Positions 1 through 64,000 of a DNA stretch of 64,000 nucleotides are shown one piece after another. Every line of letters begins with the position of its first letter. The first letter of the stretch is position 1. The notes under the pieces were generated by a model, which made no database searches, had not been told where the DNA came from, and saw nothing but the letters and a program-made list of their open reading frames with translations. Origin of the DNA: a virus; IMG/VR virus record IMGVR_UViG_3300027714_000009, positions 1 through 64,000 of that record; one strand, 5' to 3'. Both the position numbers and the translations under genes were made by a program.

Positions 1-192
1 TGACCATGCTTCACTTAGCATGTTTTCAAAGTCTACTTCATTTTCTGGCATACTAGGTGAACCTTGAAGTAAATCTTGCTGTGGCTTCATTGCACTAACA
101 AATTGTTCAAACACTTCACAGTCGATAATAGTTTCGTCTGCTAGGTTCCAAAATTTGTCTTCGTTATCTAAAATATAATTACTCATTCCCAT
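1..192 (-). CDS. hypothetical protein, runs off the window edge (MGMSNYILDNEDKFW...)
   Basis: ATG at 192 with GGAG SD upstream; open frame to position 1, read by eye. Confidence 0.65.
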   Translation of the reverse strand, partial: MGMSNYILDNEDKFWNLADETIIDCEVFEQFVSAMKPQQDLLQGSPSMPENEVDFENMLSEAWS

Positions 193-203
193 TTTTATCT
201 CCT

Positions 204-611
204 TTATTTACTTGTGTTAATGTAAGGCTTGTCGTATTTTCCAACTTCGATATTAACGTAGTATGCAGTACTGAAATAATCTGTCATTGCATCACTATCA
301 TCATACCATTTTCTGCCACCTGCTAAACCTGGTGCAGTATGTGCAATTTCTGAAAGCCTATCAAAGAAACCTTGGAATTCACCATACATATGTGTATGAT
401 AATGATTTACTTGAAAGTTACCATTGCTAGCCATCATATCACCTCTTTGATTCTTCATCTCATAAGTATCAAGTGGTGCAGGGCCTGCTTTAACAACAAT
501 GTTTACGCTTGAATGATGTTGCTTAGTAACACCAAATTTGAACTTGTTACCAAATTCAGCTTTTAATGCGTTTCTTACTGCTTTTACGTCTTCTGATGTA
601 ATATATGCCAT
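204..611 (-). CDS. LPD29-like phage protein
   Basis: ATG at 611 after ACGGAG SD; C-terminal WYDDSDAMTDYF motif resembles the LPD29 family. Confidence 0.55.
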   Translation of the reverse strand: MAYITSEDVKAVRNALKAEFGNKFKFGVTKQHHSSVNIVVKAGPAPLDTYEMKNQRGDMMASNGNFQVNHYHTHMYGEFQGFFDRLSEIAHTAPGLAGGRKWYDDSDAMTDYFSTAYYVNIEVGKYDKPYINTSK

Positions 612-648
612 GTAATTCAACTCCGTTGTTTGTTTAACTTATATACTA

Positions 649-677
649 ATTATACGGCAAGATGTCTTACTTGTCAA
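649..677 (-). promoter_or_regulatory. sigma70-type early promoter TTGACA-N17-TATAAT with palindromic spacer site
   Basis: plus strand attata(649-654) ... tgtcaa(672-677); spacer contains gcAAGAtgTCTTac. Confidence 0.9.
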
Positions 678-690
678 CCTTTAGTTAGCT

Positions 691-719
691 AAAAAAACCC
701 ATATAAAACAAGGGTTTTT
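691..719 (-). terminator. stem-loop with T tract upstream of the promoter
   Basis: aaaaaaaccc...gggttttt inverted repeat. Confidence 0.55.
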
Positions 720-742
720 AAATTAATTTAATTTTTCTTAGA

Positions 743-748
743 TAAATA
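743..748 (+). promoter_or_regulatory. T4-late-like promoter TAAATA
   Basis: gaTAAATA 27 nt upstream of the ATG at 775; the same motif precedes most structural genes. Confidence 0.55.
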
Positions 749-774
749 TTACTAATCGTAAGGAGATTAATCAT

Positions 775-1086
775 ATGAATATATATCATACTAAGGTTTT
801 TATAGGACCTTTTGCTGATTTAGCTGGATTTAAAGCTGGTTCAGAAGGACAAAGAATATCAAGCAAACAAGCATCATTTGACAATACAAATTGGACAAAT
901 ACACCAACAGTACAATATCAAATTGTTGGCGAACAAGTTATTTGTATGATGGGATTTGAAGATGAAGAACAAAAAAGAGCATTTGCAAATCATGTGTCTG
1001 AAAACAGAACATGGGAAAAAGGAATTAGGTTAGGAGAGTCAGGAATTGATGATGCTAGCATTACTGCTGATGGATGGGTGGAATGA
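775..1086 (+). CDS. hypothetical ~103-aa protein, paralogue of 47881-48189
   Basis: AAGGAG SD; end-to-end similarity to ORF 47881-48189 by eye. Confidence 0.8.
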   Translation: MNIYHTKVFIGPFADLAGFKAGSEGQRISSKQASFDNTNWTNTPTVQYQIVGEQVICMMGFEDEEQKRAFANHVSENRTWEKGIRLGESGIDDASITADGWVE

Positions 1087-2075
1087 GTGATTATTTTTAC
1101 AAAGATGAATTATACGAATCAGTAGAACATGATAATTTTGTAGATCCTGCACTAATAACAGGTCTTAAGGATTTTTACAATTATATAACACCAAAGTTTG
1201 CTGAAGAGATTGCACACATGGATCCTGCTCGTTTAAAAATTAATGATATTTGGGCAAGTTTTGATGTAGCTGGAGAAGAGACTGCAAGTTTTATTTGCTT
1301 TGATTATCTTAATGCAGTAAACCGTGCCAAAAGTGGATTGTTTAGATCTGCAGACAACGAAGTATACAGACAGTTTAAAAAGAAGTATCAAAATGACTTT
1401 AACATAATAAAAGAAATGCGTGATGCTGTACACACTAACTTAACTAAGTTAGGAAGAGATCCAGGTTGGATTTGGACAACATCAATATTTAATTTTAACA
1501 AGCCTTTTGAAATTCATACTGACGGAGTGGATACTCCTTTAAAAAGTCAAAATAGACCTGAGAAATGGGAAGACTTAAATCCTAAACAATATAAACCAAA
1601 TAAAGCAACTCCATGTGCTGGTCACCAAGGATTGATTAACATTGATGCTGGACCAACTGCTGGTACAGTTACTTTTAATCAATGGTATCCATATAGCGTA
1701 TACTTAAATTATGGTGCTGAAATTGAAGGTACATGGAGTGTAGGGCCTGCGCCTAAAAAGAGAATAATTTGTTTTGGTAAAGGTGACGAGCCAACAAGAT
1801 TTGGCGAGCATATACGTAACTTTACAGATGCTCCAATGAGTGATGAAGATTATGCACGTATTATGGAACATGTAGAAGACCACACACGTGTATTCAATCA
1901 AGAAGAAGGATATGGAACATCATTAGAAAAGATACTGTATTTTGGGGAACCTGGAAAACTTATATCCTGGGATTCAAAGCGTTTTCATAAGACAAAACCA
2001 TTCAATCATTTCTACCAACATAAGCTACATAACGAAAGTCGTATGTGCTACGCTTATATGTCTACTATGCTATAA
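1083..2075 (+). CDS. putative 2OG-Fe(II) oxygenase
   Basis: HTD motif (EIHTDG), distal WDSKRFH and R; ATGA overlap with the upstream ORF. Confidence 0.6.
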   Translation: MSDYFYKDELYESVEHDNFVDPALITGLKDFYNYITPKFAEEIAHMDPARLKINDIWASFDVAGEETASFICFDYLNAVNRAKSGLFRSADNEVYRQFKKKYQNDFNIIKEMRDAVHTNLTKLGRDPGWIWTTSIFNFNKPFEIHTDGVDTPLKSQNRPEKWEDLNPKQYKPNKATPCAGHQGLINIDAGPTAGTVTFNQWYPYSVYLNYGAEIEGTWSVGPAPKKRIICFGKGDEPTRFGEHIRNFTDAPMSDEDYARIMEHVEDHTRVFNQEEGYGTSLEKILYFGEPGKLISWDSKRFHKTKPFNHFYQHKLHNESRMCYAYMSTML

Positions 2076-3146
2076 CTGCCAAGGAAACACTTTAAATTTA
2101 GGTAGTACTTCTTGTATTTCAATGTCATCTACCCACATAGCTTTTGGTGGTTGATTCATCTGTGGATCCATTAAAGTTATCATTACTTTGCTACCAAGGT
2201 TCCGGCTTTTTATGCTGTTTAGAAGCTCATTACGCATGCTTACACGGGCGTTTAGCCCAAAGTAGAATGCAGTAGCTTGATAGTGATAAATGTTGCTTAA
2301 ATGAACGTAAACGTTGCCTACGTTGCTTTGTATGGAGTCTAACAGCCTTGCATTGTCAGTAGGATTAAAGAAATCATGTATATGATATGAATACCCAATA
2401 TGCTTAAATGCATCTGCATGCCAATCCTTAAAACCTAGTTGATTATCCACTTGTGCTTGCATTTGATCAGCCATTTTATATCCACGTGTTTGGATAGTAT
2501 CACCATCAATAGTTGAAGCATTCTTCAGCATTAATGAGAAGGTTTTAGAGTCTATTCCATCCCATTCAGTTACCCAACGTTTAGCATTTATTAAAGCAAT
2601 ATTGCTTACATCTCTAACTTCTACTGTACAACTTGCTTCCATGCCCAATGACCAAGGATACAGTATGGGATTTAATCCACCTGCACTTGTTACTAATTTA
2701 GTGAATTGTATATCGCCTAAATCTGGCATGTAGTGTTCTGCAATATTTGGGTTGTCTGTGTTTGCTACGAATGTAACTTGTGTATTAAGAATTCTTAATA
2801 TTAGGTGTGAGAACATATCTGGTGTTGCTTTATTAAAATCTAATATAGTATCACCACCTGCTATAATCATAGGTGCAGTTGAATTTACAGAATTAAAGTA
2901 CTCGTCAATATTAGTAAACACAATGCCTTGCTTTATAATGAGTATTTGTTCAAAGCCATCTAGCTTTGATTGTTCTACCATTACTTCTATGTCATTGTGT
3001 ATGTACTGTTGTGCATTGTATTTGTCTACAACTACATAATAGTATTCTAATAAATTCTGAGAAAAACCAGTAACAAGTGTATTAACATTATCTGCCAATA
3101 ACCAGCCTACTGCTATTTTTTTATTATCTTTATTAAATTTATCCAT
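2070..3146 (-). CDS. hypothetical enzyme with SAM-fold-like C-terminal domain; paralogue of 51618-53048
   Basis: motifs SAGGLNP, DVSNIAL, EWDG and YVHLSNIYHY shared with 51618-53048. Confidence 0.6.
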   Translation of the reverse strand: MDKFNKDNKKIAVGWLLADNVNTLVTGFSQNLLEYYYVVVDKYNAQQYIHNDIEVMVEQSKLDGFEQILIIKQGIVFTNIDEYFNSVNSTAPMIIAGGDTILDFNKATPDMFSHLILRILNTQVTFVANTDNPNIAEHYMPDLGDIQFTKLVTSAGGLNPILYPWSLGMEASCTVEVRDVSNIALINAKRWVTEWDGIDSKTFSLMLKNASTIDGDTIQTRGYKMADQMQAQVDNQLGFKDWHADAFKHIGYSYHIHDFFNPTDNARLLDSIQSNVGNVYVHLSNIYHYQATAFYFGLNARVSMRNELLNSIKSRNLGSKVMITLMDPQMNQPPKAMWVDDIEIQEVLPKFKVFPWQL

Positions 3147-3147
3147 G

Positions 3148-3528
3148 TTAGTCCCAATGCATTACATTGGATTTTTGATGATAGTAATTATCTGAGATTC
3201 GTTGCATTTCTTGTTCTGAGATTCTAAAGCTAAATCTACTAAAGTTAATGCATACCATGTTAGCATCAATACATTCTGGGCGTGGTCCAAACGCACTGTG
3301 ATACCACCAAACTTTTCCATCATGCTTCATTTCTAAACCCTGTACACCTTCTCCAATTTTCCAATTTTCTAAAATGTATTCAAAGTCTTCTTGTTTAAAC
3401 TCTCTATTTGTGACTATATAATCAGTCACTTTAAATGATACCTTAACTGTTTTATCATCTTTAAAAAGATATATCTTTAATGGATCACTGAATAGTACTA
3501 CGTTGTTACTGTCTTTTATTGTAGGCAT
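3148..3528 (-). CDS. hypothetical protein
   Basis: 126-aa ORF tightly packed in an operon. Confidence 0.75.
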   Translation of the reverse strand: MPTIKDSNNVVLFSDPLKIYLFKDDKTVKVSFKVTDYIVTNREFKQEDFEYILENWKIGEGVQGLEMKHDGKVWWYHSAFGPRPECIDANMVCINFSRFSFRISEQEMQRISDNYYHQKSNVMHWD

Positions 3529-4258
3529 CTGTTATTTCCTTAGCTAATTCTAAATTAATGTCTTGGTGATTATTATAGTCTTCGTAGTATCGTGCTATCC
3601 AGTCTTTGTCTGGAGACTCAATTTCTACAGTATCCCATAATGTTTGCAACCCATCTAAAGTTAGCCATTGGCTTTGCTTTATAATGCGATCGTTTTCACA
3701 TTCATCAATTTCATTGTTATATGCTTTCTTACTTATAAACTTATCTACAATGACATCGGTACCTGGCCAACTATGATCATCTGCACTATAGTTTGCATTG
3801 CGATCGTCTTCCATTAGCGTGTTGTACTCTCTGGATGCCCAGTTAACAATGTTACCGTCCCATTCATCCATTTCAGTCCTGATTAATAGTGCAGTTTTAC
3901 CTCTGCTCCATTTCCATATGTCTTCGTAATTTTGAGCATGTAATAATACTGCTATGCTCTTATCTTCTATTAAGTGTAAAAGTCCGTCTAACTGTTCAGT
4001 AGTAATAGACATGGCATTCCGGACCTCATAATTGTACCACTGTCTATCGCTTTCTGAAATATTCCAATAATCATCATGTACACGAATTTTGCCTAGCATG
4101 CCTGGTTCGTGATCAATCTCTTGACCATCTAGTTCATATGATGCCCAATGCTCACCAGCTTGGCTTGTACCGTGTAACATAGGACTGTTGTTGAGCAAAT
4201 ATGGAATCTCCATTTGGCTCATGCAACTATGACTGCAAACTAAGTATAATGTGTTCAT
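3506..4258 (-). CDS. hypothetical protein, possibly P-loop/sulfotransferase-like
   Basis: N-terminal strand-loop-helix YLVCSHSCMSQ resembles ACMSGNF of 6113-6853. Confidence 0.5.
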   Translation of the reverse strand: MNTLYLVCSHSCMSQMEIPYLLNNSPMLHGTSQAGEHWASYELDGQEIDHEPGMLGKIRVHDDYWNISESDRQWYNYEVRNAMSITTEQLDGLLHLIEDKSIAVLLHAQNYEDIWKWSRGKTALLIRTEMDEWDGNIVNWASREYNTLMEDDRNANYSADDHSWPGTDVIVDKFISKKAYNNEIDECENDRIIKQSQWLTLDGLQTLWDTVEIESPDKDWIARYYEDYNNHQDINLELAKEITDAYNKRQ

Positions 4259-4259
4259 T

Positions 4260-4517
4260 TTAATCCTTGTATTTTCTTTTTTCCCTTATTGCTTCTTGCA
4301 AATCCAGGATTTGTTCGTTTTCTATTAATCTAATAATAGTTTCTGTTACGCCAACTTCTTGTTGAATTCTTCCTAGCTTAGCCATTAAATTATCTAACTC
4401 TGTAGTATAAAATCTAAGCTCTTTCCGCTTTCTATCTCGTTGATCGTATATGTCCGTGATATCAATAATTAATTTCTTATCAGCATCACCCTTACTGTTA
4501 TGTCCTATTAGAGTCAT
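4260..4517 (-). CDS. hypothetical coiled-coil protein
   Basis: GAGG SD; 85 aa with heptad-like pattern. Confidence 0.75.
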   Translation of the reverse strand: MTLIGHNSKGDADKKLIIDITDIYDQRDRKRKELRFYTTELDNLMAKLGRIQQEVGVTETIIRLIENEQILDLQEAIREKRKYKD

Positions 4518-4542
4518 ATTTTACCTCTCTAATTTCAAATAA

Positions 4543-4616
4543 GCAGACGAATCATAAGTCCTATAGCTGTGTCCTGAAACGGTGAAATCCGTTGGGCCAA
4601 ACTATGCTTTGTCTAC
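4543..4616 (-). ncRNA. candidate 74-nt structured RNA (long imperfect hairpin)
   Basis: GUAGAC pairs with GUCUGC, CAUAG with UUAUG, AACGG with CCGUU; starts 5 nt after TAAATA (4622-4627) and is followed by UUAUUU. Confidence 0.5.
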
Positions 4617-4620
4617 AACA

Positions 4621-5331
4621 CTATTTACCAGTAAAAATACTGTATCCGATCTTGTAGTCTATACCTTGTGCATTAAAATTAACTGCACTATGTAGCTTAC
4701 CCATATCAAATGTTATTGCATCACCAGGTTGCCAACGTACAATTGCTTCAACTGTAAGACCATGTAATGCTTCATAAGGTATGTGTGTAAGATACTCGTT
4801 GTATATTTCTTTATTGAATGGAATGTCCGTAAAACCTTCTATGTTACTGTAGTCTGTTAAACTTTTATTATAGAAGCTTTCTGGAACTTTTGGATATCCC
4901 CTAAAGCACTTAATAGGACCATCTAAGTAATATTGATCAAATACAATAAAGCTAGTTGGCTTGGATATTTCTAATGGAATAACTACTGTCTTAAAGATAT
5001 CGTATATCTTTTCGTGGTAATCATCATTATGTACTATGTGAGGTTTTTCAACTTTAAATATGTTACTGCCCCATACCATATTGTCTTCACCAATTAAATG
5101 ATCTACAAAGTTTTGTACAGGAGTAAACCATGCTTCATACTCTTGTCTATCTGGGCTATAGTTCATAACAACAGGACCCTTAGATCCTGCTTCTTTATAT
5201 TTTACAATTTGTTTTGAATTATGATACTGATTAAGTAAGTAATCAATAAATCCTTGATTCACTACGTCCTTGTGTAATTCTGCTGTTGTATATCTATCTG
5301 TAATTAACTTTTTTTGTTCTGCTGTTCTCAT
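4621..5331 (-). CDS. putative 2OG-Fe(II) oxygenase
   Basis: HND motif, TVVIPL, WQPGDAITFDMGKLH; similar layout to 1083-2075. Confidence 0.65.
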   Translation of the reverse strand: MRTAEQKKLITDRYTTAELHKDVVNQGFIDYLLNQYHNSKQIVKYKEAGSKGPVVMNYSPDRQEYEAWFTPVQNFVDHLIGEDNMVWGSNIFKVEKPHIVHNDDYHEKIYDIFKTVVIPLEISKPTSFIVFDQYYLDGPIKCFRGYPKVPESFYNKSLTDYSNIEGFTDIPFNKEIYNEYLTHIPYEALHGLTVEAIVRWQPGDAITFDMGKLHSAVNFNAQGIDYKIGYSIFTGK

Positions 5332-6110
5332 CCTACGAATGCTCTTTCTATTACAAACTCTCCCGGCGTCTTATTTGTGCCTTCTGTGAATCCCATCTCT
5401 TCTAAATATTCTTTAAGTTCAATATTCATTTCCATAGATCCGCAAATCATTACTCTATCGTGTAATGGTGAAAGTTCTGGTAGTCCTAATTTGTCTTGTA
5501 CTTTGTTTTCATACATTGCTGTTGTAACACGGCCTTCGTTTTCATATGTTTCACGTGTACATGTAAAGTAACATTTTAGTTTGCCTTCAGTTACTTCACT
5601 AAATATTTCATCGTCATTTAGTCCTTCAAGTAGCTCTCTAAATGCAAGTTCCTTTGCAATCCTAGTGCCCCATACTAAAATAACATTATCATAATATTCG
5701 TATGTATCAATTCCACGTATAATACTCATAAACGGAGCAATGCCTGTTCCTGTAGCTAATAGATATAAGTTACGGCCAGGGTTTAAGTTAGCATGTACTA
5801 AGGTGCCAACTGGTTTGTCATTTACTAGAAACTCGTCGCCTGGTTTAATGTGCTGTAGCCTGCTTGTTAACGGTCCGTCTTGTACTTTAATACTGTAGAA
5901 CTCTAGTGTGTCTTGATGGTTAGGGCTTGCTACACTGTAAGCTCTCATTATTGGTTTACTTTTTTGTAACTTCTCAGACCAATTATCTAGTCCAATCATT
6001 AAAAACTCACCATCACGGAATCTAACGTGAGGCGCTCGTGTGGTTACAAAATGAAATAAGGTATCAGTGTAATGTGTTACTTCTAGTACTGTTTCTTTAA
6101 TTATTGCCAT
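5328..6110 (-). CDS. fpr: ferredoxin-NADP+ reductase
   Basis: RAYS FAD motif, GPLTSRL, ATGTGIAPF, CGS, FVIERAF; true start MAIIKETV at 6110. Confidence 0.93.
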   Translation of the reverse strand: MAIIKETVLEVTHYTDTLFHFVTTRAPHVRFRDGEFLMIGLDNWSEKLQKSKPIMRAYSVASPNHQDTLEFYSIKVQDGPLTSRLQHIKPGDEFLVNDKPVGTLVHANLNPGRNLYLLATGTGIAPFMSIIRGIDTYEYYDNVILVWGTRIAKELAFRELLEGLNDDEIFSEVTEGKLKCYFTCTRETYENEGRVTTAMYENKVQDKLGLPELSPLHDRVMICGSMEMNIELKEYLEEMGFTEGTNKTPGEFVIERAFVG

Positions 6111-6112
6111 TG

Positions 6113-6853
6113 TTATTTGTTCTCTGTAAAAAATGTGTCTGTATATTCTTTGACCAAGTCCTTCCAACCTTCGAGTGCTGGAGACTTTAAATGCACACAC
6201 CAATTGTTGTATTCATCTTCATCTAAATCAAATAGTATTTTGCCTACGTCTATTTCCACTACTTTAGGAACTAGCTTTTCTAAATCTGGTATATGTTCAC
6301 GTTGTCCTAGTAAGTTATCAAACAAGTATCTGTCATTTAACCCTGGATCATCATACGGTCTTAATTTTTCTGCTCTTGCTAAGAACTTATCATAGTGGTC
6401 TGGTTTAGAAACACAAAGTAAGTATAAACATTCAGGAGTTACTGTTTCAATTAGTTGCTCAACTACATGTTCTTTCATTGCATGCTTAACATTATGCAAC
6501 AAGTTTGGTTTAACGGATAGCTTAGTGAACGTGCGAACTGTTTCATTATCTTTTAATTTACTTGCCATAAGATACGACCATCTAACGTGTTCGTCCCATG
6601 CTACAACTGAAGTGTTTTGGTGTGGGCTATTTTCAGCTTCGCCTAATGCACCTTGCCATAGATTGTGTCGTTCAATTGATAAGTGTAATGGCTCTGGTGA
6701 TTTCTCACCCCAAAATTTATCTATACGTGTATTTCTATTCCATTTTTTACCACTTAAAAATCCTTCATGCTGTCCCATAAAATATAAAAAGAAATTTCCA
6801 CTCATACATGCTGTGTGCATTAATAAATGGCATTCTACATCTTTACTTTTCAC
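6113..6853 (-). CDS. hypothetical protein, P-loop/sulfotransferase-like; paralogue of 6843-7565
   Basis: ECH..HT...GNFF N-terminus and IDVGKILFDLDEDEY C-terminus shared with the neighbouring ORF. Confidence 0.6.
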   Translation of the reverse strand: MKSKDVECHLLMHTACMSGNFFLYFMGQHEGFLSGKKWNRNTRIDKFWGEKSPEPLHLSIERHNLWQGALGEAENSPHQNTSVVAWDEHVRWSYLMASKLKDNETVRTFTKLSVKPNLLHNVKHAMKEHVVEQLIETVTPECLYLLCVSKPDHYDKFLARAEKLRPYDDPGLNDRYLFDNLLGQREHIPDLEKLVPKVVEIDVGKILFDLDEDEYNNWCVHLKSPALEGWKDLVKEYTDTFFTENK

Positions 6854-7565
6854 CTATAATCTCCTTTGCATAGTCTAGTTTTTTCTTCCAGTTAGCAATA
6901 GGCACTGTTCCTAACACTGTTAATACTTTCTGGTATTCCTCTTCGTCATATTTAAAAAACAATTTATCAACATCCACATCAAGTACCGAGTGTGTTTCTC
7001 TAATTGTTTCTAACGCTGTATCGTTTAGTTCTTTTTGTCTTATTGTGTTGTTTAACACTTCTTCATACGGTTCTATTGATGTGTTAAGAACTATTAACCT
7101 ATCTGTTATGTGTTCAAAGAATTTAATATTGTCCTTATCAGTAGTTAGGTTATATACTGTACTTATTGGTGCATTTAGAAACAGTTCTTTAGTCTTGGCA
7201 AGTATTTGCTTTGGTGCATGTACTTGCGGCTTTACTAATAACTTACTAATTGCTGTCTTTGATCGCCACTTTGTATCTGCTTGTTCTTTTAACACATTTG
7301 ATACGTGTGTGTTCCAATCCATGTCACTTAAAAACCACCTATGATAATCATCAGGTCTAAAGTGAAAGAAACCAATCTCTGGTCTAGCTGTTTCGTACTC
7401 ATCAGCTTTAGTTTCGTAATCACCACCCGGCTGTAGTTCTTTTACTGTGTGCCGAGGTCTTAGCGGAGCTTCTGCAAATCCTTCATGTAGGTTAAAAAAC
7501 CATAGAAATGTGTTTCCATAAAATCCTTGTGTATGCGTACATACGTGACATTCAATATTTTGCAT
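6843..7565 (-). CDS. hypothetical protein, tandem paralogue of 6113-6853
   Basis: start moved to ATG 7565 (GAGG SD) because the longer call overlaps tRNA-Glu; ECHVCTHT..YGNTF, VDVDKLFFKYDEEEY. Confidence 0.65.
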   Translation of the reverse strand: MQNIECHVCTHTQGFYGNTFLWFFNLHEGFAEAPLRPRHTVKELQPGGDYETKADEYETARPEIGFFHFRPDDYHRWFLSDMDWNTHVSNVLKEQADTKWRSKTAISKLLVKPQVHAPKQILAKTKELFLNAPISTVYNLTTDKDNIKFFEHITDRLIVLNTSIEPYEEVLNNTIRQKELNDTALETIRETHSVLDVDVDKLFFKYDEEEYQKVLTVLGTVPIANWKKKLDYAKEIIGEK

Positions 7566-7578
7566 TAATTCCTCAATT

Positions 7579-7653
7579 TGGTACACCCTAGGAGAATCGA
7601 ACTCCTCTTGCACGGATGAAAACCGTGTGTCCTAACCGATAGACGAAGGGTGC
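7579..7653 (-). tRNA. tRNA-Glu(UUC)
   Basis: cloverleaf GCACCCT/AGGGTGT, anticodon arm CACGG-TT TTC AT-CCGTG, TTCGATT loop, encoded CCA. Confidence 0.95.
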
Positions 7654-7661
7654 ATGTTGCT

Positions 7662-7690
7662 ATTTTAGTATAAGTAGGTTAACTTGTCAA
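7662..7690 (-). promoter_or_regulatory. sigma70-type promoter for tRNA-Glu
   Basis: TTGACA-N17-TAAAAT; predicted +1 about 2 nt before the tRNA. Confidence 0.7.
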
Positions 7691-7695
7691 CCGTT

Positions 7696-8145
7696 TTACT
7701 TACACCAAGATTCTTTTTTGTCGCCGTAGTATTCTCTGGCAAATCCATTATCAATTAGCATGTGTCGTAAACTTTTGCCATCAATAATAATATCACCTAA
7801 TACACGCCCGCCATATTTGTCCCACTTATAGATTGCTACTTGTATTTTAGTTGCACCGTTAAGTTTGCTTTTAGTAAATTTACTTGCAAGCTCTCCCCAA
7901 CCAGCTTCTTCTGTACATTCAGCTCTCCAACTTTTCTCAGGAGTATCTACGCCGTAAACACGAATACTTAGTTCTTGTTTAAGTGGCTCTGGTAAAAAGT
8001 CTGCTTTAAATGCTACTGTGTCTCCATCTATAACTCGTGTAACTTCAAAATCATAAATCACCATGTTCACTTCTTTTGCAGTAGCTTGTCCTGCTGTAAG
8101 TAGAAGTGTGAGTGCGGCAAACATTGTTACTAATATCTTTTTCAT
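7696..8145 (-). CDS. thermonuclease (SNase family) with signal peptide
   Basis: RVIDGDT, GVDTPE, DKYGGRVLG motifs; hydrophobic N-terminus. Confidence 0.9.
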   Translation of the reverse strand: MKKILVTMFAALTLLLTAGQATAKEVNMVIYDFEVTRVIDGDTVAFKADFLPEPLKQELSIRVYGVDTPEKSWRAECTEEAGWGELASKFTKSKLNGATKIQVAIYKWDKYGGRVLGDIIIDGKSLRHMLIDNGFAREYYGDKKESWCK

Positions 8146-8147
8146 AA

Positions 8148-9059
8148 TTATTCTCCTTTGTAGTATTTATTATAAAGTTTTTTGTACGCATGCTTAACTG
8201 CATAGTACCTAGTGTGATACAATTTTGCTGTATCTTTTAATATTTGACTATTGCTTACGCCTAAATAATCAAGTATTTTGTCTGTTTTCTTAAACCATTC
8301 AACATCAATTACTAAATGATCTCTATTATAATTCTTTATGTACGACAATGATAAGTCTTGTGCTATTTCATCTGTAGTTTCATGCTTTCGTTCAAACAGT
8401 CTATGAAACGAATAGTCTAATTTAAAACTATTGTTGCCGTCAAGTTGTGCATGGTATAAATCCCAATGAGCAAAATTTAATTGCCACATGTACTGTAGCT
8501 TACCATCTGTTGCATCTTGAATACATTGCTGATGATAGTCTCTATACCAAACTTCTTTCCATTTTCCAATTTCTTTTCCAGCCATTAGCATATGATCTTC
8601 CCACCAAATCTTAGTATGGACATCGATTCTATCTGCAGGCATTCTATTAAATGCATATTGACTTATGTAAAACATTGCACTTTGTTTTGTTGTAGCTTTT
8701 GCAACAATAAGTTTTTCGCATTGTGGAGCAAATTGTGGGTTATCACAACAACCAAAGTAATTACTCCATACTGGGTATTCAAATTTGTTATTAAATTTAA
8801 AATAATCTGTAAGACAATCTACACTACCATTATTTTCTCTTTTGTTTTCCATCATTCTAAGTGATTCTTGATGGGAATTATATAGTTGTGTATCAATAGC
8901 AGAATCGGCACGTAATTCTGAAACTATATTACCAATTGCTAAGTTATCTGGATTTGGGTTTCTGCCTTCGTATATTTGGGGTCCAAAGCGTGGGTCGCTA
9001 GCAAGCCACCAGTGAATTGCTGGTGCGTGTGCATTAACGTGTTGGTATATTCCTATCAT
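8148..9059 (-). CDS. hypothetical protein, paralogue of 10869-11774
   Basis: shared HWWLA, GPQ, WSN, FYISQYAF and YMWQLNFAH motifs. Confidence 0.7.
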   Translation of the reverse strand: MIGIYQHVNAHAPAIHWWLASDPRFGPQIYEGRNPNPDNLAIGNIVSELRADSAIDTQLYNSHQESLRMMENKRENNGSVDCLTDYFKFNNKFEYPVWSNYFGCCDNPQFAPQCEKLIVAKATTKQSAMFYISQYAFNRMPADRIDVHTKIWWEDHMLMAGKEIGKWKEVWYRDYHQQCIQDATDGKLQYMWQLNFAHWDLYHAQLDGNNSFKLDYSFHRLFERKHETTDEIAQDLSLSYIKNYNRDHLVIDVEWFKKTDKILDYLGVSNSQILKDTAKLYHTRYYAVKHAYKKLYNKYYKGE

Positions 9060-9061
9060 AT

Positions 9062-9382
9062 TTACTTTCTAGTTATAGTAGTACTTATCAGTTCGGCTAG
9101 TTCGCCCGATTGTGCCATGTCATTTACAATATCACAGCCGCCTATAAATTCACCGTTTACATATACTTGAGGTATTGTAGGCCAATCACTAAAGTCTTTT
9201 ATGCCTTGCCTTATTTCATCATCTTGTAATATATCAATATATGCAAACTTCTCATTACAATTTTGTAAGTTTTGTACTGTTTGTGCTGAAAATCCACAAG
9301 CTGGAAACGTAGGATTGCCTTTCATATAAAGTACAATAGCATTGCCATTAATTTGTTCTTTTATTTTATCTACTATATTCAT
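9062..9382 (-). CDS. grxD: monothiol glutaredoxin
   Basis: CGFS active site, WPTIPQ, GGCD. Confidence 0.95.
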   Translation of the reverse strand: MNIVDKIKEQINGNAIVLYMKGNPTFPACGFSAQTVQNLQNCNEKFAYIDILQDDEIRQGIKDFSDWPTIPQVYVNGEFIGGCDIVNDMAQSGELAELISTTITRK

Positions 9383-9408
9383 TTTTTCTACTCTCGTTAT
9401 GCAGTTAT

Positions 9409-10284
9409 TTATCTTATAATCTTCTGGGAAAATGGGCCAGTCGAATGTGCGTCTATTTCTGGAAACACAATTTTAAATGTTTCGGAAAAACAATTCCAAT
9501 TGCCGTCTTGTAATAATTCTCTTTTAATTGGGTCACTATTATCAATGTAGTCAATTACTCGTTGGTATTCTTGTGTATAAAAATCTATGGTCTCTTGTTT
9601 CATTGTTAGACCTATTTTTTCAAGTACTGCGGTTGTGTGTTCAAGTTGTGCAATAATATCAGGATGATTATCTATTACACGACCACTAAACCGTGAATTA
9701 TGCTCATATCCTTTATTGTCATTGAATAATTCTTTTTCAGGTAAGTTTGCCCAATGCTGGTTAAAGTTATATCTACTGGAAGCAGGTTCAGTTTTCCAAT
9801 TTAATTTGTTCATAAGTTTATATGTTTTACTCTGTGCGTTATTATCTTCTAAATTATCATAATCAAAAATATGATGTTGATGTGTAATATTAAACATCTT
9901 ACTTGCGGCTATAATTGCCGAAGTGTTTCTCATTATGTCGTTTGACATTGACCAGTATTTTTTTATATATTCTTCACCATACTTATCAGAAGGATTAAGA
10001 GAAGTTAGTAGGTTACCATAACATTCCCAGAAACCGTTTTCTTGGAGTCTATCTTCCCTTGCCCATGCAGACCAACCTACTAATATAATATCGTCTTCTG
10101 TAAATTTAAAATGCAAATCATCTTCAAGCATCATGCAGAATATACCTTGATTGCCTAAGCCAGCATTAGAGTTTTTTATATATTTGTATTCGTCACCAAA
10201 GTTTTTCTGAATCATATCAGGCCAACAAGGCCAGCGCCATCTTCCAAAACTACAACCGTATGTAAAAATTCTTTTTATGGTCAT
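9409..10284 (-). CDS. SGNH/GDSL hydrolase-like protein
   Basis: FTYGCSF block I, GLGN, WS..RED, late DNHP. Confidence 0.6.
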   Translation of the reverse strand: MTIKRIFTYGCSFGRWRWPCWPDMIQKNFGDEYKYIKNSNAGLGNQGIFCMMLEDDLHFKFTEDDIILVGWSAWAREDRLQENGFWECYGNLLTSLNPSDKYGEEYIKKYWSMSNDIMRNTSAIIAASKMFNITHQHHIFDYDNLEDNNAQSKTYKLMNKLNWKTEPASSRYNFNQHWANLPEKELFNDNKGYEHNSRFSGRVIDNHPDIIAQLEHTTAVLEKIGLTMKQETIDFYTQEYQRVIDYIDNSDPIKRELLQDGNWNCFSETFKIVFPEIDAHSTGPFSQKIIR

Positions 10285-10322
10285 ATCCAACTAGTTGTTG
10301 TTATTTTATCTACTGTATTCAT
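10281..10322 (-). pseudogene. 13-codon remnant of the grxD 5' end (MNTVDKITTTSWI)
   Basis: 10301-10324 matches 9361-9384 at 23/24 nt; AAGGA SD; stop overlaps the next ATG. Confidence 0.45.
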
Positions 10323-10341
10323 TTAACTTCCTTAATGTTAC

Positions 10342-10429
10342 TGGCGGAGGGTGAGAGATTCGAACTCTCGGAACCTTGCAGTTCATTGGTTTTCAAGACC
10401 AACGCGATCGACCACTCTGCCAACCCTCC
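10342..10429 (-). tRNA. tRNA-Ser(UGA)
   Basis: GGAGGGT/ACCCTCC acceptor, TTGGT-CT TGA AA-ACCAA, long variable arm, G73, CCA. Confidence 0.95.
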
Positions 10430-10443
10430 ACTATATTAGTTAT

Positions 10444-10857
10444 CTACTTAATTTCGTAGTAGCTAGCACCCTCAGGTACTGGGTTTTTGCCTTGATAATC
10501 TGCAATAGCAGATTTAATTGCATCTTCGGCTAGTACACTGCAATGTATCTTAACTGGAGGTAATGCAAGTTCATGTGCAATATCCATGTTCTTTATTGAG
10601 CCTGCTTTATCTAACGTCATACCTTTTACCATTGTAGTTAATAAACTACTACTAGCAATAGCACTACCGCAACCATAAGTTTTGAATTTAGCATCTTCAA
10701 TAATACCATTTTCATCTACTTTGATTTGTAAACGCATTACGTCTCCACACGCTGGAGCTCCTACCATACCTGTACCAATGTTACTTTCTTCAGCATTAAA
10801 TTTACCTACGTTTCGTGGGTTCTCATAATGGTCCATCACCTTGTCTGAATAAGCCAT
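10444..10857 (-). CDS. iscU: Fe-S cluster scaffold IscU
   Basis: DHYENPRNVG, APACGD, GCGSAIASS, LPPVKIHCS. Confidence 0.97.
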   Translation of the reverse strand: MAYSDKVMDHYENPRNVGKFNAEESNIGTGMVGAPACGDVMRLQIKVDENGIIEDAKFKTYGCGSAIASSSLLTTMVKGMTLDKAGSIKNMDIAHELALPPVKIHCSVLAEDAIKSAIADYQGKNPVPEGASYYEIK

Positions 10858-10868
10858 AGCCTATACTC

Positions 10869-11774
10869 CTATAAATGTTTTGAAAATTTATCTTCGTACA
10901 ATACTTTTTTTCGCATGTACATTTTGTGATAATCTAAATAGAATTTCTTAAGTCTAAATGTGTTTAACATATCAAGGTAACTTAAAATACTGTCTCCTTT
11001 ATCCTTAAACCAATCATCACCTACTACTATATGATCTATTTCTCTATTTGAATATTCAAATAAAGTATCTGTCATTGACTGCTCTGCTATATCGTTGCGT
11101 TTAACTTCAAACAGTCTTCCATGATCATCTGCATCAGGGATCTGTGTATCAGTTCCGCCACTCTTTAAATTGTTTGCCAAGTCATGATGTGCAAAGTTTA
11201 ATTGCCACATGTACTTGAGTGTTCCATCAGTAAATGCCTTATGGAAGACTTCCTTATGCTTATTTAACCAAATGTCGTTAAAAATTGACGATTCTGGGTG
11301 ATCGTTTACCCACTCTGTTGTTTGTTCATCTAAGTCTTCTATTGAATCAATCCACGAAAATGCGTATTGACTAATATAAAAGAATAGTTGTTCTTCAGGA
11401 GTGTTATCTACTAAAATAGTTTTATCTGCTTTAATAACCTGTGTTGTATCAAGTAAGTTACCACCAAAGTTACTCCATAAAAACATATCATGTTTTTCAG
11501 TGTGGTTAGTATCAGCTACGTTTGTAAAAGGAGCTAATACATCTAACTCGCCGGTTGCAGTAGTTGTATCTAATATTAACAGTGATTCTTTATGTGTACT
11601 GTGTAATTCTGCACTACTATCTTCAATTACAATGCCACCAACGTGATCTCCTGCCGGACGCAAATACGCATCAGTAAATGAATACAGCTGCGGTCCTACA
11701 TTAGTTTCATTAGCAAGCCACCAGTGAATTCCTGATGCACTTCCTAGATTGTTTTGATATATTACAGTTTTCAT
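10869..11774 (-). CDS. hypothetical protein, paralogue of 8148-9059
   Basis: HWWLA, GPQLY, FYISQYAF, YMWQLNFAH. Confidence 0.7.
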   Translation of the reverse strand: MKTVIYQNNLGSASGIHWWLANETNVGPQLYSFTDAYLRPAGDHVGGIVIEDSSAELHSTHKESLLILDTTTATGELDVLAPFTNVADTNHTEKHDMFLWSNFGGNLLDTTQVIKADKTILVDNTPEEQLFFYISQYAFSWIDSIEDLDEQTTEWVNDHPESSIFNDIWLNKHKEVFHKAFTDGTLKYMWQLNFAHHDLANNLKSGGTDTQIPDADDHGRLFEVKRNDIAEQSMTDTLFEYSNREIDHIVVGDDWFKDKGDSILSYLDMLNTFRLKKFYLDYHKMYMRKKVLYEDKFSKHL

Positions 11775-11793
11775 TTATTTCCACTATTAAAAT

Positions 11794-11869
11794 TGGTGGA
11801 GCTGGACGGACTCGAACCGACTACCTCCTGCTTGCAAAGCAGGCGCTCTCCCAGGTGAGCTACAGCCCC
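11794..11869 (-). tRNA. tRNA-Ala(UGC)
   Basis: GGGGCTG/CAGCTCC with G3:U70, CCTGC-TT TGC AA-GCAGG, CCA. Confidence 0.95.
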
Positions 11870-11875
11870 GATAAT

Positions 11876-12073
11876 TTAGAAGTACGTACTTAGTACTTCA
11901 AGTTGATCGTGATATTTTGCAATTGCTTGAATCTCTTCTTCAACTGCGTCTATGACACCTGGATGTTCTCCAATGCCTACAGGATTCTTTAAGTAAATTA
12001 GTACGTTGGCTTTATGTTTCGCAATTTGGCCTCTGGCATGAAGTTCAAGTGCTTGCTTTATTGTATCTTCCAT
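11876..12073 (-). CDS. small conserved phage protein
   Basis: NPVGIGEH motif seen in marine T4-like phages; AAGGA SD. Confidence 0.75.
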   Translation of the reverse strand: MEDTIKQALELHARGQIAKHKANVLIYLKNPVGIGEHPGVIDAVEEEIQAIAKYHDQLEVLSTYF

Positions 12074-12177
12074 TACAGTAATCCTTTCCTAACTTATTAC
12101 TATGTGTATTTATGTCCGTTGTCTATTGCTTTTCTCAGCCGGCATTCCTATTAGCCTATTAATTAGTTCTAGTATTT

Positions 12178-12260
12178 TGGTGCCCCAAGAGAGACTCGAA
12201 CTCTCACGCTTTCGCACTAGTTCCTAAGACTAGCGTGTCTACCAATTCCACCATCGGGGC
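12178..12260 (-). tRNA. tRNA-Leu(UAG)
   Basis: GCCCCGA/TTGGGGC, CTAGT-CT TAG GA-ACTAG, variable arm, CCA. Confidence 0.95.
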
Positions 12261-12271
12261 ATAGTATGTAA

Positions 12272-12347
12272 TGGTGCCGATACCAAGAGTCGAACTCGGG
12301 ACCTATTGATTACAAATCAATTGCTCTACCAGCTGAGCTACATCGGC
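12272..12347 (-). tRNA. tRNA-Thr(UGU)
   Basis: GCCGATG/TATCGGC, ATTGA-TT TGT AA-TCAAT, CCA. Confidence 0.95.
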
Positions 12348-12367
12348 ATAATTCGCTTACGTGTTAT

Positions 12368-12532
12368 TTAGTGCTGAATGTTCTCGTTAATTGCAGCCAC
12401 CTTTATTAATACGTCTACACCAATTTTGGGTTCCATATCTGATAAAGGATCATAAAAAGACTCACTTGCATGGGCATGTATATCCATATTCTCTGTTATA
12501 TCAAACAGATAATCAAGTACATCATCTTTCAT
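12368..12532 (-). CDS. small acidic hypothetical protein (54 aa, MKDDVLDYLF...)
   Basis: TAATG overlap with the upstream ORF; fills the gap before tRNA-Thr; below the ORF-track cutoff. Confidence 0.6.
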   Translation of the reverse strand: MKDDVLDYLFDITENMDIHAHASESFYDPLSDMEPKIGVDVLIKVAAINENIQH

Positions 12533-12813
12533 TATTGCAATTCCGGAAACATTTGCTTGACATAGTTCCTTACTATAACTTTCGTGTCATTATCTACAGA
12601 TTCTGATACAATAGCTTCAGTTCCATTTATGCGAACTTCTTCTTTTGCTAGCTGTAACAGTTCACGCTTGTTAAGGCGTTGCACTGCTGATAAATCAACT
12701 ACGTTACTTGTAAGGGCACTAAGAATAAAGTTACTAACATCGTCCTCACTCATTGGGACTTCAATTTTAGCTTTAATCCTCTTTATGCCATCGTCATATT
12801 TAGTTGCTCTCAT
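12532..12813 (-). CDS. hypothetical protein
   Basis: 93-aa ORF downstream of a sigma70 promoter. Confidence 0.75.
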   Translation of the reverse strand: MRATKYDDGIKRIKAKIEVPMSEDDVSNFILSALTSNVVDLSAVQRLNKRELLQLAKEEVRINGTEAIVSESVDNDTKVIVRNYVKQMFPELQ

Positions 12814-12865
12814 TACTTTTTTCCATAATATTCACTTTTTCTAAGTTAAGTTCTTATTAACTACT

Positions 12866-12894
12866 ACTATACTAGTAAGAGTTACATTTGTCAA
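12866..12894 (-). promoter_or_regulatory. sigma70-type promoter
   Basis: TTGACA-N17-TATAGT; only one half-site (gtaaga) of the spacer palindrome. Confidence 0.75.
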
Positions 12895-12925
12895 CCGAAA
12901 TGTCTTGTTTTTTGTGGATTTGTGT

Positions 12926-12948
12926 AAAATAGCGTTATTAACGCTATT
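12926..12948 (-). terminator. intrinsic terminator
   Basis: aatagcgtta-t-taacgctatt inverted repeat plus T tract, directly after the stop of 12947-14320. Confidence 0.65.
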
Positions 12949-14320
12949 ACGGTGTTATTTCTAATGATACTGCTGATACTATTGTTACCCATATTGTACC
13001 ATTCCAACCTTCAAACATATTTGTAGTTGTATTAAAGATAATTTGTCCTAATGCTGGGTTTGCTGGTCTATTACTTGTAGGTTGATTTTCAGCAATTGCA
13101 GCACCTGCTGGGCCTTGAGCACCTGTAGCACCTGTTGTGCCTTTTGCACCTGTTCCCATACGACTAGTACTACTGACAGATGATGTTCCATCAAGTACTG
13201 ATGTAGTAGCTGGTGTACTAGTTACTATTGTTCCACTTTCTGCTAATCCTACTAAGCCTGGTTGGGTGTTTGCTGATACAGGACTTCCTACACTAGTTTC
13301 TTGTACTGTTTGTGTACTACGCTCTGTATACCCAATAACCCTATTACAATGATCGTATATAGGATCTCTTTCTGATAATGGAACAGTCGTGCTTCCATCA
13401 TTGTTTAATTTTGCAATCATCTCTGGTTCTAGTAAATAATCAAAAATGTTATTACCATTTGCATCTACTTCGTATGCTTTTAATCCATTATATAATGATT
13501 GTAAGTTACTTGCATACTGCTGACTTTTTGCTAGTGTCATATTATCCATATCAACTGCTACGCCAACGTTTGCATTTACTCTATTTGTTGGTGAAAATAA
13601 GCTACCGCCATTTGACGAAGCTCCTGCAAAGTTATTTTCAAATTCTATTAAATTTTTCATATCTGAAGTAAACCCATTTAGGTCATTCATAATATCTTGC
13701 TTAATTGCATCTGGTAAACTAGATAACGCTCCAATTTGAGCTCCTAGCTTTCCTAACAATCCACCAGTAAATAGGTCTGGATTAAATTTACCATCTCCGC
13801 CTATACACCCACCAATGTCGCTACTTGCCATTGTGCCAAGTGTGTCAAGTATACCTTTTCCTGCACCTGTAAAACTACCCATTGCATCTCGTAAGACGTT
13901 TGGTATAGCACGTGGTACTACTGGTGTTCCACAGAAGTTAATCATGTTTGCAATAGCGGCAAATTCTGCTACTGCGGCATTAAGTCTACCTAGTGCATTG
14001 TCAATATTTGTATGTGCAATAAATTCGTCTAATGCGGCTTCTGCTTCTTCTAGTTTAGCTTTTAAGTCTTCTAAGCCTGCTGGAATCTCAGGTATTAATC
14101 TACCTAAGTTAATTTTTAAACATATTTGTAAGTTAGGCAATTTAATGCCGTTTCCTGCTAAAAGGCTACATATGATTTCTTTCAAGCTGTATGCTTGTGT
14201 TTGAGCTGTTATACTACCATCATTTGCGTTGACTGTAACTTTACCTGTAGGAATATCTACAGATGTGCCGTTTATATAATCACTAGCATCCTTTATACCT
14301 TCAACGAAATCATTGCTCAT
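12947..14320 (-). CDS. putative virion/baseplate-associated protein with short collagen-like repeat
   Basis: follows the PAAR gene; GAKGTTGATGAQGPAGA; fibre-type C-terminal module GQIIFNTT..FEGWNG. Confidence 0.55.
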   Translation of the reverse strand: MSNDFVEGIKDASDYINGTSVDIPTGKVTVNANDGSITAQTQAYSLKEIICSLLAGNGIKLPNLQICLKINLGRLIPEIPAGLEDLKAKLEEAEAALDEFIAHTNIDNALGRLNAAVAEFAAIANMINFCGTPVVPRAIPNVLRDAMGSFTGAGKGILDTLGTMASSDIGGCIGGDGKFNPDLFTGGLLGKLGAQIGALSSLPDAIKQDIMNDLNGFTSDMKNLIEFENNFAGASSNGGSLFSPTNRVNANVGVAVDMDNMTLAKSQQYASNLQSLYNGLKAYEVDANGNNIFDYLLEPEMIAKLNNDGSTTVPLSERDPIYDHCNRVIGYTERSTQTVQETSVGSPVSANTQPGLVGLAESGTIVTSTPATTSVLDGTSSVSSTSRMGTGAKGTTGATGAQGPAGAAIAENQPTSNRPANPALGQIIFNTTTNMFEGWNGTIWVTIVSAVSLEITP

Positions 14321-14321
14321 A

Positions 14322-14606
14322 TTATAATCCTATGTATACGTCTGGACTTCCAGAACTAGCGTCTGGACCACAATGTGGTGGAATTGGACAGAACACGTCT
14401 GCGCCTGCTGGGTTACCATTTAGTACTACTAGCTTTCCACCTACATAAAAGTTTTTACATCTAGCACCAAGGCTTCCACCGCCATGGCTATTTGGATCTC
14501 CATCAACACTAATTGGTTGAGTGTTTATGTAGACATTCATATGTGCTTGTGCATTTGTAGTTGCACCACATAATCTAGCGTCTCCGTTTCTATGAACCTG
14601 TGGCAA
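14322..14606 (-). CDS. PAAR-domain spike tip protein (gp5.4-like)
   Basis: HRNGD..CG, V.DGD..SHG, GSPDVYIG. Confidence 0.8.
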   Translation of the reverse strand: MPQVHRNGDARLCGATTNAQAHMNVYINTQPISVDGDPNSHGGGSLGARCKNFYVGGKLVVLNGNPAGADVFCPIPPHCGPDASSGSPDVYIGL

Positions 14607-14892
14607 TTGCTATTCCTGTACTTTGTTTAATATACATATCTGCAGCATCTTTTGCTGTTTTAACTATGCATATAACATTATTTATCTTTAGTTTAAACTT
14701 CGCATCTGGAGTTACAGTAAACATAAATGGTGCAAGGCCTACTTGTCCGTCTGGATTTGCTATTAGCATGTAAGGCTTTACTATTGTAATTTCTGTTTCT
14801 GTTTCCGCTTCTAGTCTTGCGACCATTTCTTCACCTGAAGTAAGTTTTAAACTTACTATATCATTCTTCTTGTATTGTACGTCTATTAACAT
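14590..14892 (-). CDS. Sm-like fold phage protein
   Basis: LKLTSGEEMVARL pattern. Confidence 0.5.
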   Translation of the reverse strand: MLIDVQYKKNDIVSLKLTSGEEMVARLEAETETEITIVKPYMLIANPDGQVGLAPFMFTVTPDAKFKLKINNVICIVKTAKDAADMYIKQSTGIAIATGS

Positions 14893-14893
14893 A

Positions 14894-15151
14894 TTAGTTT
14901 CCTATTGTGTATCCAGTACCGTTGTATCCGGTATCTTCGATATATTGTAGTAGTTGATCGTAGCCACCTATATTGAGTTCGCCAATAACTATTTGTGGGA
15001 ACGTTCTTGCTGTTGGAAACTTTTCTGTCATTAGTTCCCTTTCAAAATCTGTGCCTAGCTGTTTATACTCGTATTCATATCCACGTTTTTCGCAAAGTGC
15101 CTTTGCTTGTACGCAATATGGACACGCTGTTTTTCCGTAAATTGTAATCAT
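14894..15151 (-). CDS. glutaredoxin
   Basis: CPYC, TFPQI, IGGY; directly downstream of nrdB. Confidence 0.93.
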   Translation of the reverse strand: MITIYGKTACPYCVQAKALCEKRGYEYEYKQLGTDFERELMTEKFPTARTFPQIVIGELNIGGYDQLLQYIEDTGYNGTGYTIGN

Positions 15152-15166
15152 TGTGCTATCGCTTTG

Positions 15167-16294
15167 TTATAAACTCATTCCTGAGAACGTATCGTCGGAT
15201 ACGTCTTTTTTCACACCGCCGACTATATAAGAACTAATCTCTGTTTCTTGTGGTGCTACTTGTACTTCTGCTCCACTAATCCATTTTGCTGTCCACGGAA
15301 GTGGATTAGACTGTGAAGTTGTATACGGACATTTCATACCCAATGCAACCATACGCTTACAACAAATCCATTCAATATATGAATGTAGTAGCTGTGCATT
15401 TAAGCCAATCATTGATCCGTCTTTGAACAGGTAATCTGCCCATTCTTTTTCTTGCTCTACTGCGTCCACAAACATTTGAATAACTTCTGGCTCGCATTCT
15501 TTTCTTATTTTTTCAAAATCTGGATCTTCTTTAGTTAACACTTTTGACAACAAATACTGTGTACTTGCTAAGTGTACATTTTCATCACGTGCAATGAACT
15601 TAATAATTTTAGCATTACCTTCCATTTTCTTAAGTTCTGCAAATGCCCACGAGCAAGCAAAACTAACATAGAATCTAATACCTTCAAGAACATTAACACT
15701 ATTAACACATAGCCAAACTTTCTTCTTCAGCTCGTACATGTCAATAACAATCTTCTTGCCATTTACTGTATGTGTACCTACGCCTAGTAGATGGTACCAT
15801 TTTGCATAATCAATAAGATCATTGTAGTACTTACTAATGTCGTCTGCACATTCAACAATCTCTTTACTGTCTGCTAATTCGTCAAACACTTTAGTTGGGT
15901 TTGAATAGATATTACGAATAATATGTGTGTAACTACGTGAGTGAATTGTTTCACTAAACGTCCACGTGATAATCCAGTTTTCAAGTTCTGGTAAACTAAC
16001 AATAGGAGCAAATGCTTCTACTGGTGCTCGTCCTTGTACGCTATCTAATAGGATCTGTCTTTTAAGGTTAGCCGTAAAGATATGTTGTTCGTGATCAGTA
16101 AGATCTTTAAAATCTTTTGAATCCTTACTAACATCTACTTCTTCTGGGCGCCAAAAGAAACCTAATTGTTTTTCAGTTAGTTTATCAAACTGTTTATACT
16201 TAACAGTATCATATCGCTGAAACCCAAGATCTCCATCTAGAAACGCATTCGCTTCTGTGTGGTATTTTTCATTTTTTACATTTAGTATTGACAT
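15167..16294 (-). CDS. nrdB: ribonucleotide reductase class Ia beta subunit
   Basis: FFWRPEE, ETIHSRSY, EGIRFYVSF, DENVH, VAPQETEISSY. Confidence 0.98.
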   Translation of the reverse strand: MSILNVKNEKYHTEANAFLDGDLGFQRYDTVKYKQFDKLTEKQLGFFWRPEEVDVSKDSKDFKDLTDHEQHIFTANLKRQILLDSVQGRAPVEAFAPIVSLPELENWIITWTFSETIHSRSYTHIIRNIYSNPTKVFDELADSKEIVECADDISKYYNDLIDYAKWYHLLGVGTHTVNGKKIVIDMYELKKKVWLCVNSVNVLEGIRFYVSFACSWAFAELKKMEGNAKIIKFIARDENVHLASTQYLLSKVLTKEDPDFEKIRKECEPEVIQMFVDAVEQEKEWADYLFKDGSMIGLNAQLLHSYIEWICCKRMVALGMKCPYTTSQSNPLPWTAKWISGAEVQVAPQETEISSYIVGGVKKDVSDDTFSGMSL

Positions 16295-16312
16295 TATCTC
16301 TCATCTTCTCTT

Positions 16313-18616
16313 TTAAATTACACAACTATCGCAATCGTCATCATCGATGATGCCTTGCGGTAAGTCTTCTAAATTTTCACTTGTTACGTCTATCTCGCCT
16401 TGGCCATCATATGTATTAAAATAGTATAATTGCTTTCCGCCATACTTATAAAACATAACTAGATGCTGTAGCATTGTAGACATTGGTATTTTTTCATCTT
16501 CATAAAATTCTGGGTTATAGCTTGTATTAACGCTGATACCTTGATCAATATACTTTTGTAATACAGCCATAATCTTTAAATAACCTTCTGGGCTACGTTG
16601 CGTCCACAGTAGGTCATATTTGTTCTTTAAGCGTGGATAACCTGGAACTACTTGTTTGAGTACTCCGTGTTTACTTTGCTTTACACTAACGAATGCACGT
16701 GGTGGCTCTATTCCGTTTGTGCTGTTACTAATTTGTGCTGAAGTTTCAGCTGGCATAAGCGCCATTAAAGTAGAATTACGTATACCTGTTTCTTTTAGTT
16801 GCTTGCGTAGTCCTTTCCAATCTTGACGTTCTTTATGAGGCACTAATTCATCTACCTCTTTTTTGTATGTCATGTTAGGTGTAATACCTAGTCCATACTT
16901 AGTTTCCATAACGCCGGTAATATTACCTTTTTCAATAGCTAAGTCTGCACTTGCTTTAATTAAGTAATAACTCCATGCTTCTGTCCATTCATCTATCTTT
17001 GCTAATCCTGCTGAGTCAATGTCTTGATAGTTTAAGTCATTCTTAGCTAACCAGAACGCAAAGTTAATAATACCAACACCAAGTGGTCTACGTTTCATAG
17101 TACTTAGTTCGGCGGCAATAACGGGATAGTTCTGATAATCTAATAACTCATCTAATGCTCTAACTGCTAAGTTACATACACGTTCAAAGTCTTTAGGTGA
17201 CTTAATGTTACCCCAATTAATAGCACTTAATGTACAAAGGCTAATTTCGCCTTCTTCGTCATGGAAATGCTTTAAAGGCTTAGTTGGTAAGTTAATTTCA
17301 CAACATAAGTTACTTTGTTTAATAGGTGCAACCTGCTCATCAAATGCTCCATGTGTATTTGCATGATCAACATTTTGTAAGTAAATGCGTCCTGTGTTTT
17401 TACGTTCTTCCATAAACGTACCAAAAACGTCCGAAGCTCTTAGAGTCTTCTTCCTAGTAACTGTACGCTCTGCTTCTTCGTATAATTCTTTAAATTTTTC
17501 TTGATCGTTAAAAAAGGCTTCGTATAGGCCAGGAACGTCACTAGGTGAGAATAAAGTAATATCTCCGCCAGTCATTAAACGTTCGTACATTAACTTGTTA
17601 AACTGTACACCGTAATCCATATGACGAACACGATTGTCTTCTGTACCTTTATTGTTTTTTAACACAAGTAATTCTTCTGCTTCTAAGTGCCAAATTGGAT
17701 AATACAATGTAGCCGCCCCACCACGTACACCACCTTGGCTACATGACTTTACTGCACTTTGAAATAATTTGTAGAACGGAATAACGCCTGTATGTGTAGC
17801 ATCTCCACGTCTAATAGGTGAACCAATAGAACGAATACTTCCTGCGCCAATACCAATGCCTGCTTTTTGACTTACGTACTTGACAATGCTACTAACAGTA
17901 GAATTAATACTATCGAGGCTATCGTCAGTTTCGATAAGGACACAACTTGAAAACTGCCTTTGTGGAGTGCGTAACCCAGCCATGATAGGAGTAGGTAAAC
18001 TGATATCAAAGTTGCTAATAGCATCATAAAAATCCTTTACATATTTCATACGTGTTTCTTTTGGATATGTACTAAACAACGTTGCTGATATCATCATATA
18101 TGCAACTTGCGGTGTTTCGTAAATCATTCCAGTAGCACGATTTTGTGCTAGGTACTTTCCTCTAAACTGTTCCATTCCAACATAAGCAATATTTTCATCT
18201 CGATCATGTTTAATAAATGTGTTTAGTTGTTCAACTTCTTCGTCATTATAAAAAGTAAAAAATGCTTCGTCGTATATGCCTAGATCAACATTCTTACGAG
18301 CTATATCACGCAAGTGGTCTGGTTCAAATGAGTTGTATACTATTTTTCGCAAATGATAATTAATTAAACGTCCTGCTACCCATTGATAATTAGGTGTCTC
18401 TTCTGAGATAAGATCTGCAGCAGACTTAATTAATGTTTCTTGTACGTCTTTTGTTTCAATACCATTATAAAAAGATATGTGGCTCTTAATTTCGACTTCA
18501 CTAGCACTAACTCCTGTAACACCTTCACATGCATAAAAAACTACTTTATGCATTTTTTCTAAATCTAATTCTTCCTTTGAACCGTCTCTTTTTGCTATAA
18601 TAATATTTTTACTCAT
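16313..18616 (-). CDS. nrdA: ribonucleotide reductase class Ia alpha subunit with ATP cone
   Basis: KRDG cone, SSCVL, SNLCCEI, LYY, C-terminal CDSC. Confidence 0.98.
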   Translation of the reverse strand: MSKNIIIAKRDGSKEELDLEKMHKVVFYACEGVTGVSASEVEIKSHISFYNGIETKDVQETLIKSAADLISEETPNYQWVAGRLINYHLRKIVYNSFEPDHLRDIARKNVDLGIYDEAFFTFYNDEEVEQLNTFIKHDRDENIAYVGMEQFRGKYLAQNRATGMIYETPQVAYMMISATLFSTYPKETRMKYVKDFYDAISNFDISLPTPIMAGLRTPQRQFSSCVLIETDDSLDSINSTVSSIVKYVSQKAGIGIGAGSIRSIGSPIRRGDATHTGVIPFYKLFQSAVKSCSQGGVRGGAATLYYPIWHLEAEELLVLKNNKGTEDNRVRHMDYGVQFNKLMYERLMTGGDITLFSPSDVPGLYEAFFNDQEKFKELYEEAERTVTRKKTLRASDVFGTFMEERKNTGRIYLQNVDHANTHGAFDEQVAPIKQSNLCCEINLPTKPLKHFHDEEGEISLCTLSAINWGNIKSPKDFERVCNLAVRALDELLDYQNYPVIAAELSTMKRRPLGVGIINFAFWLAKNDLNYQDIDSAGLAKIDEWTEAWSYYLIKASADLAIEKGNITGVMETKYGLGITPNMTYKKEVDELVPHKERQDWKGLRKQLKETGIRNSTLMALMPAETSAQISNSTNGIEPPRAFVSVKQSKHGVLKQVVPGYPRLKNKYDLLWTQRSPEGYLKIMAVLQKYIDQGISVNTSYNPEFYEDEKIPMSTMLQHLVMFYKYGGKQLYYFNTYDGQGEIDVTSENLEDLPQGIIDDDDCDSCVI

Positions 18617-18688
18617 TTATCTCGTCCATATGTTGTTTTTGTTCTGTATCAAACAGTATTGTATTTAACTTGTGTTTATATCTAATAA

Positions 18689-19123
18689 CTATTTGGTTAA
18701 CTGTGTAACGTCAATATCTTCTAAAATATTTACATTGCCAATTGAATCTAACGTATCTATTGTGTTATAATTATAGTTGATTACATACTTATTGTCAACT
18801 AAAACTATTAACTTTATTTCACTATTATCCACATCTTGTACAAGCAACAATCTAGTAGGTGTGTTGCTGTACTGTAGAGTATATGCCATCATTAACGAAA
18901 TACTATTGTCGTCATATACATTCTCTTCTAATAGTTCCCAAGGACTAAGCCATGTGCTATTATCGTATGGGTCCATTGCTCTTGCACTTACCGGTGTTGA
19001 TTTCCAAAAATCTAAAACCTTTGTAACCTTCTCGCTAGTGCTTGGTAGTTCTTTAACTTCTGATCTCAAAAGACGCCATCGCTTGAGTCGTTCTTTCAAA
19101 GATAGTTGCCATGTGTCTTTCAT
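18689..19123 (-). CDS. hypothetical protein
   Basis: 144-aa ORF; TAAATA upstream (19145-19150). Confidence 0.7.
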   Translation of the reverse strand: MKDTWQLSLKERLKRWRLLRSEVKELPSTSEKVTKVLDFWKSTPVSARAMDPYDNSTWLSPWELLEENVYDDNSISLMMAYTLQYSNTPTRLLLVQDVDNSEIKLIVLVDNKYVINYNYNTIDTLDSIGNVNILEDIDVTQLTK

Positions 19124-19147
19124 TTGTTGTACTTTACTTGTATATAT

Positions 19148-19837
19148 TTATGATACGTTGTAGAACTGAGCTACTCGTTTCGACCATTTAATTTCCCAAT
19201 CTTTAAACTCTGCGGCGTCTGATTCAAACAGTTGAAACTCTAAATCTCCACTACACATAAAGATTGCAATGTTCTCAATCTTTGTTTCAAACATTTCGTT
19301 ATGTGCTAATGCATATGCAGCTCCTTGCATGAAATAATCATCGATCCATTCACGTTTTTTAGGTTTATTAGTTTGTTTAAAGTCCATGATAGTTTGCTTA
19401 CCTTTATACATACCAACTAAGTCAGTAGTACCAGCATATAGCTGTGGCAAACAAAGCATAACTTCAGTACCCCATATTTCTTGGATATCTGGTTCAATAT
19501 TTTCAATAACAACATCTGCCATTTTCTTAGCTTGTCTATGAACAATGTTATTTCCTGGATTGTATGTGTCATACTGTCCAAGTGCCCAATGTTCTAGGAT
19601 GTTGTGCATAACCGTTCCACGATTAGCGGCGGTTGTAGTTACACGTTGAGCTTCTTCTGTTCCTACACGTTTACGCCAGTTTGCAAGAGCTTTACGCTTC
19701 TCTGCTGGTTGTGTAGCACTAAGGATGGTAGTAACACTCGGAACTGGATCACCCCATGGGTTTTCATACAGTCTTTGGCCATCTACGCTCTTACGAGTTA
19801 ATTCTTTATACGGATAGGGATTAGTTAATTTAAGCAT
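19148..19837 (-). CDS. PD-(D/E)XK exonuclease
   Basis: PSVTTIL, RGT..H, AGTTD, MDFKQ, Q..AY. Confidence 0.88.
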   Translation of the reverse strand: MLKLTNPYPYKELTRKSVDGQRLYENPWGDPVPSVTTILSATQPAEKRKALANWRKRVGTEEAQRVTTTAANRGTVMHNILEHWALGQYDTYNPGNNIVHRQAKKMADVVIENIEPDIQEIWGTEVMLCLPQLYAGTTDLVGMYKGKQTIMDFKQTNKPKKREWIDDYFMQGAAYALAHNEMFETKIENIAIFMCSGDLEFQLFESDAAEFKDWEIKWSKRVAQFYNVS

Positions 19838-19843
19838 GTATAT

Positions 19844-19872
19844 ATAATACTATACTTCTGAGAGGATGTCAA
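19844..19872 (-). promoter_or_regulatory. sigma70-type promoter, predicted leaderless
   Basis: TTGACA-N17-TATTAT-N6-ATG(19837). Confidence 0.7.
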
Positions 19873-20653
19873 TGGTTTCTTTAGTTAATATATAATTTTT
19901 TAATGCCCACATGTTACCTTGTCTACTCCAGTGATCATCTGTTGGAGATACTATTAATCCTGCTTTAAAACATTCTAGTTGTTCTTCTTTAAAAGGTTTT
20001 AAACCACCTTTGTTAATTCCATGTGCGGCATACATTGCTTTTGTCGCACTGGGCAAATTACCGGACATATGCAATAATTCAAGTTTTATTATATGCTTAA
20101 AGTTGTACAAATTATGCATATTATCGTACCATTGATCATTATAACTTTGCTTATGCTCTGAACTGCTCTCATCTTGCAATCCAAATAGAAACCCGGCTTC
20201 CATAGGATGTACTTTTTTAGGATTAGACATAATATTAACTCTTTCGTGTAATCCAGCACTATACCATATTTCTTTATTTGGGTTCCAACATGTGTAGTTA
20301 TCAGATATTTCAAAACCTTCATATCTTCTATTGTTATATTCGGCTCCTGTATTAGCAAAGTACATATGTTTATCTTGACCAATTTTATCAATTTCAAACC
20401 TAAACGTTTGATTGCCCCATAGCTTACCTACTCTATGATTAAATGTTCTATTAGTAAAAATAAGGTCTACATCATGTTGTATTTTTGCATCAAGTAAACA
20501 CCATTGATAATAGTCATATCCTCTGCCGCCGCAAGCATAATTATGATATTCGTGTTGTGGGAATTGTTGGGAAAGTTGATATGTCCAGCTATTTTTATAC
20601 TGTCCATCTTGATGATAAGCTGAGAAGCTATCACCTATAAAGGCTATTTTCAA
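19850..20653 (-). CDS. SGNH/GDSL hydrolase-like protein
   Basis: FIGDSF, NYACGGRG, DDHW; TTG start with GGAG SD. Confidence 0.65.
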   Translation of the reverse strand: MKIAFIGDSFSAYHQDGQYKNSWTYQLSQQFPQHEYHNYACGGRGYDYYQWCLLDAKIQHDVDLIFTNRTFNHRVGKLWGNQTFRFEIDKIGQDKHMYFANTGAEYNNRRYEGFEISDNYTCWNPNKEIWYSAGLHERVNIMSNPKKVHPMEAGFLFGLQDESSSEHKQSYNDQWYDNMHNLYNFKHIIKLELLHMSGNLPSATKAMYAAHGINKGGLKPFKEEQLECFKAGLIVSPTDDHWSRQGNMWALKNYILTKETIDILSEV

Positions 20654-20663
20654 TAGTAACTCC

Positions 20664-21278
20664 TTACCAGTAAATGTACCATTTCAATGTATTACTAGTA
20701 GTAGAATTAGTAAGTCTCTCTAACTTATAACCTAAGTTTTGAAAATGCTTAATTACTGATTCCATTTGGTTTTGCAATCCTCTGTCAATTGCAGTACCTT
20801 GCCATACATTAAAATAGCTAACACTAGTTGGATGTGTTATACTGTACGTGCCAGCAGTAATACCTAGTGAAGTATTTGCTGTGCCTGCACCAATTATATA
20901 ATTCCATGCGTTTGCTGATGCTTCTATAGTTAATACCAAATATCCTGCATCTTTACTAGCTGTAATTCCAGCTACTCCTGCATCATTAATATCACTAACT
21001 ACTGCATTAAGTGAGGTTCCTGTAGTACCTAGTGTGATTGTCTGTGCATTTATAATAACAGTGTCTCCATTAGAGACAGTTGGTGTGTTTATTGTTCCAA
21101 TTTTATTTGCACTTGGAGTTGACAGTGTCATTGTTGTAGTATCATCTACATACGCTTCGAAATTGCCTGAAGAACTTTCAGTGATTACTTGCTTCATGAT
21201 AGCCTGTGTTTCATTAAACACAATCATATCTTGTGATGCTTTTGCCCTTGCCTGTGCTGCGTTCAATCCTACACTCAT
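20664..21278 (-). CDS. putative structural protein
   Basis: Thr/Gly-rich beta-type sequence in a late gene cluster. Confidence 0.5.
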   Translation of the reverse strand: MSVGLNAAQARAKASQDMIVFNETQAIMKQVITESSSGNFEAYVDDTTTMTLSTPSANKIGTINTPTVSNGDTVIINAQTITLGTTGTSLNAVVSDINDAGVAGITASKDAGYLVLTIEASANAWNYIIGAGTANTSLGITAGTYSITHPTSVSYFNVWQGTAIDRGLQNQMESVIKHFQNLGYKLERLTNSTTSNTLKWYIYW

Positions 21279-21601
21279 TTGTTTAACTCTTTATCTACTT
21301 GCTTCTTAGCCATCGCCTTAACTTGTTTATTACCTTTTTCTGGATCCACCTTGTTAAGGTTAGACGCACCCATACTCGCTGTGTTAAAATAAACTACGCC
21401 ATCTTTAATGTTGTTAACGATAGGCAAATTCTGTAATTCATCGAACAAACTCTGATCGTCTGCATCAATGCCCATAGATACAAGTTCTTTAACTAATGCA
21501 TCTATAGGTATACTTTCAACACCTTCGCTGCTTAATATCGATAAGAGATCTATTACTTTAGAGTCTACCGAAGAGATTTCCATTAGGTCAGCGTATCTCA
21601 T
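21275..21601 (-). CDS. hypothetical protein (possible internal head protein)
   Basis: 108-aa ORF in operon. Confidence 0.65.
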   Translation of the reverse strand: MRYADLMEISSVDSKVIDLLSILSSEGVESIPIDALVKELVSMGIDADDQSLFDELQNLPIVNNIKDGVVYFNTASMGASNLNKVDPEKGNKQVKAMAKKQVDKELNK

Positions 21602-21602
21602 A

Positions 21603-22385
21603 CTACTTCTTTAAAACCGCAAATGCTTGCTTTAAAATTTCTTTATTAACTTTGCCGTCTGCCTGTGCTTCTTTTACCATACGTAATGCAGTTAGATATG
21701 AATCTTCTTTCATTTCTCTTCCATCTACGTCTGATTCTGCACTTGCCGCGTCTGCGCCTTCAAAGTCATCCATTGGTGCTTCTGCGTCAACATCCATCGG
21801 TGCGTCTAGTCCCATTTCTGGTTCCATTGTAGCATCCATGTCTGCGTCCATTCCATCATCCATACCCATGTCTGTTTCTGGTGCTTGGCCTTGAGCTACT
21901 AATACAGCGTCTGCAACCTGTGCGTTTGCTGCCTTAACTGCTTCCAAAGCTGAACCAATTGCTGCTTCTGCTGATGCTGTAAATGCATCTGCTTCTGCTA
22001 CGCCAACTTCTTCTTTCATTGCATTGGTAATGCTCATTAACTCTTCTACTTGCATACTAGCTAAATTTTCAGCCATTTTCTGTAGATCGTCTGCCATTTG
22101 TTTTGCGGCTAGTAGGACTTCAGCTGAAGCTAGTTCGTCTTCTTTTAAAATGTTTGTTTTCATAGCTGTGTTTATACCTTCTAGTACTAGCAATAACTTC
22201 TGATATCGCTTGTCACTTACTTCAATGCCACTTTCACGTAGCTTTGTAATTTTAGTTTCAGTTGCTACTTTAACCTTTGCTAATTTGGCATTTCCTGCCG
22301 CAAAGTCAAATTTCATACCGAATACTTCGTTTAGAACTTTATCTAACTTGGTTAGTCTAGTTCCTTCTAAATGTTTTAATTCCAT
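21603..22385 (-). CDS. acidic helical scaffold/prohead-core-like protein
   Basis: D/E/M/A-rich, several LxE sites, TAAATA upstream (22420-22425). Confidence 0.5.
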   Translation of the reverse strand: MELKHLEGTRLTKLDKVLNEVFGMKFDFAAGNAKLAKVKVATETKITKLRESGIEVSDKRYQKLLLVLEGINTAMKTNILKEDELASAEVLLAAKQMADDLQKMAENLASMQVEELMSITNAMKEEVGVAEADAFTASAEAAIGSALEAVKAANAQVADAVLVAQGQAPETDMGMDDGMDADMDATMEPEMGLDAPMDVDAEAPMDDFEGADAASAESDVDGREMKEDSYLTALRMVKEAQADGKVNKEILKQAFAVLKK

Positions 22386-22428
22386 ATTTTTTACCCCACT
22401 AGGTTTTTGTTATATAATGTATTTATGC

Positions 22429-23046
22429 TCAAAGGGCCGATTTGATTTGTTTTTTCAAACTACTCATCTTCGACACCGCTGCCTGTTGTTTTGTAATTGC
22501 AATATCAAGTTTATAACCTTCTTTAAGAGTCTTGGTTTTAACCCTAAACATTGCCGCTTCCGCTAAGTTACTAGCATATCTATTATCTAAGTCTAATAAC
22601 TTATCAATATTGATTGTATTACCAAATAGTAAACCTTTAACGATACCCATAGCAGTTTCAAACAATGCTACTTGACTATATAACGTTTCGTTACCTTCTT
22701 TGATATTATAAAATGTTTTCTTTATACCCGGCACTACTGTTGCCTTTTCAAGTACAACTTCATACCTGCCTACTGCTACAGTATCATTGACTTTTGAAGC
22801 ACTTAGTAAAGATACGTCATGCTTTGATTCAGTAATAACTTGTTTAGTAGCTGATGTTGTAGCCTTCTCAAACTTTTCTAGAATTGATAGCATTCCTACT
22901 GCATCTTTACTAACGCTTGCTAGTATAGTTGGCTTAGGTGCATTCTTTAAGTTTTGTGCTTTTGTTGCAGGTGAAACTTCCATAGCTTCTACTTCGTTCA
23001 GCTTGGATAGTATTGACATCATGTCTTGTACTTCTGGTGTTGGCAT
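22429..23046 (-). CDS. hypothetical protein (possible head protein)
   Basis: 205-aa ORF with LNE/ITES/LKEG sites. Confidence 0.65.
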   Translation of the reverse strand: MPTPEVQDMMSILSKLNEVEAMEVSPATKAQNLKNAPKPTILASVSKDAVGMLSILEKFEKATTSATKQVITESKHDVSLLSASKVNDTVAVGRYEVVLEKATVVPGIKKTFYNIKEGNETLYSQVALFETAMGIVKGLLFGNTINIDKLLDLDNRYASNLAEAAMFRVKTKTLKEGYKLDIAITKQQAAVSKMSSLKKQIKSAL

Positions 23047-23255
23047 TATAGACTCCCTTTCATTCGTTCATAATATACTTTATTATTCTCTACTATTTTT
23101 CTAACAATGTTCTTGTTAACTAAACTTTGAATTAAGTAATTATCACGTTCAGATAGGTCCGTTTTACATATACGTTCTAATAAGTTTTCGTACATTTCGT
23201 TTTCTCTTAGTGATAAGAATGTTGGGATTCCGCCTGGCGTTTCAATTGTTTTCAT
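23046..23255 (-). CDS. small hypothetical protein
   Basis: 69 aa, abuts both neighbours. Confidence 0.7.
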   Translation of the reverse strand: MKTIETPGGIPTFLSLRENEMYENLLERICKTDLSERDNYLIQSLVNKNIVRKIVENNKVYYERMKGSL

Positions 23256-23768
23256 TTATCTGGCGCCTGCTAGTTGTTTTAATCGTTCAATTTCTTGTGC
23301 ATTATATGCTGCCTGGTTGGCATTTTCTGCACCTTGTTGTGCATTTTGTCCACGTTGGACATCATCTGGATCATCATTTGGTGATGCTCTATTTGCACCT
23401 TGTCCAGTGGCAGTTTTACTTGCGCCTGCTACTGTACGGTTTGGGGTTCTTGAATCTCTGTTTTGATCTTGTGCTATGTTGTTAGCACGTCTATTTTCTA
23501 CGTCTCCAGATCCAGCTCTAATAGTAGCTCTACTTGGATTCGCTGTGCCTGCTCCGCCATATCCGGCTTCGTTCATTGCACTTAAATCTATAATTTCTGA
23601 GAACTCTTCTGGTTCATCATTTTTCATTGAGCTCAATAGTTTTAAAGTTTGTGAAAATGATAACGCTTTTAATTGTTCAACAATATCTTCTGATGTTAGC
23701 TCCATTCCAAACTTTACGTTTGCAAAATCTATTACAGTATCAATTGTGCTGTTGTTTATTACATCCAT
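23256..23768 (-). CDS. hypothetical protein (possible internal head protein)
   Basis: disordered N/Q/A tail ending ERLKQLAG. Confidence 0.65.
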   Translation of the reverse strand: MDVINNSTIDTVIDFANVKFGMELTSEDIVEQLKALSFSQTLKLLSSMKNDEPEEFSEIIDLSAMNEAGYGGAGTANPSRATIRAGSGDVENRRANNIAQDQNRDSRTPNRTVAGASKTATGQGANRASPNDDPDDVQRGQNAQQGAENANQAAYNAQEIERLKQLAGAR

Positions 23769-23772
23769 GTTA

Positions 23773-24060
23773 TTATCCTCTAGCCTTATTTAATCTTGCT
23801 ACAATACGACTTGCAGGACTTAATCTTTTAGTCCTCTGTGCCTTCTTGTTCATTCTAGCACCTTTAGCGTTTTTTGTTCTTTTTAATATAAACCTTTTCT
23901 TAAGATTTATAGGAGCAGCACATTGACCTGGGTTTGCTACTACTCGTCCCTTACGTGGTCCTACTGTGCATCTAAATTTTCTAGCTACACTATTTCCTCG
24001 TTTAGCAAAAACTACTTTAGCTTCTGAAACGATTGTGTTGTATGACTCGTTAAGTAACAT
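23773..24060 (-). CDS. small highly basic protein
   Basis: K/R-rich after VSEA; two Cys. Confidence 0.7.
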   Translation of the reverse strand: MLLNESYNTIVSEAKVVFAKRGNSVARKFRCTVGPRKGRVVANPGQCAAPINLKKRFILKRTKNAKGARMNKKAQRTKRLSPASRIVARLNKARG

Positions 24061-24360
24061 TTAACCACCTACTAACGGCGTGACCGTATTTAGATTTAAC
24101 AATAGCAATACTACTGTTGAAAGCAAGCCGGCGATAACTGTTGCAGCTGCTCCAATTACTAGCTTGTTGCTACCAAGTGTTGCCGCTGTCTGTTTCTCTG
24201 CTACCTTATTCATAGCAGATGCCAAAGCGTCAACTTTGGACTCTAATCTGATTAATTTTTCTTCTAACACGCGATATCTCTCCGCACATAAGTCTACATG
24301 TGCCTCTAGATTTTCACGCTCAAGTCTTGACTGTTGCATTGCCATATTTTGCTCTCGCAA
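24061..24360 (-). CDS. coiled-coil protein with C-terminal TM helix (holin-like architecture)
   Basis: LEAHVDLCAERY coil then a hydrophobic helix. Confidence 0.55.
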   Translation of the reverse strand: MREQNMAMQQSRLERENLEAHVDLCAERYRVLEEKLIRLESKVDALASAMNKVAEKQTAATLGSNKLVIGAAATVIAGLLSTVVLLLLNLNTVTPLVGG

Positions 24361-24425
24361 TCTTTAGCAGCGTCTTTAAAAGAGCTGATTTAAAAAAGCA
24401 ACAATCGTGTTACTTACATTACTAT

Positions 24426-24881
24426 TTATACGTTTTCGCTGAACTTAAAGTACGTATTTTTATTATTTGTCTTTGTGTCTATTTGCTCTGGATTAATGTT
24501 CGCTGTTTCTTCTAATATTGTGTGTATTGGTGTTTTGTTAAAGTCTTCTGTTAGTTCGTATGTAGGGTTTGTATCTCTTCTCCATGCATCTGCTGTATCA
24601 CTTGCAAACTTAAACACCCAAACATCATGGATTCCAGTAAAGTTTGATCCAAACTCGTAATCCGATAAGTCTACTGCGTCTAGCTTACTTACACTACTTA
24701 GTACAGGTTGCGAACGCAAACTTATGCATTGTATAAAAGTATTTAAGTTCTGTGCTTCAAAGTACCCATTAGCATCATCTTTAGGTGTGAGTACTCCAGT
24801 ATCCGTAATATCAACTAACGTGCATATTGTATAAAAATCAGTGGATCCAGTTAAAACCTCGTTAGGTCTACTTGTGCCCAT
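24426..24881 (-). CDS. hypothetical protein
   Basis: 151-aa ORF in operon. Confidence 0.7.
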   Translation of the reverse strand: MGTSRPNEVLTGSTDFYTICTLVDITDTGVLTPKDDANGYFEAQNLNTFIQCISLRSQPVLSSVSKLDAVDLSDYEFGSNFTGIHDVWVFKFASDTADAWRRDTNPTYELTEDFNKTPIHTILEETANINPEQIDTKTNNKNTYFKFSENV

Positions 24882-24884
24882 ATC

Positions 24885-25613
24885 TTACATACCAGTCATT
24901 TTGCCAGCAGTGTAACCTGCCGCAAATGCTGCTGCACCACGTGCTACTCTAGCGCCTATTGACTTCTTATCGTCTCTGCCAATTAACAAGTTCTTGTCAT
25001 TTGCATATTTTCCAAACATTGGAAACAAATCACTGCGTCTAGCATTAAGTCTAAAATGCTTGTTTAATTGTGTGGCTGCTAACTGTTGTTGATTTGTAGT
25101 TAAGTTGTCCCAACTACCTACTAAGCGTCTTGCCGCTTTTAATTTTGGATCTTGGATAGCTAAGTCTTTTTCTAGTTTATAGAAAAATGCTTGTACGGAA
25201 CCTGGGTTTAACTTACCATATTCCATTTGCTTTAAAAAGGCTCTAATTCTACGATCATCAACTCTTACTTTGTTTAAAAGTAATTTGTCTTTAGGATCAT
25301 CATTTAGTCCTTCTGGTTTTTTCAATGAAAAAATTGTTTGATACAAATCTGTTCCACTTGGACTAGCTCTATTAAATCCACCAAATGCAGTAGTACGCTT
25401 AACATACTTTGTTGCTTCTGGTGCAAACTTATAATCGTTTGACATAGCGTAAAGGCTTAACATACTAACAAATAAATGGTCAGTAATACTTCTAGCACCT
25501 TGGCGCTGAATTTGTGTTCTTGTTTTAAACATACGTGCTTCACCCAATGATTGAATAAACTTCAACTCTTTTAGTGGGTTTGTTTCTCCGTACTGTTCTT
25601 CTATTTCATTCAT
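24885..25613 (-). CDS. hypothetical protein (possible virion protein)
   Basis: 242-aa ORF with AAGGA SD. Confidence 0.7.
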   Translation of the reverse strand: MNEIEEQYGETNPLKELKFIQSLGEARMFKTRTQIQRQGARSITDHLFVSMLSLYAMSNDYKFAPEATKYVKRTTAFGGFNRASPSGTDLYQTIFSLKKPEGLNDDPKDKLLLNKVRVDDRRIRAFLKQMEYGKLNPGSVQAFFYKLEKDLAIQDPKLKAARRLVGSWDNLTTNQQQLAATQLNKHFRLNARRSDLFPMFGKYANDKNLLIGRDDKKSIGARVARGAAAFAAGYTAGKMTGM

Positions 25614-25623
25614 AATATTTTCC

Positions 25624-25824
25624 TTAATCGCTAAATGTGTCCATTAGCATGGGTCCAAACGTTCCGCCTGCCCAGGCTAGTGCTACGAGTGTAATAACTC
25701 CGTATACTAACCACTTAATCTTAAAATCGTCTACTGTCATTTTTAAACCTATTAGTTCATTACCAAGTACCCTTAATGATACTTCTAATTTCCCTACTTC
25801 ATCTTTTGGTTTTAATGCCGACAT
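25624..25824 (-). CDS. small membrane protein
   Basis: single hydrophobic helix WLVYGVITLVALAWAG. Confidence 0.65.
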   Translation of the reverse strand: MSALKPKDEVGKLEVSLRVLGNELIGLKMTVDDFKIKWLVYGVITLVALAWAGGTFGPMLMDTFSD

Positions 25825-25829
25825 TTTAA

Positions 25830-27041
25830 TTATCTTTCCTGTGCCATATTTGCGGCTGTAAATCCTGCTCTGTTAACTAGTTTAACATCCTTGTCCACTA
25901 CATACCCTTCACCGCCTCTTTGACCTGAAGTGCTAGCTTCAACATCTGCGTCTTGTGCATCTAGTGTTTTAATAACTATATTCTTTACTTTTTGAATGCC
26001 TTTAATAAAATTAAATGTTGCATTAAATCCGTCTATGTTACTATTTATGTAATCCATTAAACGTGCTTTCTTTGGTTCTGATAACTTACTACCATCAACA
26101 AACTTTTGGAAAGTACTTCCAAGATCATTTAGGTTGCCTGCTTTAACACTGTTGTTGATGTAAGCATAAAGTATCTTGCCAAAGTCTGCCATTTTTAATT
26201 CTGGTGGTACTGCAAACAATTTATCTATTGCTTGTGCATTTTTGTCTAAGTAATTTTCTAATTCGTCTATTGCTGGAATGTCCACACCTGGAGATTTTGT
26301 TACCATTACAGGTGGCATAATGTATGTTGCGCCTTGTTGAAATTGTGTCATATCAACATTGCTTTTTTCGCCATCTAAGCCAACTGCCATGTGTATTACT
26401 ACACCAACTTCACTGTCAGTAATCTTCTTACCAACTTCACTGTCTGCTTTTACTGAATACGTTGTTGTGTTAGGTGTGAATACATATTTGTTGTCTGTTA
26501 CTTGTGGCTTTGTTAACCAAAGTAAATCACCCATCACATATCCTCTAAAGTTATCTGGTACACAACTTTCTACTTTATCCCATATGTTAGTCATCGCTCC
26601 TATAAACTTTTTATAGTCATTTGCTTTTTTAGCATCTGGGTTTTTTGCACCTGGGCGGTTGCTTAACATTTGATTTAGACCTTTAGCACTAGTTGCTTTT
26701 CCGTCATAACCTTTTGCACTAAATCCACTTTTATCAGTAAGTACAAATTCACCTTTTTCATTTCTTCCAAACATAACAGCTGGTGAGCCGTCCCATTTAA
26801 TAGTAACTGTATTTGGTTGTTGTTCTACTTGATGTAATGTTGCAATTGCTTTTTTAGCACCTTGACTACCGTCCCATAGAATAAGATCTTCTAAGTGCTG
26901 AATTCTAGCACCGCCGGCATCTTCTGCTAATTTAGTTAAATTTGGAGTATAAAGATCTTTCTGAACTAACCTGCGTTTGCGGCTGTCTCTGTTTAGGCGT
27001 TTCTTTGTTCCTACTATATGTTCAATATCACTTATTTTCAT
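25830..27041 (-). CDS. RNA-ligase-like nucleotidyltransferase (DUF6267-like)
   Basis: HLEDL, TIKWDG (motif I KxDG), GDL, GEGYV, KLVNR. Confidence 0.6.
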   Translation of the reverse strand: MKISDIEHIVGTKKRLNRDSRKRRLVQKDLYTPNLTKLAEDAGGARIQHLEDLILWDGSQGAKKAIATLHQVEQQPNTVTIKWDGSPAVMFGRNEKGEFVLTDKSGFSAKGYDGKATSAKGLNQMLSNRPGAKNPDAKKANDYKKFIGAMTNIWDKVESCVPDNFRGYVMGDLLWLTKPQVTDNKYVFTPNTTTYSVKADSEVGKKITDSEVGVVIHMAVGLDGEKSNVDMTQFQQGATYIMPPVMVTKSPGVDIPAIDELENYLDKNAQAIDKLFAVPPELKMADFGKILYAYINNSVKAGNLNDLGSTFQKFVDGSKLSEPKKARLMDYINSNIDGFNATFNFIKGIQKVKNIVIKTLDAQDADVEASTSGQRGGEGYVVDKDVKLVNRAGFTAANMAQER

Positions 27042-27289
27042 TTCGGTCCTCTAATTTTCCTAACCCCACGATTGAATCGTTCTGGGTCTCTATTCTTTAT
27101 ACTTAACATGATACGCTTTGTCAAGTCTTGTGCTACGTCTGCATCGTAATGATTCTCAATTAAATCTAATACATTTATAACACTACTTATGGCGTTGGAA
27201 CCTCTACTTTCTAAGATTGCATCTTTAGACTTTTTTGGAGCTAAAAGATTTATTTCTTCTAATAAGCTACGAGTTCGTTTCTGTGTCAT
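27038..27289 (-). CDS. hypothetical protein
   Basis: GGAG SD, TAAATA at 27331-27336. Confidence 0.75.
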   Translation of the reverse strand: MTQKRTRSLLEEINLLAPKKSKDAILESRGSNAISSVINVLDLIENHYDADVAQDLTKRIMLSIKNRDPERFNRGVRKIRGPK

Positions 27290-27337
27290 GTTTCTTCTCC
27301 AGTAATAATTTACTTCTTACTTTATTGTAGTATTTAT

Positions 27338-28762
27338 CTAACTATTACTTCTTTTGAGCATAGAACGTAACTTGTCGTGGCCCTGTATTGTGTTCTCCAC
27401 AACACTATTTTCAGCAATATTCTTTTCTTGATGTGATACTTTGTTTTGTGCTTTAATTTTCTCAAACATAGCACTAGGTTGATTCATTGTAGTTCCTTGA
27501 TCATCTTCGTCTAGATCCTCAATACGCAATCCTGCAATATCAAATTTTAAGTCTACTTTTTGTCCAACACCACTACTACTACGTGTCTTCATAAACTGTA
27601 CTTGGTAACGCCCACGTTCACGCATTGCTTGGCTTGTAAATATACCAATAACGTTGTCTGCTGTTTGAATCTTACTTATACCACCTGCAATGTGGGAGTG
27701 ATCAAATTCTACTTCCTCTACTGCCGCTCTGTTTAACTGAGATGCTGTTGCAAACAAATAATCATATTCTACTGCAAAGTTACGTAATTCTTCTGATACA
27801 AATTTATCTTTAATAAACAAATCACTTGGATTTACTTTATTTTGTGCTGGCATCATTAGATCCAAGTAATCAATACATACTGCATCTATTTTGACATCAC
27901 TTTTAATTTCAAATTCTCTAATATAACTTGTAATAGCATTAATTGTAATACCATTTGGCAATTGTACAATCTGTAGCTTACCTGCTTTCTTACCTTGCAT
28001 ACGTACTTTTAAATCTACGTCAGCGGCGTTCTTAAATACTGATCTTGTGTCCATGCCAGTAATCATACTGTCTAATCGCATACTAGATAATTCTTCACTA
28101 AGCTCTAGTGTAATATATACTACATTCAATCCTGCAATTGACCAATTCAGTGCTAAGTTCTGTAAGAACAAACTCTTACCACCACCCGATGGAGCTGCAA
28201 ATATATTTAATTCGCCTCTGTTAAATCCACCATATAGTTTGTTATCAATATCTTTCCAACCTGTGCTTGTGCCACCACGTTGATTACGTACACGTTCAAT
28301 ACGTGCCGCTGGATCTTCCCAATAGTCTGTACCCATATGTTTAGCAAGTCCAATATTGACTGCATCTTTAATCATACGTTCTACTGGTCCGTAGTCACCT
28401 TTTTCTAACAAGTCTGCACTTGTTAAGATTGCACCTTCTAATGCTTTATGTCTACAAAATACTTCAAACTCATCTATAAACCATTTCTTGTGTCTGTCAT
28501 CTACATCTTTTAGTGGCTGTAACTCTAGCCCTGTTGTAGCTACAATTTGCTCCAATGTAGGTAACGCACTATATCCCATAGAATGTTCTTGTATAAACTC
28601 AACACCCTTGCGTAGTTCTCTATCAAAATACAAAGGATCAAGTATTCCATTTACTCTAGCGAATAAGTCTTGGTCCTGAGATAAAAACTCAACAAATAAT
28701 CGTTGTAAGTCTATGCCATATTCTTTTGCTTGTACATTTTCATCTTTTTTCATCATTTGCAA
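27338..28762 (-). CDS. replicative DnaB-like helicase (gp41-like)
   Basis: APSGGGKS Walker A, TLE, IDYLDL, SQLNR, KTRS. Confidence 0.93.
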   Translation of the reverse strand: MQMMKKDENVQAKEYGIDLQRLFVEFLSQDQDLFARVNGILDPLYFDRELRKGVEFIQEHSMGYSALPTLEQIVATTGLELQPLKDVDDRHKKWFIDEFEVFCRHKALEGAILTSADLLEKGDYGPVERMIKDAVNIGLAKHMGTDYWEDPAARIERVRNQRGGTSTGWKDIDNKLYGGFNRGELNIFAAPSGGGKSLFLQNLALNWSIAGLNVVYITLELSEELSSMRLDSMITGMDTRSVFKNAADVDLKVRMQGKKAGKLQIVQLPNGITINAITSYIREFEIKSDVKIDAVCIDYLDLMMPAQNKVNPSDLFIKDKFVSEELRNFAVEYDYLFATASQLNRAAVEEVEFDHSHIAGGISKIQTADNVIGIFTSQAMRERGRYQVQFMKTRSSSGVGQKVDLKFDIAGLRIEDLDEDDQGTTMNQPSAMFEKIKAQNKVSHQEKNIAENSVVENTIQGHDKLRSMLKRSNS

Positions 28763-29766
28763 TACTTTCTCATAATTAATTCAATTTTAGTTGCATTACT
28801 TTCTGCACTATTTAATATACTCTTTATTGTATACAATCTTCCGTATTTTGTCAAGGCATCTGCGGCATCTTTGCAATCTTTCCATTCTGGAAATGCTACA
28901 CTCCACCCATGCTTTATTGCTGCCTTACACATTAACTTTCCTGCATCATCTGCGTCTGGTAATATTATAATATGTTTCTGTAAGCTGTGTAGTATATCTG
29001 CTTGTTCATCATTTATATTATTACTACCTATTGCACACCCATCAGTTACTATTGCATCAAGTTGTCCTTCAGTTACAATAACAACATGCTTGTCTGGAGT
29101 CTGTCTATCTAACCCATACACAAAGTCTTTCTTAGGTTGCTGATTGTAGTACTTGGGCATACCATCTGGAATACTATCTCCTGCCCATCTTGCTGTGTAT
29201 CCTACTACTTTATTTTTATATGTAAATGGTAATATGAAACGCTTGTTGACTCTACCATTTGTTTTACTATTACTATACATGAATCTAGGATCAGTTACAT
29301 CAAACCCACGTCTAGTTAAATATTCTACTGCTTCCGACCAATCTGCTGTAGGCTCGTCATGTAGCATAAATGGTTTAGTATCTTCTGGCAGCTCTTTTAA
29401 GTCCCAATCAATAATTAAGTTTTTACGTTTCTCTGTTTTTATTAATAAAGTTGCTACATCTTGTTCACGTAACAATTCAAGTTGAATACGATTAATATCA
29501 TTCTCATCTGCACCTAATGTAGTTAGTAATTGTTTTAATCTAGATGTTACTTTGCCCTGTGGTGCCCATCCAGTTTTAAATGTGCAATTAAAGCAATTAT
29601 ATTGAAACTTTTCTACGTCAAATAAGAATCCACCTCTGCCTTTAGTATCAGGTCGTGCTTGACCATTTCTAGTACACATTGGGCAATTGCCAGATATCCA
29701 TCCACTAGGGCTTGATCGCCAGTTAGCCGGTACCAGAGTTCTTACGTAGTCGTTCATCAAAGTCAT
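28753..29766 (-). CDS. DNA primase (gp61-like)
   Basis: CPMC...CFNC zinc domain; TOPRIM EGQLD, PDADDAG, KDAAD. Confidence 0.92.
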   Translation of the reverse strand: MTLMNDYVRTLVPANWRSSPSGWISGNCPMCTRNGQARPDTKGRGGFLFDVEKFQYNCFNCTFKTGWAPQGKVTSRLKQLLTTLGADENDINRIQLELLREQDVATLLIKTEKRKNLIIDWDLKELPEDTKPFMLHDEPTADWSEAVEYLTRRGFDVTDPRFMYSNSKTNGRVNKRFILPFTYKNKVVGYTARWAGDSIPDGMPKYYNQQPKKDFVYGLDRQTPDKHVVIVTEGQLDAIVTDGCAIGSNNINDEQADILHSLQKHIIILPDADDAGKLMCKAAIKHGWSVAFPEWKDCKDAADALTKYGRLYTIKSILNSAESNATKIELIMRKYCK

Positions 29767-29772
29767 ACATGT

Positions 29773-29801
29773 ATATTACACTCTTATTACTACTTTGTCA
29801 A
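29773..29801 (-). promoter_or_regulatory. sigma70-type promoter, predicted leaderless
   Basis: TTGACA-N17-TAATAT-N6-ATG(29766). Confidence 0.65.
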
Positions 29802-30609
29802 GTGTTCCTGTTGGTGATGTGTGTTTTGTTCTGATTAATTTTACGTTTGTACGGAATGTCCATGGATCTATTCCAGTGTGATTAGTATATGGGTAAAATT
29901 CTTCGGTGTACGAGCCTAATATTATGTTAAACCAGTCGCTTTCGCCTGGATTGTCATTTAATGAGCCTTGCACCCAAAAATTACCTGTATAGCCTGTGCC
30001 ATATACTGCTAGTGTAATTAATCCGTTTGGTTTGTTATAGTATCCTGTGGCTTTCATGGCACTACTGTAATAGTATGTGTCTACGCCTACAACTGAAGTT
30101 GTAAAGGATGAATTAATTTGTGTTGTTAATGGTAATGCATCACCATCTTCTGTTACTTCAACAGTGTAGTTAGGTCGCATGTTTAAGTCTGCAAACATAG
30201 GAACAACTAAACCTTGATCAGTAGTGTAACTAAACACTAGATCATAAAATCCTTGTGAGAATAAAGAACTCTCTCCACTTGTAATTATTACTTTAACACT
30301 ACCTGCATCGTAGTCTGTTATAATAGCTTTTTTACTAACTACAGTAGATCTATCATTACGATCAATTAAGGATACTTGCATAGTAGTGCCGTGTAACATA
30401 ATTGGCTTGCGATCTTGGTTCTTTATAAAGAAGAAAAACTCAGTATCAAATCCTCGAAATAGTTTTAAAAATCTATAGTTAACCGGACTGTTTACTGAGG
30501 TACCTTTTGCACTTGCGTACTTGCCAAGCCCTGGCGATGAACCGTGGTCTTGTAAGGTGTAAAGATCACCTACTTGATTAATATTGTATGTTGTTCCGTA
30601 ATTTGACAT
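29776..30609 (-). CDS. putative structural protein
   Basis: beta-rich; AGGAG SD and TAAATA at 30629-30634. Confidence 0.55.
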   Translation of the reverse strand: MSNYGTTYNINQVGDLYTLQDHGSSPGLGKYASAKGTSVNSPVNYRFLKLFRGFDTEFFFFIKNQDRKPIMLHGTTMQVSLIDRNDRSTVVSKKAIITDYDAGSVKVIITSGESSLFSQGFYDLVFSYTTDQGLVVPMFADLNMRPNYTVEVTEDGDALPLTTQINSSFTTSVVGVDTYYYSSAMKATGYYNKPNGLITLAVYGTGYTGNFWVQGSLNDNPGESDWFNIILGSYTEEFYPYTNHTGIDPWTFRTNVKLIRTKHTSPTGTLDKVVIRV

Positions 30610-30672
30610 GTGTTAGACTCCTGTATTGTATTTATCAAAATTGTTCGGATTTTGAAAGCATAAATAGAAGTA

Positions 30673-31044
30673 ATGCAAACAAAACATCAGAAACTATTAG
30701 ACGAATATCCATTCTTAACTGTCATAGCATATGCCGGAAACGAATACCTTGGGATTATCCAAAATATAGATAACCATGTTGCTAGCTTATATGTGTACGA
30801 TCGCTTAACTGATACCCAAGAGAGAATTAAGTTCTTGGAATTAGGCGAAGAATGGTGGTGGGAAACGAATAGAAAATTACCCATCAACATTGCATTACTT
30901 AATAGATGGAATTACCAATACGCAATTCAAAGTTTTAATGTAAAACAAATGGAAGTTATTGTAGGACCAGAAGTAAGACTAAGCAACAGCATCACCAAGC
31001 GGATTAAAAGACGTAGTATTAACCTTGTAAAGAAAAACCACTAG
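30673..31044 (+). CDS. conserved hypothetical phage protein
   Basis: 123 aa; TAAATA 6 nt upstream of the ATG. Confidence 0.75.
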   Translation: MQTKHQKLLDEYPFLTVIAYAGNEYLGIIQNIDNHVASLYVYDRLTDTQERIKFLELGEEWWWETNRKLPINIALLNRWNYQYAIQSFNVKQMEVIVGPEVRLSNSITKRIKRRSINLVKKNH

Positions 31045-31603
31045 CTAACATATTTAATTGCAATACTATAGCAACTGCATATGCGTGAGCATGTGCTTTT
31101 TTAAAAAAGTATTCATCTGTGCTAGGTTTAACCCATACATCAGCGTTAATAGCGTCCCAACCCTTATTAAGTAAGTGACGCTTCGCCGGTCTGATTACTG
31201 CAAGCACTGCCGCTAGCTGTTCTACACTAGTAGGCTTCATTGTATTAATAATATCAAAGTGCTTATGTATGTGGAAACATTGTTCTACTACTTCTCGATG
31301 TTCTAGTAACTCCCACATAGGATCCATTGCAAGCAAATCATCTAGCTTCTTCTTAGTATCAATAGATTTATATAATCCAACGTTAATAACATCAATTTTA
31401 AAGTAACCCATAGACTCTGCTTCTTTATGATCTATTGTGCTAAGTCCATTAAAAGGATTACTTGGTATTTCATGGAAGTACACACCAGTGTTATGTTTTA
31501 CTTGCTTATGTTCGCGAGCAATCATTGCAGGTGTGCCGTTAATAAGGTTTAATAGCTTATCTCTATTAGCTACATCAATGTCAATATCTGTGTTAACTAT
31601 CAT
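31019..31603 (-). CDS. miniature DNA polymerase III alpha (DnaE) catalytic-core protein, 194 aa
   Basis: DIDID, HNTGVY, GYFKID, LAVIRP, YFFKKAHAHAYA; start MIVNT after AAGGA. Confidence 0.8.
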   Translation of the reverse strand: MIVNTDIDIDVANRDKLLNLINGTPAMIAREHKQVKHNTGVYFHEIPSNPFNGLSTIDHKEAESMGYFKIDVINVGLYKSIDTKKKLDDLLAMDPMWELLEHREVVEQCFHIHKHFDIINTMKPTSVEQLAAVLAVIRPAKRHLLNKGWDAINADVWVKPSTDEYFFKKAHAHAYAVAIVLQLNMLASGFSLQG

Positions 31604-31685
31604 TTGGGTCTTCCTTATCCATTTTATATAACATATATACTGGTAATACAAAACATGCTAATATATAAATCAATGACCATATCAT
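31593..31685 (-). CDS. 30-aa membrane micropeptide (MIWSLIYILACFVLPVYMLYKMDKEDPNDS)
   Basis: ATGA overlap with the upstream stop; one TM helix; fills the gap exactly. Confidence 0.5.
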   Translation of the reverse strand: MIWSLIYILACFVLPVYMLYKMDKEDPNDS

Positions 31686-32353
31686 ATTTTCATTTGCTCC
31701 ATAATTTCTGTTACAAATCTACCATCCTGTGGATTGACATTCATTCTACGTTGCCAATAATCAACATCTAAATAATCTGTTATCATTTTTAGTTGTTCGC
31801 CACTCATGTTATCAATTAAATCTTGTGCCGCTGTACTTGTAAACAATACCCACGGACTAATTTTGCCACTGCATATATGAAATACTGCAAGTGCTGGTGC
31901 TATTGTATGAAAGTATGTATTATATGTTGTGTTGTTTTCTTCTGCCCACTTCTGTAAAAACAATACAGTACGCTCAACACCTCTTTCACACGATTCGTTG
32001 TTTTGTCGTTCTTTCATCCAAGCCGCAAAATGCTTATCTCTACACCAATGGTCTAATCTTATTGAATTCTTTAATAGCCAAGTTGTGTAAGACGGTACAT
32101 CATCAATACCAATGTCCCTACAATAATAACCATACTTACAGAACGCAATATAATATTGACTTTTTGCAAACTCCTGGTAGCTTTTTTCATTCTTTGCATT
32201 TGTTCCTATTTTATAGAATAACTGATAACCTCTAAAACCAAGTTGTACATGCTTTTCGTCTTTTTGCATGTGCCTACGCTTCTGTTCACATAAATGAACA
32301 ACTAGTGTATTCTCTTTCTTGAATGTTTTAGAACAGTATTCACATTTAAACAT
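31682..32353 (-). CDS. zinc-finger-led replication-region protein
   Basis: N-terminal CEYC-x12-HLC. Confidence 0.6.
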   Translation of the reverse strand: MFKCEYCSKTFKKENTLVVHLCEQKRRHMQKDEKHVQLGFRGYQLFYKIGTNAKNEKSYQEFAKSQYYIAFCKYGYYCRDIGIDDVPSYTTWLLKNSIRLDHWCRDKHFAAWMKERQNNESCERGVERTVLFLQKWAEENNTTYNTYFHTIAPALAVFHICSGKISPWVLFTSTAAQDLIDNMSGEQLKMITDYLDVDYWQRRMNVNPQDGRFVTEIMEQMKI

Positions 32354-32812
32354 TTATTTTAACAGCTCTTTAATTTGCTTCTTATCGTACCCATACTCTT
32401 CAAACAACTCCTTGAAGTCATCTTTAGTTTTAGTACTAATAAAAATTTCTACTTCATCGTCATTCAGATGATTATAGTTTTCTATAACCCACTTCTGTAT
32501 CTTACTTTGTTTCATTGCTTTTCCAGGTGCAATCCAAGGATGGAATGTAGTCTTCCCTAGTCCAACTAACTGCATTAGCTGATGTTGCAACTGTGGGTGC
32601 TTACGTAGCTTGTTAAAGTGTACATTTACTACTTCGTTAGTCCACTCTAAGTAATGCTCAGTAAACATCTTATCACCACAACTACTAGTATAACGCATTA
32701 GTAGCCATATGCCTAGCTTTTTCTTTTCTTCTTCAGTAAGACTGTCATACCAACCTCTATCCTTGGTATCAATACCTCGCATCTCTTCTTTAATGTTTAG
32801 TTTATTTGACAA
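32354..32812 (-). CDS. putative clamp-loader small subunit (gp62-like)
   Basis: WLLMRYTS..NEVVN..HPQLQ..FHPWI pattern resembles gp62; context. Confidence 0.45.
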   Translation of the reverse strand: MSNKLNIKEEMRGIDTKDRGWYDSLTEEEKKKLGIWLLMRYTSSCGDKMFTEHYLEWTNEVVNVHFNKLRKHPQLQHQLMQLVGLGKTTFHPWIAPGKAMKQSKIQKWVIENYNHLNDDEVEIFISTKTKDDFKELFEEYGYDKKQIKELLK

Positions 32813-33023
32813 TTACTACTTCTCCTTCAGTTTCTATCCAAACTTTAGCACCACATGATAGTGGTTTGTCTGGACTGTATATAACTTTCGAATCACCTTT
32901 AATAGACACTTCATGTCCATATGTATTACTCTTAGAAGTCTTGCATGTTAATACAGGTTCTCTTTCACCTGTCTTAGCATTACGTTTAACAACGTGCTGA
33001 TTAACATGTATCCTAGTCTTCAT
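32802..33023 (-). CDS. small conserved phage protein
   Basis: IHVNQH...PLSCGAKVWIET. Confidence 0.75.
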   Translation of the reverse strand: MKTRIHVNQHVVKRNAKTGEREPVLTCKTSKSNTYGHEVSIKGDSKVIYSPDKPLSCGAKVWIETEGEVVIVK

Positions 33024-33029
33024 AGTTTA

Positions 33030-33530
33030 CTACCAAAGCTCACTAATGTCAAGTACTTCAGGTAACTTGTTTGATTCCTTTACAAACAGTACACAGGGTG
33101 GATTTGCTCCGTCATGCAATGGAACATTTAATAAATGTCCAAACTTTAGCTTAGGTGCATACCATTTTACATCTGTGTAAATATTAGTTATTGATATGTC
33201 CAAGTACTTAGGTGTAAATCCTGTAATAGGATTAAATGCAAACACACTAAAGCCCCTGTCATTCAAACTCATTAAACTTACAACTTCTGGATCACCAACT
33301 GATGGATCACAAATAACTATGCTCCAATCTAATGGCATTGTAATTGAGTAATCACCAATTTTTAATACTGCGGCTGGTGCATAAAAACTTTCTAGGAACA
33401 CTAATGGAATAAAATAGTAATCAATGTGTCCTGGGTTGCTATAGTCTAAAATGCTGTATCGTAAGTCTTCTACCTGATCTGGAATCTCATCCAGTTCGTA
33501 AGTATTGTTTTCTACTGTTAAAATTTTCAT
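33030..33530 (-). CDS. conserved hypothetical protein
   Basis: 166-aa beta-rich ORF downstream of uvsW. Confidence 0.75.
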   Translation of the reverse strand: MKILTVENNTYELDEIPDQVEDLRYSILDYSNPGHIDYYFIPLVFLESFYAPAAVLKIGDYSITMPLDWSIVICDPSVGDPEVVSLMSLNDRGFSVFAFNPITGFTPKYLDISITNIYTDVKWYAPKLKFGHLLNVPLHDGANPPCVLFVKESNKLPEVLDISELW

Positions 33531-33549
33531 ATTTTATTTCCTGTGTGGC

Positions 33550-35001
33550 TTATTGCCATTCTACTTTTTCTATAGAGAATGGATAATTGGCTTCTTTATA
33601 AAACTTCTTACGCTCGGTTAAGTGTTTTTTACTAAATTTTGCTGTACTTGTAATGTCCCATATTTGAACATTGTCTTTATCTTCAGCTTTACGTATTCCA
33701 CGTCCAATACTTTGTATTACTCTAACAAAACTCTTACCGGGCTCTATTAGTACTAAGTTAAAAATACGTGGAATGTTAATACCAACTGCCGCAACTCCGT
33801 ATGTTGCTACAACAATTTGGTTTGTTCCTTCATTAATCTCATCATAATGATCTTTACGTGTTGTAGTTTTCATCTCACCACTTACAAAGTTTGCATGTGG
33901 AAGGTTTTCACAAATCATTTGTCCACCCTTGATACGATCTACTAATACTAGTGTGTTTCCGCTTTTACTAATCTTATCAATTAGTCCACTAATATGTTTT
34001 ATACGTGCTTTGTCTGTAGTTAAATAACTTAACTCACTTTGATAATTATTGTAGACTGCAAACTCTTTCATTTGCACTACGTTAACATGACATTGACTTA
34101 ATACATCCATCTCCTGCAACGTGCTTGCACTTAGCTTGTTAGTTACTTCACCTAGACATGCTTGTAAGCAAACCTTTTCATGTTCTGCCTTTGGTATAGT
34201 TCCTGTTAGTCCCCACCTTAAAGGAATCTTTGCAAACTCCTTAGTCAATAGTTCTTTTAATACGTCTGCTTTAGCTTGATGAACTTCGTCTACAATCACA
34301 CATACTACGTCTTCTGCAAACTCTGCTAAACTTAATTCGCTTTGTCCTTCTCTAAATCTTTTCTTAATACTATTCAAACTCTGCCACGTACAAATTGTAT
34401 GTGTTTTGCCTAGTTCTTTTTTGTCACCGTAATACACGCCAACATCTAATCCTAAGTTCTCATAATCTGCCGCTGTTTGTTTTACCAAGTCTTTGTTTGG
34501 TACAATAACAATTGACCTTCCATACTTTTCTACACGTTCACTAAGTGCCGCTGTAATAAGAGTTTTACCTGCACCTGTTGCAATTTCTTGCAAGCAATGT
34601 GGAGTTTCTAAATACTTGTTTACAATCTCAATCTGATAATCACGTAGTGTAACTGGCTGTCCTACCATTTGGTGTTTTTCAGGCCACAGTTTATGTTGAA
34701 ATGTTGATTCATCTACTACATTAAAATCAAGTTCATATTTTGTTCTTAAGTCTTCAATGTCAATGTCATAACCTTCATTCATTATAATGGGAAGCACTTT
34801 GTCAAGTAAGTTAGTATATGTTACACCACCTACTGTAAAGTAACTTTGACATCCATCCCATCTACCCAACTTATATGCTGGCACGTGGAATGCGTATGGA
34901 AGAAAGAACTTTAATTCCTTCTCACATTTTCTTCGAGTGTTAACGTCAAGACCTTCGATCTTGCAGTTCACTTCATCTTTTAATACGATTTTACATTTCA
35001 T
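33550..35001 (-). CDS. uvsW: UvsW-like SF2 helicase
   Basis: LRDYQ, ATGAGKT, DEVH, TGT, QSIGRGIR. Confidence 0.92.
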   Translation of the reverse strand: MKCKIVLKDEVNCKIEGLDVNTRRKCEKELKFFLPYAFHVPAYKLGRWDGCQSYFTVGGVTYTNLLDKVLPIIMNEGYDIDIEDLRTKYELDFNVVDESTFQHKLWPEKHQMVGQPVTLRDYQIEIVNKYLETPHCLQEIATGAGKTLITAALSERVEKYGRSIVIVPNKDLVKQTAADYENLGLDVGVYYGDKKELGKTHTICTWQSLNSIKKRFREGQSELSLAEFAEDVVCVIVDEVHQAKADVLKELLTKEFAKIPLRWGLTGTIPKAEHEKVCLQACLGEVTNKLSASTLQEMDVLSQCHVNVVQMKEFAVYNNYQSELSYLTTDKARIKHISGLIDKISKSGNTLVLVDRIKGGQMICENLPHANFVSGEMKTTTRKDHYDEINEGTNQIVVATYGVAAVGINIPRIFNLVLIEPGKSFVRVIQSIGRGIRKAEDKDNVQIWDITSTAKFSKKHLTERKKFYKEANYPFSIEKVEWQ

Positions 35002-35007
35002 ACTATT

Positions 35008-35036
35008 ATAATACACTAATTGTTAAGGAAAGTCAA
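35008..35036 (-). promoter_or_regulatory. sigma70-type promoter, predicted leaderless
   Basis: TTGACT-N17-TATTAT-N6-ATG(35001). Confidence 0.65.
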
Positions 35037-35047
35037 GTGGTAGTCAC

Positions 35048-35070
35048 AAAAAAAGCCCCGAAGGGCTTTT
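35048..35070 (-). terminator. intrinsic terminator
   Basis: aaaagccc-cgaa-gggctttt with long T tract on minus strand. Confidence 0.85.
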
Positions 35071-35082
35071 CTAATTTAGAAG

Positions 35083-35961
35083 CTATACAACAGCAACCCT
35101 ACGCATACATGTAACTTCTGCAGTACGTTTCCACTTCTCAGAACCGAAGCTCTTTTTCAAGTCTGCTAATTTAGTAACCATACGCAATGATATTTCACGC
35201 ATCTTTTCTTTGTTACTAATCATAAAGTCCATTATGTCTGTTTCTTCTTCTGCTGTAAAGTCATACTCATTAAGCATGCCATCTGCAACAATCTGCTTAC
35301 AACGTAATACTTTTTCACGTGTAGTATCCATTGTAAGATCTAAGTAATGACAACGTGACATGATTGCCGCTAAGTGATCTTTAATTTTACCACGTACATT
35401 ATCAAACTTAAGGTTAGTAATAAAAATTACACTACCTTGGAATTCAAAAGTATCTGGAATACCTTCCCTACGTAGTAATGCACTATCTGTATTCCAGCAT
35501 AGCTTACGCTTCTTACATGAGTCAAGTGCTGCCTTTAGCAAGTTAAGCGATGTCTCATCATACAATACTGTATCACAATCATCTAACACAAGAACACTGT
35601 TTTTGTCTGCATTATTGTAAAGTACTTTGTACAAACCAATTGCACTACTAGCACCTTTAATAACTTCAAAACGTAATTTATTGTTAGCAAGGACATCAAA
35701 CAAACTATTCTTTTCTAGAACTTGTTCAACACCATATGACTTACCAACTCCTGGAGGACCCGTTACAACCATACCACGTACAACACCATCAATTGATGCT
35801 TGTGTCATATCGTCTAGTATTTGGAAACGTTCACGCATACGTTCAATAATCTGAGCGTCTGTTTCTTTGGGATTGTCTACAACGTTATTTGGAAGTACTT
35901 CAATAATTGTCTCGCCTTTACGATCTTTACGAGCTTTCTTAAGTTGCATTGTTTTCGACAT
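35083..35961 (-). CDS. AAA+ ATPase
   Basis: GPPGVGKS, VLVLDDCD, ITN sensor, SRC arginine finger. Confidence 0.85.
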   Translation of the reverse strand: MSKTMQLKKARKDRKGETIIEVLPNNVVDNPKETDAQIIERMRERFQILDDMTQASIDGVVRGMVVTGPPGVGKSYGVEQVLEKNSLFDVLANNKLRFEVIKGASSAIGLYKVLYNNADKNSVLVLDDCDTVLYDETSLNLLKAALDSCKKRKLCWNTDSALLRREGIPDTFEFQGSVIFITNLKFDNVRGKIKDHLAAIMSRCHYLDLTMDTTREKVLRCKQIVADGMLNEYDFTAEEETDIMDFMISNKEKMREISLRMVTKLADLKKSFGSEKWKRTAEVTCMRRVAVV

Positions 35962-36013
35962 ATTTTGAACTCCTGTTCTTTTGTTTACTTCAATTAACTA
36001 ACTTTATATACTA

Positions 36014-36042
36014 AGTATACAGTAAGAAGTCTTACTTGTCAA
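36014..36042 (-). promoter_or_regulatory. sigma70 promoter with palindromic spacer site
   Basis: TTGACA-N17-TATACT; GTAAGAagTCTTAC at 36022-36035. Confidence 0.88.
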
Positions 36043-36093
36043 CCGGTATATTGCAATTATTTTAATCTTTTTTTGATTAGTTTATTCATACGA

Positions 36094-36120
36094 TTGGGCC
36101 AGTCCAAAAGGACGGCCCAA
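36094..36120 (-). terminator. GC-rich hairpin after the HTH gene
   Basis: ttgggcc(a)gtcc-aaaa-ggacggcccaa. Confidence 0.55.
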
Positions 36121-36132
36121 TTGTTGTAAGTA

Positions 36133-36393
36133 TTATACTGCTACTCTTTTTTTAGATATAGTGTACTCGTTAGCAGATCTGCCAACGTTACCTTCTGAAA
36201 TAGCTGTAGCTCTAACATTAAAGCCCATGTCTCTTAATTCAGATAGTCTAGCACCCGGAGATGCGATGTCTAATTTATCTCTTAGACTGTCCATAGTAAA
36301 CGTTTTACCAGTACCCCAGAATCTTGCTAGGATTTGTTGGTTTTGTGTTCCTTCTTTAAAGAACTTAGTTCCTACTGCTTTTTTATTTTTCAT
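36133..36393 (-). CDS. small winged-helix DNA-binding protein
   Basis: IASPGARLSELRDMGFNV recognition helix followed by a beta wing; basic. Confidence 0.7.
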   Translation of the reverse strand: MKNKKAVGTKFFKEGTQNQQILARFWGTGKTFTMDSLRDKLDIASPGARLSELRDMGFNVRATAISEGNVGRSANEYTISKKRVAV

Positions 36394-36446
36394 ATTATTA
36401 CTTCCTTTTAGTTTGTAACAAACTGTTTGTCTGTTAAGTTAAGTAT

Positions 36447-36475
36447 ATAATACTATTAATCGGGGAATATGTCAA
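36447..36475 (-). promoter_or_regulatory. sigma70-type promoter of the wHTH gene
   Basis: TTGACA-N17-TATTAT; no palindrome. Confidence 0.7.
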
Positions 36476-36489
36476 CCTTTAATAAACCC

Positions 36490-37197
36490 CTATAATGCTA
36501 GGATTTTTACCCGGTTTAACATAGTTTCTTTAGAATCTGAGTACTTTGACACTTCATGGTTCTTAACTGTGCCTCGTATCTTAATAACTCTATCAGCAAC
36601 AATGTCGCTAATATCTGGTTGATCTCTCCACCAAAACTTAATAATGTCTTTACCCATGTAACATGCAGATATCATGTAAATGTTACTAGATTGTATAAAT
36701 TTAACATCTAGCACTTCTACAGCAAGATCGTAACGTTTAGACTTCTCACCAAAGTATTGGCTACTGTGCTTCAAAGAAACCATTTTATCAGCTACTACTT
36801 CACGTTTTTTATCAACTGTAACACTATGTGGCAAGCTAGCAATAATACTAACAGAAAACTTACTTACATCAGCTTCTGACAATGCTTTAACAACATTAGC
36901 TTCAAAGTTGTTAAGATTATTAGTCATCTTCTTAATCATAAGTTTGCCGTTAATGTGATCAACTAAGTCTGTACCCTTTGATGAGTACTCATTTACAATT
37001 GCTGTAGTTCTTGCCTTTGAAGATAGAATTTTTCCAATTTCAGACTTATTGTCCTCAATTCTTACTTCTGTTTCAGAATCGGTAGTTGTGTCAATATACC
37101 CTTGACCACTGCGGATAAAACCTTGCTTTTCGTGTACTTTGATAGCTACACACATTACATCATGTACTGTAACTGAAGGGTAAGGAACTTTTTTCAT
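36490..37197 (-). CDS. hypothetical protein with C-terminal OB-fold-like region
   Basis: IRGTVKNH...ETMLNRVK. Confidence 0.6.
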   Translation of the reverse strand: MKKVPYPSVTVHDVMCVAIKVHEKQGFIRSGQGYIDTTTDSETEVRIEDNKSEIGKILSSKARTTAIVNEYSSKGTDLVDHINGKLMIKKMTNNLNNFEANVVKALSEADVSKFSVSIIASLPHSVTVDKKREVVADKMVSLKHSSQYFGEKSKRYDLAVEVLDVKFIQSSNIYMISACYMGKDIIKFWWRDQPDISDIVADRVIKIRGTVKNHEVSKYSDSKETMLNRVKILAL

Positions 37198-37228
37198 ATC
37201 ATATACTCCGTTTCTGACTTATATATAC

Positions 37229-37257
37229 ATTATACGGTAAGATATCTTACTTGTCAA
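37229..37257 (-). promoter_or_regulatory. sigma70 promoter with perfect 14-bp palindrome
   Basis: TTGACA-N17-TATAAT; GTAAGATATCTTAC at 37237-37250. Confidence 0.92.
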
Positions 37258-37270
37258 CCTTTAATTTAGA

Positions 37271-37729
37271 CTATAATGAAATGTCTTCTAATCCGGCTGC
37301 TCGTAATTTAACAATATTATTAATCTGAAAGCCTTTAGCTTCTAATGCTTTAATAATACCAATGTACTTGTTACGTACTAAGCTAAAGTCGTTAATCAAA
37401 TACTGCATGTCTACTACTTCTTGTTCACCATCTACATACTTCTCTGCATCACGTGAACTAAGTGCTTTATTGTAATTTTCTAAAAACTTGCGAAATGTGC
37501 GTGATCTAAGTTTACGCATTTCTGTGTGAAGGAATTCAAGTATCGCTTCAACTTCTTGTAGTTGATTAAAGCGATACTCAACGATACCGGGCATGTCTCT
37601 GCTTTGACGCTCAAGCACACCTTTCATACTACATTCAAACCTGCCTTCTTCGATTTGTTGTTCGAAGAAAGAGATAGCCGAAACTATCTCTCCCAGGTTC
37701 TGTGTAACTTTACGATACCAAGCACTCAT
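37271..37729 (-). CDS. uvsY: UvsY-like recombination mediator
   Basis: helical, EKYVDGE, KGFQINN; downstream of uvsX. Confidence 0.7.
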   Translation of the reverse strand: MSAWYRKVTQNLGEIVSAISFFEQQIEEGRFECSMKGVLERQSRDMPGIVEYRFNQLQEVEAILEFLHTEMRKLRSRTFRKFLENYNKALSSRDAEKYVDGEQEVVDMQYLINDFSLVRNKYIGIIKALEAKGFQINNIVKLRAAGLEDISL

Positions 37730-37998
37730 TAGTAGTCTTCACTTTCATCGTCTTCATTATACTCGTCAAAGATAGGTTCATCCTCTTCTTCTGCTTCTAA
37801 CCAAGAATCCATAGCATCGCCTAAAAACTCACAATGATCAGAGATCTCTTTAATTGCAGGCTTAATATCAAACCCATAATCAGCTAGTTGTAGAATGACT
37901 TTAGATGCAAACTCGGGCTTATCCTTATCGTGAATAAAGTGCGTAGCTTCGTCGTACATGTTAAAAATAAACTCAAAATCTCCATCAGATAGATTCAT
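37729..37998 (-). CDS. small acidic hypothetical protein
   Basis: GGAGG SD; overlaps both neighbours. Confidence 0.7.
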   Translation of the reverse strand: MNLSDGDFEFIFNMYDEATHFIHDKDKPEFASKVILQLADYGFDIKPAIKEISDHCEFLGDAMDSWLEAEEEDEPIFDEYNEDDESEDY

Positions 37999-39094
37999 TT
38001 ACAACCTCCTCGGTTTCATTGTGTTCAATTAAATCGTCTTCTTCAATTGGGGCATCAACTCTTTCATCATCATACTCTGACATGACTAAGTCAAGTGCTC
38101 CATCTTTGTTAAGATTCCAAGGCTTACGGAACATTTTAATTACTTCGCCAGTTACCGGGCTAATGTACTCTAAACTGTTTCCACTTTTCTTTAGCAATTC
38201 TTTAGCTTCAAAAAAGTCAGTTAAGCCACTGTATGGTGACATACCTGTTTCGTATGGGATTTCAACTTGCACACTTTCAAACGGCTTAGAATAACGTGTT
38301 TTCATTACTTTACAAGCGGCACGAATACCATGTACTTGAGAAGTTTTATTTCCGTCTGCGTCTGTTTTAAGTTTTAGTTTACGCATAGCAATAACAATAC
38401 TTGATGCATATATAAAGCCCTGTCCGCCTGAGATCTTGTCATCTGGGTCAAACATATCTTGTGATGCATAAGTGTGATTAGTTGCTAATAGCCCTACGTT
38501 GTATTGTCCAAACATATTAACTGTGTTACGTACTAATGATGTAAGTGCTTTAGGTTTACGACCCATGTCACCTTTCATATCACCTTTTTGAAACTGATCA
38601 ACATCAGTAGGTGTTAGTAGCATACCCAGTGAATCAACTACAAATAACACTTTAGGACGTTCTTCATCGGCCTTATCAGCGTATTCTGCTTTGTAGTCTT
38701 TCATAAAGTCACTAACTGTTTTAGCAACGTCATCAATCATTGACATGTTTAGTTTTAGTAGTTTATCAGGTGTAGTGTCTACATCAAGTGCATGTAGCCA
38801 TTTCTCATCAAGTGCGTTTTCTGAGTCAATTAAGATAACAAAAATGCCTTGATCCTGCGCCGCCTTTACTACATTGCCTGCGGCAATATATGATTTACCT
38901 GCACCACTTTCGCCTGCAAGTACTGTTACTTTACCTAGTGGAATTCCTTTAGTAAACTCTCCACTGATAAGTTTGTTTAGTGTGTAATTTCCGGTACTAA
39001 TCCATGTATCAGGGTCGTTGAATCCAACACTTAGTCCTGGTACGCTTTTTGTAATAGCTTTACGGAATTTACTTACGTCAAATGGTCTCGCCAT
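37985..39094 (-). CDS. uvsX: RecA/UvsX recombinase
   Basis: GESGAGKS, DSENA, VVDSLG, NHTY, SGG. Confidence 0.95.
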   Translation of the reverse strand: MARPFDVSKFRKAITKSVPGLSVGFNDPDTWISTGNYTLNKLISGEFTKGIPLGKVTVLAGESGAGKSYIAAGNVVKAAQDQGIFVILIDSENALDEKWLHALDVDTTPDKLLKLNMSMIDDVAKTVSDFMKDYKAEYADKADEERPKVLFVVDSLGMLLTPTDVDQFQKGDMKGDMGRKPKALTSLVRNTVNMFGQYNVGLLATNHTYASQDMFDPDDKISGGQGFIYASSIVIAMRKLKLKTDADGNKTSQVHGIRAACKVMKTRYSKPFESVQVEIPYETGMSPYSGLTDFFEAKELLKKSGNSLEYISPVTGEVIKMFRKPWNLNKDGALDLVMSEYDDERVDAPIEEDDLIEHNETEEVVNESI

Positions 39095-39165
39095 AGTTTT
39101 CTCCTTTAATTAATAAATGTACAGCAACTATTATGCCACTGTACATTCATAATGTTTATTTTAGC

Positions 39166-40224
39166 TTATTGCTTTCGGTTACGAATTGCTGCCAAAATGT
39201 CCTGGGCACTCGGTGCATCAGTAGTAGTTACTTCGGGTGCCGCTGCTGCCATTGCCATTGCTGGTTCTGGAGTTGCTACTGCCGCCGGAGGCGCTACTGG
39301 TGCCGCTACAGGTGCAACTGGTGCAGGTGCTGTAGGAACTGCTTCTACTATTGGTGCAGGAGCAATTGGTGCTGTTGGAGCAATTGGTGCTGCCGGAGCG
39401 GGTGCTGGTGCTGGTGCTGTACCTTGTGCAGGTGCATCAACTCCATATGGACGATAGAACGTTGCAAAACGTGCTGGATCGTACAATTGCCCATCAACAC
39501 TAGCTTCAAACATTTCGAAGATAGCATTTAGTGCTTCAGCATCTGGCTTCTTAGGAAGATAATCATTTAGATTATACAAGCCATGTGTTGCAATTGCATC
39601 ACGTTCTGCTTGATCTAAACTACGCTCCCTACGAGCCCAATTCGATGTTGAGTAGTCAGCATATTGACCCTTGGTAGATTTCTTAATTGTGAAATCAGTA
39701 CCAGCTTCATAGTCTGTTGGAATTTCCTGAAACTCAGGATCCATCAGTGCTGAACTAATGATCTTATAGATCTGTGGTGAGATTACGAAACGCCTAATAG
39801 GATTCTCAGGTACTGAGTCTTCCTGCATTTCACTTTGTGGTACAAAGCCTTGGAAAATATACGAACGCTTTTTCCAATACTTACGACCCATGTCTTCCAT
39901 AGATGGATCTTTAAACCAAGGACGAATTTCTGCGTGTACAGGACATTGATCGCCCCACATTTCCACACAAGGAACTTGTACTGTTACTGGTTTATTTTCG
40001 TCTCCACCTTTTACTCCTGGAAACTGTAGACGAATCATTTGACGTTCTTTCCAAAAGAAAGTGTTGTCTTCGTCTGCGTCTGGGAGGAATCGCAACGTGG
40101 CTGAAGTGCCTTCTGGAATGTTCCAGTGTGCGAATATTGCGTTGTCGCCGCCGCTATTACTAGAGCCTGAACTCTTTTTATCTTGTGCCTGTAATTTTGC
40201 ACGGATGTCTGCTAAAGATGCCAT
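39166..40224 (-). CDS. single-stranded DNA-binding protein (gp32-like)
   Basis: LRFLP, C..CPVH zinc site, GTDFTIKK, DYSTS; Pro/Ala-rich tail; next to uvsX. Confidence 0.85.
   Translation of the reverse strand: MASLADIRAKLQAQDKKSSGSSNSGGDNAIFAHWNIPEGTSATLRFLPDADEDNTFFWKERQMIRLQFPGVKGGDENKPVTVQVPCVEMWGDQCPVHAEIRPWFKDPSMEDMGRKYWKKRSYIFQGFVPQSEMQEDSVPENPIRRFVISPQIYKIISSALMDPEFQEIPTDYEAGTDFTIKKSTKGQYADYSTSNWARRERSLDQAERDAIATHGLYNLNDYLPKKPDAEALNAIFEMFEASVDGQLYDPARFATFYRPYGVDAPAQGTAPAPAPAPAAPIAPTAPIAPAPIVEAVPTAPAPVAPVAAPVAPPAAVATPEPAMAMAAAAPEVTTTDAPSAQDILAAIRNRKQ
39270..39432 (-). repeat. Pro/Ala low-complexity coding repeat in the SSB tail
   Basis: GCACCA-based 6/9/18-nt repeats (APAPAP, APIAPT). 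Confidence 0.7.
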
Positions 40225-40333
40225 TATTAGTTTCTCCTATTTTAGCCTTTATTTGTAGCGGAACAGTATCGTTCCACTTTGTTTAGCAACTAACCTCTCG
40301 TTAGTTACTTGTTTTGCCTTTGTTAGCCTTTAC

Positions 40334-40362
40334 AGTATATAATATCTTACACCTACTGTCAA
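40334..40362 (-). promoter_or_regulatory. sigma70-type promoter of the ssb-uvsX operon
   Basis: TTGACA-N17-TATACT. Confidence 0.8.
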
Positions 40363-40390
40363 GTGTTTTTACAAAAAAGATTGCAAATAA

Positions 40391-41668
40391 TTATGCAACC
40401 TTTCTACGTAATTCGTTTAGTACTGACTCATCTAGTGATTCAGCTGGTTGTGCTTGGGGTTCTGCATTGTAGTTTGAATCCAAGTACTTACATATCTTAG
40501 CAAGCAAAATAACATGTTTTTGAGGCAAGTTATGTAGCTCTGAGCCAATATGTGATAATATGTTAAATGCTTCATCATTCTTACTACACATAGCAAGGTA
40601 TGATAACATACTGCTTAGTTTTGCCATTGCACCCATTCCACCTGAGTATTTTACTGGATCTTCATTATCAGGATGTTCTGGATCATTTGGATCAATTGTT
40701 AGCTTAAAATCTTCCTTACCTTTAATCATTTCCATTAAACGATCAAAATATTGCTTAGTTAGGTCTGTCATGCTATCTTTCTCCTTTATAATTCGTGCTA
40801 CGGTTTCTAATACAGCGTCCATATCTGTATTCTTAAATGTATTATACATGAACTTATCTGAGATGTCAACCTCTGAATCGCTATTTTCTACGATTTCTTG
40901 TGGTTTTACTGCATATCCATCATATCCTTTAACAGTTTGTAGACTGTTAACTGTATGCTTTAATTCTGTTAGTTTTGCTTTAACTGTTTCAACAATGTCT
41001 TGATTAGCTTCAGTAACTAGCTTGTTTGAACGTACATGACGTAAAAACTGGTTACATTGTGTTACTTCATTACATATGCTTAAAATTGATTCACCTAGCT
41101 CATCATATGGTGTTCCGCCCATACTTACGTGCTTGGCCATAGCTTTAGCACCACTTAAATATTTGTGTGGGAAACGGAATCTCTCGCCTGCTGAATTCTC
41201 AATAAACATAGCTTGTATGTTACGTGAGCGTGAACCGCGTACTTCTTCATTAACACTCTTACTGTGTTTAATTACAAGTCTAGTTGACTCGGGTAACTGT
41301 ATGTAGCTTGTTTTCATAGAACCTGTTGCACGTGCATATCCTTCTGATACTGTATCATGTGCGAAATCTTTTGGTACTATTTTCTTATCAAACTTTCTTA
41401 TTGTATATTCTGCCATAGCGTTATGTCCTGCTTTCTTGATACTACTTAATAAATCTTTATGCTTATTAAAGCTAAAATCCGCTCCTGCTTGAACTAAAAC
41501 CTCAACTTCGTCATTTTCTATACGTATAGTGACTAGAAAATCTTCATCATATGCATAGAGCCTTGCTGAGTTCTGTGCGTCTAAAGTTTTGTTTCCTCCA
41601 AAGTCAAACATTTTTAATTTAATGTTTGCACCTTTTAAGATGTTAAAGATTTCGGTTGATAATTCCAT
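40391..41668 (-). CDS. conserved hypothetical late (head-associated) protein
   Basis: TAAATA at 41687-41692; adjacent to terminase; many [LIV]xE sites. Confidence 0.65.
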   Translation of the reverse strand: MELSTEIFNILKGANIKLKMFDFGGNKTLDAQNSARLYAYDEDFLVTIRIENDEVEVLVQAGADFSFNKHKDLLSSIKKAGHNAMAEYTIRKFDKKIVPKDFAHDTVSEGYARATGSMKTSYIQLPESTRLVIKHSKSVNEEVRGSRSRNIQAMFIENSAGERFRFPHKYLSGAKAMAKHVSMGGTPYDELGESILSICNEVTQCNQFLRHVRSNKLVTEANQDIVETVKAKLTELKHTVNSLQTVKGYDGYAVKPQEIVENSDSEVDISDKFMYNTFKNTDMDAVLETVARIIKEKDSMTDLTKQYFDRLMEMIKGKEDFKLTIDPNDPEHPDNEDPVKYSGGMGAMAKLSSMLSYLAMCSKNDEAFNILSHIGSELHNLPQKHVILLAKICKYLDSNYNAEPQAQPAESLDESVLNELRRKVA

Positions 41669-41710
41669 AGTAGTATTCCTTTAATGTATTTATCTAATTA
41701 TGTTTTTTTA

Positions 41711-43267
41711 CTATAACAAGCTAAACGGCATGGGTTCCATTCCGTCTTCGTCGTCAAAGTCTTCATTTAAGTATTCAAATGCACTTTCTTCGTACTTTGA
41801 TACTTCCATGCTCATTCTTACTATTAATGCTAATGCCATTACTAAGTCATCAGTTTCGCCATCTTTGGCTGCATAGCTGTTTCCTCTGGCAATAAATGTT
41901 TTTAATTCACGTAGCAATGGTTTACTTGCTATCTCTATTTTTTCTGTTTCTATCCAATGTTTTAATTTTGAACATGCCGCAATTTTACTTTTGTGTGTAG
42001 TAGTAAAGCCTCGTCTGTATCTTTTAGCATTTCCATGTTGTCTTGTTTCACTTAGGAATGTACCAGGAAAGTTCTCTTCTCCTGTTTCTTCTACAACTAC
42101 TAATGCCGCTTCGCCTAATGTATTGTTTTCCATACTGTAGTATATTTCACAGTCGCCGCCCGTTTCACTTTCTATATATTGTGATATTTCTCGTAGAATT
42201 TTAATCTGACCTTGTACTGTAGTTCTATTGTGCATCCACTCAGCTACCTGTTTCATTCCTGGCATACTGTATACTTCAATGGCTGCATTGTCGCCTCCTG
42301 TACCTAAACTAGGATCTAATCCTATTACATATAACTTGCCTTTAGCTACTGGTGCATACCAACGAACTTGTCCTGCTTTTGCATAAGCATCACGTGCTTC
42401 CATATTACTAAGTTTAATACTATCAATTAGTGTCTCATCAAACGCAATAAATTCACAGTTATGTTCACGTCTAAATCTTTCTTCACCAATTTTTCCACGC
42501 TCTATATTTGCCCAGTCTTCATCTCTATCTGGATGTACTTCCCATGATGCTAGGTAGTGTGCAAATCCGTTTATGCCTTGAGCTGTTGCATTTCCATACT
42601 CATCTGCATTCTTATTAGCATCTCTCCAAATTTGTGCAAATTGATCATCGTCCATGTTTGGTGTACTTGTAATAATACATTTACCACCTGTTGCCAATGT
42701 AGGCGAAAGTGATGTCCAAAACTCTTTAGCAATGTTAGGACGCACAAATGCAAACTCGTCTAAGTATGCTAATGATATAGACAAACCACGTCCAGTATTT
42801 TCTGTTGTACTCTGTGCTACAATGCGTGATCCGTTATCAAATTCCAACGATCCTTTGTTATATGCAGTAACACCAGCTCTAATGAAATCAGGTAGTGTTT
42901 CGTACGCAAATCTAATACGTTGCATAATTTCACTAGCACCTGAATATTTGTGTGCCGCAATAAGAATTGTTTGGTCTGGATTAAACATAGCATACCAAAG
43001 TAAATATCCTGCCGCACAAGTTGATTTACCTGTTTGACGTGCAAGCATACTAATGCTGTATCTATTATTGTGGTATGTGTCTACTAGTTCTTCTTGGAAG
43101 TCGTATAGAGCAAATTTCATACGTCCTTTTGTAGGATGCTGAATATAACAGTGTTCCTTCATAAAATGTTTAGGAGACTGCGAGCATAATGCAAGTTCAT
43201 GTATTTGCTGTTCTGTATACTTTTCTTTTGTATAAGGGGTTTTAGTTAATTTTGTATCTACTGCCAT
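41711..43267 (-). CDS. terminase large subunit (gp17-like)
   Basis: LYDFQ, ARQTGKST, LDEFAF, TSTP, GLDP, DDLVMA. Confidence 0.96.
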   Translation of the reverse strand: MAVDTKLTKTPYTKEKYTEQQIHELALCSQSPKHFMKEHCYIQHPTKGRMKFALYDFQEELVDTYHNNRYSISMLARQTGKSTCAAGYLLWYAMFNPDQTILIAAHKYSGASEIMQRIRFAYETLPDFIRAGVTAYNKGSLEFDNGSRIVAQSTTENTGRGLSISLAYLDEFAFVRPNIAKEFWTSLSPTLATGGKCIITSTPNMDDDQFAQIWRDANKNADEYGNATAQGINGFAHYLASWEVHPDRDEDWANIERGKIGEERFRREHNCEFIAFDETLIDSIKLSNMEARDAYAKAGQVRWYAPVAKGKLYVIGLDPSLGTGGDNAAIEVYSMPGMKQVAEWMHNRTTVQGQIKILREISQYIESETGGDCEIYYSMENNTLGEAALVVVEETGEENFPGTFLSETRQHGNAKRYRRGFTTTHKSKIAACSKLKHWIETEKIEIASKPLLRELKTFIARGNSYAAKDGETDDLVMALALIVRMSMEVSKYEESAFEYLNEDFDDEDGMEPMPFSLL

Positions 43268-43305
43268 ACTACTATTTACCTTAATAAACTATGCAGTTAA
43301 TAAAG

Positions 43306-43334
43306 AAAAATAGCGTAACCTAAGTTACGCTATT
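43306..43334 (-). terminator. intrinsic terminator
   Basis: aatagcgtaac-ctaa-gttacgctatt plus T tract. Confidence 0.8.
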
Positions 43335-43352
43335 ATTTCGGGAGGGATGTCT

Positions 43353-44705
43353 TTATTTATTTTTTGCTTTGTTATATGCTTCTTTGATACCATCAACTGT
43401 ATGCTCTTTTAAGCCTACTTTCATGTCTTCTGCATCTAAGTAACGTTTAAGACTTAAATTTACACTCTGTGCATATTCATATGGGTCACCATGTGATGTT
43501 TCTGCTTCTTCAGCAGCTCCATCTGGGGTATTTGCCCATTCGTCTAATTTTGTTTTAATTTTCTCTTCTGATAAACCTGAGTTCTTCATAAGTGTAATTA
43601 ACTGTGTAGTGTCCATTGTTGGAGACTCTTCTAAATCTTCTTTATCTTTAGATTCATCTTCATCAGCATCATCTGCTTTTTTTCCACCTTTAGAAGCTAG
43701 CATTTTTGCAAACGCTGCTTTCTGTGCTGGACTTTGTGCTTCATCTAAATCTTCTTTATCCCATGGTGCCTTTGCTACAGAAACTTTCTTCTTCTTCTCA
43801 CCGCGTGGTGATTCGTAGTTTTTTGCTCTGTCCTGTGCTTTCTCTTTAGCTTCATCAGATATTGATTCTGCTACCCAATGTGATCCAGCTGCATCATGTG
43901 AATCATGTGTACATTCGCAACCTGGTTTAGGATTGTCAATTTGACATCCGCATGCTTCACATACGCCAGATGCTTCTGTCATTTCTTCTGCTTCTGGTTG
44001 ATCCATAAGTCCTAGTTCAACAAGTCTAGCTTGAATAGCTGGTCTACAATCTGTGTCAGGACCTAAGTCTACTGACATTTGATGAAACTCATCAAATAAT
44101 TCGTCGTCACCTAAAATGCCGTACATTACATCTGCAGCACCATCACCGTCTTCACCGCAAGGTAAAGGTTGTGACATTATTTCTTTTAGCTTTTCAATTT
44201 GCTCAGGAGTTTCTGGAACTGCCCAAGTGCCTTCTACCATGTCTTCTTCTTTTGTGTATTCTTTACCAGCTACTTTAAACTTTTCGCCTTTGTGCTTACC
44301 AACTTGTGCGCCTGAGAAAGCATTGCCTTCGTTTGGCTCTTCATTAAAATGCTTTTTTAATTCTTCTTCATCTTCATCATCCATGTCAGTAAACTCGTCA
44401 TCTTTAAACAAATCATCATTTTCATCTTCATCTTCAGGATCAACAGATTCCATTTCTGGGTTTTCTGGCATTTCGTTATGACGTCTAAAGTCTGCTACAA
44501 AGTCTTGAAGTGTGTCGCCATCTAAATAACGAACTAATTCGTTAAATACTGGATGGTCGCTACAATCTAATTCGTCGCATAATGCCCAAACGCCTTCTGC
44601 TGTATCGCCTACTGCTTCTGGTGTTATTTCTCTATCGCTTGACTGGCTTTGAGCTCTGCTTGTGCCATGGCCAGCAAGTTTTAAAATTCTATCTAAATCA
44701 CTCAT
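43353..44705 (-). CDS. highly acidic putative internal head/scaffold protein
   Basis: DRILKLAG N-terminus; many MxE/LxE sites separating modules. Confidence 0.55.
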   Translation of the reverse strand: MSDLDRILKLAGHGTSRAQSQSSDREITPEAVGDTAEGVWALCDELDCSDHPVFNELVRYLDGDTLQDFVADFRRHNEMPENPEMESVDPEDEDENDDLFKDDEFTDMDDEDEEELKKHFNEEPNEGNAFSGAQVGKHKGEKFKVAGKEYTKEEDMVEGTWAVPETPEQIEKLKEIMSQPLPCGEDGDGAADVMYGILGDDELFDEFHQMSVDLGPDTDCRPAIQARLVELGLMDQPEAEEMTEASGVCEACGCQIDNPKPGCECTHDSHDAAGSHWVAESISDEAKEKAQDRAKNYESPRGEKKKKVSVAKAPWDKEDLDEAQSPAQKAAFAKMLASKGGKKADDADEDESKDKEDLEESPTMDTTQLITLMKNSGLSEEKIKTKLDEWANTPDGAAEEAETSHGDPYEYAQSVNLSLKRYLDAEDMKVGLKEHTVDGIKEAYNKAKNK

Positions 44706-45207
44706 CGCCTTTTTCCTTTTGTTTTTTAAGTTTTAATAACTCTTTAATGAAACTGGTGTTGTACTCATCACCATAATGATCCTTTGATTCTACTTTATTA
44801 GCTTCGTCATAATCAGGATCTTCCAATATACTTTTAACTTCTGTTCCGTCAGCCTCGATGTTATCATCGGGTTCGTTTTCGCCTTTAATTTTAAAAGTGC
44901 CATCTGCTAATCCTAACATATTGCGGATTCCATTTGCAAGTTCCCATCCACTAGCAATTAAGTTAGTGTCAAAGTCATATGTAAATACTTCATATCCTCT
45001 ATGTTGTGGAAAATCACGTGGCGTACTTTGCAAAATTGTTTTCCGTGCAGCACCGAGTCCTTTAGAGTCGTATTTACCGAGGTGCTTCTCTATGCGATCA
45101 CATTGTTCGTCAGTAAGTTCGTGTATTGTTTTCACTTTGAACTTCCAAGACTTTTTATTCTCTGTCAAATATTCAGTATAAGATTTCATTACAGTTATCT
45201 CTCCCAT
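44698..45207 (-). CDS. hypothetical late protein
   Basis: MKSYTEYLTE motif; TAAATA at 45214-45219; start may be 45189. Confidence 0.65.
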   Translation of the reverse strand: MGEITVMKSYTEYLTENKKSWKFKVKTIHELTDEQCDRIEKHLGKYDSKGLGAARKTILQSTPRDFPQHRGYEVFTYDFDTNLIASGWELANGIRNMLGLADGTFKIKGENEPDDNIEADGTEVKSILEDPDYDEANKVESKDHYGDEYNTSFIKELLKLKKQKEKGDE

Positions 45208-45212
45208 TAATA

Positions 45213-45755
45213 CTATTTATCTATTTCAGGCAACTTATCCATAATTTCTGCGAGCAACTGTGTTCTATTACCAACAATCCTTGCTTCAGAGGCGCCTTGA
45301 TCTTCATCTAAACCTAATTCGCTATTCTTCTGTGCTACATATGCATCTATCTTTTCGCTGTCTTTTTCAAGTCTAGCTTGACGCATTTGTAGTTCAACCA
45401 TTTTCAATTTCTTGTCCATTTTAGCTTGTTTAGCTTGTAAAGCCGCACTAATCATCTTACTTGCACTATCAAATATCGGAGCCGCATGTCTATCTTCTAC
45501 GTTTTTGCCTAGATCAACTAAATCATCAAATGTAGCCATTGCTTTGGCTGCATACTCGTCCATTTCTCTATCCAATTGTTCTAATCCTACTACAATAGGT
45601 AACGCTGCCGAAGCACGTTCCACCATACTCATTTCTCCTTGATACATTGCTATATCATGTTGAATATCATCTATTGTAGGCTCAACTGCTTCTTCTTCAT
45701 CAAGCAAGTGATCTAAATCGGGTAAGTTTAATTCTTCTTCTAATTTTTTTGTCAT
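45213..45755 (-). CDS. putative terminase small subunit (gp16-like)
   Basis: helical, C-terminal VGNRTQLL resembles gp16 VGSTxEL; near terL. Confidence 0.45.
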   Translation of the reverse strand: MTKKLEEELNLPDLDHLLDEEEAVEPTIDDIQHDIAMYQGEMSMVERASAALPIVVGLEQLDREMDEYAAKAMATFDDLVDLGKNVEDRHAAPIFDSASKMISAALQAKQAKMDKKLKMVELQMRQARLEKDSEKIDAYVAQKNSELGLDEDQGASEARIVGNRTQLLAEIMDKLPEIDK

Positions 45756-45758
45756 ATT

Positions 45759-46202
45759 CTATTTCTTCTTTTTTGAACCTTTAGGTTTATTAAATATCTG
45801 ATGTTCAGTTATTACTCTAAACCCTAGTCCTTTTGATTTTGCATATGCATGTGCCGAAGCCCATTTTGCATGATTAACAACTGCTGCCGCTTTCTGCGAT
45901 GGTGTTCTAGCTTCGCCTAATGTTTGACTAGCAGGCTTGACTTCAACTATCTCTGCATGATTCTTTCCTTGTTTGTCTTTATAAACAATTAATAAATCAG
46001 GTACATATGTACTAGCTTTTCCTGTAAGAGGGTTCTTATAAGGAATTCTGTGTGTTTCACTTCCCCAACCTAATATAGCTGGATGATTGTCGCACATTCT
46101 AAATACTGCAAGTTCCCATCCACTTCTAAAGTAAGGAACTCGTTTACCTAAGTATTTAGCAGGATTATTTGGAGTGAAACTGCCTTGGTGAAATTTTGGC
46201 AC
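45759..46202 (-). CDS. head completion nuclease (gp4-like)
   Basis: NPAKY.G, RSGWE, WGSE..IPY, YVPD, EVKP. Confidence 0.88.
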   Translation of the reverse strand: MPKFHQGSFTPNNPAKYLGKRVPYFRSGWELAVFRMCDNHPAILGWGSETHRIPYKNPLTGKASTYVPDLLIVYKDKQGKNHAEIVEVKPASQTLGEARTPSQKAAAVVNHAKWASAHAYAKSKGLGFRVITEHQIFNKPKGSKKKK

Positions 46203-47132
46203 TTACTGTACACCAGTTTTCTTTACTACAGGTGCTGGTACTTTGTAAGATACGCCATTAATATTTCTAACTTTTTCACCTGTTTTAAGATTTCCATCCC
46301 ATCTTTCTAATTCTGGTTGATTTGAAGTAACTGCACCTTTATTTCTTGTAAATTGAGCTTCATCTTCAGCTGTATTGTTTTCTGCATTTCCTGCTGACTT
46401 TCCAGTAGCATTACCAGTTTCATCTGGAACGACTGTATACATCCCAAATCTGGCCTGTTCTTCAGTTACTACGGTTGCTGATATGTTTGGACCAGTGCCA
46501 AATTCATTAGCTAGGTTTGGATTGTTAACATGATCTGGTGGCATTACAGTGTTTGAACTTAGTACCCTATAACCTTCATATCCAAATGTTACTCTAATAA
46601 TTGATGCACCACTATCTGAATAGTCTAGTGTATCAGTATCAATGTTTTGAATATATGCGTTAAAGATTTCAATTTCACTCTCTAACTTTGCTTCCTTGTT
46701 ATCTGGATCATGTCGTAATATTTTTATAGACTTAATGTATGTCTTTTCTTCGCGTAGTTCTAATCCTTTTGGACTAGTTAACCAAGTAGCATAATCTTCA
46801 TCATTCATAGGACCAGCAAAGTAATATCTTGCGTAGTCCTTTAGGAATGTTTCAAATACAGCATCCTTTGTATCGTATGCTGTTAGTGTTATAGGAGTAT
46901 AATCTATTCCTGTTTGAATAATACTTTTATTATTGTACTTGTTTAACGTTTGTGTTCTAAGTGTAAATGTCGGCATCTGAATATTAGCGATACGTTCTAG
47001 CTTTAAGGCCTCCGTTACACCGGTACGAGTAAGAGTAACAGTAAAGTTAAACTTATTTCGAGGTATCGCGTCTATTACGCCAGTTCTAAGAGCCTGGCTA
47101 TAGATTTTATATCCTGCGTTCCCAATCGTCAT
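46203..47132 (-). CDS. tail-tube-like protein (gp54/gp19 family)
   Basis: tube-fold pattern YTPITLTAYD, LDYSDS..RVTFGYE; next to the tube gene. Confidence 0.7.
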   Translation of the reverse strand: MTIGNAGYKIYSQALRTGVIDAIPRNKFNFTVTLTRTGVTEALKLERIANIQMPTFTLRTQTLNKYNNKSIIQTGIDYTPITLTAYDTKDAVFETFLKDYARYYFAGPMNDEDYATWLTSPKGLELREEKTYIKSIKILRHDPDNKEAKLESEIEIFNAYIQNIDTDTLDYSDSGASIIRVTFGYEGYRVLSSNTVMPPDHVNNPNLANEFGTGPNISATVVTEEQARFGMYTVVPDETGNATGKSAGNAENNTAEDEAQFTRNKGAVTSNQPELERWDGNLKTGEKVRNINGVSYKVPAPVVKKTGVQ

Positions 47133-47150
47133 GGTTAGTTCCTAACTATG

Positions 47151-47759
47151 TTACTTAGTCGCGCCAGTTTTTGTTCTATCTGCATCTGTAGCTATTGCAC
47201 TTAGTACATCACTTCCATCAATAAGGTGAATTGCATTATCAAAACGTATTGACAATGTAACTTGTACCATACTTGAATCAGCATAGTTTAAGTCGCCATA
47301 TTGTACGTTAGTAATGAAACAACCTTGTAGTGTCCAATTATCAAACACTGATGGTTTAGTTGCACCGTTAGCGCCGTCAAGTGTTTCAATTTGTACACCA
47401 AACTTATATGCGTTACCAGAGATAGAACTTGATTGATCAGCATGATCAACTTGTCTATTCAACTGAGCGCCAAGTTTCTTAATTACTCTTGATGACATAT
47501 CATCACGGAATACAATTGTAATTGGATCCCATGTGTGCTTACCTGCTAGGTAAATCTTTGAGTTGTATGAATCAACAACAACTTCTTCATGAGTTAATGC
47601 TGGTCTACCAGTACTAATCACGTTTTGTGTTACTTCGTCTGTTCCACCGGGTCCGCCTAGATCTTCAAATCGTACTCTAAAACGATATTGTAGCTTGGGC
47701 ATAAGTGTAGTACCTGCCGAGCTATCTGTTGGAACTCCGAAATTTGTAATTACAGCCAT
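47151..47759 (-). CDS. tail tube protein (gp19-like)
   Basis: YRFRVRF, AGKHTWDPITIVFRDD, GCFITNVQYGDLNY. Confidence 0.85.
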   Translation of the reverse strand: MAVITNFGVPTDSSAGTTLMPKLQYRFRVRFEDLGGPGGTDEVTQNVISTGRPALTHEEVVVDSYNSKIYLAGKHTWDPITIVFRDDMSSRVIKKLGAQLNRQVDHADQSSSISGNAYKFGVQIETLDGANGATKPSVFDNWTLQGCFITNVQYGDLNYADSSMVQVTLSIRFDNAIHLIDGSDVLSAIATDADRTKTGATK

Positions 47760-47880
47760 TTGTTTTTCTCCTATAATACTTACTATGGTAGTATCTTCTT
47801 GTTATATTGTATTTATCACTTCTTCACTCAAAAAGATAGGTCACTCAAATAAAGCAACCCATCTTCACTATTACCATGTA

Positions 47881-48189
47881 TTATACAGTCCAACTAGTGA
47901 TTGTAGCAAATTTATCGTCGGCCAATTCTAAATCTCTTAGACTTTGTCCAAATCCTGCTAGTGAGTCTGTTGTATTCAAATATGTTTTAAATTCTAACAA
48001 CTTAGCGTCAGTATCAAAATTATAATTGATCCAGATCTTATTACCTTCTAATATGTATCCCATAGTTACATCAATATCACCAGGAGTGAATCCTGTGATA
48101 GCGTTTGCGATTGCTGTATGTTCTGCCGAAGCTTTGAACTCGTCAACCGATGCCCAGTTACCTGGGGCTTGTCTAATTTTATTAGCCAT
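47881..48189 (-). CDS. hypothetical ~102-aa protein, paralogue of 775-1086
   Basis: GAGG SD, own TAAATA (48256-48261); lies between sheath and tube. Confidence 0.8.
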   Translation of the reverse strand: MANKIRQAPGNWASVDEFKASAEHTAIANAITGFTPGDIDVTMGYILEGNKIWINYNFDTDAKLLEFKTYLNTTDSLAGFGQSLRDLELADDKFATITSWTV

Positions 48190-48277
48190 ATGGTTTATCC
48201 TCTTAAATGTCTTTAAGTTCCTTCAAGGAACTATATGCATTGCAATGTGCAACTGTATTTATGCAAAGTATAGTCAT

Positions 48278-48317
48278 AAAAAAAGGCTACTATAATCATT
48301 TATACAGTAGCCTTTTT
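48278..48317 (-). terminator. intrinsic terminator after sheath
   Basis: aaaaaggctact...agtagccttttt. Confidence 0.8.
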
Positions 48318-48332
48318 AATAATTTTAAGCTA

Positions 48333-50780
48333 TTAGCTTAATTCGCCTGTGTTTACAATTCTAATTGGAATGTAAATAAACTCTGCTGACTTAGTTGGCT
48401 CAATTGCCACGTCAATGTAGAATTCGTTTGCATCAATACGTGCGGCTGTGTTGTTTGTTGTATCACACACAACTGCAAAGTCGTAAATACCACGTTGTTG
48501 TAAAATGTTAGCTAAGAAGCCATCAAATACTTGTTTAGCATTTAAACGTGTTCCAGCATCATTTGGTTCAAATAAGAACGGTCTTGAAATAACTGAGAAA
48601 CGCTCTCTTAGATAAGCTGTAAGTCTTGCAACGTTAACTCTATCTAATGCTGAAGCACCTGTATGTAATGATTTTTGTCCAAACACTACAACACCCTCTG
48701 CCGGGAATCTTGCGATTGGATTCATTTTAGCTTCGTACATTGCATCACGTGAACCTTGTGTTAAAGCTAGTTTAACAAATTCGTTCTCGCTGTTTAAGTA
48801 ACCAACGTTAGATGCATTTTGTACAACACCACGTGTTAAGCCTGCTGGTGCAAACCATTGGTATGATGCATTATCACTGTAAGCAAATGTATATAGTGCA
48901 ATGTGTGATGCCGGAGCAACAACACTATCACCAGTTACATGGTTAGTTGTTAATGCGTGTGGATAGTAAACTGCTGAGTAAGTGTTTTTAGAAGTTAATC
49001 CTTTTTCACCATTCTCTGTTGCCGCTGTACCTGCTATCCAAGTAATTGCTTCTGTTTGATTTAAACGGAATGGAGCATCTGCGATAATAAAGGCTGTTTC
49101 ATCTTTATCAGCGTTCAATGTAATCATTTCGTCATATAACTCTGGGTAACCAGGAGCTGCAATTAGTCTAAATTGAACTGTATCTTCACGTAGTTCTGTT
49201 GCGCCTGCTGCCGCTTGCATTGCTACTGTTACAACTTTACGCTGTGCTAGTCTACCAAATGATCCTGAACCATCGGCTGCATTGCTTGCTTTGTTACGCC
49301 ATTTCCATGCTGTAGTTAGTGCTGTGTTGTATACACGAACAGTACTTGCTGAACGACACATGTTAATACCTGTCATTCCAACTGGATATACTAATGGATT
49401 TGGAGCACCTGCTAATAGAGTTGCTTCAAACGTATCATTAGCTGTTGCGTTAGCAGTAATATCACCAAATACAACACCTGCCGCTGTACTTTGATCTGCT
49501 TTGTTTTTAACTACCCATGCTGTACCGTTATGTCTGTAAATTACAGGATAACCTGTTGCATCAGTGTCAATCCAATAAGCGCCGGCTGCTAAAGAACCAC
49601 CTGCTTTATTTGTAGTAGGTGCTGATGTTACATACTGTATATCAGATACTTTTTTCCATTTTTGTGTTCCTGAATCACTAGCAACTTCATAAATTGCAAG
49701 ATCATTAACATCTGGATCAAACCATACTGTGTTATTAACTGGAGTGCCTGTTGGCTGTGTAGATAAAACAGTAGAAATAAATCCACCAGTTCCACCACCG
49801 TCTAATTCGATATCGTCCCAATCAGTTCCGACACTGTCGTAACGTTTGATTGCAATTTTACCACTTGTACCATTTACTGCATCGTGGTCTAACCAAATGT
49901 CGCCATCTGAGAATGTACGTGCTGTTGCAGAAGTACCATCAGCAAATATGTCTGATGTTGTTCCTGCTGGTGTTCCGTTTTGTGAGTATACTGCACTCTT
50001 CTTCATAAATGCGCCGGCTACTGTTGTAAATAATTTAATATCTACGTTTATGCCGCCTCCTGGAGAAGTAGTTTTAATCCAAACATCGCCTGCTGTAGGT
50101 GAAGCTGGAACAGTGTAGTGTGCTGACCAATCTACTTCGCTTGCGAAGCCATTGTCTAGTAGGTCCCAAGCACCTGATACACCTTTGTAATAATAAGCCG
50201 CTGTTTCAGTGTTACTGTTTACTACTTCAACTAAGTAATTTCCATTAACAACTGTTGCCGTTGCTGAGCCTGCAGAAGAAACAATTTCTACTGTTGGAAG
50301 TTTTTCAACCCAAGCTGATCCTACGTATTCGTATATACCCCAACTTGATGTTGTAGGGCTGGTCCAATATGTGTTGTTAGCAGGGTCGCCTGTTGGCTCT
50401 GCTGATAGTGGACGTAATGCTGTTAAGTCAACGTCTGCACGAACAATATATGCCGCTGAACTTTGACCGAGAAAGCTGTATGCCGCTAGTAGTCCATATT
50501 CGTTTGTTTCGTCACCTTGTGATACTGTACCACTTACTTTACGGAAATCTACATTTCCAAAGTATTGTGTTAGTTCACGTTGTGATGTTACTAGAATAGG
50601 TTTCTTAGCATTTACTGATTTTGTGTATTTTGCTTTGCCGTCGGTTTCAGTTAGGGTTGGATCAACCTTGTCCTGTCCTGTAGCAATAAACAACATTGGA
50701 ACAGTGCCCGCACCCGCTGGTCCGTATACTGATTCGTCTGTTACTGTTACCTGTACGCCAGGTGAAACAAGATTTGCCAT
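48333..50780 (-). CDS. tail sheath protein (gp18-like)
   Basis: LVSPGVQV, WFAPAG..RG, DRVNVARL, FEPND, EFIYI. Confidence 0.95.
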   Translation of the reverse strand: MANLVSPGVQVTVTDESVYGPAGAGTVPMLFIATGQDKVDPTLTETDGKAKYTKSVNAKKPILVTSQRELTQYFGNVDFRKVSGTVSQGDETNEYGLLAAYSFLGQSSAAYIVRADVDLTALRPLSAEPTGDPANNTYWTSPTTSSWGIYEYVGSAWVEKLPTVEIVSSAGSATATVVNGNYLVEVVNSNTETAAYYYKGVSGAWDLLDNGFASEVDWSAHYTVPASPTAGDVWIKTTSPGGGINVDIKLFTTVAGAFMKKSAVYSQNGTPAGTTSDIFADGTSATARTFSDGDIWLDHDAVNGTSGKIAIKRYDSVGTDWDDIELDGGGTGGFISTVLSTQPTGTPVNNTVWFDPDVNDLAIYEVASDSGTQKWKKVSDIQYVTSAPTTNKAGGSLAAGAYWIDTDATGYPVIYRHNGTAWVVKNKADQSTAAGVVFGDITANATANDTFEATLLAGAPNPLVYPVGMTGINMCRSASTVRVYNTALTTAWKWRNKASNAADGSGSFGRLAQRKVVTVAMQAAAGATELREDTVQFRLIAAPGYPELYDEMITLNADKDETAFIIADAPFRLNQTEAITWIAGTAATENGEKGLTSKNTYSAVYYPHALTTNHVTGDSVVAPASHIALYTFAYSDNASYQWFAPAGLTRGVVQNASNVGYLNSENEFVKLALTQGSRDAMYEAKMNPIARFPAEGVVVFGQKSLHTGASALDRVNVARLTAYLRERFSVISRPFLFEPNDAGTRLNAKQVFDGFLANILQQRGIYDFAVVCDTTNNTAARIDANEFYIDVAIEPTKSAEFIYIPIRIVNTGELS

Positions 50781-50874
50781 GTTATAGCTCCTTTAGTGTG
50801 TTTAGAATATATCTAAATTTTGTTATACTAGTATTTACCGCAAAATGCTTAAAAGGGGGGTTTACAGAGTTAAC

Positions 50875-51630
50875 TTAGCTGTTAATGGTGGCTAATAGCT
50901 GATCAAAACTTGCACATATCATATGTTCAAATCCATCACCCCATTTACCATGAACAATCATGTGAATTCTGTTTTCTGTACCGTTGTTTATAACACTATG
51001 CCTTCTTCCTATATCAATTCCTCTAGCTTCACCAGGTTCCCATGGTACAAGTCCTGCTTCTTCTAATGCAAAGTCCACTCCTGGTGGATTACTTAATGAT
51101 ACGTTAAATGCAGCCATGCTTCTTCTATCAAAGTCCTGATGTGGTTGAATATAACCACCCGGTTCTAATAACATGAATCTACATCGTTGATACTCTTTAA
51201 ACGGCCAGGCATTCTTTAGCCAGTCTACTGTTACTGGACAATGTTCTGCTATGTCTGTCCAACCATATGGGGCACTATTTTCTTCTGTGTCTATTCCTTC
51301 TCTTATGTAATGATCAGCTGGTTGTGTTCTTTCTGCTGTTTGTCCATGTACACAAATGCTACTCCAGCCTGGATGCATATCACCTCGGTGCTCAACATAT
51401 CTGTCTAAAACTTTTTCAGCTTCAGCTGCCATTGCTTCATGTGGTACTTCTATATTAGTAACTAAACTAGGACAATTTGATTCATTCATAATCCATTTAC
51501 AGTACTGTATCATTGTACCTCGGTGTTCTCTCCAATTTAAAAACTGGTCACCTGGATTATTTAAATTTTCGTAGTGAGAATGCTTTTTACATTCATTGAT
51601 AAAATTAGTTACGTTATCTATTTGTTCCAT
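50875..51630 (-). CDS. aspartyl/asparaginyl beta-hydroxylase-family 2OG-Fe(II) oxygenase
   Basis: RFMLLEPGGYIQPHQD, RRHSVIN, RIHMIVH. Confidence 0.8.
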   Translation of the reverse strand: MEQIDNVTNFINECKKHSHYENLNNPGDQFLNWREHRGTMIQYCKWIMNESNCPSLVTNIEVPHEAMAAEAEKVLDRYVEHRGDMHPGWSSICVHGQTAERTQPADHYIREGIDTEENSAPYGWTDIAEHCPVTVDWLKNAWPFKEYQRCRFMLLEPGGYIQPHQDFDRRSMAAFNVSLSNPPGVDFALEEAGLVPWEPGEARGIDIGRRHSVINNGTENRIHMIVHGKWGDGFEHMICASFDQLLATINS

Positions 51631-53048
51631 TTGAACATCTTTCCTAATGTATTACTTGGTAGATTTTCAAAATCTATTGATGTATGATTTTCTACAAATT
51701 TAATTGGTCCTGCGATCTGATCTTGTGTTAACAATGGACTTGTACACTTAGCAACAATATTATTGTTAGAGTAAAACTTCAGTTTAGCAAATAGCTCATT
51801 GTACATTATTACACGTTGTTCTAAGCTATAATAAACCGCTGTTGGGTAATAATGAAAGATGTTACTTAAATGAACATACGTCAATCCTTTAGCTGAATAA
51901 TTAGCAGACCATTTTGCAAATGATGTATACCTATTAGGATTCATTAAATTTGTTTGTTCATATTGAATGTTAAATGTGCTAAATGTATCTCTCCACCATT
52001 CTTGCCATTCAGGCATTGAATCAAGTAGTTTTTGTGTATCCTGTAGTTGTTGCTGTCCTCTAAATAATTCGTCTTTCCTAGAATAGTAACTGCATTTACT
52101 ATCCATCATTTTATTCATGTATTCAGTGTAGTTTGTTCCATCCCATTCTGTTATTAATTGTTGCATACAGTCTAAAGCAAATGTACTAATATCGTATATA
52201 ATAATTGTACTGCCTGGTGGTAATCTAAGATTCTTTGCATACAACATAGGACTTATACCAGCTGACGGTGCAACTACTTTAGTAAACTTTTGGTCCTTGT
52301 CACCAATATTATTTGTTTCAGTGTCGGGTATTTCAGTATTACCAACAAAGAATATTTGCGTATCCATCTGTTCATGTAGATAGAATATATTTCTCCAAGC
52401 ATCATCACGAACCTCTGCATACAAATATTCCTTAGATTGACGTAATGAGAGATCCCAAGAATGAATAGTTTGGTTATCATCTAAAAGTGCTTTTACTAAA
52501 TTCCACCCGCCATTTTTATGTGTATATGTAGCTGGTTCGGATCCTGGTTTAACCCAATAAGGAGTATACTTGTCATGATGATTCTGTGTACTGCGTATTG
52601 GCTTTGTTGTTTCCCAAGGCCCGCTATCATGTTCGTCTCCCCATTCTGGCATGCCTGCTTCTGCCCACCAATCTAAGTCAATTAAAAAGCATTGTGGATG
52701 AATCCAAAAGTACTCGTCTCCCTTATCTAGTATATGTCCTATAAATTTTGAGTCAAGATGTTTTTCATAAAATTCAGGGAATACTCTCTCAAAATATTTG
52801 TGTACTGTTCCTTGCTTAAATACAACTATCTTTGAATAGCCTGCATTATATGCTTGTGTTAATAATCCTGATATTTTTTCATCCACGAATTGCTGATCAC
52901 AGAAAAGCCCAAATTCGACAGAGTCGTATTCAGCTATATTTTGGGATATTCCGTTGAGGAGGGAGTTGCTTATGCGGTCGTTATATAACCAACCTACACA
53001 TAATTCTTTAGTTTCTACTTTGGCGTTCCACCAATCATCATTAAACAT
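51618..53048 (-). CDS. two-domain hypothetical enzyme (GT-like N-terminus, SAM-fold-like C-terminus); paralogue of 2070-3146
   Basis: GHILD..HPQCFLIDL; SAGISP, YDISTFAL, EWDG, YVHLSNIFHY. Confidence 0.55.
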   Translation of the reverse strand: MFNDDWWNAKVETKELCVGWLYNDRISNSLLNGISQNIAEYDSVEFGLFCDQQFVDEKISGLLTQAYNAGYSKIVVFKQGTVHKYFERVFPEFYEKHLDSKFIGHILDKGDEYFWIHPQCFLIDLDWWAEAGMPEWGDEHDSGPWETTKPIRSTQNHHDKYTPYWVKPGSEPATYTHKNGGWNLVKALLDDNQTIHSWDLSLRQSKEYLYAEVRDDAWRNIFYLHEQMDTQIFFVGNTEIPDTETNNIGDKDQKFTKVVAPSAGISPMLYAKNLRLPPGSTIIIYDISTFALDCMQQLITEWDGTNYTEYMNKMMDSKCSYYSRKDELFRGQQQLQDTQKLLDSMPEWQEWWRDTFSTFNIQYEQTNLMNPNRYTSFAKWSANYSAKGLTYVHLSNIFHYYPTAVYYSLEQRVIMYNELFAKLKFYSNNNIVAKCTSPLLTQDQIAGPIKFVENHTSIDFENLPSNTLGKMFKWNK

Positions 53049-53080
53049 ATGTTGTCCTTGTAATTTGTCTACAACATTAT

Positions 53081-53716
53081 TTATCTTACAAAATGGTTGA
53101 GTGTTTGTTCCTTTAGATCAACTAGTGAAGTAGTGTTGGCTATCTGTTTATCAAACTTCCAGCCTGCCCAGCTCCATTCACTTTTGTGTACTTCTGGAAA
53201 TACTATAGACATACTGTTATCTGCTGGAATGGGTGTATTTGCTGTGTTAATACCTACTGCTGTTGCCCACCAATCTGGGTTCTCTGAGCGCCATACAACC
53301 GCTGTGTGCCCACCTAAGCGTTTTATAGCCTTTAGCTCATTAAAGAATCTACAGTCTGATATAACAACGTTTCTGTCAGTTTGTTCAATTTGTCGTTCAC
53401 ATGCCGCTACCCAAATGTCTGGGTGGAAGTGTGTTCTTAGTACATCAGTACCTACGTGTTGCAATGCCCAACGTGGAGTAAAGTTAGGAATGTCTAAGCG
53501 TTTAGCCCACCAGTCATCAACTGTCTCACGCCAAACTCTGCTTTCAGGTGTATTACCTTCTAGCAGTATTCTATCCCAACCAAAAATATTAGCACATGCA
53601 TCTTTTAATACTCCTGCAAAACTAACTCGTGCAAATCCTTCTTCAATTAGAAAGCCTGCCGCTGTATCTTTACCGTGTCCTATAAGACCACATATACCTA
53701 CAATTTTCTTAGTCAT
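53081..53716 (-). CDS. deoxynucleoside monophosphate kinase (gp1-like)
   Basis: GLIGHGKDT, TPRWALQHVGT, SDCRF.NE, H.SE. Confidence 0.9.
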   Translation of the reverse strand: MTKKIVGICGLIGHGKDTAAGFLIEEGFARVSFAGVLKDACANIFGWDRILLEGNTPESRVWRETVDDWWAKRLDIPNFTPRWALQHVGTDVLRTHFHPDIWVAACERQIEQTDRNVVISDCRFFNELKAIKRLGGHTAVVWRSENPDWWATAVGINTANTPIPADNSMSIVFPEVHKSEWSWAGWKFDKQIANTTSLVDLKEQTLNHFVR

Positions 53717-53739
53717 TCTATTGCTCCGTTGTAATTTAT

Positions 53740-53768
53740 ATTATAATTGATTTTTAATTAGTTGTCAA
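53740..53768 (-). promoter_or_regulatory. sigma70-type promoter
   Basis: TTGACA-N17-TATAAT. Confidence 0.8.
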
Positions 53769-53776
53769 GTACAAAC

Positions 53777-54358
53777 TTAATTATTTGATTTTCCATTTAT
53801 TCCTGTTACAGGACAGCTAACAATTGTTGTAGAAATAATACGCATATGTGTACTTGCTTCTACTATATTAAAAATAGCCAATGCAAGCATTGTTTTATCT
53901 ATTAAATGTTTATCTTTATTATCGTTATATTTGCTACTATTAAATCTGCCAGGTTTAATATTAATTACTTGACAGTGTTTTTCCATAGTAGATAAGTTTA
54001 ATGCAATTTCGTCTAATGCGTGTTTACCAGCATCATATCTTTTTTGTTGTGTGCTTTCGTTTTTTCTATTTCTAGTTTGTGGAGAAGATCCACTAATAAC
54101 TACAATCTTTTTATGCTGATCTTTATATTCGTCCCATAGCTCACAAAGCATATCAATTTGTGCAAATCTGTTTTCATTACTACTTGCTACAATGTATATG
54201 ACAGCAATATCTTTAGCATTTTTTACAATTTTCTCTCTGCTGCTGAAATTAGAAATATCATATCCATTATCTAAACTAAAGCCTAGTGGATTCTTATGTA
54301 GTTTGAAAATTTCATTCCCAAGTCCACTACTATGGCCAATAATTAAACAATCATACAT
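53777..54358 (-). CDS. short-chain dehydrogenase/reductase-like protein
   Basis: GHSSGLG, ISGS, YDAGK (YxxxK), IKPG. Confidence 0.75.
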   Translation of the reverse strand: MYDCLIIGHSSGLGNEIFKLHKNPLGFSLDNGYDISNFSSREKIVKNAKDIAVIYIVASSNENRFAQIDMLCELWDEYKDQHKKIVVISGSSPQTRNRKNESTQQKRYDAGKHALDEIALNLSTMEKHCQVINIKPGRFNSSKYNDNKDKHLIDKTMLALAIFNIVEASTHMRIISTTIVSCPVTGINGKSNN

Positions 54359-54974
54359 TTATAAACTTGCCTTCTTTGTAGCGTTTGATCATATCTTCGT
54401 ATGTTTCATGAGTAATTTTAATTCTAAACATTACTCGTTCATATTTTATCTGTTCAACACTATGTAATGTTTTTCCATTAAAAATACTTGGATGATTCAT
54501 ATCATATGTATACTCATATTCAATTCCTAGAGGGTTATCTCTGTCACTATCCTCACCTTTCCAAAAAGTAATTTTTTCAAAATCATTCTCTGGCAAAATA
54601 GGAAGCATTATATTATAGTGCATCTGCCTATCAGTATGAGGTTTAAAAACAAATTCTGGTTCGTAATACATAAATGTTATATCGTCGTTACCAAGAGGTT
54701 CTAAAAAATTAAATTTACTTATTAGTTCTTTAACTTCTGGATATTCCTGCATATGTTTTCCTTCGTATGCAGGGCTATACACTCCCATTAATCTTCCAGA
54801 ATAGCCATCTGTTCGACCTTGGTGTCTGTGTACTTGATTTTTTCTATTTTTAATAGCAGTCTTGTATTCGTTCCACTCTAACGCACAATGACTCATACGC
54901 TCATATAAATTTTTAAGAGCGGGTCGATTGTATACAAGTTCGTCTACTACAACATGATGTTTTGATTCTTGCAT
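54351..54974 (-). CDS. putative 2OG-Fe(II) oxygenase
   Basis: PHTD, NIMLPI, LHSV, RVMF. Confidence 0.7.
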   Translation of the reverse strand: MQESKHHVVVDELVYNRPALKNLYERMSHCALEWNEYKTAIKNRKNQVHRHQGRTDGYSGRLMGVYSPAYEGKHMQEYPEVKELISKFNFLEPLGNDDITFMYYEPEFVFKPHTDRQMHYNIMLPILPENDFEKITFWKGEDSDRDNPLGIEYEYTYDMNHPSIFNGKTLHSVEQIKYERVMFRIKITHETYEDMIKRYKEGKFINV

Positions 54975-54985
54975 TAATAGTTACT

Positions 54986-55723
54986 TTATCCAATTAGGAA
55001 TCCCAAACCGGTACTTCCATCATTGAATAATGTTAGTTCTATTTCCAGTTTGTCAATTTCTGCTTGAGCATCTGCTCGTAGTTGGTCTGCGTTCATTGTA
55101 GTTCCACCCTGTGGTCCTGCAATCTGTGTAAACTTACCACGTGCTTCTGATAAGATTAATTTAGCATGTGCGAACGCATAGTCTTTTAACCAAGGTCCTG
55201 CATATGTATCTAACAACAAGTCATCTGCTGGCCTGTAGTTATAGCAATGCAGTACTGCGTTGTCATTTGCTTTAATCTTACGTTGTAAAATTAGCTTTTT
55301 ATCTTGTGGGCGCCATGTGAACATTATCTCTGCTCCAAATAGTCTACCCATTGCTTCTCTATTTTGCTGAAGGAAATCAAAAGTTGCTAGTCCGCCATTA
55401 CGACTACTGCCTAGCAAATAAGTGTTCATGTATGCCGCTTGGAATGGTTCGATGTCATTTCCTGTACCACTACTTACACCTGTTGTCCTACGATAGATGT
55501 CACGTACTTCCATTACCTCAGTTGGTAATGTATATTCGCTCTGATCTTTCATCATTTCTAAAATAATGAAACTTTCTTCAACTGCGTTCTCAGCACGTTG
55601 GCGATATTTCTGAAGAGATTTTGATATCGCTAGCTCATAATGTTCTGGGTCTAGTTCGACATCGATCATTCCACCACCTAGGCGTAATTCAATCTCTTTC
55701 TGAAGTTTGTTTAATGCACTCAT
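54986..55723 (-). CDS. neck protein (gp13-like)
   Basis: LRLGG.MIDVEL, WLKDY, GKF..I.GP.GG; TAAATA at 55747-55752. Confidence 0.85.
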   Translation of the reverse strand: MSALNKLQKEIELRLGGGMIDVELDPEHYELAISKSLQKYRQRAENAVEESFIILEMMKDQSEYTLPTEVMEVRDIYRRTTGVSSGTGNDIEPFQAAYMNTYLLGSSRNGGLATFDFLQQNREAMGRLFGAEIMFTWRPQDKKLILQRKIKANDNAVLHCYNYRPADDLLLDTYAGPWLKDYAFAHAKLILSEARGKFTQIAGPQGGTTMNADQLRADAQAEIDKLEIELTLFNDGSTGLGFLIG

Positions 55724-55759
55724 TTAAGTTTGTCTCCTGCTGTATGTATTTATCAGAGT

Positions 55760-57055
55760 TTACTTATTAAATGTCGCTATAAGAATCGTCTCACCATTAA
55801 TACGTCCATTCAGTTTTGTTTCTGTTGTTTTTAAGGAGTCAACTAACTTCTCTAACTTAGATCTAGTAGACTTCTTCATTTGTGGAAGCACTTCTGCAGG
55901 CTTACGTATTGTACGTTGTATACTCTTGTTCTCATCGTACCCAATAATAGTAGTTCCTTTAACACTAAGTCCACTACCTTCACGTTGTAGTCCCATTGGA
56001 TCTACATTGCTAGCATAGTAAATACCTAGCTTACGGTTGCGAGTGTTAAATACCACCAGCATTCGGGCGTAAACGATATCAGCTGGCAATATGCTTGCTA
56101 AACCATAATCGGGGTCGCTTTGCTTAAATTTGAGCTTCTTAACTAGGTCTTCTGGACTCTTAGTACGTACTTTACGTACTTTGCGATTCAATTTACCTTC
56201 TGCTTCACAAATATCACATGCACCTTCAATCTTTCTGTATATTGCAAGTGCCGCTTTTTGTTGAGCAGTTGACATGTGACTGTAACCTTCTTCAAGTTGT
56301 AAACGGTTGTCATCTTTGTCATCTTTAGATACTTTAGCATTAAGCTCTGCAAATTCTGCAACTGCATCAGCATAGTACTTACGAATAATTCTAGCATGTG
56401 CTGTTTTAACGCCTGCTTTTTTAAGCATAGCAGTTGGTTCAAAGTCTTTTGCCAGTGATGTATCATATCCACTGTTAAGCCATACGTCTAAGAAGTCTTC
56501 TACTTCACCTGTCATATCAATTGCGGCTCTGTGTAACAACTCTTGAATAGTAGGCTTGCGAGTATTTAATTCTAACCTAGCATCTAGTATTGCTTTCTCT
56601 TCTGCTTCTTTAACAAATGATGTTCCTTCGTCAATTGCATTAGCAATGCGTTTCTTAATGAAGTCACTAATTGGTTTAGGAGTTCCTGATGTACCAGCTA
56701 GCCCTTCCCAATATGCATTCCAAGCGAGATGCTCGTCTGGACAACCCATAGTAAGCATGCGACAGTAGTAACCTGTTACTGCACTTATTGATTGACTCTT
56801 CGCTGCCTTAACACATTTAATGTCTTGCTTAGTATATTCGTTAGCAAGCATCCAAGTGAATGCAAAGTCATGCAGATCACTTACTTTGTAATTTTGATAA
56901 TAATAATCCGTTGCGGCTTGACGTTTCTGATGAAACTCTTTACCTGACCAACCATCTGCACCATCCCAATTAGGATCCTGTAAAAGGTTTTTACGAATCT
57001 TTAAAGAAGTTGCTCTTGGCTTCTTCTTTTTTGTTAATTTTATTCCTACTGCCAT
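55760..57055 (-). CDS. conserved hypothetical protein
   Basis: 431-aa basic ORF with GGAG SD. Confidence 0.75.
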   Translation of the reverse strand: MAVGIKLTKKKKPRATSLKIRKNLLQDPNWDGADGWSGKEFHQKRQAATDYYYQNYKVSDLHDFAFTWMLANEYTKQDIKCVKAAKSQSISAVTGYYCRMLTMGCPDEHLAWNAYWEGLAGTSGTPKPISDFIKKRIANAIDEGTSFVKEAEEKAILDARLELNTRKPTIQELLHRAAIDMTGEVEDFLDVWLNSGYDTSLAKDFEPTAMLKKAGVKTAHARIIRKYYADAVAEFAELNAKVSKDDKDDNRLQLEEGYSHMSTAQQKAALAIYRKIEGACDICEAEGKLNRKVRKVRTKSPEDLVKKLKFKQSDPDYGLASILPADIVYARMLVVFNTRNRKLGIYYASNVDPMGLQREGSGLSVKGTTIIGYDENKSIQRTIRKPAEVLPQMKKSTRSKLEKLVDSLKTTETKLNGRINGETILIATFNK

Positions 57056-57056
57056 T

Positions 57057-57221
57057 TTATTCTCCGTGATAACTTTGAAACATTAGACGATCAATTTCGT
57101 CTGCTTTATTTTGGTACTTATCAATTAGTGAAGAAATCTGCTTGTTATCAACAAATCCTTTAGGATCTGCTGTTGATTGTAAATTTTGTAGTGCTTCGAT
57201 AAACTCTAAATGTTCTAACAA
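57057..57221 (-). CDS. small hypothetical protein (54 aa, MLEHLEFIEAL...)
   Basis: TTG start after AAGGAG; stop abuts the next ATG. Confidence 0.6.
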   Translation of the reverse strand: MLEHLEFIEALQNLQSTADPKGFVDNKQISSLIDKYQNKADEIDRLMFQSYHGE

Positions 57222-57258
57222 AAGTATTACTCCTTGATTGCAATTTGTTTATAGTGTA

Positions 57259-57621
57259 CTACGCTTCTACAGCGATGTCAACCTTTTCAAATCCAAAGTC
57301 TGCAACAACGTGCATAATTCCATTAGAATCTTGCACAACATCAGCAACACTAACACTATGCATTTCGTTTAAACGTTCAATATTTTCTTCCGGGCCCATG
57401 TTACCTATGTGAAATACACCTTCAAGTGTATCAGCAGTAATATTAGCAACATGTGAATAATAACCATCTAATATGGCTTTACCTGCTTTAGAAGCAATGC
57501 TTTTTGAAAACTGCATATCTAGCTTTGCTTTATGATGAGGAACTGCATCGTGTCCTTCTGCGTTAATTAGGTCAACATCTGCATCTGAGAGTTTAATTTG
57601 AAAAAGTTTAAAGTTTGCCAT
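57259..57621 (-). CDS. YodL-like domain protein
   Basis: LEGVF..GN, HSVSVADVV, V..FGF. Confidence 0.55.
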   Translation of the reverse strand: MANFKLFQIKLSDADVDLINAEGHDAVPHHKAKLDMQFSKSIASKAGKAILDGYYSHVANITADTLEGVFHIGNMGPEENIERLNEMHSVSVADVVQDSNGIMHVVADFGFEKVDIAVEA

Positions 57622-57649
57622 TTTGTAGTTCTCCTTTGTTTATAATACT

Positions 57650-57678
57650 ATTATAAGGTAAGACGTCTTGCTTGTCAA
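57650..57678 (-). promoter_or_regulatory. sigma70 promoter with palindromic spacer site
   Basis: TTGACA-N17-TATAAT; GtAAGAcgTCTTgC at 57658-57671. Confidence 0.9.
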
Positions 57679-57681
57679 CCA

Positions 57682-58035
57682 TTAAATGAATAAATTACTT
57701 TTCATTCCTCTTTTTTCTCTCCAAGCATTAACAATACGGTCACTCCAGCCTGGGTTGTTATTATCTAACACGATAGTTGGTGCAACTTCATGTCCGTTAC
57801 GTGCTTCAACATACTCTTCAACAGTAAAGTTGTTAACAAGTTCTTTCATAAACTTTGCTTTAGTAATTGGCGTTCCGGCATATTTAAAACGTGCAATAAA
57901 CAAGTCAATTCCACGACCAACATTACTTGGATGTACATTTTTACCTGCTTCGTAAACTGGCTGACCTTCATATGCACCTCTGTACATTAAGTATCCACCG
58001 TGGTAACTAAAATCTGCTTTATTAAACTGTGTCAT
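57682..58035 (-). CDS. hypothetical early protein
   Basis: true start MTQFNK at 58035 after ACGGAG; FIARFKY motif. Confidence 0.75.
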   Translation of the reverse strand: MTQFNKADFSYHGGYLMYRGAYEGQPVYEAGKNVHPSNVGRGIDLFIARFKYAGTPITKAKFMKELVNNFTVEEYVEARNGHEVAPTIVLDNNNPGWSDRIVNAWREKRGMKSNLFI

Positions 58036-58068
58036 ATTCAACTCCGTTTTTTTATTGTCTATACTTAT

Positions 58069-58097
58069 AGTATACAGTAAGAAGTCTTGGTTGTCAA
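58069..58097 (-). promoter_or_regulatory. sigma70 promoter with palindromic spacer site
   Basis: TTGACA-N17-TATACT; gtAAGAagTCTTgg at 58077-58090. Confidence 0.88.
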
Positions 58098-58110
58098 CCA
58101 GAACCGCCAT

Positions 58111-58137
58111 AAAAAAACCCTTGTATTTCAAAGGGTT
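58111..58137 (-). terminator. intrinsic terminator after the halogenase
   Basis: aaaaaaaccctt...aagggtt. Confidence 0.7.
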
Positions 58138-58155
58138 GTAAATTAATTTAATTTT

Positions 58156-59361
58156 TTATTCTGGATAGTGTTTAAAATCGTCAAAATATAGGCCTAATGA
58201 TGCCCATATTGCGTCTGGGTACAAACTTGTATACTTGTTTGAATTCTTTTTATAGCTTTCCCATAAAGTTTTACTTGCATCCAACTTACTGTAGTATTTC
58301 CAAAACTCTGTATCTGTGCGATTACTTAACATATAATGGTGTAATATGTAATCTGAGTTATCTTTTTGTACTTTCATTATTGCCTTGTTGTATGCTTTTG
58401 GTGGTGAACCTTTTAATATACATCTTACTAGTAGTGTGATACTGTATTGTACTAAAAATAATCCATTTGCTTCTAATGGATCAACAAACCCTTGACCAAG
58501 TCCAATTGATACTACATTATCTACCCAAGGGTTCTTCAGTACACCTGGAGTCCATTTAAGTAAACGTGGCTCTATTCCTTTAAATGGTGTTCTGTGAGCA
58601 GTCCATTTTTTAAACTTTTCTAACGCTTCTTCTTCGCTTACAAAATCAGTACTAAAAACATAACCAGTTCCTGTTCTATGTTGCAAGTCTACCATAAACT
58701 GCCAACCATCTGGTCTAGCGAATGTTTTTGTATATGGTATACTTTCGCCTTCTAGTTCTAACGGCCTAACCCAAGAACGATTAACTTTATGATGTTCACT
58801 AAATGTTTCTTCTGTTTTATCTTTGACAAACTGTCTACGAAATCCTGTAGCGTCTACATATAAATCATATCCTGGTGGAAGTTCTTCTAATGTATCAATA
58901 ACATGGTTAACACGTTTACAATGATCACGTACAACGTGTCCTGCAAGGTTAGCATCTAAATGATATGCTACTGCTCTCCATCCTTCTTTATCGTACAAGT
59001 CTGGATTTATATCATCTCTAACTTTTTTACCTTGCTTAAATTCTTTATACCAATCATTAAATAATGTTTTAGGTTCGTTTTGCCAAAAAGTCATTAAGTA
59101 TGGATCTGCACCTAATGCATCCCATTCGTATTTTATATTTCCATATTTGTGAACTGCATTACATCCGTCCATCCATTCTTTTTCTGGAATACCTAGTTCT
59201 TCAAAAAATGCACCTATTTGTGGAAGTGTTCCTTCTCCTACTCCTACAGTAGGAATTTCATCACTTTCTATAAGTGTTATTTCTGCATCAGGTAAAAACT
59301 TTTCCATGTAACCTGCACACCACCAGCCTGCTGTTCCACCGCCAATAATACATATTTTCAT
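58156..59361 (-). CDS. flavin-dependent (tryptophan-type) halogenase
   Basis: GGGTAG, VGVGEGT, CNAVHK (catalytic Lys position), DATG, GWQFMV, FVDPLEANG. Confidence 0.85.
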   Translation of the reverse strand: MKICIIGGGTAGWWCAGYMEKFLPDAEITLIESDEIPTVGVGEGTLPQIGAFFEELGIPEKEWMDGCNAVHKYGNIKYEWDALGADPYLMTFWQNEPKTLFNDWYKEFKQGKKVRDDINPDLYDKEGWRAVAYHLDANLAGHVVRDHCKRVNHVIDTLEELPPGYDLYVDATGFRRQFVKDKTEETFSEHHKVNRSWVRPLELEGESIPYTKTFARPDGWQFMVDLQHRTGTGYVFSTDFVSEEEALEKFKKWTAHRTPFKGIEPRLLKWTPGVLKNPWVDNVVSIGLGQGFVDPLEANGLFLVQYSITLLVRCILKGSPPKAYNKAIMKVQKDNSDYILHHYMLSNRTDTEFWKYYSKLDASKTLWESYKKNSNKYTSLYPDAIWASLGLYFDDFKHYPE

Positions 59362-59705
59362 CCGATATAATACCTTATGATTATAAACGAGCTAATACCA
59401 ATCCATAAACTATTGAATGCTACTAATGTAGGTAGTAGCTTTTGTTCGCTCACCCATATTAACAACGCTGAAGTCATTAATGTTATGAAATGTGCCCATA
59501 TAACTTCTTTTCCAAAAATTATAGCAGGAAGTATCACAAGTAGTTTAGCAGTCCATGCTGCTGCTTCAACTACATTGTATCTTTTTAGCCAATAACCTTT
59601 ACTAAACCATAAACAATAAGATTTATGTATTTCCTTGAAACCAACTTTGTTATAGACAACAAAAACAATTGTTGCCCATAATGTTAGTGTTAATATAGTT
59701 ACCAT
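59358..59705 (-). CDS. small multi-pass membrane protein
   Basis: about four hydrophobic segments; ATGA overlap with the halogenase. Confidence 0.7.
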   Translation of the reverse strand: MVTILTLTLWATIVFVVYNKVGFKEIHKSYCLWFSKGYWLKRYNVVEAAAWTAKLLVILPAIIFGKEVIWAHFITLMTSALLIWVSEQKLLPTLVAFNSLWIGISSFIIIRYYIG

Positions 59706-59709
59706 ACTA

Positions 59710-60684
59710 TTATTTATCCGCTTTTATTAGTCTTTCAAACTCTCTAAGTCTTTTATAAACACTTGCTAATTCAATAATTGTTGGCCATGCTTTTAACAAA
59801 TATTGCATCGAACCTTCAACTCTTCCAAATGCTCTTATAATTTGTTGCATAACACCTAATGTTACAACACCTGCTACAATAGCTGGAGCTAAGAAAACAT
59901 AAGCTGATAACACATTGGCTTGTAAATATGAAAGTCTACCTATATTAAAATATAAATATCTTATATAAGATTTAAAGTGAATTCCTCTAACATCTTGGAA
60001 TATTTCTTCAATTGTTTTAGGACGAATAGTATTATCATCTTCTGCAATGACAAGTATCTTTCTGTAAGCTGCTTCTTTCTTTTGTAAGTCATATTCGACT
60101 CCAACTAGACGCAACACCCATCCTAATGCTATTAAGAATATAGTTCCACCAACAGTCCATATTAATGCACCTGTTATTAATCCATATTGCCAATCACCAA
60201 AGAAGAATATTGGAATACCAGCTGATAATCCTAAAAGAATAGGAATAAACTGTATTAACACCATAACTGATTCAATAAAACTTGTACCAAGTGATTCCAT
60301 GATACGACTAAACTTAATTGTATCTTCTTGTACACGTTGAGCCGCACCTTCTATTGTACGAGCTTTATCGTATACGCTGTGATACCATTCTACCATTGCT
60401 GCTCGCCAACGGAACAGATAGTGTGCTGTAAAGTAACTGATAAGAACATATATTAAAACATAAATTGCGGCCAAGTAAAAGAAACTTGCTAAACTTGCCC
60501 AGTATTCACCAATAGTTATTGCATTTGGCTCGCCTAATGCTTTTTGTATCATATCATAAAATTGTCCAAACCATTCGTTAATTTTAACGTCAATTTGAAC
60601 TTGTATCCATAAAGAACTCAGGATAACAGCTGAACCCAGCCATGACCATAACTTCCAATGGGTTTCTGTAAAAAATCTAAACAT
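59710..60684 (-). CDS. sbmA: SbmA/BacA-like peptide transporter
   Basis: INEWFGQFYDMIQKAL, FRWR, IEGAAQRVQEDT, EAAYRK.LV.AED, ELASVYKRL..FE. Confidence 0.9.
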   Translation of the reverse strand: MFRFFTETHWKLWSWLGSAVILSSLWIQVQIDVKINEWFGQFYDMIQKALGEPNAITIGEYWASLASFFYLAAIYVLIYVLISYFTAHYLFRWRAAMVEWYHSVYDKARTIEGAAQRVQEDTIKFSRIMESLGTSFIESVMVLIQFIPILLGLSAGIPIFFFGDWQYGLITGALIWTVGGTIFLIALGWVLRLVGVEYDLQKKEAAYRKILVIAEDDNTIRPKTIEEIFQDVRGIHFKSYIRYLYFNIGRLSYLQANVLSAYVFLAPAIVAGVVTLGVMQQIIRAFGRVEGSMQYLLKAWPTIIELASVYKRLREFERLIKADK

Positions 60685-60727
60685 AAGTTTTCCTCTTATA
60701 AAATGTAGTTTTAACTACACACATAAC

Positions 60728-60764
60728 TATTTATATGTTTCTACGATACGAAATTGCATAAATA
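60728..60764. promoter_or_regulatory. back-to-back late promoters (TATAAATA on minus, TAAATA on plus)
   Basis: tatttata at 60728 and taaata at 60759 between divergent genes. Confidence 0.6.
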
Positions 60765-60785
60765 CAATATAACAAGGAAACCTAC

Positions 60786-61853
60786 ATGCCAAGATTAAGT
60801 TTATACAAACCATTTAAAGGTAACGACTATAAGTTTATGGATCATGCAATCCGTGAGCAATTCGACATAGGTGGTACCGGAATACACGTACACAAGTACT
60901 TAGGCCCAAACGTTAGAAGAGATAGTAACGACCCTAGTGAGCCTAACTACGGTAGTGGTTTAGAAGTTGACAATATAACTGGACAAGAAATAAATCCCGA
61001 AGGCAACATAGACGAAACAAAGATACAAGATCTATTGTTTATGGAAAACCGAGACAGGAAGTATGATCCAGATATTTTTGAATTACGTGGAGTATATAAT
61101 GTAAGTGACAACGACTTTGACTTAACCCAATTTGGCCTATTCTTAACAAACGATACACTTTTTATTAGTTTTCACATTAACGACATGGTTGAACGTATGG
61201 GTCGTAGACTTATGCCAGGAGATGTAATTGAATTACCTCATTTAAGAGATGAATTATTGCTTACTGCGGAACGTGAAGCTATTAACAAATTTTATGTAGT
61301 ACAAGATGCGGCAAGAGGCAGTGAAGGATATAGTCAAACATGGTATCCACACATTTGGCGTGTTAAAGTAGCACCACTTACAGATACACAAGAATACGCA
61401 GATATACTTGGTACTGCTAACGATCCAGACAGTTTAAAACAAGATTTAAGTAATTATAAAACAGAACTTAACATTAGTAATGCAATTGTAGCGGCTGCTG
61501 AAAACGCAGATCCATTAGGGCTTCCATTAGCAGAACATTTATTTGGACAAGAAGATAAAACTGATGAATATGTACATGGCGACACACTAGTACAAGGTGA
61601 TCAGTTTCCAGCTTTTCCAAATGATGGAGAATACTTTGTTAGAACTGATTTCCAACCAAATAGACTGTTTGTAAGACGTGGAAGTAAATGGCATAGATTA
61701 TATGACAATATTACTGGCCAAACTTGGAGTGATAGAACATACAATGCAAGTAGCTTTATTAACAATAATAAAACAACAGTAGTAGATGATAAAGAACAGC
61801 CAGAACGTCAGGCAATATCACAAGCTATTAAACCTAAGAGTGATTTTAAATAA
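60786..61853 (+). CDS. neck protein (gp14-like)
   Basis: DLLFMEN, LTQFGLF, MPGDVIELP; precedes the gp15-like gene. Confidence 0.7.
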   Translation: MPRLSLYKPFKGNDYKFMDHAIREQFDIGGTGIHVHKYLGPNVRRDSNDPSEPNYGSGLEVDNITGQEINPEGNIDETKIQDLLFMENRDRKYDPDIFELRGVYNVSDNDFDLTQFGLFLTNDTLFISFHINDMVERMGRRLMPGDVIELPHLRDELLLTAEREAINKFYVVQDAARGSEGYSQTWYPHIWRVKVAPLTDTQEYADILGTANDPDSLKQDLSNYKTELNISNAIVAAAENADPLGLPLAEHLFGQEDKTDEYVHGDTLVQGDQFPAFPNDGEYFVRTDFQPNRLFVRRGSKWHRLYDNITGQTWSDRTYNASSFINNNKTTVVDDKEQPERQAISQAIKPKSDFK

Positions 61854-63211
61854 TGGCACAACAATATTTTTATGATAAACAAATTCGTAGATACATTCAG
61901 CAATTTATAAGATTGTTTAGTGGCTTTAACGTTGAAATGGGAAAGAACGATCAGGACTTAGCTGTATTCCAACAAGTTCCTGTACGTTATGGTGACATTA
62001 ACAGAATGGCTGCCCACATAACAAGAGAGAACAGTGAAAACATTATTAATACTGTTCCATTTTTAAGTTGTTATGTAACTAGTTTAGACATGATGGCAGA
62101 TCGTAGAACATATCAAGATCATGTTGATAAGGTTCAAGTGTTTGAAAAGAAATATGACGACACTACAGGAGCATATACTAACGAAAAAGGTAACAGCTAC
62201 ACAGTTGAAAGACACGCACCCGTTCCTTACATGCTACAAATGAATACTGACATTTGGACATCTAACACAGATCAAAAATTACAGTTAATGGAACAAATAC
62301 TTGTATTGTTTAATCCTACATTAGATATTAGAACTAATAGCAGTGTAATAGATTGGACAGCACTAAGTCATGTAGAGTTAACTGGAACAACATGGAGTAC
62401 TAGAAGTGTTGGTTCTAGTATAGATGATATTATTGATGTTGCAACGTTAAGTTTTAACATACCAGTATACATTAATCCACCAGCTAAAGTAAAACAACAG
62501 AAATTAATTCACACTATTATCAGTGAACTTTATAACCTAGACGAAGACAACTTAGACTTGTTTAAGAACGAACAAGCATTCGACAAAAAGACGTTACAAT
62601 ACACAGTTGTAACATATGAAGATAGAAAAGTAAAGTATGAAGATGGCAATCTGCAATTACTAAATCAAAACGGATCTACATTAGACGACGATGGTATAAC
62701 TTTAGATTGGTCTAAAGAATTACTAGCATTTGGAGTTTTAAGACCCGGTATAAGTCAATTGCGACTTAGAAAAAGTACACAAGTATCTGATGTAACAGAA
62801 GATATTATTGGCAGATTAGACATACATCCATCAAATGTAAATCTATTAACAGTCGACATAGATGCAACAACATTACCTACTAATACATTAGGTACAGTTG
62901 ATGCTATATTAGATCCAGCGATTAACTTCCCTGGCGATGGTACTATGCCATCAGCAGCTACAGGCCAAAGGTATATCTTATTATCTGATTTACCGTCAAG
63001 CACTAATTGGGGCAATGTAGTAGCTGGTAAGTATGATATCATAGAGTATAATGGGTCAGCATGGATTGTAAGTTTTGATAGCTCTAACATTTCGGCAGTA
63101 AATTACGTAACTAACGTAGCAAGTAATGACCAATTAGAATGGAATGGCTCTGAATGGGTCAACAGCTATGAAGGAATTTATAATGCAGGCTACTGGCGAC
63201 TATATCTGTAA
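61853..63211 (+). CDS. tail sheath stabiliser/terminator (gp15-like) with C-terminal extension
   Basis: YFYDKQIRRY, VPVRYG, PVPY, EQILVLFNP. Confidence 0.82.
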   Translation: MAQQYFYDKQIRRYIQQFIRLFSGFNVEMGKNDQDLAVFQQVPVRYGDINRMAAHITRENSENIINTVPFLSCYVTSLDMMADRRTYQDHVDKVQVFEKKYDDTTGAYTNEKGNSYTVERHAPVPYMLQMNTDIWTSNTDQKLQLMEQILVLFNPTLDIRTNSSVIDWTALSHVELTGTTWSTRSVGSSIDDIIDVATLSFNIPVYINPPAKVKQQKLIHTIISELYNLDEDNLDLFKNEQAFDKKTLQYTVVTYEDRKVKYEDGNLQLLNQNGSTLDDDGITLDWSKELLAFGVLRPGISQLRLRKSTQVSDVTEDIIGRLDIHPSNVNLLTVDIDATTLPTNTLGTVDAILDPAINFPGDGTMPSAATGQRYILLSDLPSSTNWGNVVAGKYDIIEYNGSAWIVSFDSSNISAVNYVTNVASNDQLEWNGSEWVNSYEGIYNAGYWRLYL

Positions 63212-63260
63212 CACAGATGATCCATGCGACGATTGCACACATTGGATAGGCACACTATAA
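63183..63260 (+). CDS. candidate 25-aa Cys/Asp-rich peptide (MQATGDYICNTDDPCDDCTHWIGTL)
   Basis: AAGGA 7 nt upstream; TAA 1 nt before the NUDIX ATG; overlaps the gp15 end. Confidence 0.4.
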   Translation: MQATGDYICNTDDPCDDCTHWIGTL

Positions 63261-63261
63261 C

Positions 63262-63699
63262 ATGATAACAGCAAGCGGTTGCTTATTTTTAAGCACAGAC
63301 ACAGGCAGAGTTATGCTACAGCAAAGAAGTGGCGCTGTCAACCATCCTAGAACATGGGGCTTTTTTGGCGGCAAAGCTGAGGGTAAAGAAAGACCTGTTG
63401 AATGTTTAATGCGTGAGGTTGAAGAAGAATTAGGATTAGTTCCTGATGTTAAAAAAGTTATTCCAATTAACAAGTTTACAAGTCCTAATAAGAAATTTAT
63501 ATACCATACATTTGTAGTTACAGTAGAAGAAGAATTTCTTCCTATATTAAATAATGAAAGTGATGGTTATTGTTGGGTTAAAGTAGGTAATTGGCCTAGG
63601 CCGTTGCACCCTGGTGCTAAGATACAATGTAGTTCAAAACAGTTCATTAAAAAAATAAAAACTGTATACGAACAGCATACTACGCCGTTGGAAAAATAA
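63262..63699 (+). CDS. NUDIX hydrolase
   Basis: GGKAEGKERPVECLMREVEEELG Nudix box. Confidence 0.92.
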   Translation: MITASGCLFLSTDTGRVMLQQRSGAVNHPRTWGFFGGKAEGKERPVECLMREVEEELGLVPDVKKVIPINKFTSPNKKFIYHTFVVTVEEEFLPILNNESDGYCWVKVGNWPRPLHPGAKIQCSSKQFIKKIKTVYEQHTTPLEK

Positions 63700-64000
63700 T
63701 ACCCATTTCTTTTCTAGTAAACATTCTATCTAAAAATGCATTAAATACTTCTTCAGTATCATATTGATGAAGTTCGCTAAATTCAGGATCAACTTCAATA
63801 ATTTCTTCTATAGTTCTTATATTATATGTAAAGCCTAATGCAATTGCAGTTTCTTTCCAACCCGAATATCTTTTTAACTTAAAATGTTTTTTTATTTCAG
63901 CACATTCAATTTTAACTTGCTGTAGCATTTTTTCATCATTCTCGTACCAAGTGTACATCGGGTAATCAATGTCCCACCCGCCTACATGTTTCCACCATTT
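63680..64000 (-). CDS. hypothetical protein, 5' part outside the window
   Basis: frame stays open upstream of the called Met (KWWKHVGGWDIDYPMY...). Confidence 0.7.
   Translation of the reverse strand, partial: KWWKHVGGWDIDYPMYTWYENDEKMLQQVKIECAEIKKHFKLKRYSGWKETAIALGFTYNIRTIEEIIEVDPEFSELHQYDTEEVFNAFLDRMFTRKEMGIIFPTA

Follow-up and report, generated by a model that had tools for sequence, protein, structure and literature searches.

A probable split C-family polymerase in jumbo phages

A split minimal DNA polymerase III alpha, specific to phages and found in the group 2.2 jumbo phages, was described by Iyer et al. 2021 (Viruses 13:63, PMC7824862). In their description it consists of two proteins encoded by distant genes, of which the N-terminal one binds NTP and the C-terminal one binds Mg2+ and template; it occurs beside a family-B polymerase (PolB) and carries no other Pol III domains, and for strand synthesis or repair the authors wrote that it "might cooperate" with PolB. 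This genomic description was the only one found in a full-text literature search, which returned no published activity assay for any member of the family.

The gene considered here lies in a stretch of 64,000 nucleotides (the window), positions 1 to 64,000 of the IMG/VR virus record IMGVR_UViG_3300027714_000009; the whole record has 90,378 bp and is about 25% complete. We consider its product, P0001, to be very probably the C-terminal subunit (C-unit) of a heterodimeric minimal C-family (Pol III alpha-like) polymerase, of the type typical of Rak2/PA5oct/Atu_ph07-like ("group 2.2") jumbo myoviruses. The homology, the fold, the split architecture and the co-occurrence with the N-terminal unit (N-unit) and PolB in relatives are demonstrated by the comparisons described below. 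A preliminary description, made from the letters of the window alone, had presented the protein as a "194-aa minimal family-C polymerase core" in a "T4-like replication module", and had offered two readings of it: one subunit of a split DnaE, or a stand-alone nucleotidyltransferase.

The C-terminal unit and its likeness to DnaE

The open reading frame is 585 nt long (194 codons and a TAA stop) and starts with the ATG at 31603 on the minus strand. The gene and its motifs are:

31019..31603, minus strand: gene of the proposed C-terminal subunit (P0001, 194 aa), from the open reading frame and its translation
31574..31588, minus strand: DIDID (D6, D8, D10), palm metal-binding DxD strand, equivalent to E. 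coli D401/D403/D405
31484..31495, minus strand: H37-N-T-G40, equivalent to E. coli H511-A-G-G514
31391..31399, minus strand: K69-I-D71, third catalytic aspartate and its lysine, equivalent to E. coli K553/D555
31181..31192, minus strand: R138-P139-A-K141, finger motif, equivalent to E. coli R639-P640-G (HMMER alignment)
31091..31105, minus strand: F167-K-K-A-H171, finger helix, equivalent to E. coli F756-N-K758-S759-H760 (HMMER)

The five motif strings on which the preliminary description had built its case are all present in the order it gave (DIDID at residues 6-10, HNTGVY at 37-42, GYFKIDVI at 66-73, LAVIRP at 134-139 and YFFKKAHAHAYA at 165-176), and the equivalences it drew to DnaE hold for all five against the E. 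coli K-12 protein, where the counterpart of DIDID is PDFDVDF at 400. The trio of catalytic aspartates is likewise retained as claimed: all 90 representatives and all 81 close relatives carry D6, D8 and D71, which align to E. coli 401/403/555. D10 is conserved in at least 90% of the 90 representatives, and D6, D8 and D10 are kept in all 81 sequences of the set made up of the window and 80 relatives. At H37..G40 the chain re-enters the palm after the missing thumb (about E. coli 433-507); H37 and G40 are at least 90% conserved among the representatives and kept in 81/81 of the closer set, and K36-H37..G40 pairs with E. coli K510-H511..G514 (KHAGGVVI). K69 and D71 are invariant in 90/90 representatives and are aligned by HMMER to the E. 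coli KFD at 553-555. In the fingers, P139 is invariant, with R138 and K141 at least 90% conserved among the representatives; K168 and H171 reach the same level there and are kept in 81/81 of the window and its relatives. Both finger motifs of DnaE, RPG and (N/K)KSH, have counterparts in P0001, and with them the presumptive steric-gate His: its E. coli equivalent, H760, is put forward as the presumptive steric-gate residue of Pol III alpha in PMC8485763.

This relationship to DnaE is seen only by profile and structure, and not by single-sequence searches. Searched as a single sequence, P0001 matched no Pfam family at E<=0.01 and did not reach the NCBIfam threshold; its best phmmer match in the PDB was SPT6, which is insignificant (E 0.64), and the Pfam family PF07733 found no match when run over the record in six frames. 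A profile built from 90 homologues and run against 177,635 PDB sequences, on the other hand, gave nine DnaE matches with E between 4.9e-6 and 1.1e-4 and no non-DnaE sequence below E 0.8, and the resulting alignment pairs the K-x-D, RP and KSH of the family with those of DnaE. The AF2 model of P0001 (pLDDT 95.9, pTM 0.88) led to the same place: every Foldseek match at ranks 1-16 is a DnaE or a PolC (best E 8.8e-4, prob 1.00). With VIA-align, the model matched 15 C-family polymerase entries at Z 10.2-6.5 and rmsd 3.4-4.2 A, covering 188-193 of its 194 residues and spanning E. coli DnaE 397-788, and the best unrelated fold stayed at Z 3.7. The AlphaFold superposition on DnaE that had been proposed as a check gave Z 9.9-7.4 over 188-192 residues. 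Profile and structure model together confirm a resemblance to DnaE far above chance. Among phage families, residues 4-187 of P0001 match profile positions 6-192 (of 197) of phrog_11778, "DNA polymerase", with E 2.3e-62.

P0001 corresponds to E. coli DnaE 397-788 minus the thumb (about 433-507) and a finger segment of about 100 residues (about 642-739). Since its start equals E. coli position ~397, the GS loop (E. coli G361-R-G-S364) is absent. P0001 alone falls short of a complete polymerase core, as its Pol-beta-type palm is without the first part and the GRGS NTP-binding loop which that part carries. The word "core" in the preliminary description was in this respect an overstatement, even though the motifs behind it are real; the minimal core takes two polypeptides, with about 360 aa between them. 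That PHP, HhH and OB domains are absent, as also noted there, was confirmed: P0001 has no Pfam match and the PHP search of the record was negative. PHP was found in none of the five records searched (the phage's own and three complete phages among them), and PolA in none of the five either. With the thumb and some 100 finger residues gone, the enzyme may bind DNA too weakly to copy a template unless further partners take part.

A protein of 194 aa set against the 1160 aa of E. coli DnaE could also be a captured bacterial dnaE fragment in decay, a product of faulty assembly, or the C-terminal portion of an intein-split enzyme joined by trans-splicing, as intein-split DnaE does occur in cyanobacteria. 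The conservation data leave this reading hardly any probability and in practice refute it. The open reading frame is intact in 80 of 80 related viral loci, at 190-195 aa and with all 12 key residues kept, and the median dN/dS is 0.063 (255 pairs with 0.05<dS<1); judged from these alignments, the C-unit is under strong purifying selection. The earlier argument that intact motifs speak against decay is borne out by these 80 relatives, in none of which a frameshift or a lost aspartate was seen, and by the dN/dS of about 0.06 that it had suggested measuring. More than 7,900 homologous clusters at 90% identity, of a length similar to P0001, were matched (8,000 candidates scored), many of them from marine metagenomes; at 50% identity the family matched 405 clusters. 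As for an intein, there is no Hint/intein Pfam match, and the five residues before the DxD strand leave no space for an intein C-fragment. An artefact of assembly is countered by DNA contigs of 14 runs, some possibly of the source sample, which hold the window stretch completely.

A tblastn search with P0001 matched 96 phage records, none of which reaches 60% identity; the best 40 of the 96 matches have 36-48% identity and come from phages of about 285-490 kb, except for one 94-kb record. Contigs from RNA libraries leave parts of the gene without cover, an observation that carries no evidential weight.

The N-terminal partner and a natural fusion

The missing part of the palm was found as a separate gene in a 204,772-bp relative (G001), which matches the window collinearly in 29 of 29 ORFs. 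Its N-unit, P0272, is a protein of 168 aa encoded 117 kb downstream of the C-unit; against Pfam PF07733, whose cut-off is 23.9 bits, it reaches 35.5 bits, with N-units of relatives at 33.3-35.5 bits. P0272 aligns to E. coli DnaE 320-392, GRGS361 included, and its end equals the start of the C-unit. The N-unit sequences stop directly after the position equivalent to E. coli 392; the split point at the residue level is at about E. coli DnaE 393-399. The complete jumbo phages checked, namely Phosso, PA5oct, Atu_ph07, SCTP-2 and 121Q, each have exactly one N-unit, at 31-224 kb from the C-unit (5/5), and PolB is present in all five and also in G001 and a further relative, G002. In 121Q the C-unit is gp16 and the N-unit lies at 44,320-44,769; in PA5oct the pair includes gp264. 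There is even a natural protein of 375 aa, P0185, in which both halves are fused in DnaE order; it scores 59.6 bits on PF07733, and one match crosses the junction (residues 97-207). Its fold predicted without an alignment was unusable (pLDDT 35.7). A search for homologues of 341-2000 aa gave nothing at E<=0.001, a result of little weight as it also missed P0185, which came from an exhaustive search.

On the 90,378-bp record itself the N-unit was not found by tblastn and phmmer with the N-part of P0185, by tblastn with the N-units of Vibrio phage and XaC1 and their neighbours, by a 50-sequence profile, or by an unfiltered HMM over 1,161 six-frame pieces (best E 0.25); PolB was not found on the record either. 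Because the record is only about 25% complete, these results neither support nor refute the presence of the two genes in the phage. Among five long related fragments, a 3-sequence N-unit profile found the gene in one (G001) and did not detect it in the other four, each of which is 34-60% complete. If the gene order is as in G001, the N-unit would lie beyond the end of the record.

The two units of G001 were also predicted as a complex, each with its own alignment. The prediction scored 0.90, against 0.00 for the best control; among reference pairs, 116 of 157 solved complexes and 2 of 215 mismatched pairs came up to that mark, counts that apply here only roughly, because alignments of our own were used for the two units. 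The runs agreed in at least 94% of contacts, with a partner pLDDT of at least 90. The predicted interface includes N-unit residues 129-142 (GS loop 134-142) and C-unit residues 5-13 and 168-171, and the prediction places the GS loop against the DxD strand. Since structures exist for full-length relatives of this split gene, the pass may mirror the likeness of its two halves to solved DnaE.

These observations bear directly on the two readings that the preliminary description had left side by side. A C-unit acting without a partner, as a non-processive nucleotidyltransferase in priming, repair or nucleotide signalling, would agree with a protein that is predicted to fold alone (pLDDT 95.9) and holds all three carboxylates, and with a record on which no partner was found. 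That record is a fragment of about 25%, however, and the GS loop (E. coli 361-364) missing from P0001 is located on the N-unit, which is also present in 5/5 complete genomes bearing the C-unit; the natural fusion P0185 points the same way. Because the GS motif with which a Pol-beta-type palm binds nucleotide is missing from P0001, the stand-alone reading is not supported, and we regard it as very improbable. The other one, a subunit of a split DnaE, gains support from the separate GS-loop gene in the collinear relative and in the five complete phages, from the one natural fusion and from the complex prediction.

Gene neighbourhood and proposed role

The placing of the gene in a T4-like replication module proved correct. 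P0001 is flanked by UvsX, UvsY, UvsW, a gp32-like SSB, a primase and a DnaB/gp41-like helicase, and the window also has gp23-type head and sheath genes, a T4-like core. Three of the neighbours are:

30673..31044, plus strand: conserved convergent 123-aa gene (phrog_11637), context only; it shares 26 nt at its 3' end with the polymerase gene
28753-29766, minus strand: DnaG-like primase (Pfam Toprim_2, PHROG primase)
27338-28762, minus strand: DnaB/gp41-like helicase (Pfam DnaB_C, PHROG DnaB-like helicase)

The product of the convergent gene is a homologue of 121Q gp17, which holds the equal convergent position, and a convergent small gene is annotated in this arrangement in Phosso, PA5oct, Atu_ph07, SCTP-2 and 121Q. 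The primase and helicase genes (27338..29766) lie two genes downstream of P0001 on the same strand, an order kept in the five phages examined, so that the C-unit gene is two genes upstream of primase and helicase in 6/6 genomes.

A DnaQ-like exonuclease was considered as a fixed third partner and rejected as not universal: PA5oct and Atu_ph07 carry PF00929, which 121Q gp9 matches as well, but SCTP-2 and the fragments G000 and G001 lack it. The window ORF at 36490-37197, which stands where 121Q has gp9, is not similar to gp9 and has no Pfam match; its comparison with the Pol beta 8-kDa domain was insignificant (E 0.34).

In the enzyme we propose, P0001 would supply the metal-binding DxD strand (D6, D8) and the third catalytic aspartate with its lysine (K69, D71), together with a shortened finger module made of R138-P139 and the K168/K169-x-H171 helix, in which H171 corresponds to the presumptive steric-gate His760. 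The GRGS nucleotide-binding loop would come from the separate protein of about 168 aa, encoded tens to hundreds of kb away in relatives; in this phage, the N-unit gene would have to sit outside the 90-kb fragment. The two chains would form an active core of about 360 aa without PHP, thumb, clamp-binding, HhH and OB parts. We infer that such a heterodimer would be a distributive, template-directed DNA polymerase using dNTPs, and that it would assist the family-B replicase in such tasks as filling gaps or extending primers over a short distance, and not replace it.

The same heterodimer could be catalytic and yet non-templated, as a terminal transferase, a maker of RNA primers or a synthase of signalling nucleotides. 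The Pol-beta-fold superfamily has many non-templated transferases among its members, and the absence of thumb, clamp-binding, HhH and OB parts would suit such an enzyme. The finger elements that were kept, however, are the DnaE-specific ones round the incoming dNTP, and the His matching the presumptive steric gate H760 varies little or not at all; in addition, the best structural matches, over the full length, are replicative polymerases, and the gene stands in a replication module beside primase and helicase in 6/6 genomes. We therefore think a non-templated activity improbable.

For the templated polymerase, a more specific role can be put forward only tentatively, and on balance we doubt it. 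The mini Pol III could be a dedicated primer-extension polymerase, physically coupled to the primase-helicase, which would extend RNA primers into short DNA for the clamp-bound family-B replicase. The evidence pointing to this coupling is limited to the gene position in 6/6 genomes, a steric-gate His that has been kept and processivity modules that have all been lost. If true, these phages would have a hybrid replisome with a bacterial-type C-family "starter" and an archaeo-eukaryotic-type B-family "elongator", the starter having a role like that of Pol alpha or B. subtilis DnaE.

Comparison with known polymerases

No smaller version of the C-family replicative polymerase fold is known than the P0001 type, in which the catalytic palm itself is shared out over two polypeptides. 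Should the heterodimer of about 360 aa be active, it would define the minimal requirements of C-family catalysis and provide a tractable model for DnaE function without thumb, PHP and clamp contacts; it would also mean that a whole clade of jumbo phages runs a C-family and a B-family polymerase side by side.

Bacterial DnaE (E. coli 2HNH/5FKV; Thermus aquaticus 2HPI/3E0D) is homologous to P0001 in palm and fingers, and its residues D401/D403/D555, K553, R639-P640 and K758/H760 all have counterparts in the phage protein. The differences are large: 1160 aa in E. coli DnaE against 194 aa in P0001, which alone falls below the PF07733 threshold and is without PHP, thumb, fingers ~642-739, clamp-binding, HhH, OB and tau-binding parts. 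The first part of the palm, which DnaE holds in one chain with the rest, is on a separate polypeptide in the phage relatives. The PolC of Firmicutes (Geobacillus kaustophilus 3F2B/3F2C) gives the best structural match (Z 10.2, rmsd 3.6 A, 193 residues aligned to PolC chain 968-1303), a Z tied with that of DnaE within 1 unit, and has no sequence-level match from the P0001 profile search. PolC is an enzyme of more than 1400 aa with an inserted exonuclease.

A catalytic subunit made from two distant genes is also known from the intein-split DnaE of cyanobacteria. P0001 differs from it in having no Hint domain by Pfam and, with five residues before the DxD strand, no room for an intein. With a split inside the palm and no intein, the halves must act as a non-covalent heterodimer. 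Bacillus subtilis DnaE, a full-length single chain as opposed to the two-piece phage enzyme, is a functional analogy only: as described in PMC5627055 and PMC5737612, it extends primase products beside the main replicase, PolC.

Set against the enzyme of Iyer et al. 2021 as they describe it, P0001 shows no architectural difference, and it has homologues in phages named there, e.g. Atu_ph07; from the match in description, we infer that their "C-terminal unit" is the P0001 family. The finding made from the window is real, and it was published in 2021; phrog_11778 is already a named family, of which P0001 is a further marine member. This copy comes from an uncultivated marine phage and is 36-48% identical to the listed copies of cultured phages. 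What is added to the 2021 paper is the split point at the residue level, the map of deletions, a natural fusion that is rare, the data on selection and the finding that the position beside primase and helicase is conserved.

A DnaE-type fragment in the window

The ORF considered here, which we call the C-unit, occupies 31019-31603 on the minus strand, with 194 codons and a TAA stop; it opens at an ATG at 31603 and begins MIVNTDIDIDV. An alternative TTG 48 nt upstream of the ATG could lengthen it. From 238 confirmed loci of IMG/VR relatives, 80 were kept, and Met stands at the aligned ATG position in 80/80 related viral loci, whose products measure 190-195 aa.

As a single sequence the C-unit matched no family in Pfam or NCBIfam, and phmmer against the PDB returned noise only. 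When 1.84 billion 50%-identity representatives were searched exhaustively, 405 clusters of homologues passed E<=1e-3 and 61 passed E<=1e-30; 90 full-length representatives were aligned. In this alignment (n=90) D6, D8, K69, D71 and P139 are invariant, while D10, H37, G40, R138, K141, K168 and H171 each reach 90% conservation or more. Its profile matched nine distinct DnaE sequences in the PDB (177,635 sequences; E 4.9e-6 to 1.1e-4), and no non-DnaE sequence fell below E 0.8. The AlphaFold2 model built with the same alignment (pLDDT 95.9, pTM 0.88) found only DnaE or PolC chains at Foldseek ranks 1-16 (best E 8.8e-4; query-normalised TM-scores ~0.42-0.45), with a high rmsd because the target chains carry large insertions. 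VIA-align placed 188-193 residues on 15 C-family entries (Z 10.2-6.5, rmsd 3.4-4.2 Å), the next entry reaching only Z 3.7, and mapped the entire model onto E. coli 397-788, Thermus 458-846 and PolC 968-1303. The profile matches and structural alignment thus uphold the DnaE-like nature proposed in the preliminary description. All five motif strings quoted there occur in the ORF in the order given, and the three catalytic Asp are indeed kept, D6, D8 and D71 aligning to E. coli D401, D403 and D555.

Equivalences between the C-unit and E. coli K-12 DnaE (sequence translated as reference), from HMMER alignments of the 90-sequence profile and structural ranges
D6 / D8 / D10: D401 / D403 / D405
K36-H37-N-T-G40: K510-H511-A-G-G514
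K69-I-D71: K553-F-D555
R138-P139: R639-P640
F167-K-K-A-H171: F756-N-K758-S759-H760

The combined alignments place the C-unit on three E. coli DnaE segments: the DxD strand with the helix after it (~400-432); the palm return, third Asp and first finger helices, with a ~17-residue deletion (~508-641); and the KSH helix (~740-788). The thumb (~433-507) and ~100 finger residues (642-739) are absent, as is all of DnaE before 397 and after 788, in agreement with the reported loss of thumb, PHP, HhH and OB domains. PHP and PolA were found in 0/5 records searched (the 90,378-bp record holding the window; G001, a 204,772-bp IMG/VR relative; PA5oct, 121Q and SCTP-2). One absence had been overlooked: the first part of the Pol-beta-type palm, including the GRGS nucleotide-binding loop (E. 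coli 361-364), lies outside the ORF, which is therefore not the self-sufficient 194-aa core first supposed.

The gene is real and under strong selection. It is intact in 80/80 related loci, with all 12 key residues kept, and Nei-Gojobori dN/dS has a median of 0.095 against the window (62/80 pairs with unsaturated dS) and 0.063 over 255 pairs with 0.05<dS<1, which bears out the earlier view that it is not decaying. RNA-library contigs from two studies, identical to the window, span much of the gene (X15, 30976-31145, 31153-31455 and 31535-31761; X18, 31464-31667); such libraries can contain DNA, and this cover is a weak hint of transcription.

The N-unit and the predicted palm

In relatives the missing half was found as a separate protein, the N-unit. 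A natural fusion of the two is P0185 (375 aa), in which the C-unit query matched only residues 190-373 (among the 150 best representatives listed) and the N-terminal part holds GVGRGSSSAS. A single PF07733 match (residues 97-207, 59.6 bits) spans the junction and the DxD, so that the two halves stand in DnaE order within one natural chain. It is the sole N+C fusion among the 150 best representatives listed. Two further proteins, P0181 (233 aa) and P0252 (192 aa), carry the first ~84-110 C-unit residues followed by unrelated sequence; either contig chimerism or gene breakage may account for them.

Using tblastn, the N-part of P0185 matched 92 phage records, with "DNA polymerase III alpha subunit" a frequent annotation among the matches listed, and the C-unit matched 96. 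Among the best 40 of each, XaC1, Vibrio phage 2.275.O, EJP2 and UE-S1 match both halves, in genes 30-42 kb apart. Five long IMG/VR contigs were also searched for the N-unit. G001, whose C-unit is 80% identical to that of the window and in which all 29 ORFs compared are collinear with it (58-93% aa identity), encodes a 168-aa N-unit, P0272 (PF07733 35.5 bits, cut-off 23.9). Its homologues form 1,698 90%-identity clusters of ~160-180 aa, with a precomputed PF07733 match in 120/120 listed. The N-unit profile (50 sequences) aligns to E. coli DnaE 320-392, stopping a few residues short of the C-unit start, so that the break, at E. coli ~393-399 within the catalytic palm, separates the GS-loop helix from the DxD strand. 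Downstream of the N-unit gene, G001 and Vibrio phage 2.275.O both encode a small protein bearing a conserved "...N(M/L)NARGD..." motif and then a GroES-like co-chaperonin (L086 1109-1501 and 723-1100; L004 3498-4164, respectively); the N-unit thus has its own conserved surroundings, shared by a marine relative and a Vibrio phage.

Searched with the N-unit profile, 5/5 complete phage genomes with a C-unit each yield a single open frame (169-182 aa), and the same five encode a family-B polymerase (PolB) above the Pfam cut-off.

Distance from C-unit to N-unit in complete phage genomes
121Q: 31 kb
PA5oct: 43 kb
SCTP-2: 116 kb
Atu_ph07: 182 kb
Phosso: 224 kb

The window's own record, a 90,378-bp linear fragment estimated to be ~25% complete, holds one C-unit (E 6.5e-78); neither the N-unit (best E 0.25 among 1,161 six-frame pieces) nor PolB was found on it. 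The G001 N-unit is encoded on the same strand as the C-unit, 117 kb downstream of it, against just 31 kb left in the window in that direction, so that, if gene order is as in G001, the partner gene of this phage would lie beyond the end of the record. Of the two readings offered by the preliminary description, a subunit of a split DnaE is favoured by the N-unit in all five complete phages examined and by the P0185 fusion; a stand-alone enzyme is not supported, given the missing GRGS loop.

The complex of the G001 N-unit and C-unit was predicted with an alignment supplied for each chain, and scored 0.90 versus 0.00 for the best of three controls. This mark is reached by 116/157 solved complexes and 2/215 mismatched pairs, counts that are only rough because the analysis's own alignments were used. 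Three runs share at least 94% of contacts, with partner pLDDT of at least 90, and residues placed confidently at the interface include N-unit 129-142, with the GS loop (134-142), and C-unit 5-13 (DxD strand) and 168-171 (KKAH helix). The pass may reflect only likeness to solved full-length relatives, since the halves come from a split gene that has them. The prediction supports a reconstituted palm as a matter of fit, not of binding itself.

The replication module

The C-unit sits in a T4-like module that runs on the minus strand in the order gp32-like SSB, UvsX, UvsY, AAA+ protein, UvsW-like helicase, four small conserved genes, C-unit, a convergent 123-aa gene, a virion-structural-like gene, DnaG-like primase and DnaB/gp41-like helicase; the replication setting recognised earlier is thus confirmed. 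E. coli phage 121Q has this gene order in common, with the convergent gene and both genes that separate C-unit from helicase in place, and it is likewise annotated in PA5oct, Atu_ph07, SCTP-2 and Phosso.

Features of the module and other window genes
29776-30609, minus strand: 277-aa gene between C-unit and primase; weak virion-structural PHROG matches
30673-31044, plus strand: convergent 123-aa gene; phrog_11637, no Pfam; 26-nt overlap with the C-unit 3' end
31682-32353, minus strand: 223-aa zinc-finger protein directly upstream of the C-unit; phrog_11058; homologue of 121Q gp14
32354-32812, 32802-33023, 33030-33530: the other three small conserved genes between UvsW helicase and C-unit
36490-37197, minus strand: 235-aa ORF in the UvsY-UvsW slot, where 121Q has the DnaQ-like exonuclease gp9 (Pfam RNase_T)
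25830-27041, minus strand: 403-aa DUF6267 protein (122 bits); the helicase and a small virion protein lie immediately upstream
58156-59361, minus strand: tryptophan-halogenase-like protein, auxiliary-looking; phrog_2928, E 7e-82
10444-10857, minus strand: NifU-like Fe-S cluster assembly protein, auxiliary-looking; phrog_8429, E 1e-40

In Phosso, PA5oct, Atu_ph07, SCTP-2 and 121Q the two genes are likewise annotated tail to tail with an overlap, 121Q gp17 being 35% identical to the convergent 123-aa protein; the gene may supply a functional partner, or the pairing may act as antisense regulation. A C2H2 zinc finger lies at the N terminus of the 223-aa protein (zf-C2H2_jaz 22.9 bits, cut-off 22.6). 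PA5oct gp262, the equivalent of the 277-aa gene, has an annotation recording its ESI-MS/MS detection in virions, which, with the weak PHROG matches, makes this a structural gene conserved within the replication module. The 235-aa ORF has no similarity to 121Q gp9 and no Pfam match, its sole PDB match being an insignificant one to the DNA polymerase beta 8-kDa domain (E 0.34). The DUF6267 protein is kept in G001 at 81% identity.

Proposed role and the known split enzyme

The C-unit carries the complete metal-binding triad and the finger residues specific to DnaE, among them the equivalent of H760, a residue that modelling in one source (PMC8485763) presents as the presumptive steric gate against ribonucleotides. 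We infer that N-unit and C-unit would form a ~360-aa heterodimer that restores a Pol-beta-type palm and would catalyse template-directed dNTP addition. Synthesis would be expected to be distributive because thumb, clamp-binding and DNA-binding tail domains are absent, and the enzyme would then act beside PolB as an auxiliary that fills gaps, takes part in repair or carries out short primer extension. The boldest reading allowed, a primase-coupled "starter" polymerase, is suggested by a single observation, the fixed position two genes upstream of the primase-helicase, and we regard it as rather unlikely.

The C-unit belongs to a split enzyme already in print, of which it forms one half. PHROGs lists its family as phrog_11778, "DNA polymerase", and several GenBank records among the matches listed name it "DNA polymerase III alpha" or "DnaE-like". 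The Atu_ph07 paper reports a predicted Pol III alpha, gp316, which, judged by position, is probably the N-unit (located at 240,853 in that genome). A full-text literature search found no biochemical study of the split Pol III alpha. Iyer et al. (2021, Viruses 13:63, PMC7824862) describe for group 2.2 jumbo phages a phage-specific minimal Pol III alpha whose N-terminal, NTP-binding unit and C-terminal, Mg2+/template-binding unit are products of genes far apart. In their account the split Pol III alpha accompanies a family-B polymerase without other Pol III domains, and may cooperate with it in one-strand synthesis or repair. The window ORF matches their description of its C-terminal unit. The discovery itself is thus already published, and what the window adds is a new marine member of this known, putative kind of polymerase.
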